Translations under genes and position numbers: made by a program | Notes under the pieces: model-generated | What the model was told of the DNA's origin: nothing | What the model saw: the letters and a program-made list of their open reading frames with translations, nothing else | Database searches by the model: none | Source of the DNA: Escherichia coli | Lineage (GTDB): Bacteria > Pseudomonadota > Gammaproteobacteria > Enterobacterales > Enterobacteriaceae | DNA length: 64,000 nt | Assembly (NCBI RefSeq): GCF_016903815.1 | Contig: NZ_CP069973.1 | Reading direction: 5' to 3' (one strand) | Shown here: one piece after another, positions 1-64,000 of the stretch | How positions within the stretch are numbered: the stretch's first letter is position 1 | How the letters are laid out: each line of letters begins with the position of its first letter

Positions 1-1325
1 CTTACTTCGGTTTTGAAATTCCGAACGCGCCGGGCAAATATTTCTACGTCTGGCTGGACGCACCGATTGGCTACATGGGTTCCTTCAAGAATCTGTGCGA
101 CAAACGCGGCAACACCACCAGCTTCGATGAATACTGGAAGAAAGATTCCACCGCCGAGCTGTACCACTTCATCGGTAAAGATATCGTTTACTTCCACAGC
201 CTGTTCTGGCCTGCCATGCTGGAAGGCAGCAACTTCCGCAAGCCGACTAACCTGTTTGTTCATGGCTATGTGACGGTGAACGGCGCGAAGATGTCCAAGT
301 CTCGCGGCACCTTTATTAAAGCCAGTACCTGGCTGAATCATTTTGATGCTGACAGCCTGCGTTACTACTACACTGCGAAACTCTCTTCGCGCATTGATGA
401 TATCGATCTCAACCTGGAAGATTTCGTTCAGCGTGTGAATGCCGATATCGTGAATAAAGTGGTTAACCTGGCATCCCGTAACGCTGGCTTTATCAACAAG
501 CGTTTTGACGGCGTGCTGGCAAGCGAACTGGCTGACCCGCAGTTGTACAAAACCTTCACGGATGCCGCTGAAGTGATTGGTGAAGCGTGGGAAAGCCGCG
601 AATTTGGTAAAGCAGTACGCGAAATTATGGCGCTGGCTGATCTGGCTAACCGCTATGTCGATGAACAGGCTCCGTGGGTGGTGGCGAAACAGGAAGGCCG
701 CGATGCCGACCTGCAGGCAATTTGCTCGATGGGCATCAACCTGTTCCGCGTGCTGATGACTTACCTGAAGCCGGTACTGCCGAAACTGACCGAGCGTGCA
801 GAAGCATTCCTCAATACAGAACTGACCTGGCATGGTATCCAGCAACCGCTGTTGGGCCATAAAGTGAATCCGTTCAAGGCGCTGTATAACCGCATCGATA
901 TGAAGCAGGTTGAAGCACTGGTGGAAGCATCTAAAGAAGAAGTAAAAGCCGCTGCCGCGCCGGTAACTGGCCCGCTGGCTGACGATCCAATCCAGGAAAC
1001 TATCACCTTTGATGACTTCGCCAAAGTTGACCTGCGCGTGGCACTGATTGAAAACGCAGAGTTTGTTGAAGGTTCCGACAAACTGCTGCGCCTGACGCTG
1101 GATCTCGGCGGTGAAAAACGCAATGTCTTCTCCGGCATTCGTTCTGCTTACCCGGATCCGCAGGCACTGATTGGTCGTCACACCATTATGGTGGCTAACC
1201 TGGCACCACGTAAAATGCGCTTCGGTATCTCCGAAGGCATGGTGATGGCTGCCGGTCCTGGCGGGAAAGATATTTTCCTGCTAAGCCCGGATGCCGGTGC
1301 TAAACCGGGTCATCAGGTGAAATAA
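1..1325 (+). CDS. metG: Methionyl-tRNA synthetase, 3' portion (5' end lies upstream of the window), including the C-terminal tRNA-binding domain
   Basis: Frame open from window start; translation contains [15 protein letters not shown] and the C-terminal [29 protein letters not shown] module; ends ...PGHQVK. Confidence 0.95.
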
Positions 1326-1334
1326 TCTCCTTTC

Positions 1335-1372
1335 AAGGCGCTGTATCGACAGCGCCTTTTCTTTATAAATTC
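1335..1372 (+). terminator. Rho-independent terminator after metG
   Basis: Inverted repeat aaggcgctg / cagcgcctt with loop tatcga, followed by ttttcttt. Confidence 0.7.
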
Positions 1373-1465
1373 CTAAAGTTGTTTTCTTGCGATTTTGTCT
1401 CTCTCTAACCCGCATAAATACTGGTAGCATCAGCATTCAACTGGATAAAATTACAGGGATGCAGA

Positions 1466-4400
1466 ATGAGGCACTTTATCTTTCAGGACGAAAAATCACA
1501 TAAATTCTGGGCGGTGGAGCAACAGGGAAACGAGTTGCATATCTGTTGGGGAAAAGTTGGCACCAAAGGGCAAAACCAGGTAAAAAGTTTTGCGGATGCT
1601 GCGGCAGCGGCAAAAGCGGAGCTTAAGCTGATCGCAGAGAAAACGAAAAAAGGCTATGTGGAAAATGCTTTAGCAAACGTGCATATCCCCCCCATCACCA
1701 AAGCCACTCCTGAAGTTGAAACCTCCCCTGAGAGTAAAAACAAACGCCCATGGGTGGCTGATGATGCAGTCATTCCGGTAACTGGCGATATTAATCGATT
1801 TGCTTTTCCTCATCGCTCTCGCCCCAGAGAGATCAATTATCTGTACAAAGATGGCCAAATATGGAAGCGCATCGCGAATAACACCAGGGCATATGACCCC
1901 GACAATAATTACCGCTCTTATCCTGAAAACTGGCAGCTGGCGTTTGCCGAGTTACAAAGGCGAATTCTGAATAATCAACAAACAGGAAGTATACAATCTG
2001 ATGCGGCATTGCTCTGGAATTTATGGAACTCTTACTCTACAGATGAACTGGTCGATGACTTAGTCATTCGCTGTGGTCTGGAAACTACCGTTGAAATCGC
2101 CCTTCTCGCTCTTCAACTCAAATATAAACCAGTAAAAGCCGACGTCACCACCATTATTCCCCCTGATCTCAAAGCAGAATCACTACCGAACTGGCATCAA
2201 CGTCTATGTCATCATCTTTCACTCGCTTCAGAAGATGAGTGGCAACGCTGTGTAGATAAAGTTCTCGCTGCTATTCCCTCGCTATCCCCAGCACGGCAAC
2301 CTTTTGCGGCGTTACTGCTCCCTGAACGCCCGGATATTGCCAATGCTATGGCGCTACGTTATGCAGATCAAAACGTTCCGGCGATGACCTGGTTAAGACT
2401 GGTGGTAACCGATGACGCCGCTCTGACTACAGCAGAAAAATACGACTTCCCACCGTTGTATCATGATTTTCGCGCTTATCTGGCAATGTTGCTGGCAAAT
2501 AATGGGGTGCGCGGTGTAAGCCGGATACTTCTTGAGTTTACGGAAGAGCATTCTGACAATCCCACTTATCTCTTCGAGCGCATCAGCGAGACTGAAGATC
2601 TTGTCAAATGGCTATGGAAAACGAATCACCCGGATGCGATTCAAATTCTGATCCTCGGTGTAATTGGCAAGAAAAAGCACCTGGAATACTTAAGCAAAGC
2701 CTGTCAAAAACATCCCGCTGCGGCTCTTGCCGCTTATGCAACTTTACTGGCAATACATGAAGATGCACAGTGGCGTAAAGCGCTTGTCAAACTGATTACC
2801 GCCACGCCAGATTTAGTCACTGACGTCATTCCCTGGGTTAATGCTAAAGCGGCAGGCATCTTATCTGAATGTCGTACTCAGTTAGTCGCTGAAGAATGTG
2901 AATACGCCACTGCGGATATGTTGCCGGAGCTGTTTGTCGCTCCACCGTGGGTAATAAATAAGAAAACGAATGTAATACCCGTATTTGATTTACCGGTGCT
3001 TCCCATCCCTGCAGTCACTGACATCACGCCAGGAATTACAGAGTTAATCAGTCATACTGACATATCCAGATTCAGTGAAATCGCGCAATATCAGTCATCA
3101 CAGCAAACCTTATTTACCGACCTGCCACTAATTGAAAAAGAAAGCTGGGAGACATCTTTCATTCCTTTTACACCAGAACAACAAATCCTTTGGCAATTAG
3201 GTTTTAATGAATGGCTGCATTGCGAAGATGACTTACATGAAAAAAAATATATACCGCAAAGCGCTGTTGATGCCTTGTTGCGCTTTGATTTTCCAGCACT
3301 AAAAGCTGAGTTTGCGAAATATCACAACAATGCCAACAAAAGCTGGAATCTATCTGCGCTTTGTTACTTACCGGGACAACAGGCGATTTCATTTCTCAAC
3401 CAAATAATCATTGAGGAGCGATATTCAGGTGAGAAAGAGATTCTGGCAGTTTTTGGTAGTACGGCCATTCCTGCGTTTATGACCTGCTTGCAACGAGATC
3501 ATCAACGACTGTGGATATTCACCCTCTTTATTGGGGCCAGTGAACTAGCCTTACCAATGGCGCAGCGGTTACAGAAAAAAATGGCTTACAAGGATGCCAT
3601 TAATTGGCTGGCAAATAACCCGCGCCATGCCGCCGCCGGGCTACTGCCTTTGGCGCTGGGCAAACCGTGCCAAAATCGGGAATATGCCCGCCAGGCATTC
3701 CGCCTGCTAGTGAAATTAAACCAGCGAGAAACGATTGAAGAAATCGGCCGGAGATACAACCAACCTGATGTTTTAGCTGCGCTGGCAACATTGTTCGATA
3801 GCGATCCGCTGGAAGAATATCCCGCTAAAATCGCCCCACTGCCCGGCTTTTATCAGTTCACCTTATGGCGCAGACCACGGCTTAAAAGTAACAACCTGCC
3901 TCTGCCAGATGACGCTATGCGCCACCTGGGCACAATGTTGAGCTTTCCACGCGACATTACCTCCTACGCTGGGCTGGCGACCATCAAAGAGACCTTCACC
4001 CACGAATCACTGGCTGACTTTGGCTGGGATCTCTACACGGCATGGACAGAAGCTGGCGCACCCGCAAAAGAAAACTGGGCATTTACTTCGCTTGGGATTT
4101 TAGGCAATGACGACACCGCACGTAAATTAACCCCGCTTATCCGTGCCTGGCCGGGTGAATCCCAGCATAAACGCGCGGTTTACGGGCTGGATGTATTAGC
4201 TGATATTGGCAGCGATGTTGCGCTAATGCTGCTTAATGGCATCGCGCGAAAAATTAAATTCAAAGCATTACAGGAACATGCCCGCGAGAAAATCAACATA
4301 GTTGCTGAAAACCGTGGGCTGACTATGGCTGAACTGGAAGACCGCCTGGCTCCAGATTTAGGGCTTGATAACAGTGGCTCGCTGATACTGGATTTCGGCC

Positions 4401-5263
4401 CACGTCAATTCACCGTTGGTTTTGACGAAACCTTAAAACCTGTAGTGCACGATGCAAACGGCAAAGTCCTGAAAGATTTACCCAAACCAAATCAGAGCGA
4501 TGATCAAACACTGGCAACTGACTCCGTTAACCTCTTCAAACAATTGAAGAAAGATGTGCACGCCATTGCCAGCCAGCAGATTGATCGTCTGGAGCAGGAT
4601 ATGTGCCAGCGCAGACGCTGGACGGCAGAGCAGTTCCGCCTGTTTCTGGTGGAGCATCCGCTGGTACGTCACTTAACCCGACGGGTGTTATGGGGGGTAT
4701 ATACTGAGGAAAACACGCTGATCGCCTGCTTCCGGGTCGCAGAAGACAGCACTTACAGCGATGCGCAGGATGAGTTATTCACGCTGCCAGCAGGAAACAT
4801 CGGTATACCGCATGTGCTGGAAATATCTCCTGAATCCGCCACTGCATTTGGGCAAATTTATGCTGATTACGAAAAGCTTCCTCCCTTTCGCCAACTCGAT
4901 CGTGGTTATTACCACCTTACTGATAATGAACGTGATACCCATGAATTGATACGCTGGCAAGGACGTCTTTGCCAGGCCGGGCGCATTGTCGGGCTGGAAC
5001 GTCGAGGCTGGCAACGTCTGGAAGAAAGCGGCAGCGTCTATGCGATGCGCAAATCTACCCCTTATGGCGCTCTCGAACTTGAAACAGAACATTTTTCATT
5101 AATTTATGGCGAAACGGGGTATAGCGACCTGCTACCTGTTGAAAGCGTAAAAATCACTTCACCAGGGGAACGCTACAGTACACAGCCCTCGCTCACGTTC
5201 TCCGCGCTTGATGCCATCACCGCCAGCGAACTCATTAACGACATCGAATCACTTTTTGATTAA
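1466..5263 (+). CDS. molR: Giant 1265-aa protein with N-terminal WGR-like domain and conserved C-terminal module (MolR-like, putative molybdate metabolism regulator family)
   Basis: ATG preceded by GGGA; N-terminus FIFQDEKSHKFWAVEQQGNELHICWGKVGTKGQ matches the WGR signature; position directly after metG and length match my memory of MolR; ORF appears intact. Confidence 0.75.
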   Translation: MRHFIFQDEKSHKFWAVEQQGNELHICWGKVGTKGQNQVKSFADAAAAAKAELKLIAEKTKKGYVENALANVHIPPITKATPEVETSPESKNKRPWVADDAVIPVTGDINRFAFPHRSRPREINYLYKDGQIWKRIANNTRAYDPDNNYRSYPENWQLAFAELQRRILNNQQTGSIQSDAALLWNLWNSYSTDELVDDLVIRCGLETTVEIALLALQLKYKPVKADVTTIIPPDLKAESLPNWHQRLCHHLSLASEDEWQRCVDKVLAAIPSLSPARQPFAALLLPERPDIANAMALRYADQNVPAMTWLRLVVTDDAALTTAEKYDFPPLYHDFRAYLAMLLANNGVRGVSRILLEFTEEHSDNPTYLFERISETEDLVKWLWKTNHPDAIQILILGVIGKKKHLEYLSKACQKHPAAALAAYATLLAIHEDAQWRKALVKLITATPDLVTDVIPWVNAKAAGILSECRTQLVAEECEYATADMLPELFVAPPWVINKKTNVIPVFDLPVLPIPAVTDITPGITELISHTDISRFSEIAQYQSSQQTLFTDLPLIEKESWETSFIPFTPEQQILWQLGFNEWLHCEDDLHEKKYIPQSAVDALLRFDFPALKAEFAKYHNNANKSWNLSALCYLPGQQAISFLNQIIIEERYSGEKEILAVFGSTAIPAFMTCLQRDHQRLWIFTLFIGASELALPMAQRLQKKMAYKDAINWLANNPRHAAAGLLPLALGKPCQNREYARQAFRLLVKLNQRETIEEIGRRYNQPDVLAALATLFDSDPLEEYPAKIAPLPGFYQFTLWRRPRLKSNNLPLPDDAMRHLGTMLSFPRDITSYAGLATIKETFTHESLADFGWDLYTAWTEAGAPAKENWAFTSLGILGNDDTARKLTPLIRAWPGESQHKRAVYGLDVLADIGSDVALMLLNGIARKIKFKALQEHAREKINIVAENRGLTMAELEDRLAPDLGLDNSGSLILDFGPRQFTVGFDETLKPVVHDANGKVLKDLPKPNQSDDQTLATDSVNLFKQLKKDVHAIASQQIDRLEQDMCQRRRWTAEQFRLFLVEHPLVRHLTRRVLWGVYTEENTLIACFRVAEDSTYSDAQDELFTLPAGNIGIPHVLEISPESATAFGQIYADYEKLPPFRQLDRGYYHLTDNERDTHELIRWQGRLCQAGRIVGLERRGWQRLEESGSVYAMRKSTPYGALELETEHFSLIYGETGYSDLLPVESVKITSPGERYSTQPSLTFSALDAITASELINDIESLFD

Positions 5264-5275
5264 AAGGACTTTGCA

Positions 5276-8200
5276 ATGAAAACCTATATTTATCAGGACG
5301 AAAAATCACATAAATTCTGGGCGGTGGAGCAGCAGGGAAACGAACTGAATATCAGTTGGGGCAAAGTCGGCACCAACGGGCAAAGTCAGGTAAAAAGCTT
5401 TGCAGATGCTGCGGCGGCGGAAAAAGCGGAACTCAAGCTGATTGCGGAGAAAACGAAAAAGGGGTATGTGGAACATGCGGAGAATGCTACATCGAAACAT
5501 ACTCGAACGGTAACGAAATCTCTCGAATTATCTGACTTTTCTACCATCATTCAGGAACAGCCCTCAGTTACACCAGAATTCTACGTGGCTGACAAAAATA
5601 CAGACGTTATTTTACCGTGGCTGGCAAAAGATATTGCTGTCGTTTTTCCGCTTGAAGTCGTACCCACCACCTTAAGCCATCGCCGCTTTCCCGGAGATCC
5701 TGTTACACCTGTAGATAAATTAACCCAGTTACGTCGCTTAGCCTGTGGCGTGTCGCAACGGGATAACAAAACAGCTACATTTGACTTCAGCGCCTGTACT
5801 TTAGAGTGGCAAAACTTCATCGCTCAGGCGATCGATCTGATTAACAGCCCGAAAACGACAAAATTACCATCACCGGTAATGGCTGTACTCGCGGCACTTG
5901 AACTGCACTGCACGAGATATAAAGAGCGTGCGGATGTTATGGATCAGATTATTCAGGAAGGCGGTCTGGAATATGCTACTGATGTAATAATACATCTTCA
6001 ACAAATATCTATTGAATGGGATTATGTCAACAATAATATTGTTTTCCTGTCGTCTGGCATTTCACCTGATTATTTGCAGCAATATTCCAGCTTTGAATTA
6101 CGCCTACGTAAACATTTATCACTGGCGGAAGAGTCTCTCTGGCAAAAATGTGCACAAAAACTTATTGCCGCAGTTCCACATATTCCAGAATGGCGGCAAC
6201 CATTAATTGCTTTGTTATTGCCCGAAAAACCAGAAATTGCACATGAAATTGCCCAGCGTCTACTGGGGCAAAAGAAATTACCCTCGCTGGAGTGGCTAAA
6301 AATAGTGGCGACTGATGAGCACATTCTTGCCTCATTAGAAAAATATCACGAGCCATATGCCATTTTTGATGATTACTATTGTGGTGCGATATGGTCAGCC
6401 ACCGTATTACAGGAGCAAGGTGTTGCGGCCCTGCCCCGATTTGCTCCCTATGTCGCAAGTGACTACTGCGCCGATGTGTTGCGTCATATCAATCATCCGT
6501 TCGCATTAACACTGCTTATACGTGTAGCAGGGCATACTAAACGCTGTCACGATCGAATGACGAAAGCCTGCGCTGCGTTCCCACACGCAGCACTGGCAGC
6601 ACTGGCGGAACTTCTAGTGCAAAAAGAAGAGAATAGTTGGCGCATTATGCTAATGACGATGCTTATCTCGCAACCGACACTAGCAGAACAGGTCATTCCC
6701 TGGCTTTCGACACCCGCAGTTGCAGTGCTGAAATCATGCCAGCAACAACTGACACAGCCCTCAAACCATGCCAGCGCCGATCTACTGCCGGCCATAGTAG
6801 TCTCCCCACCATGGCTTTCGAAAAAGAAAAAATCGCCGATTCCAGTGCTTGATTTAGCACCATTAGGTATTGAGCCAATCAGTTATCTGACAGAAGAAAT
6901 CAGTAATCAACTTTTGGCGAAATATATCTGGTATTCAAAACACATCACGGTTAGTCATGAAGAAAGTACTGCCAATCTGTTGGCAAGGATGGGTTTTCAA
7001 CGACGGATCGCTGGTACATATATTAAAGCTCCCGAAGCGGTAGTTGAGGCATGGCTAAATGAAGATTATTCAACTTTAATAAGTGAATTTAAGGTGTTTC
7101 ATTCACCTACCGGGCATTATTGGCATTTGGGGATTTTGACAACATTGCCGCTGGAGAAAGCAGTAAGAGCATGGAATGCCCTTACTCTATCTCCGCATAC
7201 CGATACCGAATACGCCATGTTACATTTTGGACTCAAAGGATTACCTGGGTTAGTAAACTCACTTGCACGCTATCCACAGGAAGCCTTGCCCATAACGAAT
7301 TACTTCGCAGCGAGTGAGCTGGCACCTGCCGTCGCCCGCGCCTTCAACAAACTCAAAACCCTACGACAAGACGCCCGCACCTGGCTGCTGAAATACCCGG
7401 AACACGCCATTACCGGCCTGCTGTCTGCGGCGCTCGGCAAAGCCGGTGAAGCACAGGATAACGCCCGCGCTGCATTGCGTATGCTTACCGAAAACGGTCA
7501 TCAACCATTACTGCAAGAAATCGCCCGGCGTTATAACCAGCCGGAAGTAACAGATGCGGTGAACGCTATGCTTGCGCTCGATCCCTTAGATAATCACCCG
7601 ACAAAAATCCCCACTCTTCCGGCCTTTTATCAGCCATCGATCTGGACCCGCCCGGTATTAAAAGCAAATGCCCAATCACTGCCCGATAGCGCACTCCAGC
7701 ACCTCGGTGAAATGCTCCGCTTCCATCAGGAGGAGGCGCTGTATCCGGGATTATTGCAGGTGAAAGATGCCTGTACCGCCGACTCACTGGCTGAATTTGC
7801 CTGGGATCTGTTTACCGCCTGGCAGACCGCTGGCGCGCCGTCGAAAGAGAGTTGGGCGTTCACTGCGTTAGGCGTTCTCGGTAACGATGACACCGCCCGC
7901 AAACTGACGCCATTAATACGCGCCTGGCCTGGTGAATCCCAGCATAAACGCGCCACCGTCGGGCTGGATATCCTCGCCGCTATCAGTAGTGATATCGCCC
8001 TGATGCAGCTTAACGGCATTGCCCAGAAACTGAAATTCAAAGCATTACAGGAGCGGGCGAAAGAGAAAATTGCCGACATTGCCGAAAGTCGCGAACTGAC
8101 GGTAGCGGAGCTTGAAGATCGGTTAGCACCGGCTCTCGGTCTGGATGATAACGGTTCGCTGCTGCTGGATTTTGGCCCACGGCAGTTCACCGTCAGCTTT

Positions 8201-9070
8201 GATGAAACCTTAAAACCGTTTGTGCGCGATGTTTCCGGCAGCCGCCTGAAAGACTTACCTAAACCCAATAAAAGCGATGATGAATCACAGGCAAACGATG
8301 CTGTTAACCGCTACAAATTGCTGAAAAAAGATGCGCGTACCGTCGCCGCCCAGCAGGTAGCAAGGCTGGAATCCGCCATGTGCCTGCGCCGCCGCTGGTC
8401 GCCGGAAAACTTTCAGCTCTTCCTGGTTGAGCATCCGCTGGTTCGTCACTTAACCCGCCGTCTGATTTGGGGCGTTTATAGCGCCGAAAACCAGCTACAG
8501 GCGTGCTTTAGGGTGGCGGAAGATAACAGCTACAGCACCGCTGACGATGATCTTTTCACCTTGCAGGAAGGCGATATCTCTGTTGGCATTCCTCACGTTC
8601 TGGAAATATCACCGACGGATGCTGTCGCCTTTGGTCAGCTTTTTGCCGACTACGAACTGCTACCACCGTTCCGTCAGCTTGAACGTAACAGTTACGCCCT
8701 GACAGAAGCCGAGCGCAACGCCAGCGAACTGACCCGCTGGGCAGGCAGAAAATGCCCGAGCGGCCGGGTCATGGGGCTGGCAAATAAAGGCTGGATAAAG
8801 GGCGAACCACAGGATGGAGGCTGGATCGGATGGATGATCAAACCTCTCGGTCGCTGGTCGTTAATCATGGAAATCGACGAAGGTTTTGCGGTGGGTATGT
8901 CACCAGCCGATCTTAGCGCTGAGCAGGTCTTAAGCAAGCTGTGGCTATGGGAAGGCAAAGCGGAAAGCTATGGCTGGGGGAGTAATTCAACTCAGGAAGC
9001 GCAGTTCTCCGTGCTCGACGACATCACCGCCAGCGAACTCATTAACGATATTGAAGCCCTGTTTGAATAA
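5276..9070 (+). CDS. yehI: Second giant 1264-aa WGR-domain paralog (YehI-like)
   Basis: Starts 12 bp after the previous stop; N-terminal ~65 aa and C-terminal ~400 aa nearly identical to the upstream paralog, middle strongly diverged. Confidence 0.75.
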   Translation: MKTYIYQDEKSHKFWAVEQQGNELNISWGKVGTNGQSQVKSFADAAAAEKAELKLIAEKTKKGYVEHAENATSKHTRTVTKSLELSDFSTIIQEQPSVTPEFYVADKNTDVILPWLAKDIAVVFPLEVVPTTLSHRRFPGDPVTPVDKLTQLRRLACGVSQRDNKTATFDFSACTLEWQNFIAQAIDLINSPKTTKLPSPVMAVLAALELHCTRYKERADVMDQIIQEGGLEYATDVIIHLQQISIEWDYVNNNIVFLSSGISPDYLQQYSSFELRLRKHLSLAEESLWQKCAQKLIAAVPHIPEWRQPLIALLLPEKPEIAHEIAQRLLGQKKLPSLEWLKIVATDEHILASLEKYHEPYAIFDDYYCGAIWSATVLQEQGVAALPRFAPYVASDYCADVLRHINHPFALTLLIRVAGHTKRCHDRMTKACAAFPHAALAALAELLVQKEENSWRIMLMTMLISQPTLAEQVIPWLSTPAVAVLKSCQQQLTQPSNHASADLLPAIVVSPPWLSKKKKSPIPVLDLAPLGIEPISYLTEEISNQLLAKYIWYSKHITVSHEESTANLLARMGFQRRIAGTYIKAPEAVVEAWLNEDYSTLISEFKVFHSPTGHYWHLGILTTLPLEKAVRAWNALTLSPHTDTEYAMLHFGLKGLPGLVNSLARYPQEALPITNYFAASELAPAVARAFNKLKTLRQDARTWLLKYPEHAITGLLSAALGKAGEAQDNARAALRMLTENGHQPLLQEIARRYNQPEVTDAVNAMLALDPLDNHPTKIPTLPAFYQPSIWTRPVLKANAQSLPDSALQHLGEMLRFHQEEALYPGLLQVKDACTADSLAEFAWDLFTAWQTAGAPSKESWAFTALGVLGNDDTARKLTPLIRAWPGESQHKRATVGLDILAAISSDIALMQLNGIAQKLKFKALQERAKEKIADIAESRELTVAELEDRLAPALGLDDNGSLLLDFGPRQFTVSFDETLKPFVRDVSGSRLKDLPKPNKSDDESQANDAVNRYKLLKKDARTVAAQQVARLESAMCLRRRWSPENFQLFLVEHPLVRHLTRRLIWGVYSAENQLQACFRVAEDNSYSTADDDLFTLQEGDISVGIPHVLEISPTDAVAFGQLFADYELLPPFRQLERNSYALTEAERNASELTRWAGRKCPSGRVMGLANKGWIKGEPQDGGWIGWMIKPLGRWSLIMEIDEGFAVGMSPADLSAEQVLSKLWLWEGKAESYGWGSNSTQEAQFSVLDDITASELINDIEALFE

Positions 9071-9079
9071 GGAAAGAGC

Positions 9080-17762: not shown

Positions 17763-19444
17763 GCCTCGTCCCTCCATGGTAGTCGTAACGTTATTCGGGT
17801 GTAACAATCAGGCTCACAGGCGACGCTTATCCCATAGTCATCGCCAAACCGTTCACGTAAACGCTTATCCACCAGATTCATCCCCAGCCCACTGGCATTG
17901 GTTACCGGTTGATACAAACCGGCATTGTCTTCGATCTCCAGCATCAAATGTTGCCCCTCACGTCGGGCGCTGATCGCCACTCGCCCTGTATCCAGCAGTT
18001 GTGATGTCCCATGTTTAATGGCGTTTTCCACTATCGGTTGCAGGGTAAACGCGGGCAATTGCTGCTGGGATAATTCTTGCGGAATAGCAATATTGACCTG
18101 CAACCGCGACTGGAAGCGCGCCTTTTCAATTTGCAGATAAGCGTTCACATGTTCAATTTCGTCGGCGAGAGTAACAAACTCCGAAGGCCGCTTTAAGTTT
18201 TTGCGGAAAAAAGTGGAAAGATACTGCACCAGCTGGCTGGCCTGTTCGCTGTCGCGGCGGATCACCGCTTTAATGGTGTTAAGCGCATTAAACAAAAAAT
18301 GGGGGTTCACCTGGGCGTGAAGCAGTTTGATCTCTGACTGGGTGAGCATCGCTTTTTGCCGCTCATATTGCCCGGCGAGGATCTGCGCCGAAAGCAGTTG
18401 CGCAATCCCCTCACCCAGCGTGCGATTGATTGAACTGAATAAACGGTTTTTGGCTTCATACAATTTGATGGTACCCATCACCCGCTGATTTTCACCACGC
18501 AACGGAATTACCAGCGTCGACCCCAGTTTGCATTGCGGATGCAAAGAGCAACGATAAGGTACTTCGTTGCCATCAGCGTAGACCACTTCACCGGTTTCAA
18601 TCGCTTTTAAGGTGTAAGTCGAAGAAATCGGTTTGCCGGGTAAATGGTGATCGTCACCAATTCCGGTAAAGGCCAGCAATTTCTCTCGATCGGTAATCGC
18701 GACTGCACCAATATCCAGCTCCTGATACAGCACCTGTGCCACTTTCATGCTGTTCACTTCGTTAAACCCCTGGCGCAAAATGCCTTCCGTCGAGGCAGCC
18801 ACTTTTAGCGCAGTGGCAGAAAAAGCCGAAGTGTATTTTTCAAACATCGCGCGTTTATCGAGCAATATACGCATAAACAGCGCCGCGCCGACGGTATTGG
18901 TGACCATCATTGGCGCAGCAATATTACTCACCAGACGCACCGCATCTTCATAAGGTCGGGCGATTGCCAGGATGATCAACATTTGCACCATTTCAGCGAC
19001 GAACGTGACGGCACCGGCGGTAATGGGGTTAAAGACTTTATCAGTGCGCCCGCGACGGATCAGGATGCTGTGTACCAGGCCGCCGAGCAACCCTTCAACG
19101 ATGGTCGAGATCATGCAACTTAGCGCGGTCATGCCCCCCATCGAATATCGATGTAACCCGCCGGTCAGACCAACCAGCCCACCGACGACCGGACCGCCGA
19201 GTAAGCCGCCCATTACCGCGCCTATCGCACGGGTATTGGCAATAGAATCGTCAATGTGCAACCCAAACCAGGTGCCCATGATGCAGAAGATGGAAAAGAC
19301 GATGTAGCAGAGAAATTTATGCGGCAGACGAACCGTGACCTGCATTAACGGTATGAATAATGGCGTTTTACTCATTAACCACGCAATGACTAAAAAAACG
19401 CACATCTGCTGAAGCAGCAGCAACACCAGATTAAAATCGTACAT
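17759..19444 (-). CDS. btsS: LytS-type sensor histidine kinase (pyruvate sensing), 561 aa
   Basis: Multi-TM N-terminus, HK region with [14 protein letters not shown]; length matches after adjusting start to MYDFNLV. Confidence 0.9.
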
Positions 19445-19665
19445 ACCCGCAAACCACACTTCCCTTTAAAACGCGTAACATACATTGCCTGCGTTTAACT
19501 TTCTTTGAACTCTTGCAGAAAAATGAGAATTCGTGAGTACGATCACTCAAAATCGCCTGGCAAAAATAAAATCACCCTATAGATGCACAAAAAACGGGCA
19601 AAACTACCTGGTTCGCAAAACTGCGTCTAAAGTTAAACCGGGACCTCGCGAGCAAGGGTGAGACG

Positions 19666-20397
19666 ATGGCGCTTTACACAATTGGTGAAGTGGCGTTGCT
19701 TTGTGATATTAACCCTGTCACGTTACGCGCGTGGCAGAGGCGTTACGGATTGCTGAAACCGCAACGGACAGACGGCGGCCATCGGCTGTTCAACGATGCC
19801 GATATTGACCGGATCCGCGAGATCAAACGCTGGATCGACAACGGCGTGCAGGTCAGCAAAGTTAAAATGCTGCTCAGTAATGAAAATGTTGATGTGCAGA
19901 ACGGCTGGCGCGATCAGCAAGAAACATTACTGACTTACCTGCAAAGCGGCAATCTGCATAGCCTGCGAACGTGGATCAAAGAGCGCGGTCAGGATTACCC
20001 CGCCCAGACGCTCACCACACATCTGTTTATTCCTCTGCGCCGACGACTTCAGTGCCAACAACCGACTCTCCAGGCGCTGCTGGCGATCCTCGACGGCGTA
20101 CTGATCAACTACATCGCCATTTGCCTGGCTTCGGCACGTAAAAAACAGGGTAAAGATGCGCTGGTGGTTGGCTGGAATATTCACGATACCACCCGTCTGT
20201 GGCTGGAGGGCTGGATTGCCAGTCAACAAGGATGGCGCATTGATGTCCTCGCCCACTCGCTCAATCAACTACGCCCTGAACTGTTCGAAGGCCGTACATT
20301 GCTGGTGTGGTGCGGTGAAAATCGAACCTCCGCCCAACAGCAGCAACTCACCAGTTGGCAGGAACAAGGCCATGATATTTTCCCACTCGGCATTTAA
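19666..20397 (+). CDS. mlrA: MerR-family transcriptional regulator, 243 aa
   Basis: N-terminal MerR HTH YTIGEVALLCDINPVTLRAWQRRYGLLKP. Confidence 0.9.
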   Translation: MALYTIGEVALLCDINPVTLRAWQRRYGLLKPQRTDGGHRLFNDADIDRIREIKRWIDNGVQVSKVKMLLSNENVDVQNGWRDQQETLLTYLQSGNLHSLRTWIKERGQDYPAQTLTTHLFIPLRRRLQCQQPTLQALLAILDGVLINYIAICLASARKKQGKDALVVGWNIHDTTRLWLEGWIASQQGWRIDVLAHSLNQLRPELFEGRTLLVWCGENRTSAQQQQLTSWQEQGHDIFPLGI

Positions 20398-20456
20398 TCA
20401 TTCGTTAACAAATGCGCTTTACTGTACAATCCTTTCGTTAACATAAGGAGTGCATC

Positions 20457-20564
20457 ATGCGCATAGCTAAAATTGGGGTCATCGCCCTGTTCCTGTTTAT
20501 GGCGTTAGGCGGAATTGGTGGCGTCATGCTCGCAGGTTATACCTTTATTTTGCGTGCTGGCTAA
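20457..20564 (+). CDS. yohO: Small hydrophobic membrane protein, 35 aa
   Basis: Strong SD taaggag 7 bp upstream of [38 protein letters not shown]; 3' end overlaps yehW convergently. Confidence 0.6.
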
Positions 20565-21276
20565 GCGCCTGCACCAGCCTTTCAAACAGGCGGTCTGCAA
20601 TGATCGCCGCCAGTGCCACCAGTAACGCCCCCTGGATCACATACGCGGTATTAAATCCGCTAAGCCCGATGATGATGGGCGTACCCAGCGTGCTGGCCCC
20701 TACCGTTGAGGCGATCGTCGCCGTACCAATGTTGATAATCACCGAAGTTCGCACGCCCGCCAGAATCACCGGAGCCGCCAGCGGTAGCTCGACCTTACGC
20801 AGTCGCTGACCACGGCTCATTCCCATACCTTTCGCAACTTCTGTCACGCTGACATCAATCGCTCCCAGCCCGGCAAGTGTCGCCTGCAGGACGGGCAGCA
20901 CGCCGTAAAGGATCAAGGCGATAATCGCGGGTTGCAGACCAAAGCCGATCACCGGAACGGCAATCGCCAGCACCGCAACGGGCGGAAAAGTCTGCCCAAC
21001 GGCGGCAATAGTTTCCACCAGTGGGCGAAATTCCGCGCCCCACGGGCGAGTAACAATAATTCCGGCACCAGTACCAATGATCACCGCAAACAAACTCGAA
21101 ATTCCCACCAGCCAGAAATGAGCCAGTGCCAGAGCTGCAAAGCTTTCCTGCTGATAAACGGGTCGTGGCAGTTGTGGGAACAAGGCAGCAAACAGCGGCT
21201 GGCTGTAAGGCAGCCAGAAAAGCAGTGCCACAAACAAAGCAATGAGCCAGAACAGCGGATCGCGCAACATCTTCAT
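20545..21276 (-). CDS. yehW: ABC transporter permease (osmoprotectant uptake system)
   Basis: 243-aa polytopic membrane protein in the yehZYXW cluster. Confidence 0.9.
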
Positions 21277-21280
21277 ACGC

Positions 21281-22207
21281 TTACGCCTCCACCAGCAGAT
21301 CCTGAAAATGCAGCGTGCCGCAAGGCTGGCCCTGCGTGTTCACCACCGGCAGCACCTCGCATCCCCGCGCGACAAACAGGGAGAGCGCATCGCGTAGCGT
21401 CATCTCTTCTGCCAGTGCCTCACCTTCTGCCCGTTCTTCGCGACGCACGTAATCCGCCACACTACGTAACGAAAGCAGGCGGACACCCAGTTCACTATGC
21501 CCAAAAAACTGGCGGACAAAATCATTCGCCGGACGAGTCAGCATCGTCAGCGGATTGCCCTGCTGCACCACTTCACCGTGATCCATCAACACCAGATGTT
21601 CTGCCAGTCGTAGCGCCTCATCAATATCATGAGTGACCAGCACAATGGTACGCCCCAGCAAACGGTGTATGCGCGTCATCTCTTGTTGCAACGCGCCGCG
21701 CGTTACCGGGTCCAGCGCGCCAAAAGGTTCATCCATCAGTAAGACTTGCGGATCGGCAGCCAGTGCGCGCGCCACTCCCACACGTTGCTGCTGACCACCG
21801 GAAAGCTGATGCGGATAACGCTCACGCAAATTTGGCTCCAACCCCAGTAGCGCCATTAATTCGTCGATACGATCGTCGATCCGCGCCCGTGACCATTTTT
21901 GTAATTGCGGCACGGTGGCAATATTTTGCGCCACGCTCCAGTGGGGAAACAGGCCAATAGATTGAATGGCATAGCCCATCCGGCGGCGCAACTCCAGCAC
22001 TGGCAGCGAGCGAATTTCTTCTCCGGCAAAGCGGATCACGCCACTGTCATGCTCCACCAGGCGGTTAATCATTTTCAGAGTGGTGGATTTACCGGAGCCT
22101 GATGTACCAATCAGCACCGAAAAACTCCCCTCCTGAAAATTGAGATTGAGATCGTTAACGGCTTTTTGTATGCCGAACAGTTTGCTGACATGGCTAAATT
22201 CAATCAT
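21281..22207 (-). CDS. yehX: ABC transporter ATP-binding protein
   Basis: Walker [18 protein letters not shown] signature, Walker B LLMDEP. Confidence 0.9.
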
Positions 22208-23357
22208 TACGTTTCACCTTCAGCAGTGCGATAAGCAAATCGAACAGCGCATCGATCAGCACCGCCAGAACAATTACCGGGATCACCCCTAGCAACACTA
22301 AATCAATGGCACTGCTTAGCAGCCCCTGGAAAACCAGCGCACCAAAACCGCCTGCGCCGATTAACGCCGCAATCACCGCCATGCCGACGGTTTGCACCAT
22401 CACCACCCGCAGGCTACGCAGAAATACCGGTAACGCCAGTGGTAACTGAACATGCAGGAATCGCTGCGCCCCGCTCATGCCCATCGCTCTGGCGCTCTCC
22501 AGCACATCGCGCGGGATCTGGTTCAAGCCGACTACCACGCCGCGCACCAGCGGCAGCAAGGCATAGAGCACCAGCGCAATCAGTGCGGGTGTCATTCCGG
22601 TTCCTGCTATGCCGAGCTTACCCAGCCACGGAAAGGCCGTAACCAGTGCGGCAAGCGGCGCAATCAACAGGCCAAAGAGCGCCACCGAAGGCACGGTCTG
22701 AATGACATTCAGCAGAGAAAAAATCGCCCCCTGCCGCGCAGTGGAAAAGTAGCACCAGACGCCCAGCGGCACACCAATCACTAACGCAGGCAGCACCGCA
22801 CCAAACAGCAACGTCAGATGTTGCGCCAGCGCGTCATCAAACACATCCTGACGGTTGGCGTATTCTTTCATTAGCGAGAGATCGTTAAGCGCGCCGGAAT
22901 ACAGCAACCACAGCGGAATGATGGCAATCTGCATATGCAACAACCAGCGCCACAGCGGATGCGTGGAGATTCGGCGGATGGCATCGCTACAGGCCAGCAA
23001 TGCCAGCGCCGCAGCCAGCCAGAAACCACTGCCGAGGCTGGTACGCGCCAGCGCACTGCCATTTTGTGCCAGTTGTGTCGCCGCCTTTCCTGCTCCCCAC
23101 ACCAGCAATACGAAGACGAATTGCGCCAGAATGAGTGCAAAAATGCTGCCTTTTTTAGCGGGAATAAAACAGGCTGTCATCCAGGCGCAACCAACGCCCA
23201 CCAGCATCCAGATCGTTTGCGGCCACAGCTGCCAGAGATGACGCCCCTCACCCGAAACTAAACGATTAGGCGCGTAACTGATAAACGGCAGCGCCGCTGC
23301 GATTGCCGTCAGCAACAGCAGCAGCGCCAGAACAGGATTAATACGGAAATAAGTCAC
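22200..23357 (-). CDS. yehY: ABC transporter permease
   Basis: 385-aa membrane protein, overlaps yehX start. Confidence 0.9.
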
Positions 23358-23363
23358 GGGAAA

Positions 23364-24281
23364 TTACTTCGTCCACCCTTTTTGTTTCAGGTAGTCGGCA
23401 GCCACTTTTTTGGCATCCAGTCCTTCCACAGCAATGCTGGCATTCAGTTGCTGCAATGTTTTTTCATCGAGGCTGGCGAAGACTGGCTGTAGCCACTGTG
23501 CCATTTGTGGATACTCTTTCAACACCGACTCACGCACCACTGGTGCAGGCGCGTAGATAGGTTGCACGCCTTGCGGATCGCTTAAGGTTTGCAGCCCCAG
23601 CGCCGCGACCGGGCCGTCAGTGCCGTAAGCCATCGCCGCATTAACGCCAGAGGTTTGCTGGGCAGCGGCTTTGATCGTCACCGCCGTGTCGCCACCAGCC
23701 AGTGACAGCAACTGATCCTGACCGAGCTTAAAGCCATAGGCTTTTTCAAACGCGGGTAACGCATCGGCGCGTTCAATAAATTCTGCCGAGGCCGCCAGTT
23801 TGAAGGTGCCGCCCTCTTTCAGATAACGACTCAGGTCGGCAAGCGAAGTGAGTTTGTTTTTCTCTGCCACATCTTGACGCACGGCGATAGTCCAGGTGTT
23901 ATTTGCAGGCGCGGGCGTCAGCCAGATTAACTTGTTTTGCTCTGCATCGAGTTTTTTGACTTTCTCGTAGCCTTGCCCGGCATTTTTCCATGCCGCATCG
24001 TTTTCATCTTTAAAGAAAAACGCGCCATTGCCGGTATATTCCGGATAGATATCCAGTTCACCGGAAGTAATCGCCCCGCGCACCACGGGAGTCGTTCCCA
24101 GTTGCACTTTATTTACCGTAGGAACACCGTGACTTTCCAGCACCTGCAAAATGATATTGCCGAGCAGCGCGCCTTCGGTATCGATTTTTGAACCGACCTT
24201 AACGGGGGAAGCCGCCTGTAGCGGCAGGCTCACGGCTGCCAACAAAACCAATGAACCTGCCCAGAGCTTTGAGAGTGGCAT
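23364..24281 (-). CDS. osmF: Periplasmic glycine betaine-family substrate-binding protein
   Basis: Signal peptide MPLSKLWAGSLVLLAAVSLPLQA; 305 aa. Confidence 0.9.
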   Translation of the reverse strand: MPLSKLWAGSLVLLAAVSLPLQAASPVKVGSKIDTEGALLGNIILQVLESHGVPTVNKVQLGTTPVVRGAITSGELDIYPEYTGNGAFFFKDENDAAWKNAGQGYEKVKKLDAEQNKLIWLTPAPANNTWTIAVRQDVAEKNKLTSLADLSRYLKEGGTFKLAASAEFIERADALPAFEKAYGFKLGQDQLLSLAGGDTAVTIKAAAQQTSGVNAAMAYGTDGPVAALGLQTLSDPQGVQPIYAPAPVVRESVLKEYPQMAQWLQPVFASLDEKTLQQLNASIAVEGLDAKKVAADYLKQKGWTK

Positions 24282-24397
24282 GATGCTTTCCTCATTCTTT
24301 TACTGTTGTTTTCAGCGAATTAAGAGAAAAGCATAGTTGATAATGACAGGGTTAGCCTGTCTGGGCGGATTCAGTTGCAGAATCAGATAAATACTTA

Positions 24398-24420
24398 AAG
24401 GGCGCAGACGTCGCGCCCTT
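24398..24420 (-). terminator. Candidate terminator downstream of bglX
   Basis: agggcgc-agacgtc-gcgccct hairpin. Confidence 0.5.
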
Positions 24421-24429
24421 ACTAAAGCA

Positions 24430-26727
24430 TTACAGCAACTCAAACTCGCCTTTCTTAACGCGTGCGGAATCAGTGCCGATAAAGACATTGAACTTGCCAG
24501 GCTCGGCGTCATATTTCATCTGTTGATTCCAGAACTTCAGCGCCTCGATATCAATCGGGAAGCTGACGGTCTGGGTTTCGCCCGGTTTCAGGGTGATTTT
24601 CTCAAAGCCTTTCAGCTGCTTCACCGGACGACTCATGGAAGCCGTCACATCCTGCAAGTACATCTGCACTACCGTCGCCCCTTCGCGCTTACCGGTGTTC
24701 GTCACCTGCACACTGGCGGTCACTTTGCCGTCACGCTTCATGGTCGGCGCAGAAAGTTTCACATCAGAGACGGTGAAAGTGGTATAGCTCAGACCATAGC
24801 CGAACGGATAAAGCGCCCCGTTAGCTTCATCAAAATAACGCGAAGTGTATTTGTTCGGCTTATCGGCGTTATACGGGCGACCGGTATTCAGATGGCTGTA
24901 GTACACAGGGATCTGCCCGACAGAACGCGGGAAGGACATCGGCAGCTTGCCGGACGGGTTGTAATCGCCAAACAATACATCGGCAATCGCATTCCCCCCT
25001 TCAGTCCCCGCAAACCAGGTTTCCAGAATCGCATCAGCCTGCTGATCTTCTTTCACCAGCGCCAGCGGACGCCCATTCATCAGCACCAGCACCAGCGGTT
25101 TACCGGTGGCTTTCAGCGCCGCAATCAAGTCACGTTGGCTTTGCGGAATAGTGATATCGGTACGGCTGGAAGCCTCGTGCGCCATCCCCTGTGCTTCACC
25201 GACCACAGCCACCACCACATCAGATTGTTTCGCGGTTTGCACCGCTTCATCAATCATCTCTTGCGGCGAACGCGGATCGACTTTGACCGCTTCTTCATAC
25301 TGATTCAGGAAATCGATAATGCCTTTGTCACTGGTAACGTTAGCCCCTTTGGCATACAGCACTTTACCGTTTTCACCGACGGCATTTTTAATCCCGGTCA
25401 GCACGGTCACGGATTGATCGGCAACCCCTGCCGCCGACCAGCTGCCCATCACGTCACGCTTGCTGTCTGCCAGCGGGCCAACCACCGCAATGGTTGCGGA
25501 TTTTTTCAGCGGTAACGTTTCGAGACGGTTTTTCAGCAACACCAGGCTTTCGCGCGCCACTTCACGCGCTTCTTTGCGGTGCAGGCGGCTTTCGGCATTG
25601 GTATCCACCGGGTCAGACTCTTTCGGCCCCAAATGGCTGTATGGGTCGTTAAACAACCCCATATCATATTTAACGTTCAGTACGTGGCGGGCTGCATCGT
25701 CCAGCTCTGCCATGGTCACTTTGCCGGATTTGATCAACCCAGGCAGATACTTCGAGTAATACTCGTCGCTCATACTCATGTTGATGCCGGATTTCAGCGC
25801 CACGCGCACCGCGTCTTCCGGGTCTGCCGCCGTGCCATGTTTAATCAGCTCTTTGATTGCGCCGTGATCGGAAACGGTGATGCCTTTAAAGCCCCACTGG
25901 TCGCGCAGAACATCTTTCAGCAGCCAGGAGTCGGAGGTGGCTGGCGTACCGTTCAGCGAGTTCAGCGCCACCATCACCGCGCCGCTGCCTGCCTCCAGCC
26001 CCGCTTTGTACGGCGGCATATAATCATTAAACAGGCGCTGCGGACTCATATCGACGGTGTTGTACTCTTTACCGCCTTCTACCGCGCCGTAAGCGGCAAA
26101 GTGTTTGACGCTGGTCATCACCGAGTAGCGATCTGCCGGACTTTTACCCTGCATCGCTTCCACCATGGTTTTCCCCATTATTGAGGTGAGATACGTATCT
26201 TCGCCAAAACCTTCGGAAGCACGTCCCCAGCGCGGATCGCGCGAGACATCGACCATTGGTGCCCAGGTCATATTCAGGCCATCATCTGCCGCTTCATAAG
26301 CAGAGACACGCCCGACTGTTTTCACCGCATCGAGGTTAAAAGACGAGGCCAGACCGAGGCTAATCGGGAACACCGTGCGCTGACCGTGCAGCACGTCGTA
26401 AGCAAAGAAAAGAGGAATTTTCAGGCGGCTTAATTCCATCACCTGATCCTGCATGGCGCGGATATCCTGACGGGTTACGGTGTTGAAAATCGCCCCAACC
26501 TGCCCGTCTTTGATCATCTCGCGGATCGCCTCTTTCGGGTTATCCGGGCCGACGCTGATTAAGCGCAGCTGACCAATTTTCTCATCAACTGTCATTTTCT
26601 TAAGCAGTTCGGTGACGAACGCATCCCGCGCTTCAGGCGTTAATGGATGGTTACCGAATAAATCATCCGCCAGTGCTGGCTGCAGAGCCAGACTCACCGC
26701 GATTCCTACTGAACATAGCCATTTCAT
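24430..26727 (-). CDS. bglX: Periplasmic beta-glucosidase (glycoside hydrolase family 3), 765 aa
   Basis: Signal peptide MKWLCSVGIAVSLALQPALA; GH3 domain content. Confidence 0.9.
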   Translation of the reverse strand: MKWLCSVGIAVSLALQPALADDLFGNHPLTPEARDAFVTELLKKMTVDEKIGQLRLISVGPDNPKEAIREMIKDGQVGAIFNTVTRQDIRAMQDQVMELSRLKIPLFFAYDVLHGQRTVFPISLGLASSFNLDAVKTVGRVSAYEAADDGLNMTWAPMVDVSRDPRWGRASEGFGEDTYLTSIMGKTMVEAMQGKSPADRYSVMTSVKHFAAYGAVEGGKEYNTVDMSPQRLFNDYMPPYKAGLEAGSGAVMVALNSLNGTPATSDSWLLKDVLRDQWGFKGITVSDHGAIKELIKHGTAADPEDAVRVALKSGINMSMSDEYYSKYLPGLIKSGKVTMAELDDAARHVLNVKYDMGLFNDPYSHLGPKESDPVDTNAESRLHRKEAREVARESLVLLKNRLETLPLKKSATIAVVGPLADSKRDVMGSWSAAGVADQSVTVLTGIKNAVGENGKVLYAKGANVTSDKGIIDFLNQYEEAVKVDPRSPQEMIDEAVQTAKQSDVVVAVVGEAQGMAHEASSRTDITIPQSQRDLIAALKATGKPLVLVLMNGRPLALVKEDQQADAILETWFAGTEGGNAIADVLFGDYNPSGKLPMSFPRSVGQIPVYYSHLNTGRPYNADKPNKYTSRYFDEANGALYPFGYGLSYTTFTVSDVKLSAPTMKRDGKVTASVQVTNTGKREGATVVQMYLQDVTASMSRPVKQLKGFEKITLKPGETQTVSFPIDIEALKFWNQQMKYDAEPGKFNVFIGTDSARVKKGEFELL

Positions 26728-26922
26728 ATGGATTTTTCTTCCTTTGTTGCCCGACGTGGCAGCGAAAATGGTGCAAAAACCGTAGTTTGCCATAAGCATG
26801 ATGGAGAGAGAAAAAGAATGCTCAGTTTATTGTCTGAATTTTCAAAATATTCACTCGCTGAATTGTCATACAAGGCGCTATTCTAGTTTGTGATATTTTT
26901 TCGCCACCACAAGGAGTGGAAA

Positions 26923-28638
26923 ATGTCTTCCATGACAACAACTGATAATAAAGCCTTTTTGAATGAACTTGCCCGACTGGTGGGTTCTTCACACCTGCTC
27001 ACCGATCCCGCAAAAACGGCCCGCTATCGCAAGGGCTTCCGTTCTGGTCAGGGCGATGCACTGGCTGTCGTTTTCCCTGGCTCACTACTGGAATTGTGGC
27101 GGGTGCTGAAAGCCTGCGTCACCGCCGACAAAATTATTCTGATGCAGGCAGCCAATACAGGTCTGACCGAAGGCTCGACGCCAAACGGTAACGACTATGA
27201 TCGCGATATCGTGATCATCAGCACCCTGCGTCTCGACAAGCTGCACGTTCTTGGCAAGGGCGAACAGGTGCTGGCCTATCCGGGCACCACGCTTTATTCG
27301 CTGGAAAAAGCCCTCAAACCGCTGGGACGCGAACCGCACTCGGTGATTGGCTCATCGTGTATAGGCGCATCGGTCATCGGCGGTATTTGTAACAACTCCG
27401 GCGGCTCGCTGGTGCAGCGTGGCCCAGCGTATACCGAAATGTCGTTATTCGCGCGTATAAATGAAGACGGCAAACTGACGCTGGTGAACCATCTGGGGAT
27501 TGATCTGGGCGAAACGCCGGAGCAGATCCTTAGCAAGCTGGATGACGATCGCATCAAAGATGACGATGTGCGCCACGATGGTCGTCACGCCCACGATTAT
27601 GACTATGTCCACCGCGTTCGTGATATTGAAGCCGACACGCCCGCACGTTATAACGCCGATCCGGATCGGTTATTTGAATCTTCTGGTTGCGCCGGGAAGC
27701 TGGCCGTCTTTGCGGTACGTCTTGATACCTTCGAAGCGGAAAAAAATCAGCAGGTGTTTTATATCGGCACCAACCAGCCGGAAGTACTGACCGAAATCCG
27801 CCGTCATATTCTGGCTAATTTCGAAAATCTGCCGGTTGCCGGGGAATATATGCACCGGGATATCTACGATATTGCGGAAAAATACGGCAAAGACACCTTC
27901 CTGATGATTGATAAGTTAGGCACCGACAAGATGCCGTTCTTCTTTAATCTCAAGGGGCGCACCGATGCGATGCTGGAGAAAGTGAAATTCTTCCGTCCGC
28001 ATTTTACCGACCGTGCGATGCAAAAATTCGGTCACCTGTTCCCCAGCCATTTACCGCCGCGCATGAAAAACTGGCGCGATAAATATGAACATCATCTGCT
28101 GTTAAAAATGGCGGGCGATGGCGTCGGTGAAGCCAAATCGTGGCTGGTGGATTATTTCAAACAGGCCGAAGGCGATTTCTTTGTCTGTACGCCGGAGGAA
28201 GGTAGCAAAGCGTTTTTACACCGTTTCGCCGCTGCGGGCGCAGCAATTCGTTATCAGGCGGTGCATTCCGATGAAGTCGAAGACATTCTGGCGCTGGATA
28301 TCGCTCTGCGGCGTAACGACACCGAGTGGTATGAGCATTTACCGCCGGAGATCGACAGCCAGCTGGTGCACAAGCTCTATTACGGCCATTTTATGTGCTA
28401 TGTCTTCCATCAGGATTACATCGTTAAAAAAGGCGTGGATGTGCATGCGTTGAAAGAACAGATGCTGGAACTGCTACAGCAGCGCGGCGCGCAATACCCT
28501 GCCGAGCATAATGTCGGTCATTTGTATAAAGCACCGGAGACGTTGCAGAAGTTCTATCGCGAGAACGATCCGACCAACAGTATGAATCCGGGGATCGGTA
28601 AAACCAGTAAGCGGAAAAACTGGCAGGAAGTGGAGTAA
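26923..28638 (+). CDS. dld: FAD-dependent D-lactate dehydrogenase, 571 aa
   Basis: MSSMTTTDNKAFLNELARLVGSSHLLTD N-terminus. Confidence 0.9.
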   Translation: MSSMTTTDNKAFLNELARLVGSSHLLTDPAKTARYRKGFRSGQGDALAVVFPGSLLELWRVLKACVTADKIILMQAANTGLTEGSTPNGNDYDRDIVIISTLRLDKLHVLGKGEQVLAYPGTTLYSLEKALKPLGREPHSVIGSSCIGASVIGGICNNSGGSLVQRGPAYTEMSLFARINEDGKLTLVNHLGIDLGETPEQILSKLDDDRIKDDDVRHDGRHAHDYDYVHRVRDIEADTPARYNADPDRLFESSGCAGKLAVFAVRLDTFEAEKNQQVFYIGTNQPEVLTEIRRHILANFENLPVAGEYMHRDIYDIAEKYGKDTFLMIDKLGTDKMPFFFNLKGRTDAMLEKVKFFRPHFTDRAMQKFGHLFPSHLPPRMKNWRDKYEHHLLLKMAGDGVGEAKSWLVDYFKQAEGDFFVCTPEEGSKAFLHRFAAAGAAIRYQAVHSDEVEDILALDIALRRNDTEWYEHLPPEIDSQLVHKLYYGHFMCYVFHQDYIVKKGVDVHALKEQMLELLQQRGAQYPAEHNVGHLYKAPETLQKFYRENDPTNSMNPGIGKTSKRKNWQEVE

Positions 28639-28640
28639 TA

Positions 28641-28672
28641 ATTACGGATGGCAGAGTATCGCCATCCGTAAT
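28641..28672. terminator. Bidirectional terminator between dld and pbpG
   Basis: attacggatggc agagtatc gccatccgtaat palindrome. Confidence 0.65.
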
Positions 28673-28676
28673 TCAT

Positions 28677-29609
28677 TTAATCGTTCTGTGCCGTCTGCCC
28701 CGCCGCCGCCATTTGGGCGGCTTTTTGTTTTTTATAGCTCAACGCTGCTGCCGGAACAGGCATCACTTTACCGGTTTCAATCCAGGTACGCAGGCGGCTG
28801 GCATCGGCAAAATGGGTATATTTGCCAAACGCGTCCATCACTACCAGCGCCACCGGTTTATTATTGATAACCGTACGCATCACCAGACAATGGCCCGCCG
28901 CATTGGTAAAGCCGGTTTTGGTTAACTGAATATTCCAGTTATCGCGATACACCAGATGGTTAGTATTGCGGAACGGCAGCGTATACGTCGGGTTAGAGAA
29001 GGTTGCCATATCTTCCCGGGTGGTACTTAACTGCCCGATCAACGGATATTGTTTGCTGGCAATGAGCAGTTTGGTTAAGTCACGGGCGGTTGAAACGTTA
29101 TGCACCGACAATCCGGTCGGTTCAACAAAGCGCGTGTTGTTCATTCCGAGCGATTTCGCTTTCGCATTCATCGCCTTAATAAAGGCTTTGTAACCACCGG
29201 GATAATGGTGCGCAAGGCTTGCCGCCGCGCGGTTTTCTGAAGACATCAGCGCCAGCAACAGCATATCTTTACGGCTGATTTCGCTATTCAGTCGTACGCG
29301 CGAATAGACCCCTTTCATCTCCGGCGTCTGGCTGATATCCACTTTTAGTTTTTCATCCAGCGGCAGTCGTGCATCCAGCACAACCATCGCGGTCATTAAT
29401 TTGCTGATAGACGCAATCGGGCGCACCAGATCCGGGTGGTTCGAATAGATCACTTTGTTGGTATTCAGATCAACAATCATCGCGCTACCGGAGGCAATTT
29501 CCGGCTGTGAAGCGGTGGTAGCGGCTGCCGTTTTCGCAACGGCCTGCGGTGCAAAAGGCACAGCCAGCATCAGGGCCAGGCTAAATAAAGAAACTCGAAA
29601 TTTCGGCAT
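28677..29609 (-). CDS. pbpG: D-alanyl-D-alanine endopeptidase (PBP7)
   Basis: Signal peptide, SxxK active-site motif (SISKLMT). Confidence 0.9.
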
Positions 29610-29782
29610 GATGAGCATTCAGATAGTGGTTCACGCGCACGGGTTGCGCACCGCCGGAGTAAGGATTTACTGAGGCTAGCGACGCCATCATAACGAGCAA
29701 AAAGTGCGATCGTCAAAGGAGAATCGTGAGGAAATGCTGCATTGCTGACATTTACGCCAGCAATGCAACACAAAAGAACTTT

Positions 29783-30370
29783 CTAGAACAAACGATAACC
29801 GTAACCCCATAGTATAACGGTAAGGGCGAGCAGCACTTCCAGCACCAGCACGCCTATCGCCAGCGTCGAACTGGAGAAGCTAAGGCCTTCCTCTTTGTTG
29901 ATATTCAGGAAGCTCGGAATACCGAGATAAAGCAGGTAGCCGGTGTAAAACAGCGCCACCGTGCCGACCAGCGCACACAACCAGACCAGCGGATAAAGCG
30001 CCACCAGACCGCTTAAAAACAGCGGAGTTGCAACGTAGCCCGCGAAGACCATGCAGTGCGCAAGTGACGGACGCTGTGGGTAATTGCGCGCCATCCACCA
30101 GATGACCCGCCCCATCACCGCGACCCCAGCCAGCATAACGCCGTAAAACAAGACAGCCAGCGCCAGTCCGGTAAACCAGGATAACTTCAGAATAGTGCCA
30201 TCGCCAAAATTCCAGCCAATCTGTGTAGTGCCAATGAAGGCGCAAATCACCGGAATCGCCGCCATCAGCAAAACGTGGTGGGTGTAGTGATGAGAAATCG
30301 TTTCGTTTTCACGATTAATCACCTGCATTTCACGATCGGGATGGGAAAACAGTCCCCAGACATGGCTCAT
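29783..30370 (-). CDS. yohC: Inner membrane protein (Yip1-like)
   Basis: 195-aa polytopic protein; start set at MSHVWGLF. Confidence 0.8.
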   Translation of the reverse strand: MSHVWGLFSHPDREMQVINRENETISHHYTHHVLLMAAIPVICAFIGTTQIGWNFGDGTILKLSWFTGLALAVLFYGVMLAGVAVMGRVIWWMARNYPQRPSLAHCMVFAGYVATPLFLSGLVALYPLVWLCALVGTVALFYTGYLLYLGIPSFLNINKEEGLSFSSSTLAIGVLVLEVLLALTVILWGYGYRLF

Positions 30371-30539
30371 ACCGCCCCCTTGTTGTGAGTTCATGAACCT
30401 GACAGTTCAAGTATAAGCCAGCTTGTGATTATTTTTTGTTCGCTCATATAATTTGCACCGTCTGATGTACGTCCTTTTTCAGCGTGAACTATTCACAGGG
30501 TGTATGCTTACAGGCAACTAAAGGGAGACAGACTGGCCT

Positions 30540-31118
30540 ATGGATCTCAATACACTCATCTCACAATATGGTTATGCCGCGCTGGTGATCGGTAGCCTGG
30601 CGGAAGGTGAAACCGTGACTTTGCTGGGAGGCGTTGCGGCACATCAGGGGCTATTAAAGTTCCCGCTGGTGGTACTTTCTGTGGCGCTTGGCGGCATGAT
30701 TGGCGACCAGGTGCTTTATCTGTGCGGGCGGCGGTTTGGCGGCAAGCTGTTACGCCGTTTCTCGAAACATCAGGATAAAATTGAGCGGGCGCAGAAACTT
30801 ATCCAACGCCATCCGTATCTGTTTGTCATTGGTACGCGTTTTATGTATGGCTTTAGGGTGATTGGCCCGACGCTGATTGGTGCCAGCCAGCTGCCGCCGA
30901 AAATCTTTCTGCCACTGAATATCCTTGGCGCATTTGCCTGGGCGTTGATTTTTACCACTATCGGTTACGCTGGTGGTCAGGTGATTGCGCCGTGGTTGCA
31001 CAATCTCGACCAGCATTTGAAGCACTGGGTCTGGTTGATTCTGGTCGTGGTTCTGGTGGTAGGCGTGCGCTGGTGGCTGAAACGACGCGGGAAGAAAAAG
31101 CCGGATAATCAGGCGTAA
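30540..31118 (+). CDS. yohD: DedA-family inner membrane protein
   Basis: 192 aa, DedA-like. Confidence 0.85.
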   Translation: MDLNTLISQYGYAALVIGSLAEGETVTLLGGVAAHQGLLKFPLVVLSVALGGMIGDQVLYLCGRRFGGKLLRRFSKHQDKIERAQKLIQRHPYLFVIGTRFMYGFRVIGPTLIGASQLPPKIFLPLNILGAFAWALIFTTIGYAGGQVIAPWLHNLDQHLKHWVWLILVVVLVVGVRWWLKRRGKKKPDNQA

Positions 31119-31125
31119 AACCATT

Positions 31126-31208
31126 GCCTAGGATAAGGCGTTCGCGCCGCATCCGACATCCGGTGCACCATGCCTGATGCGACGCTTGTGCGTCTTATCA
31201 TGCCTACC
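31126..31208. repeat. Pair of REP-like palindromic units (BIME-like) between yohD and yohF
   Basis: gcctgatgcgacgcttgtgcgtcttatcatgcctac and an adjacent ggataaggcgttcgcgccgcatccgacatccgg unit. Confidence 0.6.
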
Positions 31209-31247
31209 CAAATATTACCCATTGAAATAACCACGCACCTCACTGCG

Positions 31248-32009
31248 CTATTCTGGGTTGAACTGCGGATTCGCCAGCATAAAGCCGCCATCCACTATCA
31301 ACGACTGCCCAGTGGTGTAATTTGCGCCCTCCGAACAAAGCCACACCACCAGGCTGGCAATCTCATGCGTTGCGCCAAAACGCCGCAAGGGAATCGAAGG
31401 CTCCGCGCCGGGCTTCACGTCGCCATCATCCATGCCGTTCATTGGCGTGGCGATCGCCCCAGGTGCAACCGCATTCACCAAAATCTTATGCCTGACCAGC
31501 TCCAGCGCCATCGCTTTGGTTAACCCGCCGAGCGCATGTTTAGCGGCTGTGTAGGCGCTGGCATCCGGCAACGGCGTATGTTCATGCACCGACGTAATGT
31601 TGATGATGCGACCACCCTGCCCTTGTTTCACCATCTGGCGGGCAGCAATTTGCGAGCATAAAAATGCACCATCGACATCAACGGTAAAAATCTTGCGCCA
31701 CTCATCGAAAGCCATATCAAGAAACGGCGCTTTGGTCATTGCACCCGCATTATTCACCAGCACATCAATACGCCCCAGCCGTTGAATGAGTTTCTCCAGC
31801 GCCAGTGCCCCTTCTGGTAGATTGCCGAGATCCAGCTGCACGATCTCCGCACGTACGCCGTGGCTAACTACCTCACGCGCGGTATCTTTTGCCCCTTCTT
31901 CATCTGAGTGCCAGGTAATACCAATATCAAACCCCTGCTGCGCCAGTAATAACGCGCACTCTTTGCCGATCCCCGAATCGGAAGCGGTAATAATCGCAAC
32001 CTGTGCCAT
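31248..32009 (-). CDS. yohF: Short-chain dehydrogenase/reductase
   Basis: TASDSGIGKECA Rossmann motif; 253 aa. Confidence 0.85.
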   Translation of the reverse strand: MAQVAIITASDSGIGKECALLLAQQGFDIGITWHSDEEGAKDTAREVVSHGVRAEIVQLDLGNLPEGALALEKLIQRLGRIDVLVNNAGAMTKAPFLDMAFDEWRKIFTVDVDGAFLCSQIAARQMVKQGQGGRIINITSVHEHTPLPDASAYTAAKHALGGLTKAMALELVRHKILVNAVAPGAIATPMNGMDDGDVKPGAEPSIPLRRFGATHEIASLVVWLCSEGANYTTGQSLIVDGGFMLANPQFNPE

Positions 32010-32061
32010 CGAGTTCTCCACTTAACGCTGAATAAACGTTAAGTATAGAAGGCGCATATCA

Positions 32062-33498
32062 TCAGCGTTTGTAACCCCCGCCCAACGCACCAGTGAGTTG
32101 AATGGAGGCATCCAGCCACTGCCCTTGCAATAACAGGCCATTGGCCCGCTCACGCAGCGCGGGGATTCTGGCTTCGCTGACCCGGGAACCCGCAATGAGG
32201 CCCGCGTTAAAGCGCGCCTGCGCAAGACCTACTACACGCAAGGCATCGCGCTCAATTTGCGCCTGATGCTGGTTTTTCTCCGCCAGTGTCTGAACCTGAC
32301 TGGCTGCCTGCGCCACGTCATTCACCGCTTCAACCACCGCTTTGTTGTAGCTGGCGATAGACAAGTTGCTTTCGGCTTTTGCGATATCGAGGTTGGCGTT
32401 AAGACGACCACTATCGAAAATGGGTAGCGTCAGGCCTGCCGTAACGCCCATTTGCTGCGCGGAATGACGGAACAGATCGCTTAAGTGCAACGCATCCTGT
32501 TGCAGGAAGGCCATCAGGTTGATGTCAGGATAAAATGCCGCTTTTGCCGCATCAATAGTGCTTAACGATGACTCAACGTACCAGTGCGCCGCCTGCAAAT
32601 CTGCCCGCCGGGCCAGTAAGGAGTACCCCAGTTCATCAGGAAGCTGGCTTGCCACTTTCGGCAACGCGACCGGATTAAGCTTCAATGCCTTTGTCTGGTG
32701 ATTTGTAAGTGCGCTTAACCGTGCCTCAATAATTTTCATTTTCCCCGCGACATCGTTGAGCTGCTGCCGGGTTTTGCTGGCATTAATATCGGTTTCCACA
32801 CCTTCAACTGAAGAAGTAATCCCGTTCTGATATAGCTGGCGATCGGTGGCGATAATAGTGTTCTGCTCTTTTTCGATTTGCTGTAAGACCGTGTTTAACG
32901 CCGCCTGGGTTTGCCACTCCCAGTACAGACGGGCTACGCTGCCAGCCAGCAATTGGCGGGTTTGCTCGCGTTCCGCCGCCCGTGCTTTAACCGTACCCAG
33001 GCGAGCAGTAACCTCCGCCCGATTCTTTCCCCAGATATCGAGATGCCAGCCCGCCGTTAAGCCAAAAGTACCGTTGGTGTACCACGGACCGGTCGTACCT
33101 GCGGCAGGATCGTTCAGAGCAAACGGCCCCATTAACCCTTCTGCAGACATTTTTTGCCGCTCCATATCCGCAGAAAAGTCGATCTGCGGACCATCCTGAG
33201 TGGCAATTGCCTTCGCCTGGGCTTCAGCCAGCTGAATGCGCTGTTCAGCCACCTGCATATCCGGTGCGCTCTGTAGTGCGTTATTAATTAAGGAAGTGAG
33301 TTGATTATCGTGATACTCCAGCCACCATTGGCTGTCTGGCCAACCATTTTTCAGCGCCGTGGGTAATGCGGTGTCAACTTGTGCAGCGGGCGTTTGCTGG
33401 CTTAACGCCTGGCGGGTTTCATGCATAGGCGCACACCCGGTCAGCATCAGTAACAGCGGAAAACAGGCGATGGCTGGATAAAAAAAATCACGATTCAT
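32062..33498 (-). CDS. mdtQ: Outer-membrane efflux (OMF/TolC-type) lipoprotein, apparently intact (478 aa)
   Basis: Lipoprotein signal with LTGC lipobox; continuous ORF. Confidence 0.8.
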   Translation of the reverse strand: MNRDFFYPAIACFPLLLMLTGCAPMHETRQALSQQTPAAQVDTALPTALKNGWPDSQWWLEYHDNQLTSLINNALQSAPDMQVAEQRIQLAEAQAKAIATQDGPQIDFSADMERQKMSAEGLMGPFALNDPAAGTTGPWYTNGTFGLTAGWHLDIWGKNRAEVTARLGTVKARAAEREQTRQLLAGSVARLYWEWQTQAALNTVLQQIEKEQNTIIATDRQLYQNGITSSVEGVETDINASKTRQQLNDVAGKMKIIEARLSALTNHQTKALKLNPVALPKVASQLPDELGYSLLARRADLQAAHWYVESSLSTIDAAKAAFYPDINLMAFLQQDALHLSDLFRHSAQQMGVTAGLTLPIFDSGRLNANLDIAKAESNLSIASYNKAVVEAVNDVAQAASQVQTLAEKNQHQAQIERDALRVVGLAQARFNAGLIAGSRVSEARIPALRERANGLLLQGQWLDASIQLTGALGGGYKR

Positions 33499-33721
33499 GG
33501 GGGAATAATCAGGTAAGAAAAGGTGCGCGGAGATTACCGTGTGTTGCGATATATTTTTTAGTTTCGCGTGGCAATACATCAGTGGCAATAAAACGACATA
33601 TCCAGAAAAATATACACTAAGTGAATGATATCTTCCGATTTATCTTAATCGTTTATGGATAGCGGCAAAGGGCTTCGTTTTTTCCTATACTTATTCAGCA
33701 CTCACAAATAAAGGAACGCCA

Positions 33722-33805
33722 ATGAAAATTATACTCTGGGCTGTATTGATTATTTTCCTGATTGGGCTACTGGTGGTGACTGGCGTATTTAAGATGATAT
33801 TTTAA
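33722..33805 (+). CDS. yohP: Small membrane protein, 27 aa
   Basis: aaaggaacg SD then ATG; MKIILWAVLIIFLIGLLVVTGVFKMIF. Confidence 0.55.
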   Translation: MKIILWAVLIIFLIGLLVVTGVFKMIF

Positions 33806-33899
33806 AATTAATTAATGTCATCAGATCCGAAAATAACGAGAATATTTCAGTCTCTCATCCTGTTGCGCTCCTGTCATGTGCATTGCTTCATATAATCAC

Positions 33900-34130
33900 T
33901 GGCGCAAGGAGCGCGCAGGGGGCGACCAATCGCCGCCGCCCCCTGCACCCCCGGGCTCTGGCGAACAAAATCGCCGCTGCGCGGTGCCCTCGGCTTATCC
34001 CTTACGGCTACCGGGTCGGGCGCGAGGTAACATCCCTGTAAAACGCGCCCTCAGCCCACATCCATGTGGGCTGCCCCGGCCTTCAGGGAACGCCTCGGCG
34101 ATTTTGACGCCACCAAACAACCGTGCGGCC
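33900..34130. repeat. GC-rich structured intergenic element with nested inverted repeats
   Basis: cagggggcg...cgccccctg; cagcccacatc/catgtgggctg perfect palindrome; ggcgaacaaaatcgccg mirrored by cggcgattttgacgcc. Confidence 0.4.
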
Positions 34131-34177
34131 TATTGATAAAGAGCTAACACATTGTCAAAAAACATCACTATGGTTTC

Positions 34178-35125
34178 TTAGAGTTTCTCGATATCAATTG
34201 CCTGAATAGCCCTTGCAATATCATGGGAATTATTCAACACCCGAACATGCTGAAATAATTCCGTTGCTTCATCGTATTCTTTACGCAAATAACTCAACCA
34301 CTGTTTAATCCGCGCTACGTGATATAACCCGGTATCGCCCTGCTTTTCCAGACGGGTATATTTTTGCAGCAAAGCAACCACCTCCGGCCACGGCATTCGC
34401 GGTTCGTTATATTTTACCACACGGCTCAGGTTGGGAATATTGAGCGCCCCGCGACCAATCATCACTGCGTCGCAGCCGCTGATCGCCATGCATTGTTGCG
34501 CGCTCTGCCAGTCCCAGATTTCACCGTTGGCAATCACCGGAATATTCAGCCGCTGGCGAATATCGCCAATCGCCTGCCAGTCAATATGCTCCGCGCGGTA
34601 ACCCTGCTCTTTCGTCCGCCCATGCACCACCAGCTCCGTAGCGCCAGCCTGTTGCACCGCGTCGGCGATTTCAAATTTCTTCTCACCGCTGTCCCAGCCC
34701 AGACGCACTTTTACGCTGACGGGCAAATGCGCTGGTACAGCTTCACGCATCGCTTTTGCCCCCTGGTAGATGAGTTCAGGATCTTTGAGTAACGTCGCCC
34801 CACCGCCGCTACCGTTAACCGTTTTCGACGGGCAGCCGCAATTGAGATCCACGCCCCAGGAACCTAACTCCACCGCACGGGCGGCGTTCTCTGCCAGCCA
34901 TTGTGGGAACTGACCTAACAACTGCACGCGCACCAGCGTACCGGAAGGTGTCCGGCTGGCATTTTGTAGCTCAGGGCAAATGCGATGAAAGACTTTTATT
35001 GGCAGCAGTTGATCCACCACGCGGACAAACTCGGTGATGCACAGATCGTAGTCGTTAACTTCGGTCAGCAATTCACGCACCAGAGAGTCAAGCACTCCCT
35101 CCATCGGTGCCAGTAACACACGCAT
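34178..35125 (-). CDS. dusC: tRNA-dihydrouridine synthase C
   Basis: [14 protein letters not shown]-terminus, Dus TIM-barrel motifs; 315 aa. Confidence 0.9.
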
Positions 35126-35327
35126 ATCATCACCCGCAAAAAAATGAGGCGCTATGTTAGCGCCTATAGTCAACGGATTAAAGGTCTGCAAAGAGGGATT
35201 GCTGCAAACTGCAATCCCTCTCTATTCTTGATGTATGCCTGAGTTCGCTGCTCATTGCGTAATGCCCGGGAGCGAAAAAATAAGCGCTGATTTCTTAATG
35301 TGATCGGTAGCACGTTTTACGAATTAA

Positions 35328-36454
<1,127 letters not shown>

Positions 36455-36583
36455 AATTTGCGATGCGTCGCGCATTTTTGATGTAAGTTTCACGCGTTGC
36501 ATAATTAATGAGATTCAGATCACATATAAAGCCATAACGGGTTCGTAAACTGTTATCCCATTACATGATTATGAGGCAACGCC

Positions 36584-38579
<1,996 letters not shown>

Positions 38580-38742
38580 TATTTTCTCTTTTCTGTTAAT
38601 TATTGAGAATAATTATTACTTCACTCAATAAGCTGCGGATATAACATTCTGAACCGCAGCTATTTGTGAATCCTTTCACAGTTTAAATTTCCCCACGCGC
38701 ATAGCCTTAATATCAGCACGCAATATTTATACTCTAAATAAT

Positions 38743-38852
38743 TCAAGTTGCAGGAAGGCGACAAGTGAGTGAGTCCCCAGGAGCTTACATAAGTAAGTGA
38801 CTGGGGTGAGCGAACGCAGACGCAGCACATGCAACTTGAAGTATGACGAGTA
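38743..38852. repeat. ERIC (IRU) element
   Basis: Core gtgagtccccaggagcttacataagtaagtgactggggtgagcgaacgcagacgcagcacatgcaacttgaagtatgacgag. Confidence 0.65.
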
Positions 38853-38897
38853 TATTTAGCGTTCGCCTTAATTACTCATAGCATTAAGGAAGATCAC

Positions 38898-40136
38898 ATG
38901 CCGCAACAAAATTATCTGGATGAACTCACTCCGGCTTTTACACCGTTACTGGCGATTAAAGAAGCCTCTCGCTGCTTATTATGTCACGACGCTCCCTGTA
39001 GTCAGGCTTGCCCGGCACAGACCGATCCGGGGAAATTTATTCGCTCAATCTACTTTCGTAATTTTAAAGGCGCTGCCGAGACAATTCGTGAAAATAATGC
39101 CCTCGGTGCCGTTTGTGCCAGAGTGTGCCCGACGGAGAAATTATGCCAAAGCGGTTGTACCCGTGCCGGTGTTGATACTCCCATTGATATCGGTCGCTTA
39201 CAGCGTTTTGTTACTGATTTTGAACAACAAACTGGGATGGAAATTTATCAGCCCGGTACTAAAACGCTCGGCAAAGTCGCCATTATTGGCGCGGGTCCTG
39301 CCGGATTGCAGGCCAGTGTGACACTGACAAACCAGGGTTATGACGTCACGATCTATGAGAAAGAAGCACAACCCGGTGGCTGGTTGCGTAACGGCATTCC
39401 GCAATTCCGGTTACCGCAATCAGTACTGGATGCAGAAATCGCCCGTATTGAAAAAATGGGCGTGACCATTAAGTGCAATAACGAAATCGGTAAAACACTC
39501 ACCCTGGAGCAGCTGAAAGCGGAAAACCGCGCGGTACTGGTCACCGTGGGGTTATCTAGCGGTTCCGGGCTACCACTGTTTGAGCATAGCGACGTTGAGA
39601 TTGCCGTCGACTTCTTGCAACGTGCACGACAGGCGCAAGGCGATATCAGCATTCCACAAAGCGCATTAATTATCGGCGGCGGTGATGTCGCGATGGACGT
39701 AGCCAGCACGCTGAAAGTTCTCGGCTGTCAGGCAGTAACTTGCGTAGCGCGTGAAGAGTTAGATGAGTTTCCGGCAAGCGAAAAAGAGTTTGCCAGCGCC
39801 CGGGAGCTGGGCGTTTCGATCATTGATGGATTCACGCCAGTAGCCGTGGAAGGCAATAAAGTCACGTTTAAGCATGTACGGTTACCGGGCGAACTGACGA
39901 TGGCGGCAGATAAAATTATTCTCGCCGTCGGTCAGCATGCCAGACTGGATGCCTTTGCGGAGTTAGAGCCGCAGCGTAACACCATCAATACACAAAATTA
40001 CCAGACCCGCGACCCGCAAGTCTTTGCTGCTGGCGATATTGTTGAGGGTGACAAAACCGTGGTCTATGCAGTGAAAACCGGGAAAGAAGCCGCCGGGGCG
40101 ATTCATCATTATTTAGAGGGAGCTTGCTCATGTTAA
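38898..40136 (+). CDS. preT: NAD-dependent dihydropyrimidine dehydrogenase subunit PreT
   Basis: Dinucleotide-binding [13 protein letters not shown]-terminal Cys cluster; 412 aa. Confidence 0.9.
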
Positions 40137-41365
40137 CGAAAGATCTTTCTATTACCTTTTGCGGCGTGAAGTTTCCCAACCCGTTCTGCCTCTCTTCTTC
40201 GCCGGTAGGCAACTGCTATGAGATGTGTGCCAAAGCCTACGACACAGGCTGGGGTGGCGTGGTGTTTAAAACGATCGGTTTTTTTATCGCCAACGAAGTC
40301 TCGCCGCGTTTTGATCATCTGGTGAAAGAAGATACCGGTTTTATCGGCTTCAAAAATATGGAGCAAATTGCTGAACATCCGTTGGAAGAGAATCTGGCCG
40401 CCCTGCGTCGGCTGAAAGAAGATTACCCGGACAAAGTATTGATCGCTTCGATCATGGGCGAAAATGAGCAGCAATGGGAAGAGCTGGCGCGTCTGGTGCA
40501 AGAAGCTGGCGCGGATATGATCGAGTGTAACTTCTCCTGTCCGCAAATGACTTCTCATGCGATGGGTAGCGATGTCGGGCAAAGCCCGGAGCTGGTAGAA
40601 AAATATTGTCGGGCAGTAAAACGTGGTTCCACGCTGCCGATGCTGGCGAAGATGACGCCGAATATCGGTGATATGTGCGAAGTGGCGCTGGCTGCGAAGC
40701 GCGGCGGCGCAGATGGCATTGCGGCGATTAACACCGTTAAATCCATCACCAATATCGATCTTAATCAGAAAATTGGTATGCCGATCGTTAACGGTAAATC
40801 GAGTATTTCCGGATATTCCGGTAAAGCGGTAAAACCGATCGCTCTGCGCTTTATTCAGCAAATGCGCACCCATCCAGAGCTGCGCGATTTCCCGATCAGC
40901 GGTATCGGCGGTATCGAAACCTGGGAAGATGCGGCAGAGTTTTTATTGCTCGGTGCAGCGACGTTGCAGGTGACCACCGGCATTATGCAGTACGGCTATC
41001 GCATCGTAGAAGATATGGCGAGCGGGTTGTCGCATTATCTCGCCGATCAGGGATTTGATTCGTTGCAGGATATGGTAGGTCTGGCGAATAACAATATTGT
41101 CCCGGCGGAAGATTTAGACCGCAGTTATATTGTCTATCCCCATATCAATCTCGATAAATGTGTTGGCTGTGGACGCTGTTATATTTCCTGTTACGACGGC
41201 GGTCACCAGGCGATGGAATGGAGCGAGAAAACACGCACGCCGCATTGTAATACCGAGAAATGTGTTGGTTGCCTGCTTTGTGGTCACGTCTGCCCGGTGG
41301 GTTGTATTGATCTCGGAGAAGTGAAGTTTAAGAAGGGAGAGAAAGAACACCCGGTAACGTTGTAA
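40130..41365 (+). CDS. preA: NAD-dependent dihydropyrimidine dehydrogenase subunit PreA
   Basis: DHOD-like barrel plus C-terminal 2x[4Fe-4S] ferredoxin motifs CVGCGRC / [12 protein letters not shown]. Confidence 0.9.
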
Positions 41366-41369
41366 AACC

Positions 41370-41424
41370 AGCGACGCATCCGGCATTTGGCACCGATTGC
41401 CGGATGCGACGCATCCGGCAATAC
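41370..41424. repeat. REP-like palindromic pair between preA and mglC
   Basis: cgacgcatccggcatttggcaccgattgccggatgcgacgcatccggca. Confidence 0.55.
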
Positions 41425-41435
41425 CCACAATCACA

Positions 41436-42446
41436 TCACTTCTTACGCGCGTATTTCAGTGAATCCAGCGCTACGGCGAAGATAATAATCGCCCCTTTGA
41501 TGATGTACTGCCAGTATGGGTTTACACCGATGTACGTCAGGCCATAGTTAATGACCGTAAAGATAATTACCCCGGTCACCACGCCAATCACCGTCCCCAC
41601 ACCGCCGCTGAACGATACACCGCCTACCACGCACGCCGCGATAGCATCCAGCTCATACATAAAGCCGAGGTTGTTGGTGGCAGAGCCGATACGTCCGGCT
41701 TCTAACATCCCGCCAAAGGCATAGAACACGCCAGACAACGCGTAGATCATCAGCAGGTTCAGGCCGACGTTGACACCAGATACTTTTGCCGCTTCCGGGT
41801 TACCGCCAATGGCAAAAATGTTCTTACCGAAGCGGGTTTTGTTCCACAACACCCAGACGAACGCCACCGCAATCAACGCGTAGAAGGTGATGTAAGAGAG
41901 ACGGAAACTCCCCAGCGCGACAAAGCCCTGAGCAAAGGTAGAGAAGCCACTGTCAAAACCAGAAATTGGCGACGCACCGACAAAGTCGTAATAGAGCGAG
42001 TTGATGCCATAGACGATGATCATCGTGCCGAGCGTGGTAATGAACGGCGTCACGTTGAGATAAGCGATAATCAGGCCGTTAATCAAACCGATCACCGCAC
42101 CAATGGCACAGACAATCAGAATAACCAGCGCAATCGGCATCGTCGCCATTTCCGGGAACACTTTGTTGGCGTTATCCATCGACTGCAATAACGTCGCCGC
42201 TACTACTGCCGCCAGCCCCACCTGGCGACCTGCGGAAAGGTCAGTCCCCTGGGTGACAATTAACCCTGCCACGCCGAGCGCGATAATAATACGCACCGAT
42301 GACTGGGTGAGAATATTACTTAAGTTCAACAAACTTAAAAATGTTGGATCCTGGAAAATAATAATGGCCAGCAAAACTAAAAGAACGACGTAAATTCCGC
42401 CCTCTTTCAGGTAAGTAAGAAAACTTTTCTTATTTAACGCACTCAT
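41436..42446 (-). CDS. mglC: Galactose/methyl-galactoside ABC transporter permease
   Basis: 336 aa. Confidence 0.9.
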   Translation of the reverse strand: MSALNKKSFLTYLKEGGIYVVLLVLLAIIIFQDPTFLSLLNLSNILTQSSVRIIIALGVAGLIVTQGTDLSAGRQVGLAAVVAATLLQSMDNANKVFPEMATMPIALVILIVCAIGAVIGLINGLIIAYLNVTPFITTLGTMIIVYGINSLYYDFVGASPISGFDSGFSTFAQGFVALGSFRLSYITFYALIAVAFVWVLWNKTRFGKNIFAIGGNPEAAKVSGVNVGLNLLMIYALSGVFYAFGGMLEAGRIGSATNNLGFMYELDAIAACVVGGVSFSGGVGTVIGVVTGVIIFTVINYGLTYIGVNPYWQYIIKGAIIIFAVALDSLKYARKK

Positions 42447-42461
42447 GGGAAGCCCCTAATC

Positions 42462-43982
42462 TTAAAGGTGCAAAGACGCAAGACGCAGAATTTCGTTTTG
42501 CGTTGTTGTTTTTGTATCGACAATTCCAGAAACGAGACCATTGCTCATGACCAGAATACGGTCTGTTATCCCTAACAGCTCTGGCATTTCGGAGGAGATA
42601 ATAATAATCCCCTTGCCTTTCTTCGCCAGCTCGGCAATTAACTGATAAATTTCAAACTTCGCTCCAACATCAATACCGCGCGTCGGTTCATCGAGCATTA
42701 ATATTTCTGGTTGCGTTAGTAGCCAGCGACCAATAATCACCTTTTGCTGATTACCACCGGAGAGCGAACCAATTTGCGTCCGATGACCCGGCGTTTTTAC
42801 CCGCATCGAATCAATCACCCACTGGGTATCGCTTTTCATCCGCGAGTTATCCAGTAAACCAACTTTATTTTTGTAGTTGCGAATATTGGAAATTAACGAG
42901 TTAAAACCGATATCCAGATAGGCATAAATTCCCGTTGAGCGGCGCTCCTCAGTTACCAGAGCAAATCCGTGGTTTATGGCTTCATTGGCATTATGGTTAT
43001 TGATCTTTTTGCCGTGCAACGTAATGGTGCCAGCCGATTTCTCGCGAATACCAAATAACGTCTCAACAATATCGGTACGTTTCGCCCCCACCAGCCCGGC
43101 AATACCGAGGATCTCCCCTTTATGCAGGTCAAACGACACATCGCGAATCGATGGCTGGCGCAGCGACGTCAGGTTACGTACTTCAAGAATCACTTCGCCC
43201 GGCTTGTTTTCTTTGTCAGGGAAACGCTGGTTAAGAGAACGCCCAACCATCATGGCGATGATCTTGTCCATCGTCAGCCCTGCCAGCGGTTCGGTAGCGA
43301 TCCACTGACCGTCGCGCAATACGGTAACTTCATCACATAACTGGAAGATTTCTTCCATTTTATGCGAGATATAAACAATACCGCAGCCGCGCTCTTTTAA
43401 TTTACGAATAATAGTGAACAGATGATTGACCTCTTTTTCGGTTAACGAAGAAGTCGGTTCATCCATAATCACAATTTTCGCGTTATAGGAAAACGCTTTG
43501 GCGATTTCGATCATCTGCATTTGCGAAACGGATAATGTGCCGACGCGCGCACGCGGATCGATATCAATATCCAGTTCATCAAAAATCGCTTTGGTTTCGC
43601 GGTACATTTTGTCCTGATCGACAAACATGCCTTTGGTGGGATATCGCCCCAGCCACATGTTATCCATCACCGAACGTTGTAATACCAGGTTTAACTCCTG
43701 GTGTACCATCGAAATACCATTTTCCAGCGCTTCTTTTGCAGAATGGAAATCGATCTCTTTACCCTGGAATAAAATGGTGCCGGAGTCTTTTTGATAAATA
43801 CCAAACAGGCATTTTAATAATGTTGATTTTCCTGCGCCGTTTTCCCCCATTAATGCATGGATAGAATGTGGCCGGACTTTTAAATTAACGTTATCAAGTG
43901 CCTTAACACCAGGAAAAGACTTGTTGATACCGCTCATTTCCAACAAGTATTCCCCGGAAGACGGAGTCGTTGAGCTGACCAT
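42462..43982 (-). CDS. mglA: Galactose ABC transporter ATP-binding protein (duplicated ABC domains)
   Basis: Walker [10 protein letters not shown], 506 aa. Confidence 0.95.
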
Positions 43983-44042
43983 ATAATTTTACCTTGTTGG
44001 CCATACAATAAGGGCGCAGTAAACGACTGCGCCCAATCAGTC

Positions 44043-45041
44043 TTATTTCTTGCTGAATTCAGCCAGGTTGTCTTTATCTACGCCAACATAAGGTACGCGG
44101 ACCACTTTGTTGTCGATTTTCCAGTTGGTGCCATCAGCCGCACCTTTGCCATCGGCCAGGTTTTTCGCCAAATCAAAGGTCGCTTTCGCCTGGTTGTTAG
44201 CATCGTTCAGTACGGTGCCCGCCAGTGCACCGGATTTCACCAGCGCCAGCGCTTCTGGCAGCGCATCGACGCCAAACACCGGAATGCTGGACTTGTTGTG
44301 TGCTTTCAGTGCTTCTACCGCGCCCATTGCCATCGCATCGTTGTTGGCGATAACCACTTCGATTTTGTTGGCGTTCGGGCCAGACAGCCAGGCGTCCATC
44401 TTATCTTTCGCCTGAGCGGTATCCCACATAGCGGTATCTAACTGTAACTGTTCAGTTTTGATGCCTTTGTCGTTCAATTCTTTAATCACGTAAGTGGTAC
44501 GTGCTTCTGCATCCGGATGGCCCGGCTCACCTTTCAGCAGTACGAACTGAATCTGACCGTCTTTGTTCAGATCCCAACCCTGATTCGCCGCCCAGTGTTT
44601 AGCAATCAAATCGCCCTGAATAATGCCGGACTCTTTGGAGTCAGTGCCAACGTAGTAGGCTTTGTCGTAGCTATCCAGCGCCTTACGAGATGGTTCTTTG
44701 TTAAAGAAAACCACCGGCACGTTTTGCCCACGCGCTTTCTCAATCACCGTACCCGCAGCTGCCGGGTCAACCAGGTTGATTGCCAGTGCCTTCACCCCTT
44801 TCGCCAGCAATACGTCGATCTGATCGTTCTGCTTGGACTGGTCATTCTGAGAATCATTCATCAGCAGCTGAACATCTGGCGCGGCTTTCGCATCTTGCTC
44901 AATAGCCTTGCGCACTACAGACATAAAGTTATCGTCGTACTTATAGATTGTTACACCAATGCGAGTATCAGCAGCGTGTGCAGCGGCACCGAATAACATG
45001 CTGGCCATCACAGCAGATAGGGTTAACACCTTCTTATTCAT
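44043..45041 (-). CDS. mglB: Periplasmic D-galactose/D-glucose-binding protein
   Basis: Signal peptide ending AHA then [17 protein letters not shown]; 332 aa. Confidence 0.95.
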
Positions 45042-45292
45042 GGTATCTCCGGTTTTTCTTATGCAGGGTAGTGCTTGAGATAAATGCTCGGCGGGGCAGT
45101 AGAGTTAATGAAGTGTTACTGAACGCCGAAGCTCACTTTTTAAAATTCGTTCTTCCATGCCCGGTAACGCTCCAGAAAACGGCTTTAATTGTTGTTATGA
45201 CGCTATTACCTCGGTGAAAGTGATTATTCACTGTTACATACGGGTTACAACGTTAAAACGGTGCAATCATAGCTATCACATTGTTAAGATAC

Positions 45293-45308
45293 TGTGAAAT
45301 CACTCACA
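45293..45308. promoter_or_regulatory. Candidate CRP binding site in the mglB upstream region
   Basis: TGTGAaatcacTCACA, a perfect match to the CRP half-site consensus with 6-bp spacer. Confidence 0.5.
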
Positions 45309-45320
45309 GATTGAAAGCGG

Positions 45321-46361
45321 TTACATCGCCAGATTTGTTGAGTTAGTGATCGCCGCCGCATTCTGGCGCGTTGCGACAGAATGGCGACGCACTAACGTCG
45401 GCATAAAACAGTGGCTGGCACGCGGATCAATATTGCCTGCTGCCCCCTGCAAGGCCAGTTCGGTGGCTAATTTAGCCATTGAAGCAATGGGATAACGCAC
45501 AGTCGTTAATTGCGGGTCGGTGTAACGGGCGATGGGAATATCATCGAAACCGATGATTGAGAGATGTAACGGAATCGCAATGCCATTATCTTTTAATGCT
45601 GTCAGTGCGCCAGCGGCCATATTGTCGTTATAAGCAAATACAGCGGTAAGTTGTAGATTGCGCCCCAGCAGTTCAACCATCGCCGCCTCACCGCCCGGCA
45701 TGTCCGGCGTGCCAGTGCCAATCCAGCTTTCCGGCGGAATAATATCCTGCTCTTTCAACGCACTCATCCAGCCTGCTTTACGCATGGCGTCATCTTCAAT
45801 GCCGTGACTGGAAGAAAGATAACCAATACGTTGATGACCGTTATTCAGCAACATGCGCGTCGCCATTCGGGCACCGCTGAGATTATCCAGGCAAACGCAA
45901 CGATGGGCGTACCCCGGCACAACGCGGTTGATTAACACCATACCGGGAATGTTACCCATAAATTGTGCCAGTTCATCGTCACTCAATGCTTTTGAGTGAA
46001 CAATCAACGCATTACAACGCTGGCGAATTAACACCTCAATGGCGTGACGCTCTTTTTCCGCTTCATGATAGCTATTGCCGATTAGCACGTATTTCTGATG
46101 CTGCTGGGCGACCAGACCCACCGCTTTTACCAGCGCGCCGAAAAACGCATCAGAAACGTCCATCACCACCACGCCAATGGTGTCGCTAACCTGAGTTGCC
46201 AGCGCCTGGGCATTGGCATTTGGTCGATAATCCAGCTCACTAACGGCTTTCATTACTGCTTCACGCGTGTCGGCACTGACCAGCGTGCTGTTATTGAGCA
46301 CTCGGGAAACCGTTGCCACAGAGACGCCAGCCTGACGCGCTACATCACGAATGGTGATCAT
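45321..46361 (-). CDS. galS: LacI-family repressor
   Basis: [26 protein letters not shown]; 346 aa. Confidence 0.9.
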
Positions 46362-46502
46362 ATTCACTACCTGTTATGAGATTGCAGTAAATGACTGCTT
46401 GCTGGCGGCTATTTTGTCAGCACTGAATACAGGACTTCGTGAATCGAGTCACAGCAATGGAAACGGTTACAGCCGTTTTGTTAACGAATGTGATCCAGAT
46501 CG

Positions 46503-47660
46503 TTATCTTGATGTTTTAGATATTGCCGGTCCGGCAGCACGCAAAGTTAACTGACGCCAGAGCCATTCCATCGGCCCCTGGCGGAAGTAACGCAGCCAGA
46601 TAACAGAGAAGAGGATATTCGCCAGCCATACCGGAATAACAAACGCCAGCAGCTCCAGGCGGTCAAACAGCATAAACAAACCGAGGTGGTAAAAAAGCGT
46701 GGTACAAATCAGCGTTTGCAATAGATAGTTGGTCAGTGCCATCCGTCCGACGCAGGCGATTGCCAGTACCAGCTTAAAGCGGCTTAATTGCGGCCAGAAG
46801 CCATAAAACAGCGACGCATAGCCAATCGCCTGAAACGGCGCACTCAGTTCCCGCGGCATTTGAAGTAAGAAGGCACACCAGCGATACGCCCAGTCCAGCT
46901 GCCATTGCAGGGCGATGGCAGGAAGGTTAATGGTCACCCCAATCGCCACCAGCACAAAACCAGTACGACGATAGTGACGTAAGCTGAACTGCCCTTTCAG
47001 CCAGCCGCTGCGCATCAGCGCCGCACCAATGAGCATCATCCCTGCCAGTTGCCAGCCATACTGTGCGCCCAGTGCCAGTAAACTGTTGCCAACACCGTCG
47101 GCACGATTACTGATCGCTTCAACGCCGCCGTGAAGCTTCCAGTATTTTTCATACAAAATAGCCGATGCATCCGGCGTCCAGGCGCGGCTGGTCTGGCTGT
47201 CGGAAATCAGCCCCAATAACATCAAAACGCCAAGCCCCACCAGATAAAGCATGACGCCTGTATTAAACAGGCTTTTTACTGATGGCGCATCGCGCACCAG
47301 CCGCCAGCAGATTAAGCCCACCAGCCCGTAAGCCAGCAGAATATCGCCGTCCCAGAACAATAAACCGTGAATAAAGCCCAGCAAGACTAACAGCGTTAAC
47401 CGCGACTGGATCCAGCGTCTGCCACGGGGCAGCAACATTTGCAGGCCAGCACCAAACAGCAGCGCAAAAAGCGTGAGGAATTTCACCTGGCCGATGAGAT
47501 CGAGAAATGCCCAGGTCCATGCATCCTGCGGCGTAATAGCGCCGTACCAGGCGGGATTGAGATAAGCCGCCTTTGGTAGCCCAAAGGCGCTGATGTTTAA
47601 TAGCAGGATCCCCAGAATGGCGACGCCGCGAACAAAATCGAGCGTGACGTTGCGCTCCAT
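46503..47660 (-). CDS. yeiB: DUF418-family inner membrane protein
   Basis: 385 aa polytopic. Confidence 0.8.
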   Translation of the reverse strand: MERNVTLDFVRGVAILGILLLNISAFGLPKAAYLNPAWYGAITPQDAWTWAFLDLIGQVKFLTLFALLFGAGLQMLLPRGRRWIQSRLTLLVLLGFIHGLLFWDGDILLAYGLVGLICWRLVRDAPSVKSLFNTGVMLYLVGLGVLMLLGLISDSQTSRAWTPDASAILYEKYWKLHGGVEAISNRADGVGNSLLALGAQYGWQLAGMMLIGAALMRSGWLKGQFSLRHYRRTGFVLVAIGVTINLPAIALQWQLDWAYRWCAFLLQMPRELSAPFQAIGYASLFYGFWPQLSRFKLVLAIACVGRMALTNYLLQTLICTTLFYHLGLFMLFDRLELLAFVIPVWLANILFSVIWLRYFRQGPMEWLWRQLTLRAAGPAISKTSR

Positions 47661-47676
47661 GGTTCCTGCCTTTTAA

Positions 47677-48345
47677 TCAGTTGTGATGACGCACAGCGCG
47701 CAGAAATTCGTGGCGCGTATTCTGACTGGATTTGAACAATCCACCAAGAGAGGTCGTTGTTGTGGCACTGGTTGCGTCGCGGATGCCACGCGCTTTCACG
47801 CAGTAATGCACCGCGTCGATAGAGACAGCCACGTTATTGGTGCCCAGCAGCGTTTGTAGCGCAATGAGAATTTGCTGGGTCAGACGTTCCTGCACCTGCG
47901 GACGCTGGGCAAAGAACTGCACGATGCGGTTAATTTTTGACAGACCGATCACCGAATCTTTCGGGATATAAGCCACCGTCGCTTTGCCATCTATGGTAAC
48001 AAAATGGTGTTCACAGGTGCTGGTCAGGGTGATATCGCGCACGGTGACCATTTCATCGACCTTCATTTTGTTTTCAATGAGGGTGATTTTCGGGAAATTG
48101 GCGTAATCCAGACCGGAGAAAATTTCATCGACATACATTTTAGCGATGCGATGCGGCGTTTCCATCAAACTGTCATCAGCCAGGTCGAGATTCAGCAGCT
48201 GCATGATTTCGGTCATATGACCAGCAATAAGGCTTTTGCGCGTTTCGTTATCCATTTCATGCACGGGCGGGCGCAGCGGTGTTTCCAGTCCTCGCGCAAC
48301 TAACGCTTCATGAACCAGGGCCGCTTCTTTACTGAGTGATGGCAT
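47677..48345 (-). CDS. folE: GTP cyclohydrolase I
   Basis: 222 aa, ...[22 protein letters not shown] motif region. Confidence 0.95.
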
Positions 48346-48569
48346 TTATGATTTCTCCTGCAGGTGTGACGCCTCCGCCCTGCGTGGGGGCAAAGTTATT
48401 AAGCTGATTTACAGCCTGATTATTGTGCGTGAGGCGGCGCACATAATCCAGTATTCACAGCGATAATTATTGTAATTGCCGCTGCCTTTCATCAGCAGAT
48501 GTTAAAACATCGTTATGCAAATACGGAAGTGAAAGTTACTCACAGCACATTGAATAAACGGTATGATGA

Positions 48570-49439
<870 letters not shown>

Positions 49440-49442
49440 AGT

Positions 49443-49461
49443 CTGCCCGGTTCGCCGGGCA
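49443..49461. terminator. Short hairpin between convergent yeiG and cirA
   Basis: gcccgg ttc gccgggc. Confidence 0.5.
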
Positions 49462-49469
49462 TCTTCTCA

Positions 49470-51449
49470 TCAGAAGCGATAATCCACTGCCATAAAGTAA
49501 CGACGTCCGTCTTCGTTATAGCTGTAATCGTCACGACTGAGATCCTTGTCGCCAAGGTTCAGCACGCCTGCGCGCAGTTTGACGTCTTTAGTCACCTGCC
49601 AGGCCGCACCGGTATTCCAGATGGTATAACCGCCCGGTGTTTTAGCCGTCGCGCTGTCGGCGCGTTTCTGCCCGGTATAGTGACCAGAAACATAGAATGA
49701 CCAGTCTTCCAGCGCCAGCGGTTTCCAGTCCAGCGTACCGTTAGCGGTATGGAACGGCAGATCGGATAAAGGTTTATTTTCGCCGTTGCTGACATCACGA
49801 CCATCGTTGTAGGTGTAGTTGAGTGACAGTTTCCATTCATCGTTGAACGGAATTTTCAGCTCGGTTTCCACGCCCTGAATACGTGCTTTGTTAACGTTGT
49901 AGTAGCTGAATACCGGCACACCGTTCGCTGTAAAACCAACAAAGTTTTGGTAGCCCGGTGCAGCGTTGACGTCAGACGTACGGCTGATGCTGATACGATC
50001 TTTCACATCGTTACGGAAAACGGTAACGCTGGACTCCACCCCTTCCAGCCAGCCGTCTTCGCCCATGTAGTAAAGCCCCAGTTCCCAACTTTCGCTGGTT
50101 TCTGGTTTCAGATCCGGGCTACCCACAATCTTACATGCGCCACGGCAAGAATTGCTCGTCCAGTCAGGGCTAAGTTGCAACAGAGAAGGTGCTTTAAATG
50201 CCGTCGCCCAGCCCCCTTTTACCGTTACGGTGTCGGTGGCGTTATAAACCAGGTAGGCACGCGGACTCCAGTGTTCACCGTAGGTTTCATGATCGTCCAT
50301 ACGTACGCCGGTCGTCAGCGCCAGCGGCTCGAAGATCCGCCATTCATCTTCCACAAACAGCGCGTACTGGCTGGCAGACGTTTTGGAGCTGGTTCCCCCA
50401 GTCAGGTTCACCGCATCGCTAAGTTTGTCGTGACGCCATTCACCGCCAACCGTGAGAAACTGATTAATCGCCGTCAGCGGCAACGTGTATTTGCCGTCGA
50501 CCGTATTGCTTTCGGAAGTTATCGGGCTGCTGTTGCCAGGGTTTTTGTTCTCGACTTTCTCACCGTAGTATTTCAGTTCGCTGGTGCCGTAATCCCAACG
50601 CCCATTATGGCTGACGGAGTAGTTCTGGCGTTCCAGGCGGTTTTTGTCCAGCGAGTCGGAATCACGATCCTGACGGTCGAAACCGTATCCGGCAGTAAAA
50701 TCGTGATTTTGATTCGGTGTCCAGGCAAATTCGACATTGCCGTCGCGGCTGGAGAATCCTTCAATACGCGGCGTTTCTCCGGTATCGGTGGTCGTTGAGT
50801 TTTGCGGGTCATCCTTTTCACGTTTTGCCAGGCTGCCGTAAGCTTTCATTCCCAGCACACCGTCAATTAATGGTCCGCTGGTAAAGAACTGACCGTTATA
50901 GGTATCACCGCGATCGCGATGTTCCTGAATGGTGGTATCGACGGTAACGGTACCCGACCATTTCTGACCGATTTTTTTGGTGATGATATTCACTACACCG
51001 CCGAGCGCATCGGAACCGTACAGCGACGACATCGGGCCACGGACCACTTCAATACGTTCGATGGAATCGACCGGGATCCAGTTCAGATCGAAATCATTGT
51101 GGCGGAAGACGGCATTGCGGGAGTTAACGCGTTTACCGTCGACGAGAATCAGGGTGTAGCTGCTGTCAAGACCACGAATACTAACGCCCTTACGGTTATC
51201 CCCTTCGTTCGTCAGTTGTACGCCAGGCACTTCTTTGAGGACATCCTTCAGATTCTGTACCGGTTTTCGCTGCAGGTCTTCCTGGGTAATGACGCTGATA
51301 CTGGCGGGTGCATCTTTAAGGTTTTGCTCAACGGAAGATGCAGTGACAACCATCGTTTCGCCATCATCATCGACCGCTAACACAGGCCATGCACAAGAAA
51401 TAGCGGACAAACACAGCCCGACCCGTACGAAAGGGTTCAACCTAAACAT
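49470..51449 (-). CDS. cirA: TonB-dependent catecholate siderophore / colicin I receptor
   Basis: Signal peptide [25 protein letters not shown], TonB box region, terminal aromatic ...VDYRF. Confidence 0.9.
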
Positions 51450-51617
51450 TCCATATCTCCATGAGGTAACTACGAAAATAAAATGGGTATCGCTCACATC
51501 TTCTTTACGTCCCCTTGCGTACGGCAGCATCGCGGTGGACTTATTTGTATGCAGGTGATCATCCCAGAAAGCCGGAACAGCCTCTGATTTGTCAGCCTTT
51601 TTTGATTGCGGCGTAAC

Positions 51618-51645
51618 GATAATGCAAACGATAACAATTATCAAT
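51618..51645 (-). promoter_or_regulatory. Candidate Fur box in the cirA upstream region
   Basis: Minus-strand reading tgataattgttatcgtttgcattatcg resembles the GATAATGATAATCATTATC consensus. Confidence 0.5.
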
Positions 51646-51695
51646 CCAAATGTTAAATTTTATATCCGCATGATTTGTCAGGGAAATGGAATTGA

Positions 51696-51722
51696 AAAAG
51701 CCCTCTCGGTTGAGAGGGCTTA
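51696..51722 (-). terminator. Rho-independent terminator after lysP
   Basis: aagccctctc-ggtt-gagagggctt hairpin, followed by a T-run on the minus strand. Confidence 0.6.
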
Positions 51723-51740
51723 GCAAGGAAGGGAGGAAAC

Positions 51741-53210
51741 TTATTTCTTATCGTTCTGCGGGAACTTCATTTCACTGTAGCGTACGAAGTGAGTTCCTTT
51801 AATCAGCTTGTAGCCGAACCAAATAATCAGGAACAGCGGGATACCAATATACGTTGCCGCTACGCCGCCCCAGTCAATGGTATCTTTAAGGAACGCTTCG
51901 TAGTTCTGGCCCAAAGTGATAATCAGACACAGAATGAATGCGAAGATCGGCCCCAATGGGAAGAAACCTGAACGGTACGGCAGATCGTTAATGTCGTGTC
52001 CCTGCAATACGTAACCGCGACGGAAGCGATAGTGGCTAATGGCAATCCCCAGCCAGGCGATAAAACCGGTCATCCCGGAGGTGTTCAGCAGCCACAGGTA
52101 TACCGTCTGGTTGCCAAACATGGAGGTCAGGAAGCACAGACCGGCAATCACCGTCGTCGCATACAGCGCATTACGCGGCACGCCACCACGCGACAGTTTA
52201 GCGAAAATGCGCGGCGCTTTACCGTCACACGCCAGGGTGTACAGCATACGAGTAGACGCATACATACCGGAGTTACCCGCTGACAGCACCGCCGTCAGAA
52301 TAACTGCGTTCATCACCGCCGCCGCAGAGAGCAGACCCGCGTGCTGGAACACCAGGGTGAACGGACTGACGCTGATGTCTTTAACATCGTTACGCAGCAG
52401 GCTCGGATCGGTGTACGGAATAATCAGGCTGATAATCAGGATCGCGAACACATAGAACAACAGGATTCGCCAGAACACCTGACGTACCGCGCGTGGAATG
52501 TTTTTCGCCGGATCTTCGGACTCGCCTGCAGCAATACCGATCAGCTCGGTTCCCTGGAAAGAGAAGCCGACAATCATAGCTACGCCGATCATCGCCGCAA
52601 AACCACCAGCAAACGGCGCTTCGCCGATTGTCCAGTTGCTCCAGCCCGCAGGCTGCGCGCCTTTGAAGATACCGATAATCATCAGCACGCCAACGATGAT
52701 AAAGACAATAACTGTCGTGACTTTGATCAGTGAGAACCAGTATTCCGCTTCACCAAAGCCGCGAACTGAGATGTAGTTCAGCAGGAAGATAACGCCGAGG
52801 AACAGCGCACTCCAGATCCAGCCCGGTGTATCCGGGAACCACCAGCTCATGACCAGCTGAGCTGCAACCAGGTCAACGGCGATAGTCACCGCCCAGTTGT
52901 ACCAGTAGTTCCAGCCCAGCGCGAAGCCAAAGCCTTCTTCAACATAGTTCTGACCATAAGTGGCAAACGAACCGGAAACCGGCATATATGCAGCCAGTTC
53001 ACCGAGACTGGTCATCAGGAAGTAAACCATCAGGCCAATCAACATATACGAGAGCAATGCCCCGCCCGGACCTGCCTGAGAAATCGTTGCGCCAGAGGCA
53101 ACAAAAAGACCTGTACCGATGGAACCGCCAATGGCAATCATCGTCAGGTGACGCGCCTTTAATTCACGGCGTAAGCCCGGCGCTTCTGTGGTTTTAGTTT
53201 CGGAAACCAT
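51741..53210 (-). CDS. lysP: Lysine-specific permease (APC family)
   Basis: 489 aa, 12 TM. Confidence 0.95.
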   Translation of the reverse strand: MVSETKTTEAPGLRRELKARHLTMIAIGGSIGTGLFVASGATISQAGPGGALLSYMLIGLMVYFLMTSLGELAAYMPVSGSFATYGQNYVEEGFGFALGWNYWYNWAVTIAVDLVAAQLVMSWWFPDTPGWIWSALFLGVIFLLNYISVRGFGEAEYWFSLIKVTTVIVFIIVGVLMIIGIFKGAQPAGWSNWTIGEAPFAGGFAAMIGVAMIVGFSFQGTELIGIAAGESEDPAKNIPRAVRQVFWRILLFYVFAILIISLIIPYTDPSLLRNDVKDISVSPFTLVFQHAGLLSAAAVMNAVILTAVLSAGNSGMYASTRMLYTLACDGKAPRIFAKLSRGGVPRNALYATTVIAGLCFLTSMFGNQTVYLWLLNTSGMTGFIAWLGIAISHYRFRRGYVLQGHDINDLPYRSGFFPLGPIFAFILCLIITLGQNYEAFLKDTIDWGGVAATYIGIPLFLIIWFGYKLIKGTHFVRYSEMKFPQNDKK

Positions 53211-53414
53211 ACAAAAATGCTATCCATCTTAAAAATGAGGCGCGATTGTAGCAGACGATTGGCAATCCTTCCGGCAGAAATACACGGTTATAAGACACCT
53301 TCATGATCGCCCAGGGATTATAAGTAAAGCAGCCAATCTCTTTTCTGGCGAATGCATGCTGAGGGCGCTGCGTCACGAAATCGACACAGCACCAGCATGT
53401 TCTTGTACAGCAAC

Positions 53415-54296
53415 TTAACGCGGTACATTCGCGGGATCGCAATAGTCCAGAAAGCGCCGTAGCGCGTTGGAAAGGTGTTTTTGCCGATGATGTATACGCC
53501 ACAACGTACGCATCAGGCGCGGCAGAGGGACCGCAACTTCACTTAATGTGCCTGCCTGCAATTGATCTTCAATCACCCGTCGCGACAGGCAACTAATTCC
53601 CAACCCATGACGCACCGCATGTTTGATTGCCTCGGAGTTACCTAATTCCATCGCCATCTCAAACTTCGGTAAATGTGACAGCAACAGATAATCGACAATC
53701 TCCCGCGTGCCGGAGCCGCGTTCACGCAGGATCCACGGCGCAGCGGCCAGCTGTTCTAAGGTGACAGGTCCACGAGCCAATGGCGAAGTCGGCGCGGCGA
53801 AAACCACCAGCTCGTCTTCCAGCCACGGTTCTGAGATGATTTCAGTGCTGTGGCACGGTCCTTCAATAAAGCCAATATCAACGCGGAAATCCAGCACCGC
53901 TTGCATCACGTCCTGGCTGTTCCCAACGCTAAGTTCAATCGGCAACTGCGGATAATCATGGCGATAACGGGCGATAACTGCAGGCAGAATGTAGTTACCG
54001 ATGGTACTACTGGCATAGATACGAATCGCACCGTTGTCTTCGCGAAACAGTTGTTCGATTTCGATCGCCTGTTCAAGCAGTGCCAACGCGCGCGGATAGA
54101 GCAGCCGCCCGTGTTCATTAACAACCAGTCTTTTCCCCACGCGATCAAACAGTTGCACGCCAAGCTGCCCTTCCAGGTCGGTCAAGGCTGCGCTCACTGC
54201 TGATTGCGACAACGCCAGCATCACCGACGCCTGGGTGGTTGATCCACTTTTCAATACTTCTGCAAAAACTTCCAACTGCCGGAGGGTGATGTGCAT
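53415..54296 (-). CDS. yeiE: LysR-type transcriptional regulator
   Basis: [27 protein letters not shown]; 293 aa; divergent from yeiH. Confidence 0.85.
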
Positions 54297-54394
54297 AGTC
54301 GCTTACCACTTATAAAGATTAATTATAAATATATAATCAATTTTATTTTTAAACCAGTTAGTCGTAACCTTATGCCCGGTTAAAGGAGAGGGTT

Positions 54395-55444
54395 ATGACG
54401 AATATCACCTTACAGAAACAACATCGTACACTGTGGCATTTTATTCCGGGGTTAGCCCTGAGTGCAGTTATCACCGGGGTCGCCCTGTGGGGTGGTTCCA
54501 TTCCCGCGGTTGCGGGTGCCGGGTTTAGTGCCCTCACCCTCGCAATCTTGTTGGGGATGGTTTTAGGCAACACCATCTATCCGCACATCTGGAAAAGCTG
54601 TGACGGTGGTGTGCTGTTTGCCAAGCAATATTTATTACGTCTGGGTATCATTCTTTATGGCTTCCGTCTGACGTTCTCGCAAATTGCCGATGTCGGTATC
54701 AGTGGGATCATCATTGACGTGTTGACGCTGTCCAGTACCTTCCTGCTGGCTTGCTTCCTGGGGCAGAAAGTGTTTGGTCTGGATAAGCACACCAGCTGGT
54801 TGATCGGTGCCGGTAGCAGTATTTGTGGTGCTGCCGCGGTACTGGCGACTGAGCCGGTAGTGAAAGCGGAAGCCAGTAAAGTAACCGTGGCTGTTGCAAC
54901 CGTTGTTATCTTCGGGACCGTCGCGATTTTCCTCTACCCGGCGATATATCCGCTGATGTCTCAATGGTTTAGTCCGGAAACTTTCGGTATCTACATTGGT
55001 TCTACTGTGCACGAAGTGGCGCAGGTGGTGGCGGCAGGTCATGCCATCAGCCCGGATGCAGAAAACGCAGCAGTTATTTCCAAAATGCTGCGCGTGATGA
55101 TGCTGGCTCCGTTCCTCATCCTGCTGGCGGCGCGTGTTAAACAGCTGTCTGGGGCGAACAGCGGCGAGAAAAGCAAAATCACTATTCCGTGGTTTGCCAT
55201 CTTGTTCATCGTAGTTGCCATCTTTAACTCGTTCCACCTGTTACCGCAGAGCGTGGTGAACATGCTGGTAACGCTGGATACCTTCCTGCTGGCAATGGCG
55301 ATGGCGGCGCTGGGTCTGACCACTCACGTCAGCGCGCTGAAAAAAGCCGGGGCGAAACCTCTGCTGATGGCACTGGTACTGTTTGCCTGGCTGATTGTTG
55401 GTGGTGGTGCGATTAACTATGTGATTCAAAGCGTCATCGCATAA
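54395..55444 (+). CDS. yeiH: UPF0324-family inner membrane protein
   Basis: 349 aa polytopic. Confidence 0.8.
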
Positions 55445-55517
55445 ACCACTACATCTTGCTCCTGTTAACCCGCTATCATTACCGTTTTCCTCCAGCGGGT
55501 TTAACAGGAGTCCTCGC

Positions 55518-56375
55518 ATGAAATACATTGGAGCGCACGTTAGTGCTGCTGGCGGTCTGGCAAATGCCGCAATTCGCGCCGCCGAAATCGACGCAACCGC
55601 GTTTGCCTTGTTCACCAAAAACCAACGTCAGTGGCGTGCCGCACCGCTCACGACGCAAACCATCGATGAATTCAAAGCCGCCTGTGAAAAATATCACTAC
55701 ACATCGGCGCAAATTCTTCCCCACGACAGTTATCTGATTAACCTCGGACATCCGGTCGCTGAAGCTCTGGAAAAATCGCGCGATGCGTTTATAGATGAAA
55801 TGCAGCGTTGCGAACAGCTGGGGCTTTCTTTGCTCAACTTCCACCCTGGCAGCCATCTGATGCAGATTTCAGAAGAGGATTGCCTTGCGCGTATTGCCGA
55901 ATCCATCAACATTGCGCTGGATAAAACTCAAGGTGTAACCGCGGTGATTGAAAACACCGCCGGTCAGGGCAGTAACTTAGGGTTTAAATTCGAACATCTC
56001 GCGGCGATTATCGACGGCGTGGAAGATAAATCCCGCGTCGGCGTCTGCATTGATACCTGCCATGCTTTTGCTGCCGGGTATGATTTGCGTACTCCTGCCG
56101 AATGCGAGAAAACGTTCGCGGATTTTGCCCGTATTGTCGGCTTTAAGTATCTGCGCGGGATGCACCTTAACGATGCGAAAAGCACCTTTGGCAGCCGCGT
56201 TGACCGCCATCATAGCCTCGGTGAAGGCAATATCGGTCATGATGCGTTCCGCTGGATCATGCAGGACGACCGTTTCGACGGCATTCCGCTGATCCTTGAA
56301 ACCATCAACCCGGATATCTGGGCAGAAGAGATCGCCTGGCTGAAAGCGCAACAAACTGAAAAAGCGGTAGCCTGA
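55518..56375 (+). CDS. nfo: Endonuclease IV
   Basis: [18 protein letters not shown]-terminus; 285 aa. Confidence 0.95.
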
Positions 56376-56377
56376 AG

Positions 56378-57466
56378 ATGAACAACCGGGAGAAGGAGAT
56401 CCTTGCAATTTTACGGCGTAACCCGCTGATTCAGCAGAACGAAATTGCGGATATGCTGCAAATCAGCCGTTCGCGCGTTGCGGCGCATATTATGGATTTA
56501 ATGCGCAAAGGCCGGATTAAAGGCAAAGGTTACATTCTCACCGAGCAGGAATACTGCGTAGTGGTGGGGACAATCAATATGGATATTCGCGGGATGGCGG
56601 ATATCCGTTACCCGCAAGCGGCTTCTCATCCCGGTACCATTCATTGCTCGGCAGGCGGCGTTGGACGCAATATCGCCCACAATCTGGCGCTGTTAGGCCG
56701 CGACGTCCATTTGCTTTCAGTGATTGGCGATGACTTTTATGGCGAAATGCTCCTGGAAGAAACGCGCCGCGCCGGCGTGAATGTCTCCGGCTGCGTTCGT
56801 TTACATGGCCAAAGCACATCGACGTATCTGGCAATTGCCGATCGAGACGATCAAACCGTGCTGGCGATTAACGATACCCATCTGCTGGATCAGTTGACAC
56901 CGCAACTACTGAACGGGTCGCGCGATTTACTTCGTCATGCGGGCGTGGTACTGGCTGATTGCAACCTGACAGCCGAGGCGCTGGAGTGGGTCTTTACCCT
57001 CGCTGATGAAATCCCGGTGTTTGTCGATACCGTTTCAGAATTCAAAGCGGGCAAAATCAAACACTGGCTGGCGCATATTCACACCCTGAAACCCACTTTA
57101 CCGGAGCTGGAAATTTTATGGGGACAGGCGATCACCAGCGATGCTGACCGTAATGCCGCAGTGAATGCGTTGCATCAGCAAGGCGTTCAGCAACTGTTTG
57201 TTTATTTGCCCGATGAGTCAGTTTATTGCAGCGAAAAGGATGGAGAGCAATTTTTGCTGACAGCGCCAGCGCATACGACAGTAGACAGTTTTGGTGCTGA
57301 CGATGGTTTTATGGCGGGCCTGGTATATAGCTTTCTGGAGGGAAACAATTTCCGTGACAGCGCCCGTTTTGCGATGGCCTGCGCGGCAATTTCACGCGCC
57401 AGCGGCAGCTTAAACAACCCTACCCTGTCTGCCGATAACGCGCTTTCATTAGTGCCGATGGTGTAA
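56378..57466 (+). CDS. yeiI: Predicted sugar/nucleoside kinase (PfkB family) with N-terminal HTH domain
   Basis: HTH EILAILRRNPLIQQNEIADMLQISRSRVAAHI followed by a ribokinase-like domain (GGVGRNIA; DSFGADDGF); paralogous to the 62979..63920 product. Confidence 0.85.
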   Translation: MNNREKEILAILRRNPLIQQNEIADMLQISRSRVAAHIMDLMRKGRIKGKGYILTEQEYCVVVGTINMDIRGMADIRYPQAASHPGTIHCSAGGVGRNIAHNLALLGRDVHLLSVIGDDFYGEMLLEETRRAGVNVSGCVRLHGQSTSTYLAIADRDDQTVLAINDTHLLDQLTPQLLNGSRDLLRHAGVVLADCNLTAEALEWVFTLADEIPVFVDTVSEFKAGKIKHWLAHIHTLKPTLPELEILWGQAITSDADRNAAVNALHQQGVQQLFVYLPDESVYCSEKDGEQFLLTAPAHTTVDSFGADDGFMAGLVYSFLEGNNFRDSARFAMACAAISRASGSLNNPTLSADNALSLVPMV

Positions 57467-57469
57467 CAA

Positions 57470-57512
57470 TGTTGCCGGATTCGACGCTTGACCGCGTCTT
57501 ATCCGGCTCATA
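57470..57512. repeat. REP-like palindrome after yeiI
   Basis: gccggattcgacgcttgaccgcgtcttatccggc. Confidence 0.45.
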
Positions 57513-57521
57513 ACTCGCGCA

Positions 57522-58772
57522 CTACGCTAAGCCAATAAAGAATCCTGCAATGGTGGCACTCATCAGGTTAGAAAGTGTCGCCGCCGCCAGCGCGCGTAAA
57601 CCAAGCTGGGCGATTTCCGGTGCACGGTGTGGCGCAACCGCAGAAAACGCCCCCACCACCACCCCGATAGAACCAAAGTTAGCGAAACCGCACAACGCGA
57701 AGGAAATAATCGCCACGGTTTTAGCATCCAGAGTGCCAGCTGTTTGCAGATAAGGTGAGAAATTGAGGTAAGCGACAAATTCATTAATCGCCAGTTTCTG
57801 TCCAATCAAACTCCCGGCAAGATTCGCATCACTCCAGTCAACCCCCATCACCCACGCCAGCGGGGCCAGCAGGTAACCTAAAATGGACTCCAGCGAGGCA
57901 TGTTCAAAACCAAACCAGCCGCCAACGCCGCCGATAATACCGTTAATCAACGCAATTATTGCAACAAATGCCATCACCACTGTCGCCACACCTGCGGCGA
58001 TTTTCAGTCCGGTCATAGCCCCTGTAGCGGCGGCTTCAATAATGCTTTTTGGCGGTGTTTCGGTGAAAGAGAGGTTATTAAAGGAAACCTGCGAAGATTC
58101 GGTAGCCGGGCTTAACAGGCGGGCAAACAAGATCCCGCCGGGGATCGCCATTAACGATGCCGCTAGCAGATATTCCACAGGCACGCCCAGTGCGGCGTAA
58201 CCAATCATTGTCGAACCAGCAATCGAGGCCATGCCACTACAAATAGCCGTAAATAATTCATTGCGATTCAGACGATCGATAAAGGGTTTGACGATTGCCG
58301 GAATTTCGTTTTGCCCGAGGAAAATGGTAGTGACCGCGACGAATGACTCGATCTTGCTGATATTTAATGCTTTCTGGAAGATACCGCCGAGAATGCGAAT
58401 TAAGATCCCCATCACACCGATGTAGTAGAGAATACTCACCAGTGCTGTAACGAAGATAATTGCCGGTAATACCCTGAAACCAAAGATAAATCCTGCGCCA
58501 TCAAATAAGGTATCCATTTTCGGTCCGACCAGAGAACCAAAGATAAATGCGCTACCTGCATCGCTGTACGCCATCACTTTATGCACGCCAAAAGCGACTT
58601 TTTCTGCGACCCAACGCCCTGGTGGTAACCAAAGCATAATGCCGCCAATCACGACCTGTAACACTAACGCCGCGCCAACGGTACGCAGGCTGATCTTCTT
58701 CTTGTTTACTGACAGCAAAAACGCAATTGCCAGCAATACCACCATTCCCAGAACACTTCTCATGACATCCAT
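57522..58772 (-). CDS. nupX: NupC-family nucleoside transporter
   Basis: 416 aa; highly similar to the 60709..61959 product. Confidence 0.85.
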   Translation of the reverse strand: MDVMRSVLGMVVLLAIAFLLSVNKKKISLRTVGAALVLQVVIGGIMLWLPPGRWVAEKVAFGVHKVMAYSDAGSAFIFGSLVGPKMDTLFDGAGFIFGFRVLPAIIFVTALVSILYYIGVMGILIRILGGIFQKALNISKIESFVAVTTIFLGQNEIPAIVKPFIDRLNRNELFTAICSGMASIAGSTMIGYAALGVPVEYLLAASLMAIPGGILFARLLSPATESSQVSFNNLSFTETPPKSIIEAAATGAMTGLKIAAGVATVVMAFVAIIALINGIIGGVGGWFGFEHASLESILGYLLAPLAWVMGVDWSDANLAGSLIGQKLAINEFVAYLNFSPYLQTAGTLDAKTVAIISFALCGFANFGSIGVVVGAFSAVAPHRAPEIAQLGLRALAAATLSNLMSATIAGFFIGLA

Positions 58773-58871
58773 AGTTATTATCTCTTCATGTCATTTTGGG
58801 CGACGGCTTTCTGCCCATCAGAAATAGCCGGGCCTGCATCTTGCGATACTGTCCCGGCTTGTTATCAACAC

Positions 58872-59813
58872 TTAATGGGTTTTGATGTAGCCGCGCACGC
58901 ACTCTTCGACTAATCCCCAGAACCAGTCGGTATCAATAGTGATGCCGACTTTGGTATTGGCGGGCTTGCCAAGAACGCCCAGCTCGTCGCAGACGGTACG
59001 CCCATAGCAAGGGCCACTGTTAACGTCCACGTCGACGTACATCTCCTGGGTTTTAATGCCATCAGGGTTAATCAGATAACCGATGCAGGTGGCGTCATGC
59101 ACCGGGCCGCCAGCAAGGCCGTAGTTTTCGAACTGCGTTTTGAGAGTGAAGTTCATGATGTCGCTGAACAGCTCTCCGGCGGGGCCGCCTGCCCTTTCCA
59201 TCCGTGCAATCACGTCCGGGGTGCAAACGGTCTGGTTGGTGAGATCGAGGCCCATCATCACTAATGGAACGCCGGAGGTGAACACCACGCGTGCGGCTTC
59301 CGGGTCAGCAAAGATGTTGAACTCGGCGGATGGCGTAAAGTTGCCAGTACCGTAAGCGCCGCCCATCAGCACAATTTCACGGATTTTCGGCAGGATCGCG
59401 GGTTGCATACGCATTGCCACCGCGATGTTTGAAAGTGGACCAACCGGCACCAGAGTGATATCGCCATCGCTTGCCATCAGGGTATCAATGATGTATTTCA
59501 CCGCATGGGTACTTTCTGCCTGGCGGGTCAGCGGCTCGAATACCGGGCCATCCAGTCCTGTTTCACCATGAATATTGTCGGCAACGATTTGTTGACGCAT
59601 AATGGGCTGTGGCATCCCCGCATAAACCGGAACATTAATCTCCAGTTTCTGGCAAACATTCAGGCCATTAATTAATGTTTTATCAAGCGTCTGATTACCC
59701 GCCACAATGGTGATGCCTAATAAATCTATTGCCGGATGTTTCGCTGCCATCATTATGGCAATAGCATCATCATGACCCGGATCACAATCCAGAATAATTT
59801 TTCTCTTTTCCAT
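58872..59813 (-). CDS. rihB: Pyrimidine-specific ribonucleoside hydrolase
   Basis: DCDPGHDDA nucleoside hydrolase motif; 313 aa. Confidence 0.9.
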
Positions 59814-59981
59814 TGTTTATTTCCTCTGTTTCCAGTTGCGTTATTTTTTCTACAGCAAAGAAAATTCGACCGGGCCGATGATTGAATCTTAACAACAGCG
59901 TAAGTATGCTAAATATGAGAAATCTCATAGCGGATAAACATCGTGAAAGAAATCCACAATAATGACCTTAAGCAGCAATTG

Positions 59982-60641
59982 ATGAGTGAATCCGCGTTTA
60001 AGGATTGCTTTTCAACGGATGTTTCAGCCGATACGCGGCTGTTTCATTTTTTAGCGCGTGACTACATTGTGCAGGAAGGGCAACAGCCGTCCTGGCTGTT
60101 TTACCTGACGCGAGGCCGCGCCAGGCTTTACGCCACGCTAGCTAATGGTCGCGTGTCGCTGATCGATTTCTTTGCCGCTCCCTGTTTTATTGGCGAGATT
60201 GAGTTAATCGACAAAGACCATGAACCGCGTGCGGTACAGGCTATTGAAGAGTGTTGGTGCCTTGCGCTCCCTATGAAACATTACCGTCCGCTGTTATTAA
60301 ACGACACGCTATTTTTACGAAAACTCTGCGTTACTTTAAGCCATAAAAATTATCGCAATATTGTTTCTTTAACTCAGAATCAATCATTTCCGTTAGTGAA
60401 TCGCCTGGCAGCTTTTATATTACTCTCGCAGGAAGGTGATCTTTATCACGAAAAGCATACGCAAGCGGCAGAGTATTTAGGCGTTTCTTATCGACATCTT
60501 TTATATGTTCTAGCGCAATTCATTCACGACGGTTTATTAATTAAAAGCAAGAAAGGGTATCTAATTAAAAACAGAAAGCAGTTGTCAGGACTGGCACTGG
60601 AGATGGACCCGGAAAATAAATTCTCAGGGATGATGCAGTAA
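59982..60641 (+). CDS. yeiL: CRP/FNR-family transcriptional regulator
   Basis: 219 aa with C-terminal HTH ([11 protein letters not shown] region). Confidence 0.8.
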
Positions 60642-60708
60642 AAATTATTTGCAATAGAGCGATTGCCGGATGTGACGCTAAATAAGCGCGTACATCCGGC
60701 AATGAAAC

Positions 60709-61959
60709 TCAAGCTAAACCAATAAAGAACCCGGCAATGGTCGCGCTCATCAGGTTGGAAAGCGTTGCTGCTGCCAGCGCCCGTAAACCAAGCTGGGCGA
60801 TTTCCGGTGCGCGTTTAGGCGAAATAGCCGAAAATGCGCCAACGACAACACCGATAGAACCAAAGTTAGCAAAACCACAAAGCGCAAAGGAGATAATCGC
60901 AATGGTTTTCACTTCCAGCGTGCCGCCCGTTTGCAGGTATGGGGAGAAACTCAGGTAAGCGACGAATTCGTTAATCGCCAGTTTCTGCCCAATCAGGCTA
61001 CCCGCAAGATTGGCATCACTCCAGTCCACACCCATGATCCACGCCAGCGGTGCCAGCACATAGCCAAAAATACTTTCCAGAGAGGCATTGGCGAAACCAA
61101 ACCAGCCGCCAATTCCGCCGATAATGCCGTTGATCAGCGCAATAATTGCGACAAACGCCATTACCACCGTCGCTACACCAGCGGCGATTTTCAACCCGGT
61201 CATCGCACCGCTCGCCGCTGCTTCGATAAAGCTTTTTGGCGGCGTTTCGCTGAACGACAGATTTTCAAATGTGACCTGCGAAGGCTCGGTTGCCGGACTA
61301 AGAATACGTGCAAACAAAATACCACCAGGGATCGCCATCAGCGATGCCGCTAACAGGTAGTCAATTGGTACGCCCATTCCGGCATAACCAATCATCATCG
61401 AACCCGCAATGGACGCCATCCCGCAACAAATTGCGGTAAACAGCTCGTTGCGATTCATGCGATCGATAAACGGTTTAACGATCGCCGGGATCTCATTTTG
61501 CCCGAGGAAAATAGTGGTAACCGCAACAAAAGATTCGATTTTGCTGATGTTGAGAGCTTTCTGAAAAATGCTGCCAAGAATGCGGATTAGCAGCCCCATC
61601 ACGCCAATGTAGTACAGCAGGCTGATGAGCGCAGTGACGAAGATAATCGCCGGGAGTACGCGAAAGGCGAAGATAAAACCCGCACCGTCAAAGAGGACAT
61701 CCATTTTCGGCCCGACCAGCGAACCAAAAATGAAGGCGCTACCGGCATCACTGTAAGACATCACTTTATGTACGCCTAATGCCGCCTGCTCTACCGCCCA
61801 TTTTCCTGGTGGAAAATAGAGCATGATGCCGCCAATGGCGATTTGTAGCAGCAACGCGGCTCCAACCGTGCGCAAACTGATGCTCTTTTTATTCACTGAC
61901 AACAAAAATGCTATTGCCAGTAACACCACCATCCCCACAACACTTCTCATTATATCCAT
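60709..61959 (-). CDS. psuT: NupC-family transporter (pseudouridine uptake)
   Basis: 416 aa paralog of nupX; operonic with psuG and psuK. Confidence 0.85.
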   Translation of the reverse strand: MDIMRSVVGMVVLLAIAFLLSVNKKSISLRTVGAALLLQIAIGGIMLYFPPGKWAVEQAALGVHKVMSYSDAGSAFIFGSLVGPKMDVLFDGAGFIFAFRVLPAIIFVTALISLLYYIGVMGLLIRILGSIFQKALNISKIESFVAVTTIFLGQNEIPAIVKPFIDRMNRNELFTAICCGMASIAGSMMIGYAGMGVPIDYLLAASLMAIPGGILFARILSPATEPSQVTFENLSFSETPPKSFIEAAASGAMTGLKIAAGVATVVMAFVAIIALINGIIGGIGGWFGFANASLESIFGYVLAPLAWIMGVDWSDANLAGSLIGQKLAINEFVAYLSFSPYLQTGGTLEVKTIAIISFALCGFANFGSIGVVVGAFSAISPKRAPEIAQLGLRALAAATLSNLMSATIAGFFIGLA

Positions 61960-62052
61960 AATGATTTTCCCTTCATGCCAGTAAACCCGGCGTCAGCGCC
62001 AGGTTTTGGTATGTATGATCAGTACGGGCGACGGCTTTCTGCCCGTCAGAAA

Positions 62053-62991
62053 TTAACCCGCGAGACGCTGGTATTCTTTGGCTATTTCACTCGCCAGGAT
62101 GGCGTTGTTGAACACCAGCTGGATGTTGGATTTCAGGCTGTCACCGCCGGTCAACTCAGCAACGCGCGCCAGCAGGAATGGCGTACTTTCTTTACCAATA
62201 ACACCCTGCGCTTCAGCTTCAGCTACCGCCTGATCGATCGCCGCATTGATAGTGTGTTCCGGCATAGCAAACTGTTCCGGGATCGGGTTCGCTACCACGA
62301 GGCCACCGTTCAGCCCGCTTTGCCATTTCACCGCCATTGCACGGGCAATTTCGCTGGCGCTGTCGAGACGAATGCTCACGTCAAACGGGCTGGTGCGGCA
62401 GAAAAACGCAGGCAGCGCTTTGGTCTGATAGCCAATTAGCGGTACACCGAAAGTTTCTAAATACTCAGTGGTTAATCCTAAATCGAGAATAGATTTCGCC
62501 CCGGCACAAACAACGGTGACATTAGTATTTGCCAGCTCTTGCAAATCGGCAGAAATATCGAAGGTATGTTCCGCCCCGCGATGCACACCACCAATTCCCC
62601 CGGTGGCAAATACTTTAATTCCGGCAAGCGCCGCAATAATCATCGTTGAAGCAACGGTAGTTGCGCCATTTTTTCCGGCGGCAACAACAAAAGGTAAATC
62701 GCGACGACTAACTTTGGTCACGTTATGCCCTTCACGACCCAGCAATTCAATTTCTTCTTTGCTTAAACCCACTTTCATCACGCCGCCAATAATGGCGATA
62801 GTGGCAGGTACAGCGCCCTGTTTACGAATAGTTTCTTCAACTTCAATTGCGGTCTGGGCATTTTGTGGGAACGGCATCCCGTGAGAAATAATGGTCGATT
62901 CCAGCGCCACAACCGGTTTTTTGTTTTTTAAAGCGTCCTGCACTTCCGGGGAAATTTGTAATAATTCAGGGGGAATTTTTAATTCAGACAT
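62053..62991 (-). CDS. psuG: Pseudouridine-5'-phosphate glycosidase
   Basis: 312 aa, MSELKIPPELLQISPEV. Confidence 0.9.
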   Translation of the reverse strand: MSELKIPPELLQISPEVQDALKNKKPVVALESTIISHGMPFPQNAQTAIEVEETIRKQGAVPATIAIIGGVMKVGLSKEEIELLGREGHNVTKVSRRDLPFVVAAGKNGATTVASTMIIAALAGIKVFATGGIGGVHRGAEHTFDISADLQELANTNVTVVCAGAKSILDLGLTTEYLETFGVPLIGYQTKALPAFFCRTSPFDVSIRLDSASEIARAMAVKWQSGLNGGLVVANPIPEQFAMPEHTINAAIDQAVAEAEAQGVIGKESTPFLLARVAELTGGDSLKSNIQLVFNNAILASEIAKEYQRLAG

Positions 62992-63920
62992 TCGGCGTTC
63001 TCCACTAACGATATAACGTTGGCAATCGATAAATCGGGGTTATTGGTGTATTCACAGGAGAGCGCCATTGACGAACATCCCTGTGCGAAACGAACAGATT
63101 CGGCAAACGGCATTCCGTCTACCCAACACGAAGCAAGTCCCGCCATCATGGCATCGCCCGCTCCGGTAACATTAATGACATTGGTTTTGATCGGCGCAGA
63201 CCAACCACTTTCACCGCTGATATCACTGTAATAAACGCCGTCGCCGCCCATGCTCAATACCAGTCGGTTCAGGCCATGTTGATGGAACCAGGCAGCAACT
63301 ATTGCCACATCTTCACGCCCTGACAAAGCAATCCCACTCAGGGTTTCCGCTTCAAGGCGGTTTGGCTTGAGAGTGTGGATTTGATTTAGACGGTCGCGCA
63401 CTTTGACACATTTCCATGCGGAAACCGGATCGACAAATACAGGTACATTGGCGGCATTATCCAGAATCCATGCCAGTGCCTCTTCACTGATATTACAGTC
63501 TGCGACAATGACCTTTGCCCTCTGAATAAATTCACCGTGCTGTGCGAGATATTCAGCTGTAATAGCGTTGCTAATATTCATGTCATTTATAGCAACCAGC
63601 ATTTCACCGGTATTATCGAGTAATGATAAATAGCTTGACGTATTTTCTCCCGGCACAATCAGGCATTTATCGACATAAACGCCAGATTGATTGGTTTGCG
63701 TTAGCAGCGATTGACCATAAAAGTCACTGCCTACTGCGCTCATTAGCCAGGCTTTGTTCCCCAGCAACGCCAGATTTTGTGCAATATTGCGCCCGACTCC
63801 ACCAGGCGTAAATTTTATTTTACCTGGATTTGAATCCGCATAATTTAATGATTCATGTGAATATCCGGCGACATCAATATTCGCCGAACCTATAATTACG
63901 ACATAATCCTTTTCGCGCAT
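62979..63920 (-). CDS. psuK: Pseudouridine kinase (PfkB family)
   Basis: 313 aa, GGVGRNIA; TGAGDAMMAG motifs. Confidence 0.9.
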   Translation of the reverse strand: MREKDYVVIIGSANIDVAGYSHESLNYADSNPGKIKFTPGGVGRNIAQNLALLGNKAWLMSAVGSDFYGQSLLTQTNQSGVYVDKCLIVPGENTSSYLSLLDNTGEMLVAINDMNISNAITAEYLAQHGEFIQRAKVIVADCNISEEALAWILDNAANVPVFVDPVSAWKCVKVRDRLNQIHTLKPNRLEAETLSGIALSGREDVAIVAAWFHQHGLNRLVLSMGGDGVYYSDISGESGWSAPIKTNVINVTGAGDAMMAGLASCWVDGMPFAESVRFAQGCSSMALSCEYTNNPDLSIANVISLVENAECLN

Positions 63921-64000
63921 AGCACGTCCTCTGGTAAAAAATTACCAACCCTGTCAATCCACAAGAATATTGATACTGCAAAGACGGTTTAAACATGTGT

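Follow-up and report, generated by a model that had tools for sequence, protein, structure and literature searches.

The two tandem WGR/DUF4132 genes of the 64,000-nucleotide stretch of Escherichia coli DNA analysed here (hereafter the window) resemble each other in patches, and two processes together most probably account for the pattern, at a probability that we put at about 80%: purifying selection on the conserved domains, and recombination between the two copies (genes A and B) at their 5′ WGR segment, probably also over the last ~60 nt, with hybrid genes as the result. The mechanism is ordinary, and the operon to which the genes belong is uncharacterised.

E. coli strain 7/2 matches the window at 100% identity, and RefSeq gives for it the gene order metG, gene A, gene B, truncated yehI, yehP and yehQ, all features described below lying on the plus strand. 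The 3′ part of metG (75..1325, as annotated by RefSeq for strain 7/2, whose locus is identical) forms a fixed boundary upstream of the array, and a terminator scan places a terminator-like hairpin behind it, at 1335-1358. Gene A, a WGR + DUF4132 paralog in first position, occupies 1466..5263 (an ORF of 1265 aa with Pfam matches), and gene B, the second-position paralog, occupies 5276..9070 (an ORF of 1264 aa). They are followed at 9080..11278 by truncated yehI, a third paralog without a WGR domain that is 95% identical to nt 1-2175 of K-12 yehI. The spacer between A and B measures 12 nt and contains an AAGGA ribosome-binding site, and that between B and yehI measures 9 nt. On gene A, Pfam places WGR (PF05406) at aa 5-67 (E 9e-18) and DUF4132 (PF13569) at aa 999-1182 (E 3e-48; window 4460-5011), and the RefSeq names of both genes agree with the WGR + DUF4132 family (MolR / YehH / YehI). 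Gene B is the counterpart of K-12 molR (yehF+yehH), with 92% nucleotide identity to K-12 molR and MLI_1, and is the copy nearest to the single Erwinia gene. Further downstream, yehI is fused into yehM by a 3992-bp deletion (K-12 locus coordinates 8458 to 12451 are absent, with an 11-nt overlap at window ~11248-11258), so that yehL and part of yehM are deleted; the remnants of yehI and yehM are both pseudogenes in RefSeq. Rfam gave no match over 1-12000, hence no known RNA element accounts for the conserved 5′ stretch.

A first-pass annotation had described these genes as nearly identical at the 5′ end, matching in stretches of the 3′ third and strongly diverged over ~600 codons in between. The strings that it quoted are present in both genes, with coordinates off by 1-4 nt. 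The 39-mer TCAGGACG...GGAGCA starts at 1483 and 5293 (1481 and 5291 had been given), with CAGGGAAACGA at 1523 and 5333; CCTGGCC occurs at 4146 and 7923, then a 23-mer at 4154 and 7931; and the 24-mer CACCGCCAGCGAACTCATTAACGA lies at 5218 and 9025 (previously 5219 and 9029). Divergence along the alignment is indeed uneven, with the proportion of synonymous differences (pS) varying by region and blastn aligning three pieces only: gene nt 9-203 (87.7% identical), nt 2521-3438 against 2488-3411 (70.3% over 930 nt) and the final 67 nt (85.1%). The middle is strongly diverged as stated, though over ~770 codons (A aa 67-833) rather than ~600. At the protein level A and B share 43% identity overall and 32% in the centre. 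NG86 estimates for the window pair are pS 0.44 and pN 0.06 in the WGR segment, 0.74 and 0.46 in the centre, and 0.71 and 0.19 in the conserved 3′ region. The detailed comparison took in 16 E. coli genes and five genes from other Escherichia species.

Exchange between A and B within the ~190-nt WGR-coding 5′ segment (1466..1663 in A, the exchanged tract; 5276..5473 in B, its partner, from polymorphic-site tables and alignment) is supported by synonymous sites, tree topology and mosaic alleles. Taken by itself, the window pair gives a modest synonymous signal, with pS at 0.44 over ~39 synonymous sites in WGR vs 0.71-0.74 elsewhere. With several alleles and species included, the WGR segment has a pS of 0.46 between A and B vs 0.73-0.74 to Erwinia, and when the near-invariant codons 7-15 are removed it is still 0.50 vs 0.78; the synonymous sites of WGR are thus free to change, as the pS of 0.73-0.78 to Erwinia indicates. 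Where the amino acids are identical, the same codon is used at 36 of 50 positions in WGR vs 232 of 496 elsewhere (Fisher p=0.0009 for a region chosen in advance; ~0.05 after scan-statistic correction). Neighbour-joining (NJ) trees, built with Kimura distances only and prone to long-branch attraction, join A and B in the WGR segment in 290 of 300 bootstraps; all non-WGR columns join B and Erwinia in 300 of 300, and by region this second clade appears in 300 (centre), 249 (conserved region) and 284 (tail) of 300. Because A evolves fast, long-branch attraction could have exaggerated the grouping of B with Erwinia.

Individual alleles are mosaic in the same segment. Gene 1 of MS20675, which is of type A, contains a B-like WGR patch, and the window's B, whose codons 2-5 (MKTY) are specific to the second position, contains an A-like one at ~nt 170-185. 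Since a different species has this A-like state in its B gene as well, the patch may be an old polymorphism. Among 21 sequences, the 195 nt of WGR hold 48 informative sites, at which 571 of 1128 site pairs are incompatible (Rm=23; PHI-like test p=0.002). Allelic recombination from strain to strain could mimic some of the seeming paralog-to-paralog patches. The exact 39-nt run is partly a matter of constraint, since codons 7-15 (QDEKSHKFW) are near-invariant even against Erwinia, with 2-3 synonymous differences only. A general rule that tandem arrays homogenise their WGR ends is ruled out by four Massilia rubra paralogs, which have the same amino-acid identity profile and no pS dip in WGR.

The cross-strain search for recombination breakpoints, proposed along with the first-pass annotation, returned A/B hybrid genes with four different junctions, all inside the WGR 5′ segment (nt 15-168). 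In MS1685 the junction falls at nt 146-156: to its left 27 of 28 informative sites agree with the window's A, and to its right 1509 of 1561 agree with the B of CUVET. In M160133 the sequence passes at nt 129-141 into the window's B, to which its centre is 100% identical in most 150-nt windows. K-12, MLI106K2 and Ec-042 share a junction at nt 161-168, and that of E2348/69 lies at nt 15-25. Of 5426 complete E. coli genomes, 1628 (~30%) have a type-A body, judged by coverage of at least 80% of A nt 1-2435; in the other ~70%, as in K-12 molR, the one WGR gene joins the 5′ end of A to the body of B. The K-12 molR (yehF/yehH) pseudogene is then a product of recombination between two ancestral genes, of which K-12 has lost one.

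Conversion of the terminal domains, as first proposed, thus holds for the 5′ WGR segment, where the pS dip, topology switch, mosaics and hybrids concur, and fails in the 3′ third, where pS is saturated. The similarity of the 3′ third, DUF4132 included, is due to purifying selection and not to conversion, because synonymous sites there are saturated: in the conserved 3′ region (3986..4903 in A, 70.3% identical in nucleotides to its counterpart at 7763..8686 in B) pS is 0.70 between A and B, 0.68 between A and Erwinia and 0.66 between B and Erwinia. Neither a dS drop, in terms of pS, nor an A+B grouping in NJ bootstraps was found over gene nt ~2500-3450. In independent Massilia paralogs, amino-acid conservation follows the profile seen in A and B, again with no synonymous dip. 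The conserved region of A begins in HEAT-like helices upstream of the Pfam DUF4132 match and extends into that domain, and in the AF2 model the equivalent part of B has a pLDDT of 91.5. The 23-nt run at 4154 sits within an invariant motif, AWPGESQHKRA, with pS of 0.55-0.63 in the adjacent codon windows; it is unremarkable by itself, since by a hand estimate the chance of such a run in 930 nt at 70% identity is roughly 8%. As a conversion tract, the 31-nt match at 4146/7923 is unsupported by pS and by the same-codon scan. A secondary same-codon cluster at A aa 968-1037 is marginal (p=0.05-0.07).

The last 67 nt of A (5197..5263; ITASELINDIESLFD*) probably represent a small second exchange tract or crossover anchor, their counterpart in B being 9004..9070 (ITASELINDIEALFE*), and exchange of the last ~57-66 nt is weakly supported. 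Here pS is 0.40-0.48 between A and B vs 0.60-0.73 to Erwinia, over only ~12 synonymous sites, and each of the two-codon haplotypes GAACTC and GAGCTG is found in both A and B alleles. Escherichia sp. MOD1-EC7003 has a different paralog body, yet the same 3′ end and spacer. The amino-acid similarity of the 3′ end is ancestral, since its SELI.D motif is the family consensus.

Between these conserved parts lie the linker and variable helical centre (1664..3985 in A, with no DNA-level alignment to B; 5474..7762 in B, with deep allelic blocks). The centre is weakly constrained and consists of old, swapped allelic blocks. The AF2 model of B shows disorder over residues 70-110, then helical repeats. 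In 100-codon windows omega is 0.2-0.45 in the centre vs 0.03-0.15 in the conserved 3′ region. Of the diversifying centre that had been suggested, the least constrained region and its allelic blocks are therefore real, but no 100-codon window gives convincing evidence of positive selection (dN/dS >1), values above 1 occurring only in windows nearly free of substitutions. Over nt 1512-2256, identity to the window allele is 66-82% for the A alleles of KOr019 and O157; for the B alleles of MS20675 and CUVET it is 46-67% over nt 150-1280 and 1566-2073 and 84-99% outside these blocks. The block differences are old rather than fast, because pS within the divergent B blocks is saturated at 0.64-0.81. 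Diversity is raised across the region (metG pS 0.09-0.19). Truncated yehI bears no extra likeness to particular B alleles, its central identity being 37-38% for all compared.

The comparison with other Escherichia bears on the timing of exchange. The A-B-yehI array is present in E. whittamii and Escherichia sp. E1V33, where A and B are already distinct and conserved in position; MOD1-EC7003 has three genes with another first-position paralog, and Erwinia has one gene followed by yehLMPQ. The three-gene array is thus ancestral. Within genomes, pS between A and B is 0.45 in the window, 0.52 in E. whittamii and 0.40 in E1V33, whereas orthologues are closer, at 0.18 (window A vs E. whittamii A) and 0.14 (window B vs E1V33 B). 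Ongoing concerted evolution in the strict sense is therefore not supported.

Could constraint alone have shaped the whole mosaic, through purifying selection together with codon or 5′-mRNA constraint and with no exchange between paralogs? This is unlikely, and for the 5′ end the idea is largely refuted. It fits the Massilia paralogs with their same amino-acid profile, the saturated pS of the 3′ third, codons 7-15 that are almost invariant even in Erwinia, and the identities between B and Erwinia (WGR 64%, centre 46%, conserved region 77-81%, tail 53-56%). It does not fit a WGR pS that reaches 0.73-0.78 to Erwinia yet is 0.46-0.50 between A and B, nor the 48 informative WGR sites among Escherichia sequences, the switch of topology between WGR and the rest of the gene, or hybrids with four junctions. 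The explanation offered by the first-pass annotation, in which ongoing conversion homogenises both the WGR and DUF4132 ends while positive selection diversifies the centre, is quite improbable. It captures the terminal similarity, the WGR exchange and the highest omega in the centre; set against these are an A-B pS of 0.70 in the 3′ third that is close to the 0.66-0.68 to Erwinia, with B and Erwinia joined in 249 of 300 bootstraps, within-genome paralogs at pS 0.40-0.52 vs cross-species orthologues at 0.14-0.18, and a central omega of 0.2-0.45 with block differences that are saturated and old.

There is also a slim chance that the duplication occurred recently within Escherichia, with the A protein accelerated everywhere except WGR and the (B,Erwinia) clade a long-branch artefact. 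Three points speak for it: whichever region is compared, A stands furthest from the other copies; the gene is single in Erwinia; and NJ is prone to such attraction. Faster protein change would leave synonymous divergence unraised, however, yet pS is 0.70-0.75 outside WGR and 0.46 inside, and the two genes were already distinct and position-conserved in E. whittamii and E1V33.

Under the favoured combination of domain constraint and A-B recombination, A and B are old tandem paralogs that form, with yehI, an array heading the yehL-yehM-yehP-yehQ operon. Purifying selection, as shown here, holds WGR and the C-terminal region (HEAT-like helices, DUF4132) alike at the protein level while the helical centre and tail drift, and it accounts in full for the 3′ third. 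The WGR segments of A and B would have a more recent common ancestor than the gene bodies, with the main homogenisation older than the split of Escherichia species and short conversion patches added later. The direct 5′ repeats, 3.8 kb apart, serve as a crossover site, deletion joining the A promoter and the first 15-168 nt of A to the B body. We infer that the conserved ends may also anchor swaps of whole central blocks between strains or species.

Interlocus conversion and unequal crossing-over are known from tufA/tufB in enterobacteria and from Lepore-type globin and opsin hybrids in humans. As in those cases, A and B show short tracts exchanged between the copies, with lower dS inside and a tree in conflict with the flanks, and, as in Lepore-type hybrids, deletions have joined an upstream gene's 5′ end to a downstream gene's body. 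Unlike in tufA/tufB-type cases, only the first ~190 nt and perhaps the last ~60 nt of each 3.8-kb gene take part in exchange; what lies between is too diverged to recombine and the copies are not kept identical. Conserved flanks around variable cassettes are also found in the target-recognition domains of type I restriction hsdS and in E. coli O-antigen clusters, with their rfb-linked high-diversity zone. Like these, A/B alleles differ by blocks at 46-67% nucleotide identity with sharp edges beside conserved segments, first-position bodies of different kinds share their 3′ end and spacer, and diversity is raised region-wide. Unlike hsdS-type loci, the A/B locus has no invertase or shufflon machinery, and omega is below 1.

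The five-gene operon is conserved from Enterobacterales to Myxococcota and Actinobacteria. Among 63 loci from other species, counted from a locus listing in which several loci stop at a contig edge, ~45 have at least yehL and yehM homologues beside the DUF4132 gene(s) and ~24 show all four yehL-yehM-yehP-yehQ homologues. The number of WGR/DUF4132 genes per operon runs from one to about eight, tandem expansion having occurred independently in Massilia, Duganella, Nocardia and Glycomyces. By annotation, YehL is a MoxR-family AAA+ ATPase, YehM a DUF5682 protein, YehP a VWA protein and YehQ a SWIM protein. RavA-ViaA is an example of a MoxR AAA+ protein with a VWA partner; likewise, YehL and YehP stand in a conserved operon with the DUF4132 gene(s), to which, unlike RavA-ViaA, the yeh operon adds DUF5682 (YehM), the SWIM zinc-finger YehQ and the one to about eight WGR/DUF4132 genes. 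WGR is a nucleic-acid-binding fold in PARPs; unlike PARP1, PARP2 and PARP3, A and B have no PARP catalytic domain, and yehI has no WGR. PADLOC-DB 2.0 gave no match at E<=0.01 for A, B, truncated YehI, YehK, YehL, YehM, YehP or YehQ. NCBIfam gave no characterised match, only the WGR part matching a Leptospira family far below cutoff, together with weak AAA/VWA matches for the operon proteins, and a PDB sequence search found 2ra8 only, for WGR. A functional study of the operon was not found in the literature searched, which does record a transposon insertion site in ST131 (PMC9334617) and repression of yehL and yehM by H-NS/StpA (PMC3686432).

We propose that WGR and the conserved C-terminal module may dock onto an invariant YehLMPQ machine and that the variable helical centre may bind a ligand or target. 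A further and rather doubtful suggestion is that the array is a polymorphic repertoire of sensors or adaptors for the widely conserved MoxR-DUF5682-VWA-SWIM machine, which might, for instance, serve in conflict or phage defence; the centres would set recognition and the conserved ends would both dock and anchor recombination. This would explain the independent tandem expansions, the allelic blocks older than the species and the frequent pseudogenisation; if true, the conserved ends would permit the swapping, duplication or deletion of entire specificity cassettes.

For similarity-profile scans, the patchy resemblance of these paralogs, which here is mostly domain constraint, is a caution that patchiness alone need not mean conversion; conversion became demonstrable only through outgroups and synonymous sites. 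The K-12 molR (yehF/yehH) pseudogene, a long-standing oddity, has its origin explained as a recombinant. With its variable copy number, deep allelic blocks and recurrent loss, metG-yeh ranks among the more polymorphic loci of the E. coli chromosome off mobile elements.

The window matches the E. coli strain 7/2 chromosome exactly over its whole length, and gene order was taken from the RefSeq annotation of that record together with an ORF list. The 3′ part of metG (75-1325) is followed by gene A (1466-5263, 1265 aa), gene B (5276-9070, 1264 aa) and a truncated yehI (9080-11278), the third paralog, which lacks WGR, and then by yehM remnants, yehP, yehQ, yehR and onward. In gene A, Pfam locates WGR (residues 5-67) and DUF4132 (residues 999-1182); RefSeq names the same two domains in gene B. 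At this position K-12 has the molR pseudogene (yehF and yehH), followed by yehI, yehK and yehLMPQ. Relative to K-12, the window has a 3992-bp deletion, with an 11-nt junction overlap at 11248-11258, that joins yehI (cut at about nt 2179) to a point midway in yehM. Lost with it are the end of yehI and the start of yehM, together with the whole of yehK and of yehL (an AAA+ ATPase gene). Both A and B remain intact in the window despite the broken presumed partner machine. Pseudogenes are common in the array: K-12 molR and the E2348/69 hybrid (A 5′ end, B body) are frameshifted, in O157:H7, A is interrupted by an internal stop and B by a frameshift, and MLI106K2 and Ec-042 have a broken yehI, with IS1 occupying the expected yehLMPQ site in MLI106K2. 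The small gene yehK (~105 aa), 3′ of yehI, differs in length and annotation among strains (20276-20581 in L004 and L005, 20263-20616 in L006, 19992-20377 in L010), and the distance between yehK and yehL varies between ~300 nt and >1 kb. Both yehI and yehL are reportedly named in work on type I toxin-antitoxin systems (PMC2887945).

The mosaic similarity of A and B is real. All of the strings quoted in the first-pass annotation occur in both genes, within 1-4 nt of where they had been placed, and blastn aligns only three pieces: gene nt 9-203 (87.7% identity), nt 2521-3438 against 2488-3411 (70.3%) and the final 67 nt (85.1%). Protein identity is 43% overall and 32% in the centre. The strongly diverged middle is present, though it measures nearer 770 codons than the ~600 first proposed. 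Counting synonymous and non-synonymous change apart, region by region on an A-B codon alignment, gave pS 0.44 and pN 0.06 in WGR (codons 1-66), 0.74 and 0.46 in the centre, 0.71 and 0.19 in the conserved 3′ region (A aa 834-1151), 0.67 and 0.48 in the variable tail, and 0.45 and 0.15 in the last 23 codons, which hold only 16 synonymous sites. Divergence is not uniform along the pair. Similarity at silent sites of the kind left by exchange is confined to the 5′ end, perhaps also the extreme 3′ end.

The shape of the protein profile is no evidence for conversion. In Massilia rubra, four tandem paralogs have amino acid identities of 0.67-0.82 in WGR, about 0.4-0.55 for most of the centre (higher towards the conserved region), about 0.65-0.85 in the conserved region and 0.40-0.48 in the tail, and B has a profile of the same shape against the single WGR-DUF4132 gene of Erwinia, so the mosaic profile is a property of the family. 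No drop of silent divergence in WGR was found among the four Massilia rubra paralogs. Gene conversion, as first read from the sequence, had been extended to the 3′ third, where the protein is conserved but silent sites are saturated (pS 0.66-0.70 in all three comparisons among A, B and Erwinia), the pattern expected from purifying selection alone. In WGR, pS is 0.46 between A and B against 0.73-0.74 to Erwinia. Within the window pair alone the exchange signal is modest: the two genes share the codon at 36/50 identical residues of WGR against 232/496 elsewhere (p=0.0009, or ~0.05 once corrected for a whole-gene scan). Constraint accounts for part of the 39-nt exact run, as codons 7-15 (QDEKSHKFW, encoded by CAGGACGAAAAATCACATAAATTCTGG, gene nt 19-45, window 1484-1510 and 5294-5320) are near-invariant in all Escherichia copies and show 2-3 silent differences from Erwinia. 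This invariance could reflect codon preference or a 5′ mRNA constraint; a search of the stretch against Rfam gave no family match. Outside these codons, silent sites of WGR are saturated relative to Erwinia, and leaving out codons 7-15 does not change the result (0.50 between A and B, 0.78 to Erwinia).

Trees point the same way. One genome per species was scanned in a family survey, in which WGR-DUF4132 genes proved widespread. A 2.8-kb contig in a Collinsella MAG bin codes for gene A residues 44-991 at 96% identity and is almost certainly an E. coli fragment binned in error. The order A-B-yehI-yehK-yehL occurs in E. whittamii and Escherichia sp. E1V33, Escherichia sp. MOD1-EC7003 has a three-gene array with a different first-position paralog, and three Erwinia genomes have one WGR-DUF4132 gene with yehLMPQ directly 3′; this makes the three-gene array ancestral in Escherichia. 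Protein distance trees were built with Erwinia plus betaproteobacterial and gammaproteobacterial outgroups (Iodobacter, Chitinibacter and a Rhodanobacteraceae MAG). In them, WGR columns unite A and B in 290/300 bootstraps, whereas B pairs with Erwinia in 300/300 when all non-WGR columns are used, and in 300 for the centre, 249 for the conserved region and 284 for the tail. Together with the silent sites, this argues that the WGR segments of A and B have a younger common ancestor than the gene bodies. Gene conversion accordingly holds for the first ~190 nt, with their low pS and switch of tree, and falls away for the 3′ third, with its saturated pS and B-Erwinia grouping. Ongoing concerted evolution is contradicted by WGR orthologues across species (pS 0.14-0.18) being closer than A and B within one genome (0.40-0.52), which places the main homogenisation before the Escherichia radiation. 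Tandem paralogs are well known to undergo homologous exchange and unequal crossover; this A/B instance appears to be undescribed in the literature searched.

Twelve loci from diverse E. coli strains were compared. The first 150 nt are 81-99% alike among all genes regardless of type, whereas beyond them A-type and B-type genes are 35-60% alike. Polymorphic-site tables of the WGR segment form a patchwork: among 21 sequences, the 195 nt hold 48 informative sites, with four-gamete failures in 571/1128 site pairs, Rm 23 and p=0.002 in a PHI-like test. The MS20675 A gene, for instance, carries a stretch like second-position genes where window A resembles K-12 molR. Every single-WGR-gene strain examined carries a hybrid gene, A-derived at its 5′ end and B-derived in its body. 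In MS1685, 27/28 informative sites before the junction at nt 146-156 match window A and 1509/1561 beyond it match CUVET B; M160133 switches at nt 129-141 to the window B allele, with 100% identity in most 150-nt windows of the centre; K-12, MLI106K2 and Ec-042 switch at nt 161-168, and E2348/69 at nt 15-25. Recombination between the two direct WGR-coding repeats would produce a deletion joining the A 5′ end to the B body, and four junctions, all within this repeat, imply either recurrent deletions or one deletion followed by later crossovers. An A-type body is kept in only 1628/5426 complete genomes, which makes the hybrid the majority state. The hybrid origin of K-12 molR appears not to have been described in the literature searched.

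In the centre, alleles of nominally one gene differ by whole blocks. The B genes of MS20675 and CUVET are 46-67% identical to window B over nt 150-1280 and 1566-2073 but 84-99% elsewhere, and the A genes of KOr019 and O157 are 66-82% identical to window A over nt 1512-2256. Among E. coli strains, central-block pS is 0.6-0.8, well above a local baseline of 0.09-0.19 in metG, a housekeeping neighbour, and 0.06-0.17 in yehL. The baseline is itself higher than usual core-gene values, which may stem from a known zone of high diversity linked with rfb, the O-antigen region. One block class is common to two species, with 85% central amino acid identity between the B genes of MS20675 and MOD1-EC7003. 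Omega is 0.2-0.45 for the centre and 0.03-0.15 for the conserved 3′ region. With its saturated blocks, the centre is therefore weakly constrained and assembled from old recombining lineages; omega >1 was not found there at the resolution used.

Gene conversion is plausible in the last ~60 nt. Over the last ~57 nt, which hold few synonymous sites, pS is 0.40 between A and B against 0.60-0.73 to Erwinia, and the two-codon haplotypes GAACTC and GAGCTG each occur in both A and B alleles. The MOD1-EC7003 first-position gene (L016:1-3544, its 5′ end missing at the contig end) is a fourth paralog type, with 45% amino acid identity to B and 39% to A, yet its final ~66 nt and 12-nt spacer are the same as those of A. 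This fits gene ends acting as crossover anchors for body swapping, on too few sites for a firm claim.

The DUF4132 gene or genes recur in an operon with yehL (MoxR-type AAA+), yehM (DUF5682), yehP (VWA) and yehQ (SWIM) in Proteobacteria, Myxococcota and Actinobacteria. Upstream of yehL homologues they have expanded in tandem independently (L019, L020, L025, L029, L030, L036, L037, L039, L041, L064, L071), to about eight copies in Massilia, three to four in Duganella and five in Nocardia and Glycomyces, and the expanded arrays mix copies with and without WGR. AF2 models made with family alignments A3 and A4 give residues 1-67 a WGR fold matching 2ra8 and the PARP1/PARP3 WGR domains, followed by a disordered linker, a helical-repeat centre and a C-terminal module, modelled with confidence (pLDDT 91.5), that comprises HEAT-like helices and an alpha/beta part, for which no solved relative was found. 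Comparison of the operon proteins with defence-system and characterised families gave no matches. In hns/stpA mutants, repression of yehL and yehM is relieved (PMC3686432). The combination of an invariant YehLMPQ machine with several variable products of the first genes suggests that the DUF4132 paralogs may be its adaptor or sensor subunits.

Follow-up and report, generated by a model that had tools for sequence, protein, structure and literature searches.

Two very small hydrophobic open reading frames (ORFs) in a 64,000-nt stretch of Escherichia coli DNA (hereafter, the window) raise the question of whether they are genes at all and, if so, what their products might do in the membrane. A first-pass annotation had proposed that each is preceded by a good ribosome-binding site and encodes a single transmembrane helix. 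Both ORFs were present exactly as it had described them: an ATG-initiated ORF of 35 codons ending in TAA at 20457–20564 (plus strand), with the Shine-Dalgarno (SD) sequence TAAGGAG at 20444–20450 on the same strand, and an ATG-initiated ORF of 27 codons at 33722–33805 (plus strand), whose product is MKIILWAVLIIFLIGLLVVTGVFKMIF. Read directly from the sequence, the TAAGGAG of the first ORF lies 6 nt upstream of the ATG, and the SD-like AAGGA of the second ORF (33711–33715, plus strand), also followed by the ATG 6 nt downstream, is weaker. The proposed single transmembrane helices agreed with the hydrophobicity of the products, the best 19-residue Kyte-Doolittle (KD) windows scoring 2.41 and 2.96 and the GRAVY values being 1.58 and 2.47 for the first and second product, respectively, and, for the first product, with the AlphaFold2 model described below. 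A census of all ATG ORFs of 20–50 codons on both strands of the whole window (n = 507) indicated that only these two combined an SD-like motif 5–16 nt upstream with a 19-mer of KD at least 2.0, a pattern that is therefore unlike that of random short ORFs. The first-pass annotation had thus singled out, from sequence alone, exactly the two real microprotein genes among 507 candidates.

To identify the two ORFs, we compared their surroundings with 5426 complete E. coli genomes. The 401-bp stretch around the first ORF matched 5423 of these genomes with 95%–100% identity, and the 401-bp stretch around the second matched 5425; the features annotated under the matches were mlrA, yohO and yehW for the first stretch and yohP for the second. 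RefSeq lists “protein YohO” (WP_001216963.1) and “small membrane protein YohP” (WP_000691708.1, between mdtQ and dusC) at the matching places. The two products are letter-for-letter identical to the “UPF0387 membrane protein YohO” (YOHO_ECOLI) and to the reference entry “Uncharacterized membrane protein YohP”, respectively. Because both sequences exactly match annotated reference proteins, we regard yohO and yohP as a rediscovery of annotated genes and not as new genes. The suggestion that such proteins are easily missed does not apply to this pair, since both genes are already catalogued and carry RefSeq annotation; passages in papers that cite the work credit their discovery to Hemm et al. 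2008.

Family models gave the same assignment. YohO matched the NCBIfam equivalog NF010225 over residues 1–35 of 35 (80.1 bits; cutoff 57), and YohP matched NCBIfam NF011345 (67.3 bits; cutoff 58) and Pfam PF25659 (50.6 bits; cutoff 27). The apparent lack of a Pfam family for YohO was a database-version artefact, because the family PF27791 (“UPF0387_membrane”), which appears in the precomputed annotation of four more distant loci (L084–L087, positions 4001–4108), was absent from the Pfam-A copy that we searched. A sub-threshold match of YohO to B12D in that same copy, which holds no YohO model, was dismissed. In E. coli K-12, YohO (b4542) has the same 35-aa sequence and sits at the same place between mlrA and yehW, and the sole difference noted between the two loci is one base in an upstream ArcA box, at window position 20399. 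YohP (PF25659; NF011345), a 27-aa stress-induced protein, is likewise unchanged in sequence in the window, where its gene again lies between mdtQ and dusC. In strain 7/2, the gene order is btsR-btsS / mlrA-yohO / yehW-yehX-yehY-osmF at the yohO locus and yohD / yohF-mdtQ / yohP / dusC / yohJ-yohK-cdd at the yohP locus. We are nearly certain that both ORFs are genuine, already known genes for small inner-membrane proteins.

To follow the yohO frame beyond E. coli, we performed a pattern scan using one genome per species, which returned relatives in 163 species, and kept 80 loci spanning Escherichia, Salmonella, Citrobacter, Klebsiella/Raoultella, Kosakonia, Leclercia, Pluralibacter, Trabulsiella, Shimwellia and others, together with four from Erwinia. 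An intact ATG ORF of 34–37 codons was found in all of them (80 out of 80), with AGGAG upstream in nearly all; the AAGGAG of the SD was at least 95% conserved among 69 distinct upstream sequences. Entropy at codon positions 1, 2 and 3 was 0.54, 0.19 and 1.27 bits, respectively (79 distinct sequences). Over codons 2–29, the portion outside the overlap with yehW, pN/pS was 0.24 in the yohO frame and 1.1 and 2.9 in the other plus-strand frames, one of which contained stops in all sequences. A phmmer search of a library of 1.84 billion representative sequences with YohO returned 17 clusters, every one at least 60% identical, so the family is narrow. At the protein level, a Ribo-seq profile has been published for yohO with a citation of Hemm 2008 (10.1101/2020.05.05.079178), and native YohO has been seen by top-down mass spectrometry at less than 50% sequence coverage (PMC12529367). 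yohO is a translated coding gene under purifying selection.

The first-pass annotation had named a missing translation signal and an unconserved reading frame in related genomes as grounds for abandoning the ORFs. Neither ground holds: the published Ribo-seq and mass spectrometry evidence shows translation, and the yohO frame is clearly conserved. These data also settle whether the two ORFs could be chance open frames in intergenic DNA. Short ORFs are plentiful, as the 507 in the census illustrate, but such a reading is contradicted by the annotation, by the curated families and by frame-specific conservation across genera, as well as by Ribo-seq, mass spectrometry and tagged-protein data; its probability is close to nil, and we treat it as excluded.

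We then examined the gene neighborhood of yohO. As the first-pass annotation had stated, the gene lies between mlrA (19666–20397, 243 aa) and the yeh transporter genes, starting 59 nt past the mlrA stop at 20397, and it overlaps the 3′ end of yehW on the opposite strand. The yehW ORF occupies 20545–21276 of the minus strand (243 aa), and the last 20 nt of yohO, 20545–20564, coincide with its last six codons, the first base of the seventh-from-last codon and the stop. In 74 out of 80 loci, the yehW stop starts 88 nt past the first base of the yohO ATG, with a convergent overlap of 17, 20 or 26 nt. The 20-nt overlap was also found in L084–L087, where YehW is 67%–69% identical and the upstream genes are metG or HTH_5 genes, and mlrA was absent from nine loci that keep yohO. 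Because the overlap persists while the upstream neighbors change, these comparisons show a tighter linkage of yohO with yehW than with mlrA. Synteny with yehW is by itself no proof of a functional tie, however, because two overlapping genes can part only if one of them is truncated.

Departures from this arrangement were seen in a few genomes. Escherichia sp. MOD1-EC7003 (L005, 3109–3300) has lost yehW, yehX, yehY and most of osmF, whereas yohO is intact; a remnant of about 80 nt from the 3′ end is all that is left of yehW. In Erwinia, yohO lies about 130–190 nt upstream of a same-strand gene for a 492-aa MFS transporter, and the yeh operon is absent from the vicinity. In two of these species (L030, 3001–4716; L081, 3001–4776), this transporter is of the Sugar_tr/MFS_1 type, the upstream genes differ between the two, and the YohO homologues have 34 aa with RS at the C terminus. 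In Trabulsiella odontotermitis strain 01 (L068, 3250–3600), the yehW match covers residues 1–97 only and stops short of yohO, pointing to truncation of yehW or to an error in the assembly.

A hairpin scan of the locus found no terminator-like site 3′ of either gene, and ExcludonFinder names yohO–yehW as a convergent excludon on the basis of E. coli RNA-seq coverage (PMC12288877). One hairpin inside yohO itself (20474–20489) was ignored as a terminator candidate, with 1 found against 0.7 expected by chance. A search against Rfam matched no family at the yohO or yohP locus. The sole Rfam match within the window was the Peptidase-S11 RNA motif RF03039 at 29614–29694 (minus strand), with 72.8 bits against a gathering score of 34.8.

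To determine how yohO might be expressed, we aligned the sequences upstream of the gene. A scan for consensus sigma-70 promoters upstream of yohO returned no match, so we turned to comparative conservation for the promoter. Of 74 distinct upstream sequences, 71 had a −10 hexamer of the form TA[TC]A[AC]T, which in 54 stood at a distance of 26 nt from the ATG; on this basis, the −10 element of the window is predicted to be TACAAT at 20425–20430 (plus strand), with TATAAT in most genera. The consensus scan missed it because there is no good −35 element at a distance of 16–18 nt. Among 69 sequences, the conserved block reads TTAAT..TTCATTAACA, 5 nt, GCTT, 5 nt, TA(T/C)AAT, 7 nt, (G)TTAACA, T, AAGGAG, 6 nt and ATG, and its upstream part, TTAAT..TTCATTAACA, is 85%–95% conserved across Enterobacteriaceae. 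The block is kept in nine species without mlrA, and the −10 hexamer, the downstream GTTAACA and the SD are kept in the more distant L084–L087, with metG or small regulator genes upstream. Because these elements persist without mlrA upstream, yohO should be independent of mlrA read-through, and it appears to have its own conserved promoter in the 59-nt gap after mlrA, with a start site predicted about 7 nt past position 20430. Co-transcription with mlrA as the sole source of yohO expression was rejected, since both the block and yohO persist without mlrA.

The putative promoter contains an ArcA box at 20394–20411 on the minus strand, overlapping the mlrA stop codon and the yohO −35 region. The window differs from the K-12 version, ttgttaacgaatcattaa, by one base (c instead of g at 20399, plus strand). 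Escherichia sp. MOD1-EC7003 has the K-12 version. In K-12, Park et al. 2013 (PMC3798270) placed “yohO” among 176 ArcA regions from ChIP-seq/ChIP-chip (Table S1), gave its box as ttgttaacgaatcattaa on the minus strand with 14.2 bits (Table S3), scored a second direct repeat as weak (1.56 bits) and counted yohO among the multi-repeat ArcA sites (Table S4); Table S8 places yohO in a set of 31 operons with low expression and an ArcA site upstream (7.17 versus 7.77). Genes of the ArcA regulon are expected to have an upstream box of direct repeats 11 bp apart that is bound in vivo, and for yohO the box is present in the window, is conserved and is covered by the ChIP data from PMC3798270. In Shigella flexneri, yohO was reported with a log2 fold change of −2.96 under anaerobic versus aerobic conditions, that is, about 8-fold down, with no FNR effect listed (PMC4229854). 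This anaerobic repression fits the published ArcA site in the promoter. Binding of ArcA at yohO is well supported, and repression of yohO by ArcA is plausible.

A second copy of TTAACA (TGTTAA on the other strand) occurs at 20438–20443 (plus strand), near the predicted transcription start and 33 bp (3 × 11) from the first copy at 20405–20410. This second copy is at least 85% conserved, and TTAAC copies are spaced by exactly 33 bp in 48 out of 74 distinct sequences; it may be an additional ArcA direct-repeat element. Directly downstream of mlrA, the −10 region of yohO in E. coli (20423–20430) reads TGTACAAT, which is identical to a half-site of the palindromic MlrA box of csgD. The likeness is probably a coincidence, because other genera have CGTATAAT instead.

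We next considered the YohO protein. AlphaFold2, run with 32 distinct YohO homologues, predicted one helix over residues 3–33 with a mean pLDDT of 92. Along this helix, residues 2–17 vary in sequence and keep their hydrophobicity, and the C-terminal half, an 11-residue segment from G18 to Y28, is near-invariant. G19, I20, G22, V23, M24, L25, G27, Y28 and, beyond this segment, I31 show no variation; conservation is 90% or higher for G21 and A26, and position 18 is G or S. Small residues at i and i+4 in transmembrane helices are a signature of tight helix–helix contacts, and the GxxxG or glycine-zipper pattern is typical of self-associating helices; YohO has such spacing in G18/G22/A26 and G19/V23/G27. 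The N-terminus bears two basic residues, R/K2 and K5, and the C-terminus bears one, R33, together with the carboxylate. The balance of positive charge thus favors the N-terminal end, from which we infer an N-in orientation by the positive-inside rule. A sequence search of the PDB found no entry containing YohO or YohP, and literature searches for a function or partner of YohO returned gene lists only.

For YohP, the published picture is fuller. The protein is recognized post-translationally by SRP/FtsY and inserted by SecYEG or YidC (PMC7549839; review PMC12648545); it is mostly C-in/N-out, forms SDS-resistant dimers and is encoded by an mRNA that localizes to the membrane (PMC7549839). YohP increases in stationary phase, in minimal medium and under oxygen limitation; it lowers membrane potential and fluidity and raises cardiolipin (PMC12719787, PMC12542507). 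The depolarization is sublethal and is followed by the phage-shock response, the stringent response, condensation of the nucleoid and “metabolic silencing”. The first-pass annotation had offered modulation of transporters or kinases as a likely role for such proteins. For YohP this suggestion finds no support in the literature, which points to partner-independent membrane depolarization and metabolic silencing (PMC12719787, PMC12542507) and involves no specific transporter or kinase.

The surroundings of yohP vary between strains. Upstream, mdtQ (about 32060–33500 in the window) is an intact gene for a 478-aa outer-membrane protein in the matching strain; it was called a pseudogene in the E. 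coli strain of PMC12719787. In about 2050 of the 5425 E. coli genomes, including O157:H7, homology ends exactly past the yohP stop codon. The yohP–dusC spacer is polymorphic over window positions 33807–34190 (core 33825–34123); in O157:H7 FRIK804 (L083, 2828–3126), a spacer segment of about 300 bp is inverted, with 87% identity, and parts of the segment are found at up to three places per genome. These patterns suggest an intergenic element that is mobile or repeated at low copy number.

Several readings of the role of YohO have to be weighed. Known small-protein modulators are usually co-transcribed or co-regulated with their partner, and we found this for neither gene: yohO runs toward yehW from a separate promoter that includes an ArcA site, and yohP forms a unit by itself between the oppositely oriented mdtQ and dusC. 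For both proteins, we found no complex in the PDB and no interaction paper in literature searches that would name a physical partner. On genomic position, YohO could serve the glycine betaine ABC transporter YehZYXW (OsmF/OsmU type) as a dedicated accessory subunit or regulator, with its helix binding the YehW/YehY permease in the way that KdpF, AcrZ or MgtS bind their partners. Many characterized small membrane proteins act in this way (review PMC12648545), and the 17–26-nt overlap with yehW is kept in 74 out of 80 loci and in L084–L087 despite replaced upstream genes. However, an overlap of this kind can hold gene order in place even between functionally unrelated genes. In addition, yohO and yehW converge and are not co-transcribed, and their listing as an excludon implies antagonistic expression. 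Transcription of yehZYXW depends on sigma-S, which contrasts with the ArcA site at yohO. The survival of an intact yohO after deletion of yehW–osmF and its presence in Erwinia without a nearby yeh operon also speak against a dedicated subunit, and we consider this role unlikely.

YohO might instead act without a partner, like YohP and YncL, with the glycine-rich helix oligomerizing and perturbing the bilayer or the membrane potential as a mild, toxin-like effector. The GxxxG/glycine-zipper pattern of the helix would allow this, and YohP and YncL, of similar size, cause sublethal depolarization and nucleoid condensation (PMC12542507). Eleven near-invariant residues all around the helix suggest a more specific contact, however, and no antitoxin-type sRNA family matches the yohO locus; partner-independent action is, in our judgment, unlikely. 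The locus could also act mainly at the RNA level, with ArcA-controlled yohO transcripts running antisense into yehW to tune yehZYXW and the peptide being secondary. The overlap of the coding regions by 20 nt, the lack of a terminator-like site after yohO and the listing of the pair as a convergent excludon (PMC12288877) agree with such tuning. By contrast, strong purifying selection on the peptide, also outside the overlap, the conserved SD, the detection of the YohO protein and the retention of the peptide without yehW in Erwinia would all be unexpected, and a mainly RNA-level locus seems to us very unlikely. RNA-level and peptide roles are nevertheless mutually compatible.

Taking these results together, the explanation that we hold with confidence is that yohO and yohP are the known genes, each for a single-pass inner-membrane microprotein; for YohO, the mode of action that we consider most likely is helix packing under a putative ArcA-gated promoter. 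Under this explanation, yohO would be transcribed from its own promoter, with the TATAAT-like −10 element flanked by two TGTTAA repeats 33 bp apart, and phosphorylated ArcA would shut the gene off when respiration is limited, so that YohO would be found mainly in aerobic cells. The protein would form one N-in helix, whose glycine-zipper-like G18–Y28 segment would pack tightly against transmembrane helices, either those of other YohO molecules or those of a larger protein, and this packing would alter the partner or the bilayer. That the packing serves a specific role, through another partner protein or through self-association, is in our view about an even call. The leading candidate partner would be the YehW/YehY permease, on genomic grounds only. 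Because yohO has no detectable terminator and its transcript would run antisense into yehW, a secondary antagonism with yehZYXW at the RNA level, of the excludon type, is plausible.

A bolder form of this proposal, in which YohO is an ArcA-repressed aerobic micro-subunit whose G18–Y28 segment binds YehW/YehY of the OsmU-type transporter, is quite improbable. If true, it would couple osmoprotectant uptake to the respiratory state through binding, antisense transcription or both, and it would explain why the tail-to-tail overlap of yohO and yehW has outlasted every change of upstream neighbor. The autonomous promoter, the ArcA site with its 11-bp phasing, the glycine-rich half-helix and the yehW overlap all offer leads toward a YohO partner. 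They extend what is known of an existing gene and do not amount to a new kind of system.

Comparison with known systems places YohO near several of them. In size, single helix, condition-specific expression and adjacency to a transporter operon, it resembles the small proteins of the pairs KdpF–KdpABC, AcrZ–AcrB, MgtS–MgtA, MgrB–PhoQ and CydX/CydH–cytochrome bd. Small proteins of the KdpF, AcrZ, MgtS, MgrB and CydX type are usually co-transcribed or co-regulated with their partners, and their binding has been demonstrated, whereas yohO is convergent to its neighbor and has a different regulatory site. A type I toxin–antitoxin system needs a dedicated antisense sRNA antitoxin, whereas the only antisense partner of yohO is the 3′ end of the yehW mRNA. 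As for toxicity on overproduction, another trait of small hydrophobic toxins of this type, literature searches returned an effect for YohP only, in the form of sublethal depolarization. With convergent excludons, whose overlapping ends make expression mutually exclusive, the locus shares convergent genes with overlapping 3′ ends, and the yohO–yehW pair is itself listed as one; compared with other convergent excludons, the overlap at yohO–yehW includes the coding sequence of both genes.

What the first reader, a model, noticed from the sequence alone, without database searches (positions are those of the whole stretch)
32062..33498. Orphan, apparently intact outer-membrane efflux lipoprotein gene
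This is a continuous 478-codon ORF with a lipoprotein signal (LTGC lipobox). No membrane-fusion or inner-membrane pump genes lie nearby; the neighbours are yohF and yohP. From memory this gene is annotated as a pseudogene in K-12 laboratory strains. An intact copy here suggests a different strain background and a functional orphan channel that must pair with pumps encoded elsewhere.
Basis: partly seen in the sequence, partly recalled or inferred. Interest (0 to 1): 0.4.

Follow-up and report, generated by a model that had tools for sequence, protein, structure and literature searches.

The report
Intact mdtQ outer-membrane channel gene
This is the normal, undamaged form of the E. coli gene mdtQ, a TolC-like outer-membrane channel lipoprotein encoded on its own; only laboratory K-12 strains carry the broken copy, so the finding is correct but ordinary.

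Summary
Window 32062-33498 (minus strand) is an uninterrupted 478-codon ORF with a lipoprotein signal (L-T-G-C, Cys22). It matches the NCBIfam MdtQ equivalog end to end (1015 bits, cutoff 650) and has two OEP repeats. Its predicted fold matches only outer-membrane factors.

K-12 MG1655 annotates mdtQ (b2139) as a pseudogene. The only length difference is one base lost from an A-run (window A5, K-12 A4) at codon 49/50.

The intact state is the rule, not the exception. The in-frame 66-nt context is an exact match in 4581 of 5407 complete E. coli genomes. The K-12 allele is exact in 355, and all 60 of those listed are laboratory K-12 derivatives.

The gene stands alone. The 64-kb window has no adaptor or pump gene, and none lies beside the orthologue in 78 Enterobacteriaceae loci. 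It is under strong purifying selection (dN/dS 0.04-0.13; 75 of 79 loci intact).

The nearest homologues that still sit in operons accompany FUSC-type (MdtNOP-like) or MFS/EmrA-type pumps, never RND pumps. This hints at the kind of unlinked partner MdtQ uses.

All of this is already in the literature, including the K-12 pseudogene annotation. Interest is low.

The parts
32062..33498 (-). mdtQ (formerly yohG) coding sequence, 478 aa plus stop. It encodes an outer-membrane factor (OMF) lipoprotein of the NodT/TolC superfamily.
   Evidence: ORF. NCBIfam NF008524 MdtQ equivalog scores 1015.5 bits (cutoff 650) over residues 1-478 of 478; TIGR01845 scores 274 bits (cutoff 210). Pfam OEP matches in two stretches. 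RefSeq annotates the identical strain 7/2 gene as mdtQ, WP_001078043.1.
33433..33498 (-). Lipoprotein signal peptide, residues 1-22. The lipobox L19-T20-G21-C22 lies at 33433-33444. Cys22 is the predicted acylated N-terminus of the mature protein, and Ala at +2 predicts Lol-dependent sorting to the outer membrane.
   Evidence: Read directly from the sequence. Cys22 and Ala23 are invariant in alignment A1. A lipobox is found in nearly all orthologous loci. The +2 sorting rule is established knowledge and was not tested here.
33351..33355 (-). A5 run (gene nt 144-148, codons 48-50), the site of the K-12 frameshift. The window has AAAAA and stays in frame. K-12 has AAAA, which leads to a stop about 20 codons later.
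   Evidence: Pairwise alignment of the window gene with MG1655 b2139 gives 31 substitutions and this single 1-bp gap. Allele counts across 5407 genomes are.
32701..33294 (-). First OEP repeat (residues 69-266). A second OEP stretch follows in the C-terminal half.
   Evidence: Pfam PF02321 matches in 2 stretches; the best covers residues 69-266. The AF2 model shows long paired helices at 144-224 and 363-431.
33554..33575 (-). Conserved 22-nt element, ATTGCCACGCG(A/T)AACTAAAAAA, at -56 to -77 from the ATG. It is a candidate promoter or regulator site; its function is unknown.
   Evidence: In the upstream alignment its core (TTGCCACGCG, ACTAAA) is invariant and the whole element nearly so across Escherichia spp., Salmonella, Citrobacter, Phytobacter and Superficieibacter, while the flanking sequence diverges. 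The consensus sigma-70 scan found nothing above chance here.
32010..32061 (-). 52-bp spacer between mdtQ and yohF. It holds an AT-rich hairpin (CTTAACG-N9-CGTTAAG) with no T-run, followed by the yohF Shine-Dalgarno GGAG. Read-through co-transcription is possible.
   Evidence: Sequence. The scan found no terminator-like site in this spacer. yohF is absent from many genera that keep mdtQ, so the two genes are not obligately coupled.
31248..32009 (-). yohF (SDR oxidoreductase), the downstream neighbour. Listed for context only.
33722..33805 (+). yohP (27-aa small membrane protein), the divergent upstream neighbour. Listed for context only.

Best explanation
This is the wild-type, intact allele of mdtQ (formerly yohG), one of the four TolC-type outer-membrane factors of E. 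coli (TolC, CusC, MdtP, MdtQ).

**Inferred mechanism.**
- The precursor is exported, acylated at Cys22 and sorted to the outer membrane.
- There it trimerises into a beta-barrel/alpha-barrel exit duct.
- The duct docks with the hairpin tips of a periplasmic adaptor belonging to an inner-membrane exporter encoded elsewhere on the chromosome.

**Likely partner type.** The closest relatives that still sit in operons serve FUSC-type (MdtNOP/AaeAB-like) or MFS-type (EmrAB/VceCAB-like) transporters with EmrA/AaeA-type adaptors. The most likely partners are therefore non-RND pumps of that kind.

**Shown here:**
- gene identity, intactness, family and fold;
- stand-alone gene organisation across Enterobacteriaceae;
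- purifying selection;
- restriction of the frameshift to K-12.

**Inferred only:** trimerisation, the docking mechanism, expression, substrates and the identity of the partner.
For: - **Identity.** MdtQ equivalog, full length, 1015 bits. Two OEP repeats. By sequence the nearest solved structures are VceC (1yc9, 1.3e-39), then OprM, CusC and SilC. The AF2 model (pLDDT 70) gives 43 significant Foldseek PDB hits, all OMFs; the next hit has E=0.17. MdtQ is 35% identical to K-12 MdtP over its full length.
- **Intact versus K-12.** The only indel is A5 versus A4 at codon 49/50. A5 is exact in 4581 of 5407 genomes and A4 in 355. All 60 listed A4 carriers are K-12 laboratory strains.
- **Conserved function.** Orthologues occur at the same position (dusC...mdtQ...yohD-yohC-pbpG-dld) in 78 loci from about 15 genera. 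75 of 79 are uninterrupted. dN/dS is 0.04-0.13.
- **Stand-alone organisation.** No pump genes occur in the 64-kb window. The extra DNA upstream in Klebsiella and Enterobacter is a bgl-like sugar cassette, not a pump.
- **Partner type.** Of seven informative contexts for homologues at 32-42% identity, four are (YtcA-)MFP-FUSC-OMF and three are MFS plus an EmrA-like MFP. None is RND.
[quoted passage not shown] Transcript induction is reported in Salmonella (PMC9065344, PMC5381912).
Against: - No direct evidence of expression or channel activity exists for this allele.
- No consensus sigma-70 promoter was found, and the sequence before the ATG (CCTGATTATTCCCCC) lacks a Shine-Dalgarno motif. Expression may be low or conditional.
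- K-12 lives without the gene. Independent truncations occur in Salmonella Typhi and Paratyphi A (PMC9241588), and one IS1 insertion was seen among 39 sampled E. coli genomes (H8). The gene is therefore dispensable in some niches.
- The published susceptibility phenotype is attributed to E. coli null mutants. I could not read the primary paper. If those mutants were made in K-12, the phenotype is hard to reconcile with the frameshift.
- The partner-type inference rests on seven contexts of distant homologues.
- The beta-barrel segments of the AF2 monomer model have low confidence.
Confidence: 0.8

Rival explanations
1. The ORF is intact but the gene is effectively cryptic or redundant. It is barely expressed, TolC does all relevant work, and the gene is free to decay wherever drift allows, as in K-12.
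For: - No promoter consensus above chance was found.
- There is no Shine-Dalgarno motif before the ATG.
- Loss has occurred in K-12, through an IS1 insertion in one sampled genome (H8), and through independent truncations in Typhi and Paratyphi A.
- The promoter has not been confirmed experimentally and the function is not elucidated (PMC11762307).
Against: - dN/dS of 0.04-0.13 at every evolutionary depth, and 75 of 79 intact orthologues across about 15 genera, are incompatible with neutrality.
- A conserved upstream element suggests regulated rather than absent expression.
- Transcript induction is reported in Salmonella.
Confidence: 0.1
2. MdtQ is an alternative exit duct for RND pumps (AcrAB, AcrEF, MdtABC and similar), acting as a back-up for TolC.
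For: - It belongs to the NodT subfamily, which includes the RND partners OprM, CusC, OprJ and OprN.
- mdtQ is co-induced with mdtB/C/E genes in a ciprofloxacin-selected Salmonella strain (PMC5381912).
Against: - None of seven informative operon contexts of its nearest homologues contains an RND gene. All are FUSC- or MFS-type.
- The nearest solved structure by sequence is VceC, the OMF of an MFS pump. The nearest paralogue is MdtP, the OMF of the FUSC-type MdtNO.
- From general knowledge, not tested here: tolC deletion causes hypersusceptibility in non-K-12 Enterobacteriaceae that carry intact mdtQ. MdtQ therefore does not substitute for TolC at native expression.
Confidence: 0.07
3. MdtQ works without a dedicated pump, for example as a passive outer-membrane channel or a component of a non-efflux process such as secretion or uptake.
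For: - It has stood alone in every Enterobacteriaceae genome examined.
- No partner has ever been identified (PMC11762307).
- The tripartite-pump review does not mention MdtQ in the portion held (the first 300,000 of about 748,000 characters; PMC8277102).
Against: - All characterised family members function by docking with periplasmic adaptors.
- The long alpha-barrel helices used for docking are the best-conserved and most confidently modelled parts.
- tolC is likewise not encoded next to any pump gene yet serves many pumps. In the review it shares an operon only with ygiB and ygiC, genes of unknown function (PMC11762307).
Confidence: 0.03

Closest known systems
MdtQ/YohG of E. coli (NCBIfam NF008524; UniProt Q8X659 in O157:H7; K-12 pseudogene b2139)
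   Same: It is the same gene at the same chromosomal position, between yohF and yohP/dusC. The window gene differs from K-12 at 31 of 1436 aligned bases (97.8% identical). The protein is identical to WP_001078043.1 of strain 7/2.
   Different: Compared with K-12, the window has no frameshift (A5, not A4), and there are 9 amino-acid substitutions. These include a lipobox of LTGC instead of LAGC.
MdtP (YjcP), the OMF of the ytcA-mdtN-mdtO-mdtP operon of E. coli
   Same: It is the closest paralogue: 35% identity over the full length, E=1e-87. Both are NodT-type lipoproteins. The same drug-susceptibility pattern is reported for null mutants of each (PMC11762307).
   Different: mdtP is the last gene of an operon with its adaptor (MdtN) and a FUSC-type transporter (MdtO). 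mdtQ has no linked partners in any genome examined.
VceC of Vibrio cholerae (PDB 1YC9), the OMF of the MFS-type VceCAB pump
   Same: It is the best solved-structure match by sequence (1.3e-39, residues 51-477) and a top Foldseek match.
   Different: VceC is encoded with VceA and VceB. It shares only about 21% identity with MdtQ in the structural alignment.
TolC of E. coli
   Different: - TolC is not a lipoprotein.
- Sequence identity is about 12%.
- TolC has many demonstrated partners and strong phenotypes, whereas MdtQ has none demonstrated.

Membership tests
Outer membrane factor (OMF) family, NodT lipoprotein subfamily (TIGR01845 / Pfam OEP PF02321) | HMM score above the curated cut-offs, with two tandem OEP repeats | tested here: met
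   TIGR01845 scores 274.4 bits against a cutoff of 210. PF02321 scores 106 bits against a cutoff of 22, in 2 stretches.
Outer membrane factor (OMF) family, NodT lipoprotein subfamily (TIGR01845 / Pfam OEP PF02321) | N-terminal lipoprotein signal peptide with a lipobox cysteine | tested here: met
   The sequence reads ...LLLMLTGC22-A. Cys22 is invariant in 29 orthologues. Acylation itself cannot be tested here.
Outer membrane factor (OMF) family, NodT lipoprotein subfamily (TIGR01845 / Pfam OEP PF02321) | TolC-like protomer fold: long alpha-hairpins plus beta-barrel strands | tested here: met
   The 43 best Foldseek PDB hits are all OMFs, with TM scores of 0.43-0.67 (0.5-0.65 for most) and E down to 7e-11. 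The next hit has E=0.17. One caveat: the beta-strand segments (residues 103-151 and 326-362) have pLDDT below 50 in the monomer model.
Outer membrane factor (OMF) family, NodT lipoprotein subfamily (TIGR01845 / Pfam OEP PF02321) | Homotrimeric channel that docks with a periplasmic adaptor of an inner-membrane transporter | not testable with these tools
   This needs biochemistry or structure determination. No partner is known (PMC11762307).
MdtQ equivalog (NCBIfam NF008524) | Full-length match above the equivalog cutoff of 650 bits | tested here: met
   1015.5 bits over residues 1-478 of 478.
MdtQ equivalog (NCBIfam NF008524) | Orthologous chromosomal position between dusC/yohP and yohF/yohD | tested here: met
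   The gene order matches K-12 and strain 7/2. The same order is seen in 78 loci of Enterobacteriaceae.
K-12-type mdtQ pseudogene (b2139) | 1-bp deletion in the A-run at codon 49/50 (A4), causing a premature stop | tested here: not met
   The window has A5 and an open 478-codon frame.
Operon-encoded OMF of a tripartite pump (the CusC, MdtP, OprM type of gene organisation) | Adjacent genes for a membrane-fusion protein and an inner-membrane transporter | tested here: not met
   There are none in the 64-kb window, and none flanking the orthologues in other genera.

The most novel reading that the evidence does not exclude
MdtQ may be the missing outer-membrane partner of a non-RND pump that has no OMF gene of its own.

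- **AaeAB.** This is the most attractive candidate. A 2021 review lists it as 'AaeAB-?', meaning its OMF is unknown (PMC8277102).
- **MdtNO.** Alternatively, MdtQ could be a second duct for MdtNO.
- **Conditional expression.** The conserved 22-nt upstream element (33554-33575) could control when the gene is expressed.

The supporting evidence is indirect:
- MdtQ's nearest operon-encoded relatives accompany FUSC-type or MFS-type transporters with AaeA/EmrA-like adaptors, and never RND pumps.
- Its closest paralogue is MdtP.
Probability: 0.15. Interest if true: 0.45.

Novelty: already known. Interest (0 to 1): 0.1.

Why it matters
It matters little beyond correct annotation. The main practical point is a reminder about K-12. 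K-12 is atypical because it lacks one of the four E. coli outer-membrane efflux ducts through a lineage-specific 1-bp deletion. Efflux studies done only in K-12 therefore cannot reveal MdtQ's role.

The open question is which pump or pumps MdtQ serves and under what conditions. The gene is under strong purifying selection across Enterobacteriaceae, so some function exists. The context analysis here narrows the candidates to FUSC- or MFS-type pumps with EmrA/AaeA-type adaptors, which is directly testable.

Tried and rejected
- **Linked pump genes.** I looked for them in the whole 64-kb window through the annotation of the near-identical strain 7/2. There are none.
- **Ancestral pump genes beside orthologues.** The 5-6 kb of extra DNA upstream of mdtQ in Klebsiella, Kluyvera and Enterobacter looked promising. 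It encodes a BglG-like antiterminator, a PTS EIIBCA, a 6-phospho-beta-glucosidase, and in Enterobacter a probable porin (identified by reading the ORF translations). I rejected it as a pump cassette.
- **Functional mdtQ-yohF pair.** The 52-bp spacer has no terminator. However, yohF is absent from E. albertii, E. whittamii, most Citrobacter, Klebsiella, Raoultella and Kluyvera, all of which keep mdtQ. An obligate coupling is rejected.
- **Promoter scan.** Hits were no more frequent than chance, and none lies directly upstream of mdtQ.
- **Upstream direct repeat.** TATTGCCAC-N5-TATTGCCAC looked like a regulator site, but only the second copy is conserved in other genera.
- **Rfam scan of 31.0-35.5 kb.** It found only a REP/naRNA4-like element, just under its gathering score, and a clearly sub-threshold TwoAYGGAY hit in the TRIP1c repeat. 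Nothing relates to mdtQ.
- **Primary phenotype paper.** Sulavik 2001 (PMC90435) is not held. I cite it only through reviews.
- **The search for homologous proteins.** The 120 listed hits were all at least 79% identical to the query, and every one that carried a name was called MdtQ except one Citrobacter entry labelled MdtP precursor. The search was therefore uninformative about partners. The exhaustive representative search was needed instead.
- **Short contigs.** Two of the nearest homologues (P0121 at 60% and P0126 at 37%) lie on contigs too short to show context.

Full report
**1. Observation**

On the minus strand an ATG at window 33498 opens a frame that closes at 32062, giving 1437 nt and 478 codons plus a stop.

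The N-terminus is MNRDFFYPAIACFPLLLMLTGC|APMHE. It has a short polar n-region, a hydrophobic core and a lipobox L-T-G-C, with Cys22 followed by Ala. The ORF listing extends the frame upstream to a TTG at 33588. That extension is not conserved in other genera, and RefSeq uses the ATG.

**2. Identity**

- **Family models.** The protein matches the NCBIfam equivalog model for MdtQ over its whole length (NF008524, 1015.5 bits against a 650-bit cutoff, residues 1-478 of 478). It also exceeds the cutoff of the NodT-type 'efflux transporter outer membrane subunit' subfamily (TIGR01845, 274 against 210 bits). Pfam finds two OEP repeats.
- **Solved structures by sequence.** The nearest is VceC of Vibrio cholerae (1yc9, E=1.3e-39). 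OprM, CusC, SilC, CmeC, OprN and MtrE follow.
- **Predicted fold.** An AlphaFold2 model built on 29 orthologues has mean pLDDT 70 and pTM 0.67. The long helices are modelled confidently and the beta-strand segments poorly. Foldseek against the PDB returns 43 hits with E at or below 1e-4, and every one is an outer-membrane factor. The next hit has E=0.17.
- **Paralogue.** The closest E. coli paralogue is MdtP, at 35% identity over the full length (E=1e-87).

**3. The K-12 comparison**

MG1655 annotates mdtQ (b2139) as a pseudogene of 1436 bp.

A global alignment of the two genes shows 31 substitutions and a single gap. The window reads GCTGAAAAATGG (A5, window 33351-33355) where K-12 reads GCTGAAAATGG (A4), at codon 49/50. 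In K-12 the shifted frame stops about 20 codons later. The rest of the protein remains readable in another frame but without a signal peptide.

**4. How unusual is an intact copy?**

It is not unusual.

- **Presence.** The locus occurs in 5423 of 5426 complete E. coli genomes, always on the chromosome.
- **In-frame allele.** A 66-nt probe centred on the A-run matches exactly, with A5, in 4581 of 5407 genomes.
- **K-12 allele.** The corresponding A4 probe matches exactly in 355 genomes. All 60 of those listed are recognisable K-12 laboratory derivatives, such as MG1655, C600, J53, DH5alpha, DH1, NCM3722 and AG100.
- **Remainder.** The remaining roughly 470 genomes have point differences in the probe.
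- **Sampled length.** In an evenly spaced sample of 39 full-coverage genomes, 36 have the same locus length as the window. Two are K-12-like (one base shorter) and one carries an IS1 insertion.

Intact mdtQ is thus the normal state, and the frameshift is a peculiarity of the K-12 lineage.

The window itself is 63,999/64,000 identical to E. coli strain 7/2, a human faecal isolate from Sweden.

**5. Is it truly an orphan?**

Yes. The strain 7/2 annotation transfers to the window. It shows no membrane-fusion protein and no RND, MFS-efflux, FUSC or ABC-export gene anywhere in the 64 kb. The only ABC systems are the importers yehWXY-osmF and mglBAC.

A scan of one genome per species returned 79 loci.

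- **Orthologues.** They share 65-97% identity and occur in Escherichia, Salmonella, Citrobacter, Klebsiella, Raoultella, Kluyvera, Enterobacter, Lelliottia, Leclercia, Yokenella, Phytobacter, Superficieibacter and Pluralibacter. One further locus, a distant Burkholderiales homologue, was also returned.
- **Synteny.** The order dusC...mdtQ...yohD-yohC-pbpG-dld is conserved throughout.
- **Insert upstream.** Several genera have 5-6 kb inserted just upstream of mdtQ, but this is a beta-glucoside utilisation cassette, not a pump.
- **yohF.** It is present in some genera and absent in others, which argues against an obligate mdtQ-yohF unit. This holds even though the 52-bp spacer has no terminator.

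**6. Is it functional?**

Indirect evidence is strong.

- **Intact orthologues.** 75 of 79 loci carry a single uninterrupted full-length ORF, nearly always with a recognisable lipobox.
- **Exceptions.** Three loci are split into several tblastn segments (frameshifts or assembly errors), and one is cut by a contig end.
- **Selection.** Nei-Gojobori dN/dS against the window is 0.12 for K-12 (22 synonymous and 9 non-synonymous differences). It is 0.04-0.07 for other Escherichia lineages and about 0.05 for Salmonella and Citrobacter. It is 0.08-0.14 for Klebsiella and Enterobacter, where dS is saturated.
- **Upstream element.** A 22-nt element upstream of the gene (window 33554-33575) is conserved across genera, while its surroundings are not.

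Some evidence points the other way.

- There is no Shine-Dalgarno motif before the ATG, and no consensus promoter was found.
- K-12 survives without the gene.
- Independent truncations are reported in Salmonella Typhi and Paratyphi A (PMC9241588).

**7. What partners?**

Nothing is known. The 2025 TolC review makes these points (PMC11762307):

- mdtQ is 'encoded independently';
- its function has 'not been elucidated';
- its promoter is unconfirmed;
[quoted passage not shown] I could not read the primary paper behind that phenotype.

To get at the type of partner, I examined the nearest homologues that are not orthologues and their genomic contexts.

| Homologue | Identity to MdtQ | Context |
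|---|---|---|
| P0127 | 42% | YtcA-MFP-FUSC-OMF |
| P0125 | 40% | FUSC-OMF (contig cut) |
| P0129 | 37% | YtcA-MFP-FUSC-OMF |
| P0128 | 36% | YtcA-MFP-FUSC-OMF-MarR |
| P0131 | 39% | MFS-OMF-MFP (EmrA-like) |
| P0136 | 39% | MFS-OMF, next gene unidentified |
| Burkholderiales locus L084 | 32% | MarR-OMF-MFP-MFS |

Four contexts are therefore FUSC-type, the MdtNOP architecture, and three pair an MFS transporter with an EmrA-like adaptor. None of the seven contains an RND gene.

Taken with VceC and MdtP being the closest characterised relatives, this places MdtQ in an OMF clade that serves non-RND pumps with EmrA/AaeA-type adaptors. E. coli has such pumps without an OMF gene of their own. A 2021 review lists 'AaeAB-?' (PMC8277102). 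That MdtQ serves one of them is a reasonable hypothesis, but it is untested.

**8. Verdict**

The finding is nevertheless ordinary.

- It is the standard, already annotated and already discussed wild-type mdtQ.
- The K-12 pseudogene is the exception.
- Novelty is 'already known' and interest is about 0.1.
- The only forward-looking element is the context-based narrowing of candidate partners. I rate it at about 15% probability for a specific AaeAB or MdtNO pairing, of moderate interest if true.

Noticed in passing
window 9080-12772: There is a lineage-specific deletion or fusion in the yehI-yehM region. The first ~2256 nt match yehI (DUF4132) of other E. coli, then the sequence jumps into the 3' part of a DUF5682 gene. 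RefSeq marks both pieces as pseudogenes in strain 7/2. Only 97 of 5426 genomes share this arrangement over at least 80% of its length.
   Followed up: partly
window 13657: This is the single nucleotide difference between the 64-kb window and E. coli strain 7/2 (NZ_CP023820.1). It lies inside yehP.
   Followed up: no
window 33554-33575 (minus strand): A 22-nt element, ATTGCCACGCG(A/T)AACTAAAAAA, lies 56-77 nt upstream of the mdtQ ATG. It is conserved from Escherichia to Salmonella, Citrobacter, Phytobacter and Superficieibacter while the flanking sequence diverges. A second conserved block, GTAATCTCCGCGCACCTTTTCTTA, lies closer to the ATG. Both are candidate regulatory sites of unknown function.
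   Followed up: partly
window ~33862-34134: The GC-rich repeat between yohP and dusC corresponds to TRIP1c, described in PMC10888264 as lying 363 bp upstream of yohG and 43 bp downstream of yohI/dusC. That paper reports it as a substrate for chromosomal rearrangements. It contains several inverted repeats and gives a sub-threshold TwoAYGGAY Rfam hit (30 bits against 43).
   Followed up: partly
window 31127-31204: A REP-type element between yohD and yohF matches Rfam naRNA4 (CssrE) at 59.3 bits, just under the gathering score of 59.5.
   Followed up: no
L034 2813-7887; L071 1752-7640: In Klebsiella, Kluyvera, Raoultella and several Enterobacter and Lelliottia genomes, extra DNA lies between dusC and mdtQ. 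In the two loci read, it encodes (as judged by reading the ORF translations) a BglG-like antiterminator, a PTS EIIBCA and a 6-phospho-beta-glucosidase. Enterobacter also has a probable porin, and Klebsiella an ORF resembling a methyltransferase. This marks the site as a hotspot for insertion.
   Followed up: yes
window 33499-33513 (minus strand, just upstream of the ATG): The 15 nt before the mdtQ start codon (CCTGATTATTCCCCC) are pyrimidine-rich and lack any Shine-Dalgarno motif. The orthologues in other genera are similarly C-rich there. This suggests intrinsically weak or unconventional translation initiation.
   Followed up: no
literature versus K-12 locus (L001 3324-4759): Reviews attribute a drug-susceptibility phenotype to mdtQ (yohG) null mutants of E. 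coli, and a Keio yohG deletion scores in a ciprofloxacin-persister screen (PMC13131330). K-12 mdtQ is frameshifted at codon 50. Its downstream frame lacks a signal peptide. If the phenotypes are real they need another explanation, such as polarity on yohF.
   Followed up: partly

Follow-up and report, generated by a model that had tools for sequence, protein, structure and literature searches.

The cirA locus

The window, the whole 64-kb stretch of DNA analysed here, is part of an Escherichia coli chromosome: the 381 nt around the finding recur with 100% identity in many RefSeq E. coli genomes, whose annotation names the flanking genes as cirA and lysP. The identity of these 381 nt to K-12 MG1655 is 99%, as is that of the pairwise alignment from the lysP stop codon into cirA. 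Both genes are read from the minus strand. The cirA product is the Fe-catecholate and colicin Ia/Ib receptor; according to the list of open reading frames and their translations, its start codon has the A of the ATG at 51449. The lysP reading frame (51741..53210, from the same list and the annotation of the identical DNA) lies upstream. A terminator scan finds the lysP intrinsic terminator at 51698..51721 (minus strand), a hairpin, AAGCCCTCTCAACCGAGAGGGCTT, with a 10-bp stem that includes six GC pairs, followed by a T run. This terminator is the upstream boundary of the cirA control region.

The preliminary description of this DNA drew attention to a Fur-like site about 170–195 bp 5' of the cirA start. 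An exact match to that sequence, the 27-mer tgataattgttatcgtttgcattatcg, occupies 51617..51643 (minus strand). Measured from the ATG, it lies 168–194 nt upstream, which confirms the description. Two sub-elements can be distinguished in this Fur box: the 7-1-7 core element TGATAATtGTTATCG (51629–51643, minus strand), which has two mismatches to TGATAATnATTATCA; and an extra ATTATC hexamer (51618–51623, minus strand).

Overlapping promoters and the Fur operator

A scan for sigma-70-like promoters returned three sites on both strands, where 1.1 were expected. Two of the three are on the cirA strand, in tandem and 12 nt apart. Promoter p1 (51628..51656, minus strand) comprises a −35 TTAACA (51651–51656), a 17-nt spacer, and an extended −10 TGtTATCGT (hexamer 51628–51633), for a score of 9/12 plus the TG. 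Promoter p2 (51616..51644, minus strand) comprises a −35 TTGATA (51639–51644), likewise a 17-nt spacer, and a −10 TATCGT (51616–51621), scoring 9/12. Promoter p1 is conserved across genera in a 21-genus alignment. The Fur box overlaps the −10 of p1 together with both the −35 and the −10 of p2, and would also cover the p1 start. The box had been called distal, which is true with respect to the start codon but not with respect to the promoter: it sits directly on p1 and p2.

The same two promoters are known from K-12, where the cirA leaders are 173 nt (p1) and 160 nt (p2) long (PMC2588501, after Griggs et al. 1987). With 2 nt fewer in the window than in MG1655, the corresponding leaders here are 171 and 158 nt. 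Transfer of these cited lengths, with an uncertainty of about 1–2 nt, puts the p1 start at an A at 51620 (−171; −173 in K-12) and the p2 start at an A at 51607 (−158; −160 in K-12), both on the minus strand and each 8–9 nt downstream of its −10 hexamer. The cirA 5' untranslated leader, as placed by these lengths, extends over 51450..51620 (minus strand), 171 nt from p1 and 158 nt from p2.

Fur binding has been mapped at this site. The DNase I footprint on cir covers NC_000913.2 positions 2244957–2244999 (Griggs & Konisky 1989, as tabulated in Chen et al. 2007, PMC2189734), and Chen et al. place three overlapping Fur walkers here, at 20.7 bits, centred on 2244980 and −189 from the cir start codon (PMC2189734). 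Carried over through the K-12 locus and the pairwise alignment, the tabulated footprint corresponds to 51613..51655 (minus strand) with an accuracy of about 1–2 nt; the genome-version offset was taken from the table of Chen et al. and the current K-12 annotation, and the 2-nt leader difference was added. In these terms the footprint runs from about −35 to +8 of p1 and from about −48 to −6 of p2, and the whole 27-mer is inside it. (The start sites and the footprint, like the Hfq mechanism considered below, come by way of secondary citations.) In vivo, Fur ChIP binding upstream of cirA has been reported; cirA belongs to the core Fur regulon (iModulon); and iron chelation derepresses it. With plentiful iron, Fe2+-Fur on the operator keeps RNA polymerase off p1 and p2, an ordinary promoter occlusion that the literature has demonstrated.

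This is the locus described in E. coli K-12 as cir p1/p2 with its Fur operator (Griggs, Tharp & Konisky 1987; Griggs & Konisky 1989). The promoter and Fur region is identical, with the same overlapping promoters and a Fur site centred near −189. Relative to the MG1655 leader there are two 1-nt deletions and one substitution, none of them in the promoter or the Fur box. Pairwise alignment locates the first deletion, in which GCATAAAAAAT (K-12) becomes GCATACAAAT (here), in the cirA leader at about 51549–51550; the second, in which GATAACCC (K-12) becomes GATACCC (here), at about 51487–51488, just 3' of the RyhB duplex discussed below; and the substitution (ACGTGAAG versus ACGTAAAG) in the leader at 51507. 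The effect of the second deletion is probably nil, even beside the RyhB duplex, because many E. coli carry the GATACCC variant. At further E. coli and Escherichia loci, the leaders differ by 1 nt.

Post-transcriptional control of the leader

One explanation offered earlier for the distance between Fur box and start codon was a long 5' untranslated region with post-transcriptional control. The positions of p1 and p2 bear this out, as does the documented targeting of the leader by OmrA/B, RyhB with Hfq, and Esr41. Indeed, this is the same cirA leader that was studied by Guillier & Gottesman 2008, Salvail et al. 2013, Wang et al. 2015, and Waters et al. 2017. Compared with the studied sequence, the OmrA/B site (−19..−10), the RyhB site TGTGAGC, and the Shine-Dalgarno (SD) region are unchanged in the window.

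The RyhB pairing site, GAUGUGAGCGAU, occupies 51489..51500 (−51..−40, minus strand), where a 12-bp duplex is predicted with the RyhB sequence AUUGCUCACAUU. This site is experimentally anchored, since the mutagenic oligonucleotide of Wang et al. 2015, which turns TGTG into GTAT and is matched by a compensating RyhB mutant, alters the TGTG inside the predicted duplex. In the same study, ribosome profiling and compensatory mutations independently confirm that RyhB activates cirA. The site is contained in a block, TGTGAGCAAT, that is conserved at about −53 across the 21 genera. For a broader comparison, 80 loci encoding CirA relatives were gathered from other Enterobacterales, and 76 were analysed: most of the 76 have TGTGAG near −53, and 42 of the 65 loci with a Fur box have three or fewer mismatches to the RyhB-site 12-mer.

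Translation initiation signals, recognized from sequence and conservation, lie at 51447..51460 (minus strand): an SD sequence GGAG (51457–51460); a second, SD-like GGAA (51449–51452), pointed out by Guillier & Gottesman (PMC2588501); and the ATG (51447–51449). The initiation region carries CTCATGGAG in 72 of the 76 loci. OmrA and OmrB pair with an adjoining and partly overlapping region, 51459..51484 (−35..−10, minus strand), as established by compensatory mutations (PMC2588501); its essential part is UACCUCAUGG (51459–51468, −19..−10, minus strand). The 5' GAGGUA of OmrA/B is complementary to UACCUC at −19..−14, and a block at this site, ACCTCATGGAGA, is invariant across genera. Residues −19..−10 are sufficient, and RNase E-dependent decay results (PMC2588501). 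Between the RyhB site and the SD sequence is a conserved U-rich block, the AU-rich tract AUUUUAUUUU (51475..51484, minus strand), which from its position is likely the Hfq-bound translational enhancer.

These elements suggest how the leader would work. According to Salvail et al. 2013, as described in secondary sources, Hfq alone represses cirA translation by binding a translational enhancer, and RyhB pairing remodels the cirA 5' untranslated region, prevents Hfq binding, and opens the SD sequence. Applied to this leader, Hfq alone would occupy the AU-rich enhancer and block translation. Under low iron, RyhB would pair at its site, restructure the leader, and relieve the Hfq block; because RyhB is also Fur-repressed, RyhB and the cirA mRNA are made together in low iron. 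OmrA/B, by base-pairing over the ribosome-binding site, repress translation and set off decay by RNase E. In EHEC, the sRNA Esr41 also represses cirA directly, as reported with compensatory-mutation support (Waters et al. 2017).

Pairing energies by themselves do not identify these sites. The RyhB, OmrA, and OmrB sequences were verified against E. coli genomes and Rfam, and seed duplex energies were compared with those of shuffled leaders; the energies were not significant (164/1000 for RyhB, 155/1000 for OmrA). Seed-only duplexes put RyhB at its validated site, and OmrA/B best at a non-validated upstream site. The full-length sRNA–leader duplexes showed unrealistic end-to-end pairing and were discarded. 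The assignment of sRNA sites rests on published genetics and conservation, because the duplex energies are not significant.

Two other readings of leader sequences were rejected. The TGTGA block resembles a CRP half-site; its position is about 120 nt 3' of the starts, the right half-site is mismatched, and mutations assign the block to RyhB. An upstream open reading frame was considered at a conserved block, AAAAGGATGAAG, of other genera; in E. coli and E. albertii this position reads CTG, an SD-like AAGG leaves no spacing before the ATG, and the frames differ in length and sequence.

Together, these features identify the region, with a probability of roughly 0.93, as the native cirA control region: two overlapping promoters, a Fur operator, and a long leader under sRNA and Hfq control.

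Comparative anatomy of the leader

Among the 65 loci with a Fur box, the distance from box to ATG ranges from 101 to 222 nt (median 194), which corresponds to leaders of about 78 to 199 nt. Three blocks are conserved in all genera of the 21-genus alignment: the promoter/Fur box; TGTGAGCAAT, with the RyhB site; and ACCTCATGGAGAnnnGGAATG, which holds the OmrA/B site, the SD sequence, and the second SD-like GGAA. From the promoter to about −55, the sequence is not conserved and its length is highly variable among genera.

Leader length varies through whole hairpin modules, either SL1 alone or SL1 together with SL2, even within the genus Leclercia. (The loci compared were L012 and L014 from Leclercia, L040–L042 from Atlantibacter, L020–L022 from Enterobacter, and L058 from C. 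freundii, versus L059, L013, and L027.) Enterobacter soli, Atlantibacter, Citrobacter freundii, and some Leclercia lack SL1; SL2 is absent only from the shortest leaders, and some Leclercia lack it as well. The variable SL1/SL2 region agrees with the published dispensability of −149..−54: deletion of this interval leaves normal expression and retains OmrA/B control (PMC2588501). Post-transcriptional control is concentrated in the last ~55 nt of the leader, and the distal ~100 nt, with SL1 and SL2, are variable and largely dispensable for the sRNA and Hfq controls.

Leader hairpins

In the E. coli minimum free energy (MFE) structure, SL1 (51553..51598, minus strand) has a closing helix, AGGcUGA/UCACCU, around a variable inner hairpin. 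An equivalent is predicted, weakly, in most long-leader species (mean z −1.14, with 11 of 21 below −1). SL1 sits inside the region found dispensable by Guillier & Gottesman (PMC2588501). SL2 (51509..51540, minus strand), a GUCC…GGAC stem-loop directly 5' of the RyhB site, folds at −12.8 kcal/mol with z −1.4 to −1.6. It is GC-rich, and its E. coli form has diverged from the hairpin seen in many genera. Neither structure is an intrinsic terminator, since no U-tract follows either hairpin.

Recurrent hairpins in a long leader raise the question of whether the RNA itself is the sensor: a cis-acting riboswitch, attenuator, or thermosensor rather than a platform for trans-acting sRNAs. SL1 and SL2 do recur in many genera, and Guillier & Gottesman suggested further post-transcriptional controls through the leader (PMC2588501). 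At SL2, an alignment-free comparison of distinct orthologous sequences gives the 42 nt upstream of the RyhB site a mean z of −1.67, with 43 of 62 below −1 and 20 of 62 below −2. Eighteen sequences, registered by hand in one register, share a 5-bp stem and a semi-conserved 7-nt loop, CnAAnGnA, and all five pairs show compensatory changes; these 18 were selected for pairing, which makes the 100% figure circular and leaves the variety of pair types as the only informative part.

Against direct sensing, a search of 51300–51800 against Rfam at E ≤ 10 returned only sub-threshold matches, the best of which (E 0.054) hits the lysP terminator rather than the leader. Folded as a whole, the E. coli leader is no more stable than shuffled sequences (z = 0.06). 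RNAalifold on 21 leaders found no consensus structure beyond a trivial 3-bp hairpin, in an alignment whose variable middle is misaligned by indels; the alignment-free z-scores and the hand-registered alignment were used instead. A covariance model of SL2, run against 445 kb, matches only at −91..−60 of cirA loci, recovers mostly its own training sequences plus three more, and misses the diverged E. coli form. Moreover, SL1 can be missing, as can SL2 in some Leclercia, and the −149..−54 deletion has no effect on expression or OmrA/B control. A directly sensing leader is thus very improbable, and the region is better read as the native cirA control region with an sRNA-controlled leader.

A narrower question is whether SL2 is an undescribed functional RNA element, which might form a structural part of the RyhB/Hfq switch, act as a barrier to RNase E, or bind another regulator. 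There is no Rfam family for SL2 and no function for it was found in the literature, where the structure probing of Salvail et al. 2013 possibly covers it. Such a role is rather doubtful, and SL2 is a modest lead. Orthologous SL2 hairpins are found at about 1410–1441 in loci L009, L013, L027, L028, L037, L043, L046, L059, and others. Separately, CCGUACGCAAGGG (51512–51524, −75..−63) is complementary at 12 of 13 positions to CCCUUUCGUACGG in the coding region (51423–51435, +15..+27), and the two are paired in the E. coli MFE fold. This pairing is partial in E. albertii and absent in S. arizonae, the two species compared by eye.

A proximal promoter?

The preliminary description also allowed for proximal promoter elements that had escaped detection. 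In the corresponding model, cirA is transcribed from an additional promoter close to its start codon, and the Fur site acts by looping or as a roadblock, or is irrelevant. Apart from the crudeness of the scan, the sole point in its favour is the ~170–195 nt that separate the Fur site from the ATG. From 51616 to the ATG at 51449, the consensus scan finds no promoter-like −35/−10 pair on the cirA strand, although this is a crude consensus test that a weak or alternative-sigma promoter could escape. Genetic evidence points the same way: the Δ2 deletion of −149..−21 does not abolish or lower expression, and instead increases basal expression 1.75-fold (PMC2588501). Among genera, the interval between the Fur box and −55 ranges from near zero to about 120 nt, without a conserved promoter block. 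Finally, a transcription start mapped near the ATG, with Fur bound elsewhere, is contradicted by the published starts at −173 and −160 and by the footprint, both known through later citation. These observations leave a proximal promoter with next to no credibility, and p1 and p2, under the Fur operator, as the promoters of the native control region.

The Fur box as a sequence match

Scored against the 19-bp Fur consensus GATAATGATAATCATTATC, the cirA site has five mismatches, a score equalled at about nine other places in the window, coding regions included; at three or fewer mismatches, this consensus has no match anywhere in the 64 kb. The 7-1-7 core was adopted for scoring because the 19-bp consensus did not single out the cirA site. 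With two mismatches allowed, the core TGATAATnATTATCA has two sites in the 64 kb on both strands, where dinucleotide shuffles predict 0.14; none of 100 shuffles gave two sites. No better Fur-like site lies nearer the cirA start codon in either the 19-bp or the 7-1-7 scan.

Conservation was assessed in the orthologous loci by a defined criterion: a 7-1-7 match with three or fewer mismatches and a TGATA left arm, within 311 nt upstream. The Fur core TTGATAATnnTTATC is kept 5' of cirA in 65 of the 76 loci, from other Enterobacteriaceae, and ATTGATAA is invariant across the 21-genus alignment. A chance match of AT-rich intergenic DNA without regulatory role, for which the five mismatches to the 19-bp consensus and their recurrence elsewhere in the window might speak, can be dismissed in view of the rarity of the 7-1-7 score, the deep conservation at the cirA promoter across genera, the tabulated Fur footprint on the K-12 site (PMC2189734), and the ChIP and regulon data that include cirA. 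The Fur box is best taken as the operator of the native cirA control region.

Eleven cirA loci have no 7-1-7 match: L046, L048, L051, and L070 (Cedecea and relatives), L053, L062, L065–L068, and L078. Most of these retain the TGTGAGC block, and in most the ribosome-binding-site block is kept too; the Fur operator of these loci may be further upstream or more degenerate. At the positions equivalent to 51655–51664, about 20 nt 5' of the Fur box, most other genera carry a conserved block, TTGACATAA, whereas E. coli and E. albertii have GCGGATATAA. Escherichia and the other genera may differ here in upstream promoter or UP-like elements.

A second Fur-like site near preT

Elsewhere in the window, a 7-1-7 Fur-like match occurs only once: TTAATTATTGAGAATAATTATTAC (38599–38625, core 38604–38618), in the yeiS–preT intergenic region, with the same sequence in MG1655. 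Among the Fur clusters predicted by Chen et al. 2007, it corresponds to the one listed as 'yeiT −163', at 19.6 bits (PMC2189734). In this strain the site is about 287 nt from the preT ATG (38898), a distance due to an insertion, about 124 bp long, that MG1655 lacks.

That insertion, upstream of preT at about 38729–38853, includes the sequence AAGTGAGTGAGTCCCCAGGAGCTTACATAAGTAAGTGACTGGGGTGAGCGAACGCAG and may belong with the ERIC/IRU intergenic repeats, which it resembles. Between the Fur-like site and the insertion is a CRP-like palindrome, TGTGA-N6-TCACA (TGTGAATCCTTTCACA, 38665–38680), with both half-sites perfect. The palindrome is also present in MG1655, with one spacer change.

Related systems and implications

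The arrangement at cirA has parallels. The shiA mRNA is the other one activated by RyhB; translation from its 5' untranslated region is likewise repressed by Hfq and activated by RyhB through pairing in a long leader, although gene, pairing site, and leader are all different. Overlapping Fur hexamers on a promoter followed by a long leader are also found at fepA-fes (−172/−149), fhuF (−93), and sodA (−87); at −189, cir is among the longer Fur-to-start distances, and is not unique (PMC2189734).

The cirA promoter, Fur box, and regulated leader were already known, and the finding is in that respect an ordinary one. It leaves the established picture of cirA unchanged, and the cross-genus comparison makes two modest additions: conservation is confined to the promoter/Fur box and the last ~55 nt of the leader; and gain or loss of hairpin modules produces leaders of about 78 to 199 nt.

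For genome scans, the locus serves as a calibration. A large separation between Fur box and start codon does not by itself point to remote action: the box shows where the promoter is, and the stretch that follows is a regulatory 5' untranslated region. For the biology of E. coli, cirA is a textbook case of layered iron control, with Fur acting on transcription and the Fur-controlled RyhB acting on translation, where it counters Hfq. OmrA/B, and in EHEC also Esr41, oppose this activation by RyhB. Together, these controls set sensitivity to colicins Ia and Ib, microcins, and catechol-conjugated antibiotics.

Follow-up and report, generated by a model that had tools for sequence, protein, structure and literature searches.

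A covarying stem-loop common to the leaders of the NupX-type transporter genes nupX and psuT in Escherichia coli and its relatives

The leaders of nupX and psuT, two paralogous transporter genes of Escherichia coli, have in common a 23-nt stem-loop, here called P1, that is conserved across enterobacterial genera with covarying arms. Judged from comparative sequence evidence, P1 appears to be a genuine and previously undescribed, covariation-supported element of both NupX-type transporter leaders, and it is very probably a hairpin of the sense-strand RNA that is under selection. No Rfam 15 match was obtained at either copy even at E<=10, and no description of the nupX or psuT leaders was found in the literature searched. 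The window (the whole stretch of DNA analysed, 64,000 nt) comes from the E. coli chromosome, and nupX, rihB, psuT, psuG and psuK all lie on its minus strand. The two copies of P1 are located in the intercistronic gaps leading from rihB to nupX and from psuG to psuT, in neither of which is any feature annotated in K-12.

The 28-nt repeat and the P1 stem-loop

The genes concerned are arranged as follows.

57522-58772, minus strand: nupX
58872-59813, minus strand: rihB
60709-61959, minus strand: psuT
62053-62991, minus strand: psuG
62979-63920, minus strand: psuK
59943-60641, plus strand: yeiL, between the rihB-nupX and psuKG-psuT groups
56378-57466, plus strand: yeiI, encoding a kinase of the PfkB type whose N-terminal domain is a winged helix; convergent to the transporter gene

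NupX and PsuT share 88% identity at the protein level and 79% at the DNA level, and their fourfold-degenerate sites are 46% identical, which is near saturation. Weak transport of uridine and cytidine has been reported for NupX, PsuT being inactive on the nucleosides tested (PMC11241209). The yeiI gene occupies the same position in most genera (loci L083, L084, L088, L089, L099 and L100) and is a candidate regulator of these operons. Downstream of the nupX and psuT stop codons are REP-like palindromes (57460-57508 and about 60660-60705, respectively); the first gives weak matches to naRNA4 on both strands, at 23 bits well below the gathering score of 59.5.

Each of the two gaps holds one copy of a 28-nt sequence, GGGCGACGGCTTTCTGCCC[A/G]TCAGAAAT when read on the plus strand and AUUUCUGA[C/U]GGGCAGAAAGCCGUCGCCC in the sense of the mRNA, and the copies are identical at 27 of the 28 bases. 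P1 overlaps this repeat in both leaders.

58798-58825, minus strand: 28-nt motif, nupX copy
62026-62053, minus strand: 28-nt motif, psuT copy, made up of a 7-nt 5' flank (AUUUCUG) and P1 minus its last two bases
58796..58818, minus strand: P1 of the nupX leader, AUGGGC-AGAAAGCCGUC-GCCCAA; covariance model score 50 bits
62024..62046, minus strand: P1 of the psuT leader, ACGGGC-AGAAAGCCGUC-GCCCGU; covariance model score 54 bits

No further site with three or fewer mismatches to the 28-mer is present in the window, none of 100 shuffles of the sequence produced a match, and the binomial probability of 27 matches in 28 at a neutral identity of 46% is about 1e-8. The motif that the initial annotation described upstream of both genes is therefore real and far beyond chance, and a genome-wide search at E<=10 confirmed that it is a two-copy element (a median of exactly two copies per E. 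coli genome; 10,814 places in 5,424 genomes). That count also led us to reject a REP/BIME or other dispersed repeat. The positions first given for the motif, 58806-58833 and 62014-62042, are off by 8 and 12 nt, and instead of lying 30-55 bp before both start codons it spans -26..-53 from the nupX ATG and -67..-94 from the psuT ATG. On the upstream side, the nupX copy is 53 nt past the rihB stop codon, whereas the first base of the psuT copy is the last A of the psuG TAA, and P1 begins 6 nt past that stop. Antisense open reading frames over the motif (plus strand, 58639-58827 and 61975-62439) were rejected as coding sequence, since the substitutions keep pairing and indels abound; both cover the motif in the same frame (GRRLSA[H/R]QK), which we regard as spurious.

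In its full form P1 consists of a 6-bp G+C-rich stem (ACGGGC/GCCCGU), a one-base bulge (L1), a further pair (L2-L11) and an 8-nt apical loop, where L1 to L11 number the interval between the arms. Its general form is NN[G/A]GGC / GCC[C/U]NN around exactly 11 nt, a length that is constant in 21 sequences, and within the interval the G at L2, L6 and L9 and the U at L10 hardly change from genus to genus. The predicted stem energy is -8 to -12 kcal/mol. In the common E. coli nupX leader, including that of this strain and of K-12, the stem has only five pairs plus an outer A.A mismatch, and a divergent E. coli (L002) has the full 6 bp (GCCCAU). P1 lies 23 to about 65 nt from the ATG and is followed by GUACUGAU or AAAAUGAC, with no U-tract. 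A seventh outer pair and an inner pair L3-L10 were considered and are unsupported by the alignment; no consistent pseudoknot partner for the loop was found in the linker or the upstream flank among 17 leaders, and no GGA (CsrA-type) motif is present. Elsewhere in the window, AAGGGC-N11-GCCCUU at 24398-24420 has the stem and loop-length geometry of P1 on both strands; its sequence is unrelated, and the covariance model gave no match there even at E<=10.

Covariation, strand and the choice of stem

Orthologous loci were taken from one-genome-per-species contigs, from protein clusters with their encoding contigs and from E. coli variants, the close orthologues in the one-genome-per-species set being 86-98% identical to NupX. 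P1 is present in all close-orthologue leaders except that of psuT in Entomohabitans, and these leaders span eight or nine enterobacterial genera, represented by Escherichia coli, E. albertii, three Citrobacter species, Leclercia and Enterobacter-labelled genomes, Superficieibacter, Buttiauxella, Klebsiella michiganensis, K. spallanzanii, Kluyvera and Entomohabitans. It is thus the hairpin that is kept in other enterobacteria; identity over the full 28 nt is limited to Escherichia. P1 is absent upstream of homologues of about 50% identity and of the 72% homologue in Klebsiella sp. BIGb0407.

Over 21 sequences, distinct but related to one another, the seven pairs of P1 show standard pairing in 95-96% of cells, and four of the seven have changed on both sides. 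The following pair types were recorded.

Outermost pair: A-U, G-C and G.U
Second pair: C-G, U-A and U.G
Third pair: G-C and A-U
Pair L2-L11: G-C, A-U and G.U

The alignment points to at least four independent compensatory events, spread over different clades and over nupX as well as psuT leaders. In 500 column shuffles the observed covariation score was never reached, although relatedness alone can beat this control; when the 3' partners were shifted by 1-3 columns, pairing was 32-54%. RNAalifold predicted P1 unguided, and a covariance model built from the alignment scored the true copies at 40-54 bits, with no other match above 17 bits in 560 kb that include the window and 72 distant-homologue loci.

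A few leaders depart from this pattern. In the psuG-psuT gap of Entomohabitans teleogrylli (L100, about 3108-3150), P1 has been swapped for an unrelated, perfect 14-bp hairpin (GCGCUGUUCCCGG-ACGGAUUA-CCGGGAAACAGCGC) that immediately precedes the conserved linker. The loop of one Leclercia-type nupX leader is changed at L1, L2, L6 and L7 such that it pairs with itself, giving an 11-bp stem of -17 kcal/mol. In E. coli strains 13C1065T and Ecol_542 (L094 and L096) rihB or nupX is annotated as a truncated pseudogene and the motif is mutated inside, by a C deletion in the 3' arm in one case and by a C>A change in the flank together with an A>G change in the loop in the other; the intact-locus E. 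coli nupX leaders sampled vary only around the motif. Mutation of the motif alongside pseudogenes would fit relaxed selection, which in two strains is anecdotal.

The initial annotation had suggested a retained 5'-leader RNA structure with a gacgg/ccgtc stem, and while an RNA structure is supported, its stem is a different one. The gacgg/ccgtc hairpin is thermodynamically competitive in E. coli and is the minimum-free-energy choice for the psuT leader in a longer context, but among 18 leaders only 69% of its cells are paired, its central pair is broken in 13 of the 18 sequences, and there is no compensatory change or any excess over shuffled controls. The covarying stem ACGGGC/GCCCGU encloses ccgtc as loop sequence. 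That gacgg/ccgtc is the functional fold we consider scarcely credible.

Several variants indicate on which strand, and in which nucleic acid, the structure forms. Leaders of E. coli, E. albertii and Kluyvera include variants whose G.U or U.G pairs can form on the gene-sense strand alone: GCGGGC/GCCCGU in E. coli psuT, GUGGGC/GCCCGU in the psuT leader of about 1,040 E. coli genomes as well as in E. albertii, and AUGGGC/GCCCGU in Kluyvera nupX. Kluyvera psuT is a contrary case, its outer A.C mismatch being a wobble on the antisense strand. On balance, the sense-only G.U variants and the complementary changes in the arms argue for an mRNA structure rather than a DNA palindrome read by a protein.

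The same evidence bears on the operator that the initial annotation had offered as an option, for which a dimeric regulator (YeiL, CytR/CRP or YeiI) would control an internal transporter promoter. The inverted repeat ACGGGC-N11-GCCCGT, joined in E. coli by TTTCTG-N5-CAGAAA, would suit such a regulator, yeiL lies between both operons, and a low-resolution RpoS-holoenzyme SELEX peak falls inside psuG (PMC5493296). The motif is intercistronic, however, and no recognisable promoter accompanies it, a promoter scan having called nothing near either copy; its arms differ between the paralogs of one genome and yet stay complementary; and variants that pair only through G.U would be meaningless for double-stranded DNA. 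The second palindrome, TTTCTG/CAGAAA, is confined to Escherichia, and only 55% of its cells are paired. We therefore regard a DNA operator as highly improbable. No YeiL operator sequence was found in the literature searched, and the -10-like strings TAATTT and TATTTC were rejected as an internal promoter, being weak and unconserved outside Escherichia and Citrobacter.

The remainder of the leader and the identity of the Escherichia copies

A whole-leader MAFFT alignment shows that the nupX and psuT leaders are homologous from P1 down to the start codon, apart from a gap of 41 columns in the E. coli nupX leader. The view that the sequences flanking the motif are otherwise different is thus right for the upstream side, where unrelated genes end, and wrong for the downstream side. 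The further elements of the leaders are listed below.

62008..62023, minus strand: linker between P1 and P2 in psuT, ACUGAUCAUACAUACC; C/A-rich and G-poor, homologous to AUCAGAC(AUACC) elsewhere
61983..62006 (extended 61974-62013), minus strand: P2 of the psuT-type leader, AAACCUGGCG-CUGA-CGCCGGGUUU
61957..61977, minus strand: Shine-Dalgarno/start region of psuT, CAUGAAGGGAAAAUCAUUAUG; homologous to the nupX region
58770..58790, minus strand: Shine-Dalgarno/start region of nupX, CAUGAAGAGAUAAUAACUAUG
58826..58860, minus strand: long rihB-proximal hairpin, AAGCCGGG..GUAUC-GCAA-GAUGC..CCCGGCU; ends just before the motif

P2, whose stem of 9-10 bp has runs of A and U on its flanks, resembles a terminator, but it has only 3-4 U and the terminator scan did not call it. 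It is found in all psuT-type leaders and in the nupX leader of Klebsiella spallanzanii, is remodelled and lacks the U run in Entomohabitans, and is deleted in most nupX leaders, including that of E. coli. Its survival in K. spallanzanii nupX suggests that the ancestral leader had both hairpins, and P2 could attenuate read-through into psuT. The Shine-Dalgarno region common to the leaders reads CUGGCAUGAAGRG; the upstream AUG in CAUGAAG was rejected as a conserved small open reading frame, since it is AUC or missing in several genera. Between P1 and the Shine-Dalgarno region of nupX, divergent E. coli (L002, 2463-2500) has AUAACGGGAUCAGACCUGA, 13 nt longer than the common AAAAUGA form (58773-58797), and the common form appears from this comparison to be a lineage-specific deletion that has also weakened the outer pair of P1.

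The rihB-proximal hairpin is imperfect, has a GCAA tetraloop, with the AUUUCU of the motif as a U-rich tail, and has no homologue in the psuT leader. It is polymorphic within E. coli, mostly at bulge and loop positions, and could act as a weak terminator of rihB or as a 3' stabiliser. That nupX leaders keep P1 even where a separate hairpin follows rihB suggests that P1 is tied to the downstream cistron. We infer that P1 was inherited from a common ancestral leader and has been kept by selection in both copies, and the contrast drawn in the initial annotation between a retained element and duplication carry-over is then a false choice, the hairpin being both.

The identity of the two E. coli copies goes further than the pairing of P1 demands. 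Twelve of the 28 positions vary freely across genera, namely the 7-nt 5' flank and L1, L3, L4, L5 and L8, and the E. coli paralogs are identical at all 12, for which the chance is about 3e-6 to 1e-4. The paralogs of a Leclercia-type genome match at two of the five free loop positions, and those of Kluyvera at two of the five loop and one of the seven flank positions. The E. coli nupX leader carries the loop AGAAAGCCGUC and the flank AUUUCUG, which are of the Escherichia/Citrobacter psuT type, whereas other nupX leaders have a loop of the type AGU[A/C/G]AGCGGUC. The simplest account is that the 28-nt identity may stem from gene conversion over a short tract, with the psuT leader as donor and the nupX leader as recipient. 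The conversion tract would be patchy, as stem position 2 in nupX keeps the nupX-type U-A pair.

An alternative possibility to conversion is lineage-specific selection for an alternative hairpin that only Escherichia can form. In nupX this would be CGGCU-AU-UUCUG-AUGGG-CAGAA-AGCCG (58804-58830, minus strand), with GGUU-AAU-UUCUG..CAGAA-AGCC (62033-62058, minus strand) as its analogue in psuT. Both exclude P1, and the nupX one also excludes the rihB hairpin; they may explain the identity of the paralogs beyond P1. The inner UUUCUG-N5-CAGAAA was rejected as a conserved fold, as it occurs only in Escherichia and is 55% paired overall, and is a possible local alternative fold.

The motif might also have no function of its own, being either a leftover of the duplication or the product of recent conversion between paralogs. 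The homology of the leaders from the motif to the ATG accords with this, as does the identity of the E. coli copies at positions free in other genera. Conversion within E. coli, however, can give neither the P1 of species with a single paralog (Citrobacter, K. michiganensis and K. spallanzanii) nor compensatory substitutions across genera; in addition, the paralogs have reached saturation at their neutral sites, and indels abound in the linker around the motif. A functionless motif is in our judgement very unlikely.

Possible roles of P1

The reading that we tentatively favour, as plausible though well short of firm, is a structural role in cis, in mRNA stability, in processing or in insulation of the transporter cistron. 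P1 would work chiefly by its fold, marking a boundary in the polycistronic mRNA or stabilising its transporter segment. In E. coli mRNA decay, a 5'-terminal stem-loop protects against RNase E, and an intercistronic stem-loop blocks 3' exonucleases and so leads to differential expression within operons. In the likeliest version P1 would form the 5' end of a processed transporter mRNA and protect it, a specific form that is possible yet doubtful when taken alone; alternatively, it would block 3' exonucleases and the loading of Rho in the untranslated gap. By either route, expression of the transporter would be set separately from that of the upstream enzymes (rihB or psuG). The hairpin swap in Entomohabitans and the self-paired loop of the Leclercia-type leader suggest that what is needed here is a hairpin, rather than a sequence to be read. 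A search of papers and data sets turned up neither transcript ends nor sRNA partners at P1: a 3'-end atlas has no entry in the two gaps, the only one recorded being antisense and within nupX (PMC7815308), and neither gene appears in a SMRT-Cappable-seq supplement; these genes are poorly expressed in laboratory culture.

A structural role explains neither why the interval between the arms is always 11 nt nor why the loop keeps its G, G and GU, and recognition by a factor is on this account the main rival. P1 would then be bound by a trans-acting RNA-binding protein or a base-pairing RNA, which would co-regulate both pyrimidine-nucleoside transporter cistrons post-transcriptionally. The near invariance of L2, L6, L9 and L10 while the outer stem pairs covary fits such recognition, as do the identical loops of the two E. 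coli copies. It fits poorly with the nupX lineage in which L2 and L6 are among the changed bases and the loop is closed into stem, with the unrelated hairpin that stands in place of P1 in Entomohabitans psuT, and with the lack of a CsrA-type motif. Nor is there a neighbouring regulator common to both operon types, yeiL accompanying rihB-nupX and yeiI being found beside most loci but not every one. The Hfq CLASH chimeras reported for these genes (CyaR-nupX, CpxQ-nupX and CpxQ-psuT) all lie in coding regions and not in P1, that in psuT at about codons 6-22 (PMC7213987), which suggests an sRNA control of nupX and psuT independent of P1. Taken together, these points make recognition in trans unlikely.

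It is nevertheless of interest to speculate that P1 could be the operator hairpin of a small RNA-level regulon, in which a putative RNA-binding factor reads the 11-nt loop as xGxxxGCsGUx. Such a factor, if it existed, would co-ordinate the uptake side of the operons that scavenge pyrimidine nucleosides (rihB-nupX and psuKG-psuT) separately from their enzyme genes, and the identity of the Escherichia copies would reflect co-evolution with the factor and not gene conversion. We consider a regulon of this kind improbable.

At the level of transcription, P1 might act together with P2 as a pause, attenuation or anti-Rho hairpin, tuning read-through from enzyme to transporter gene. In psuT-type leaders the hairpin lies 6-11 nt after the psuG stop codon, within reach of the terminating ribosome, P2 has its flanking A and U runs, and the C/A-rich, G-poor linker resembles a Rho loading site. 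P1, however, is without a U-tract, and the terminator scan called neither P1 nor P2; an intrinsic terminator was rejected for P1 on these grounds. When the 5' arm of P1 was blocked in silico, mimicking a ribosome halted at the end of psuG, P2 and the start region were unchanged in seven leaders, which argues against an antiterminator-type switch. Most nupX leaders have lost P2 and retain P1, which in nupX leaders is 15-53 nt from the rihB stop. A transcriptional role of this kind seems to us unlikely.

Comparison with known systems places P1 most likely in the familiar class of small cis-acting mRNA hairpins, with no new type of mechanism. Hairpins that affect mRNA stability include the REP stem-loops between malE and malF and the 5' stem-loops of ompA and papA. 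Like these, P1 is G+C-rich, lacks a U-tract, lies in an untranslated operon gap and adjoins a cistron for a membrane protein, and it is the fold and not the sequence that survives replacement. Unlike REP elements it is not dispersed and has no REP consensus, and compared with stability hairpins it has a short stem and is unusual in its constant interval and conserved loop bases.

In the rph-pyrE attenuator, a ribosome at the upstream stop codon can melt the hairpin. P1 of psuT-type leaders resembles the rph-pyrE and pyrBI attenuators in lying a few nucleotides past an upstream stop codon in a pyrimidine-related operon and in being followed by a second hairpin with a short U run. It differs from them in having no U-tract and no pairing competition with P2, in the dispensability of P2 and in its distance from the rihB stop in nupX leaders. 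With the cis-regulatory RNAs and riboswitches of Rfam, P1 has in common a conserved, covarying structure in the leader of a transporter mRNA; at only 23 nt, with no pseudoknot and no expression-platform switch, it is otherwise unlike them. A riboswitch is not supported, there being no consistent pairing of loop with flank and no effect of the state of P1 on P2 or the Shine-Dalgarno region.

Small protein-recognition elements offer a further, superficial comparison, among them the apical loop GGUC of SECIS, which binds SelB, lambda boxB and the RfaH ops element (GGCGGTAGCGTG). P1 is similar to SECIS and boxB in having a short stem with G-U in the loop, and in psuT-type leaders it sits close behind a stop codon in a SECIS-like manner; the sequence AGCGGTCGCCCG has eight of 12 bases in common with ops. 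As the stop codon upstream of P1 is UAA in E. coli and its distance is not fixed in nupX leaders, P1 is not a SECIS. Its loop does not have the size required of boxB, it lacks the T-A-G core of ops, and ops is not known for pairing covariation; these resemblances were accordingly set aside.

The regulation of nupX and psuT is essentially unstudied, and the shared hairpin provides a mutable handle on the level of the transporters relative to that of the enzymes. The pathways concerned are the salvage of pseudouridine and of pyrimidine nucleosides in E. coli, and engineering for pseudouridine production already makes use of these genes. More generally, P1 offers a small and clean case of a leader element that has come through an old duplication of its gene and may since have received a short conversion tract.
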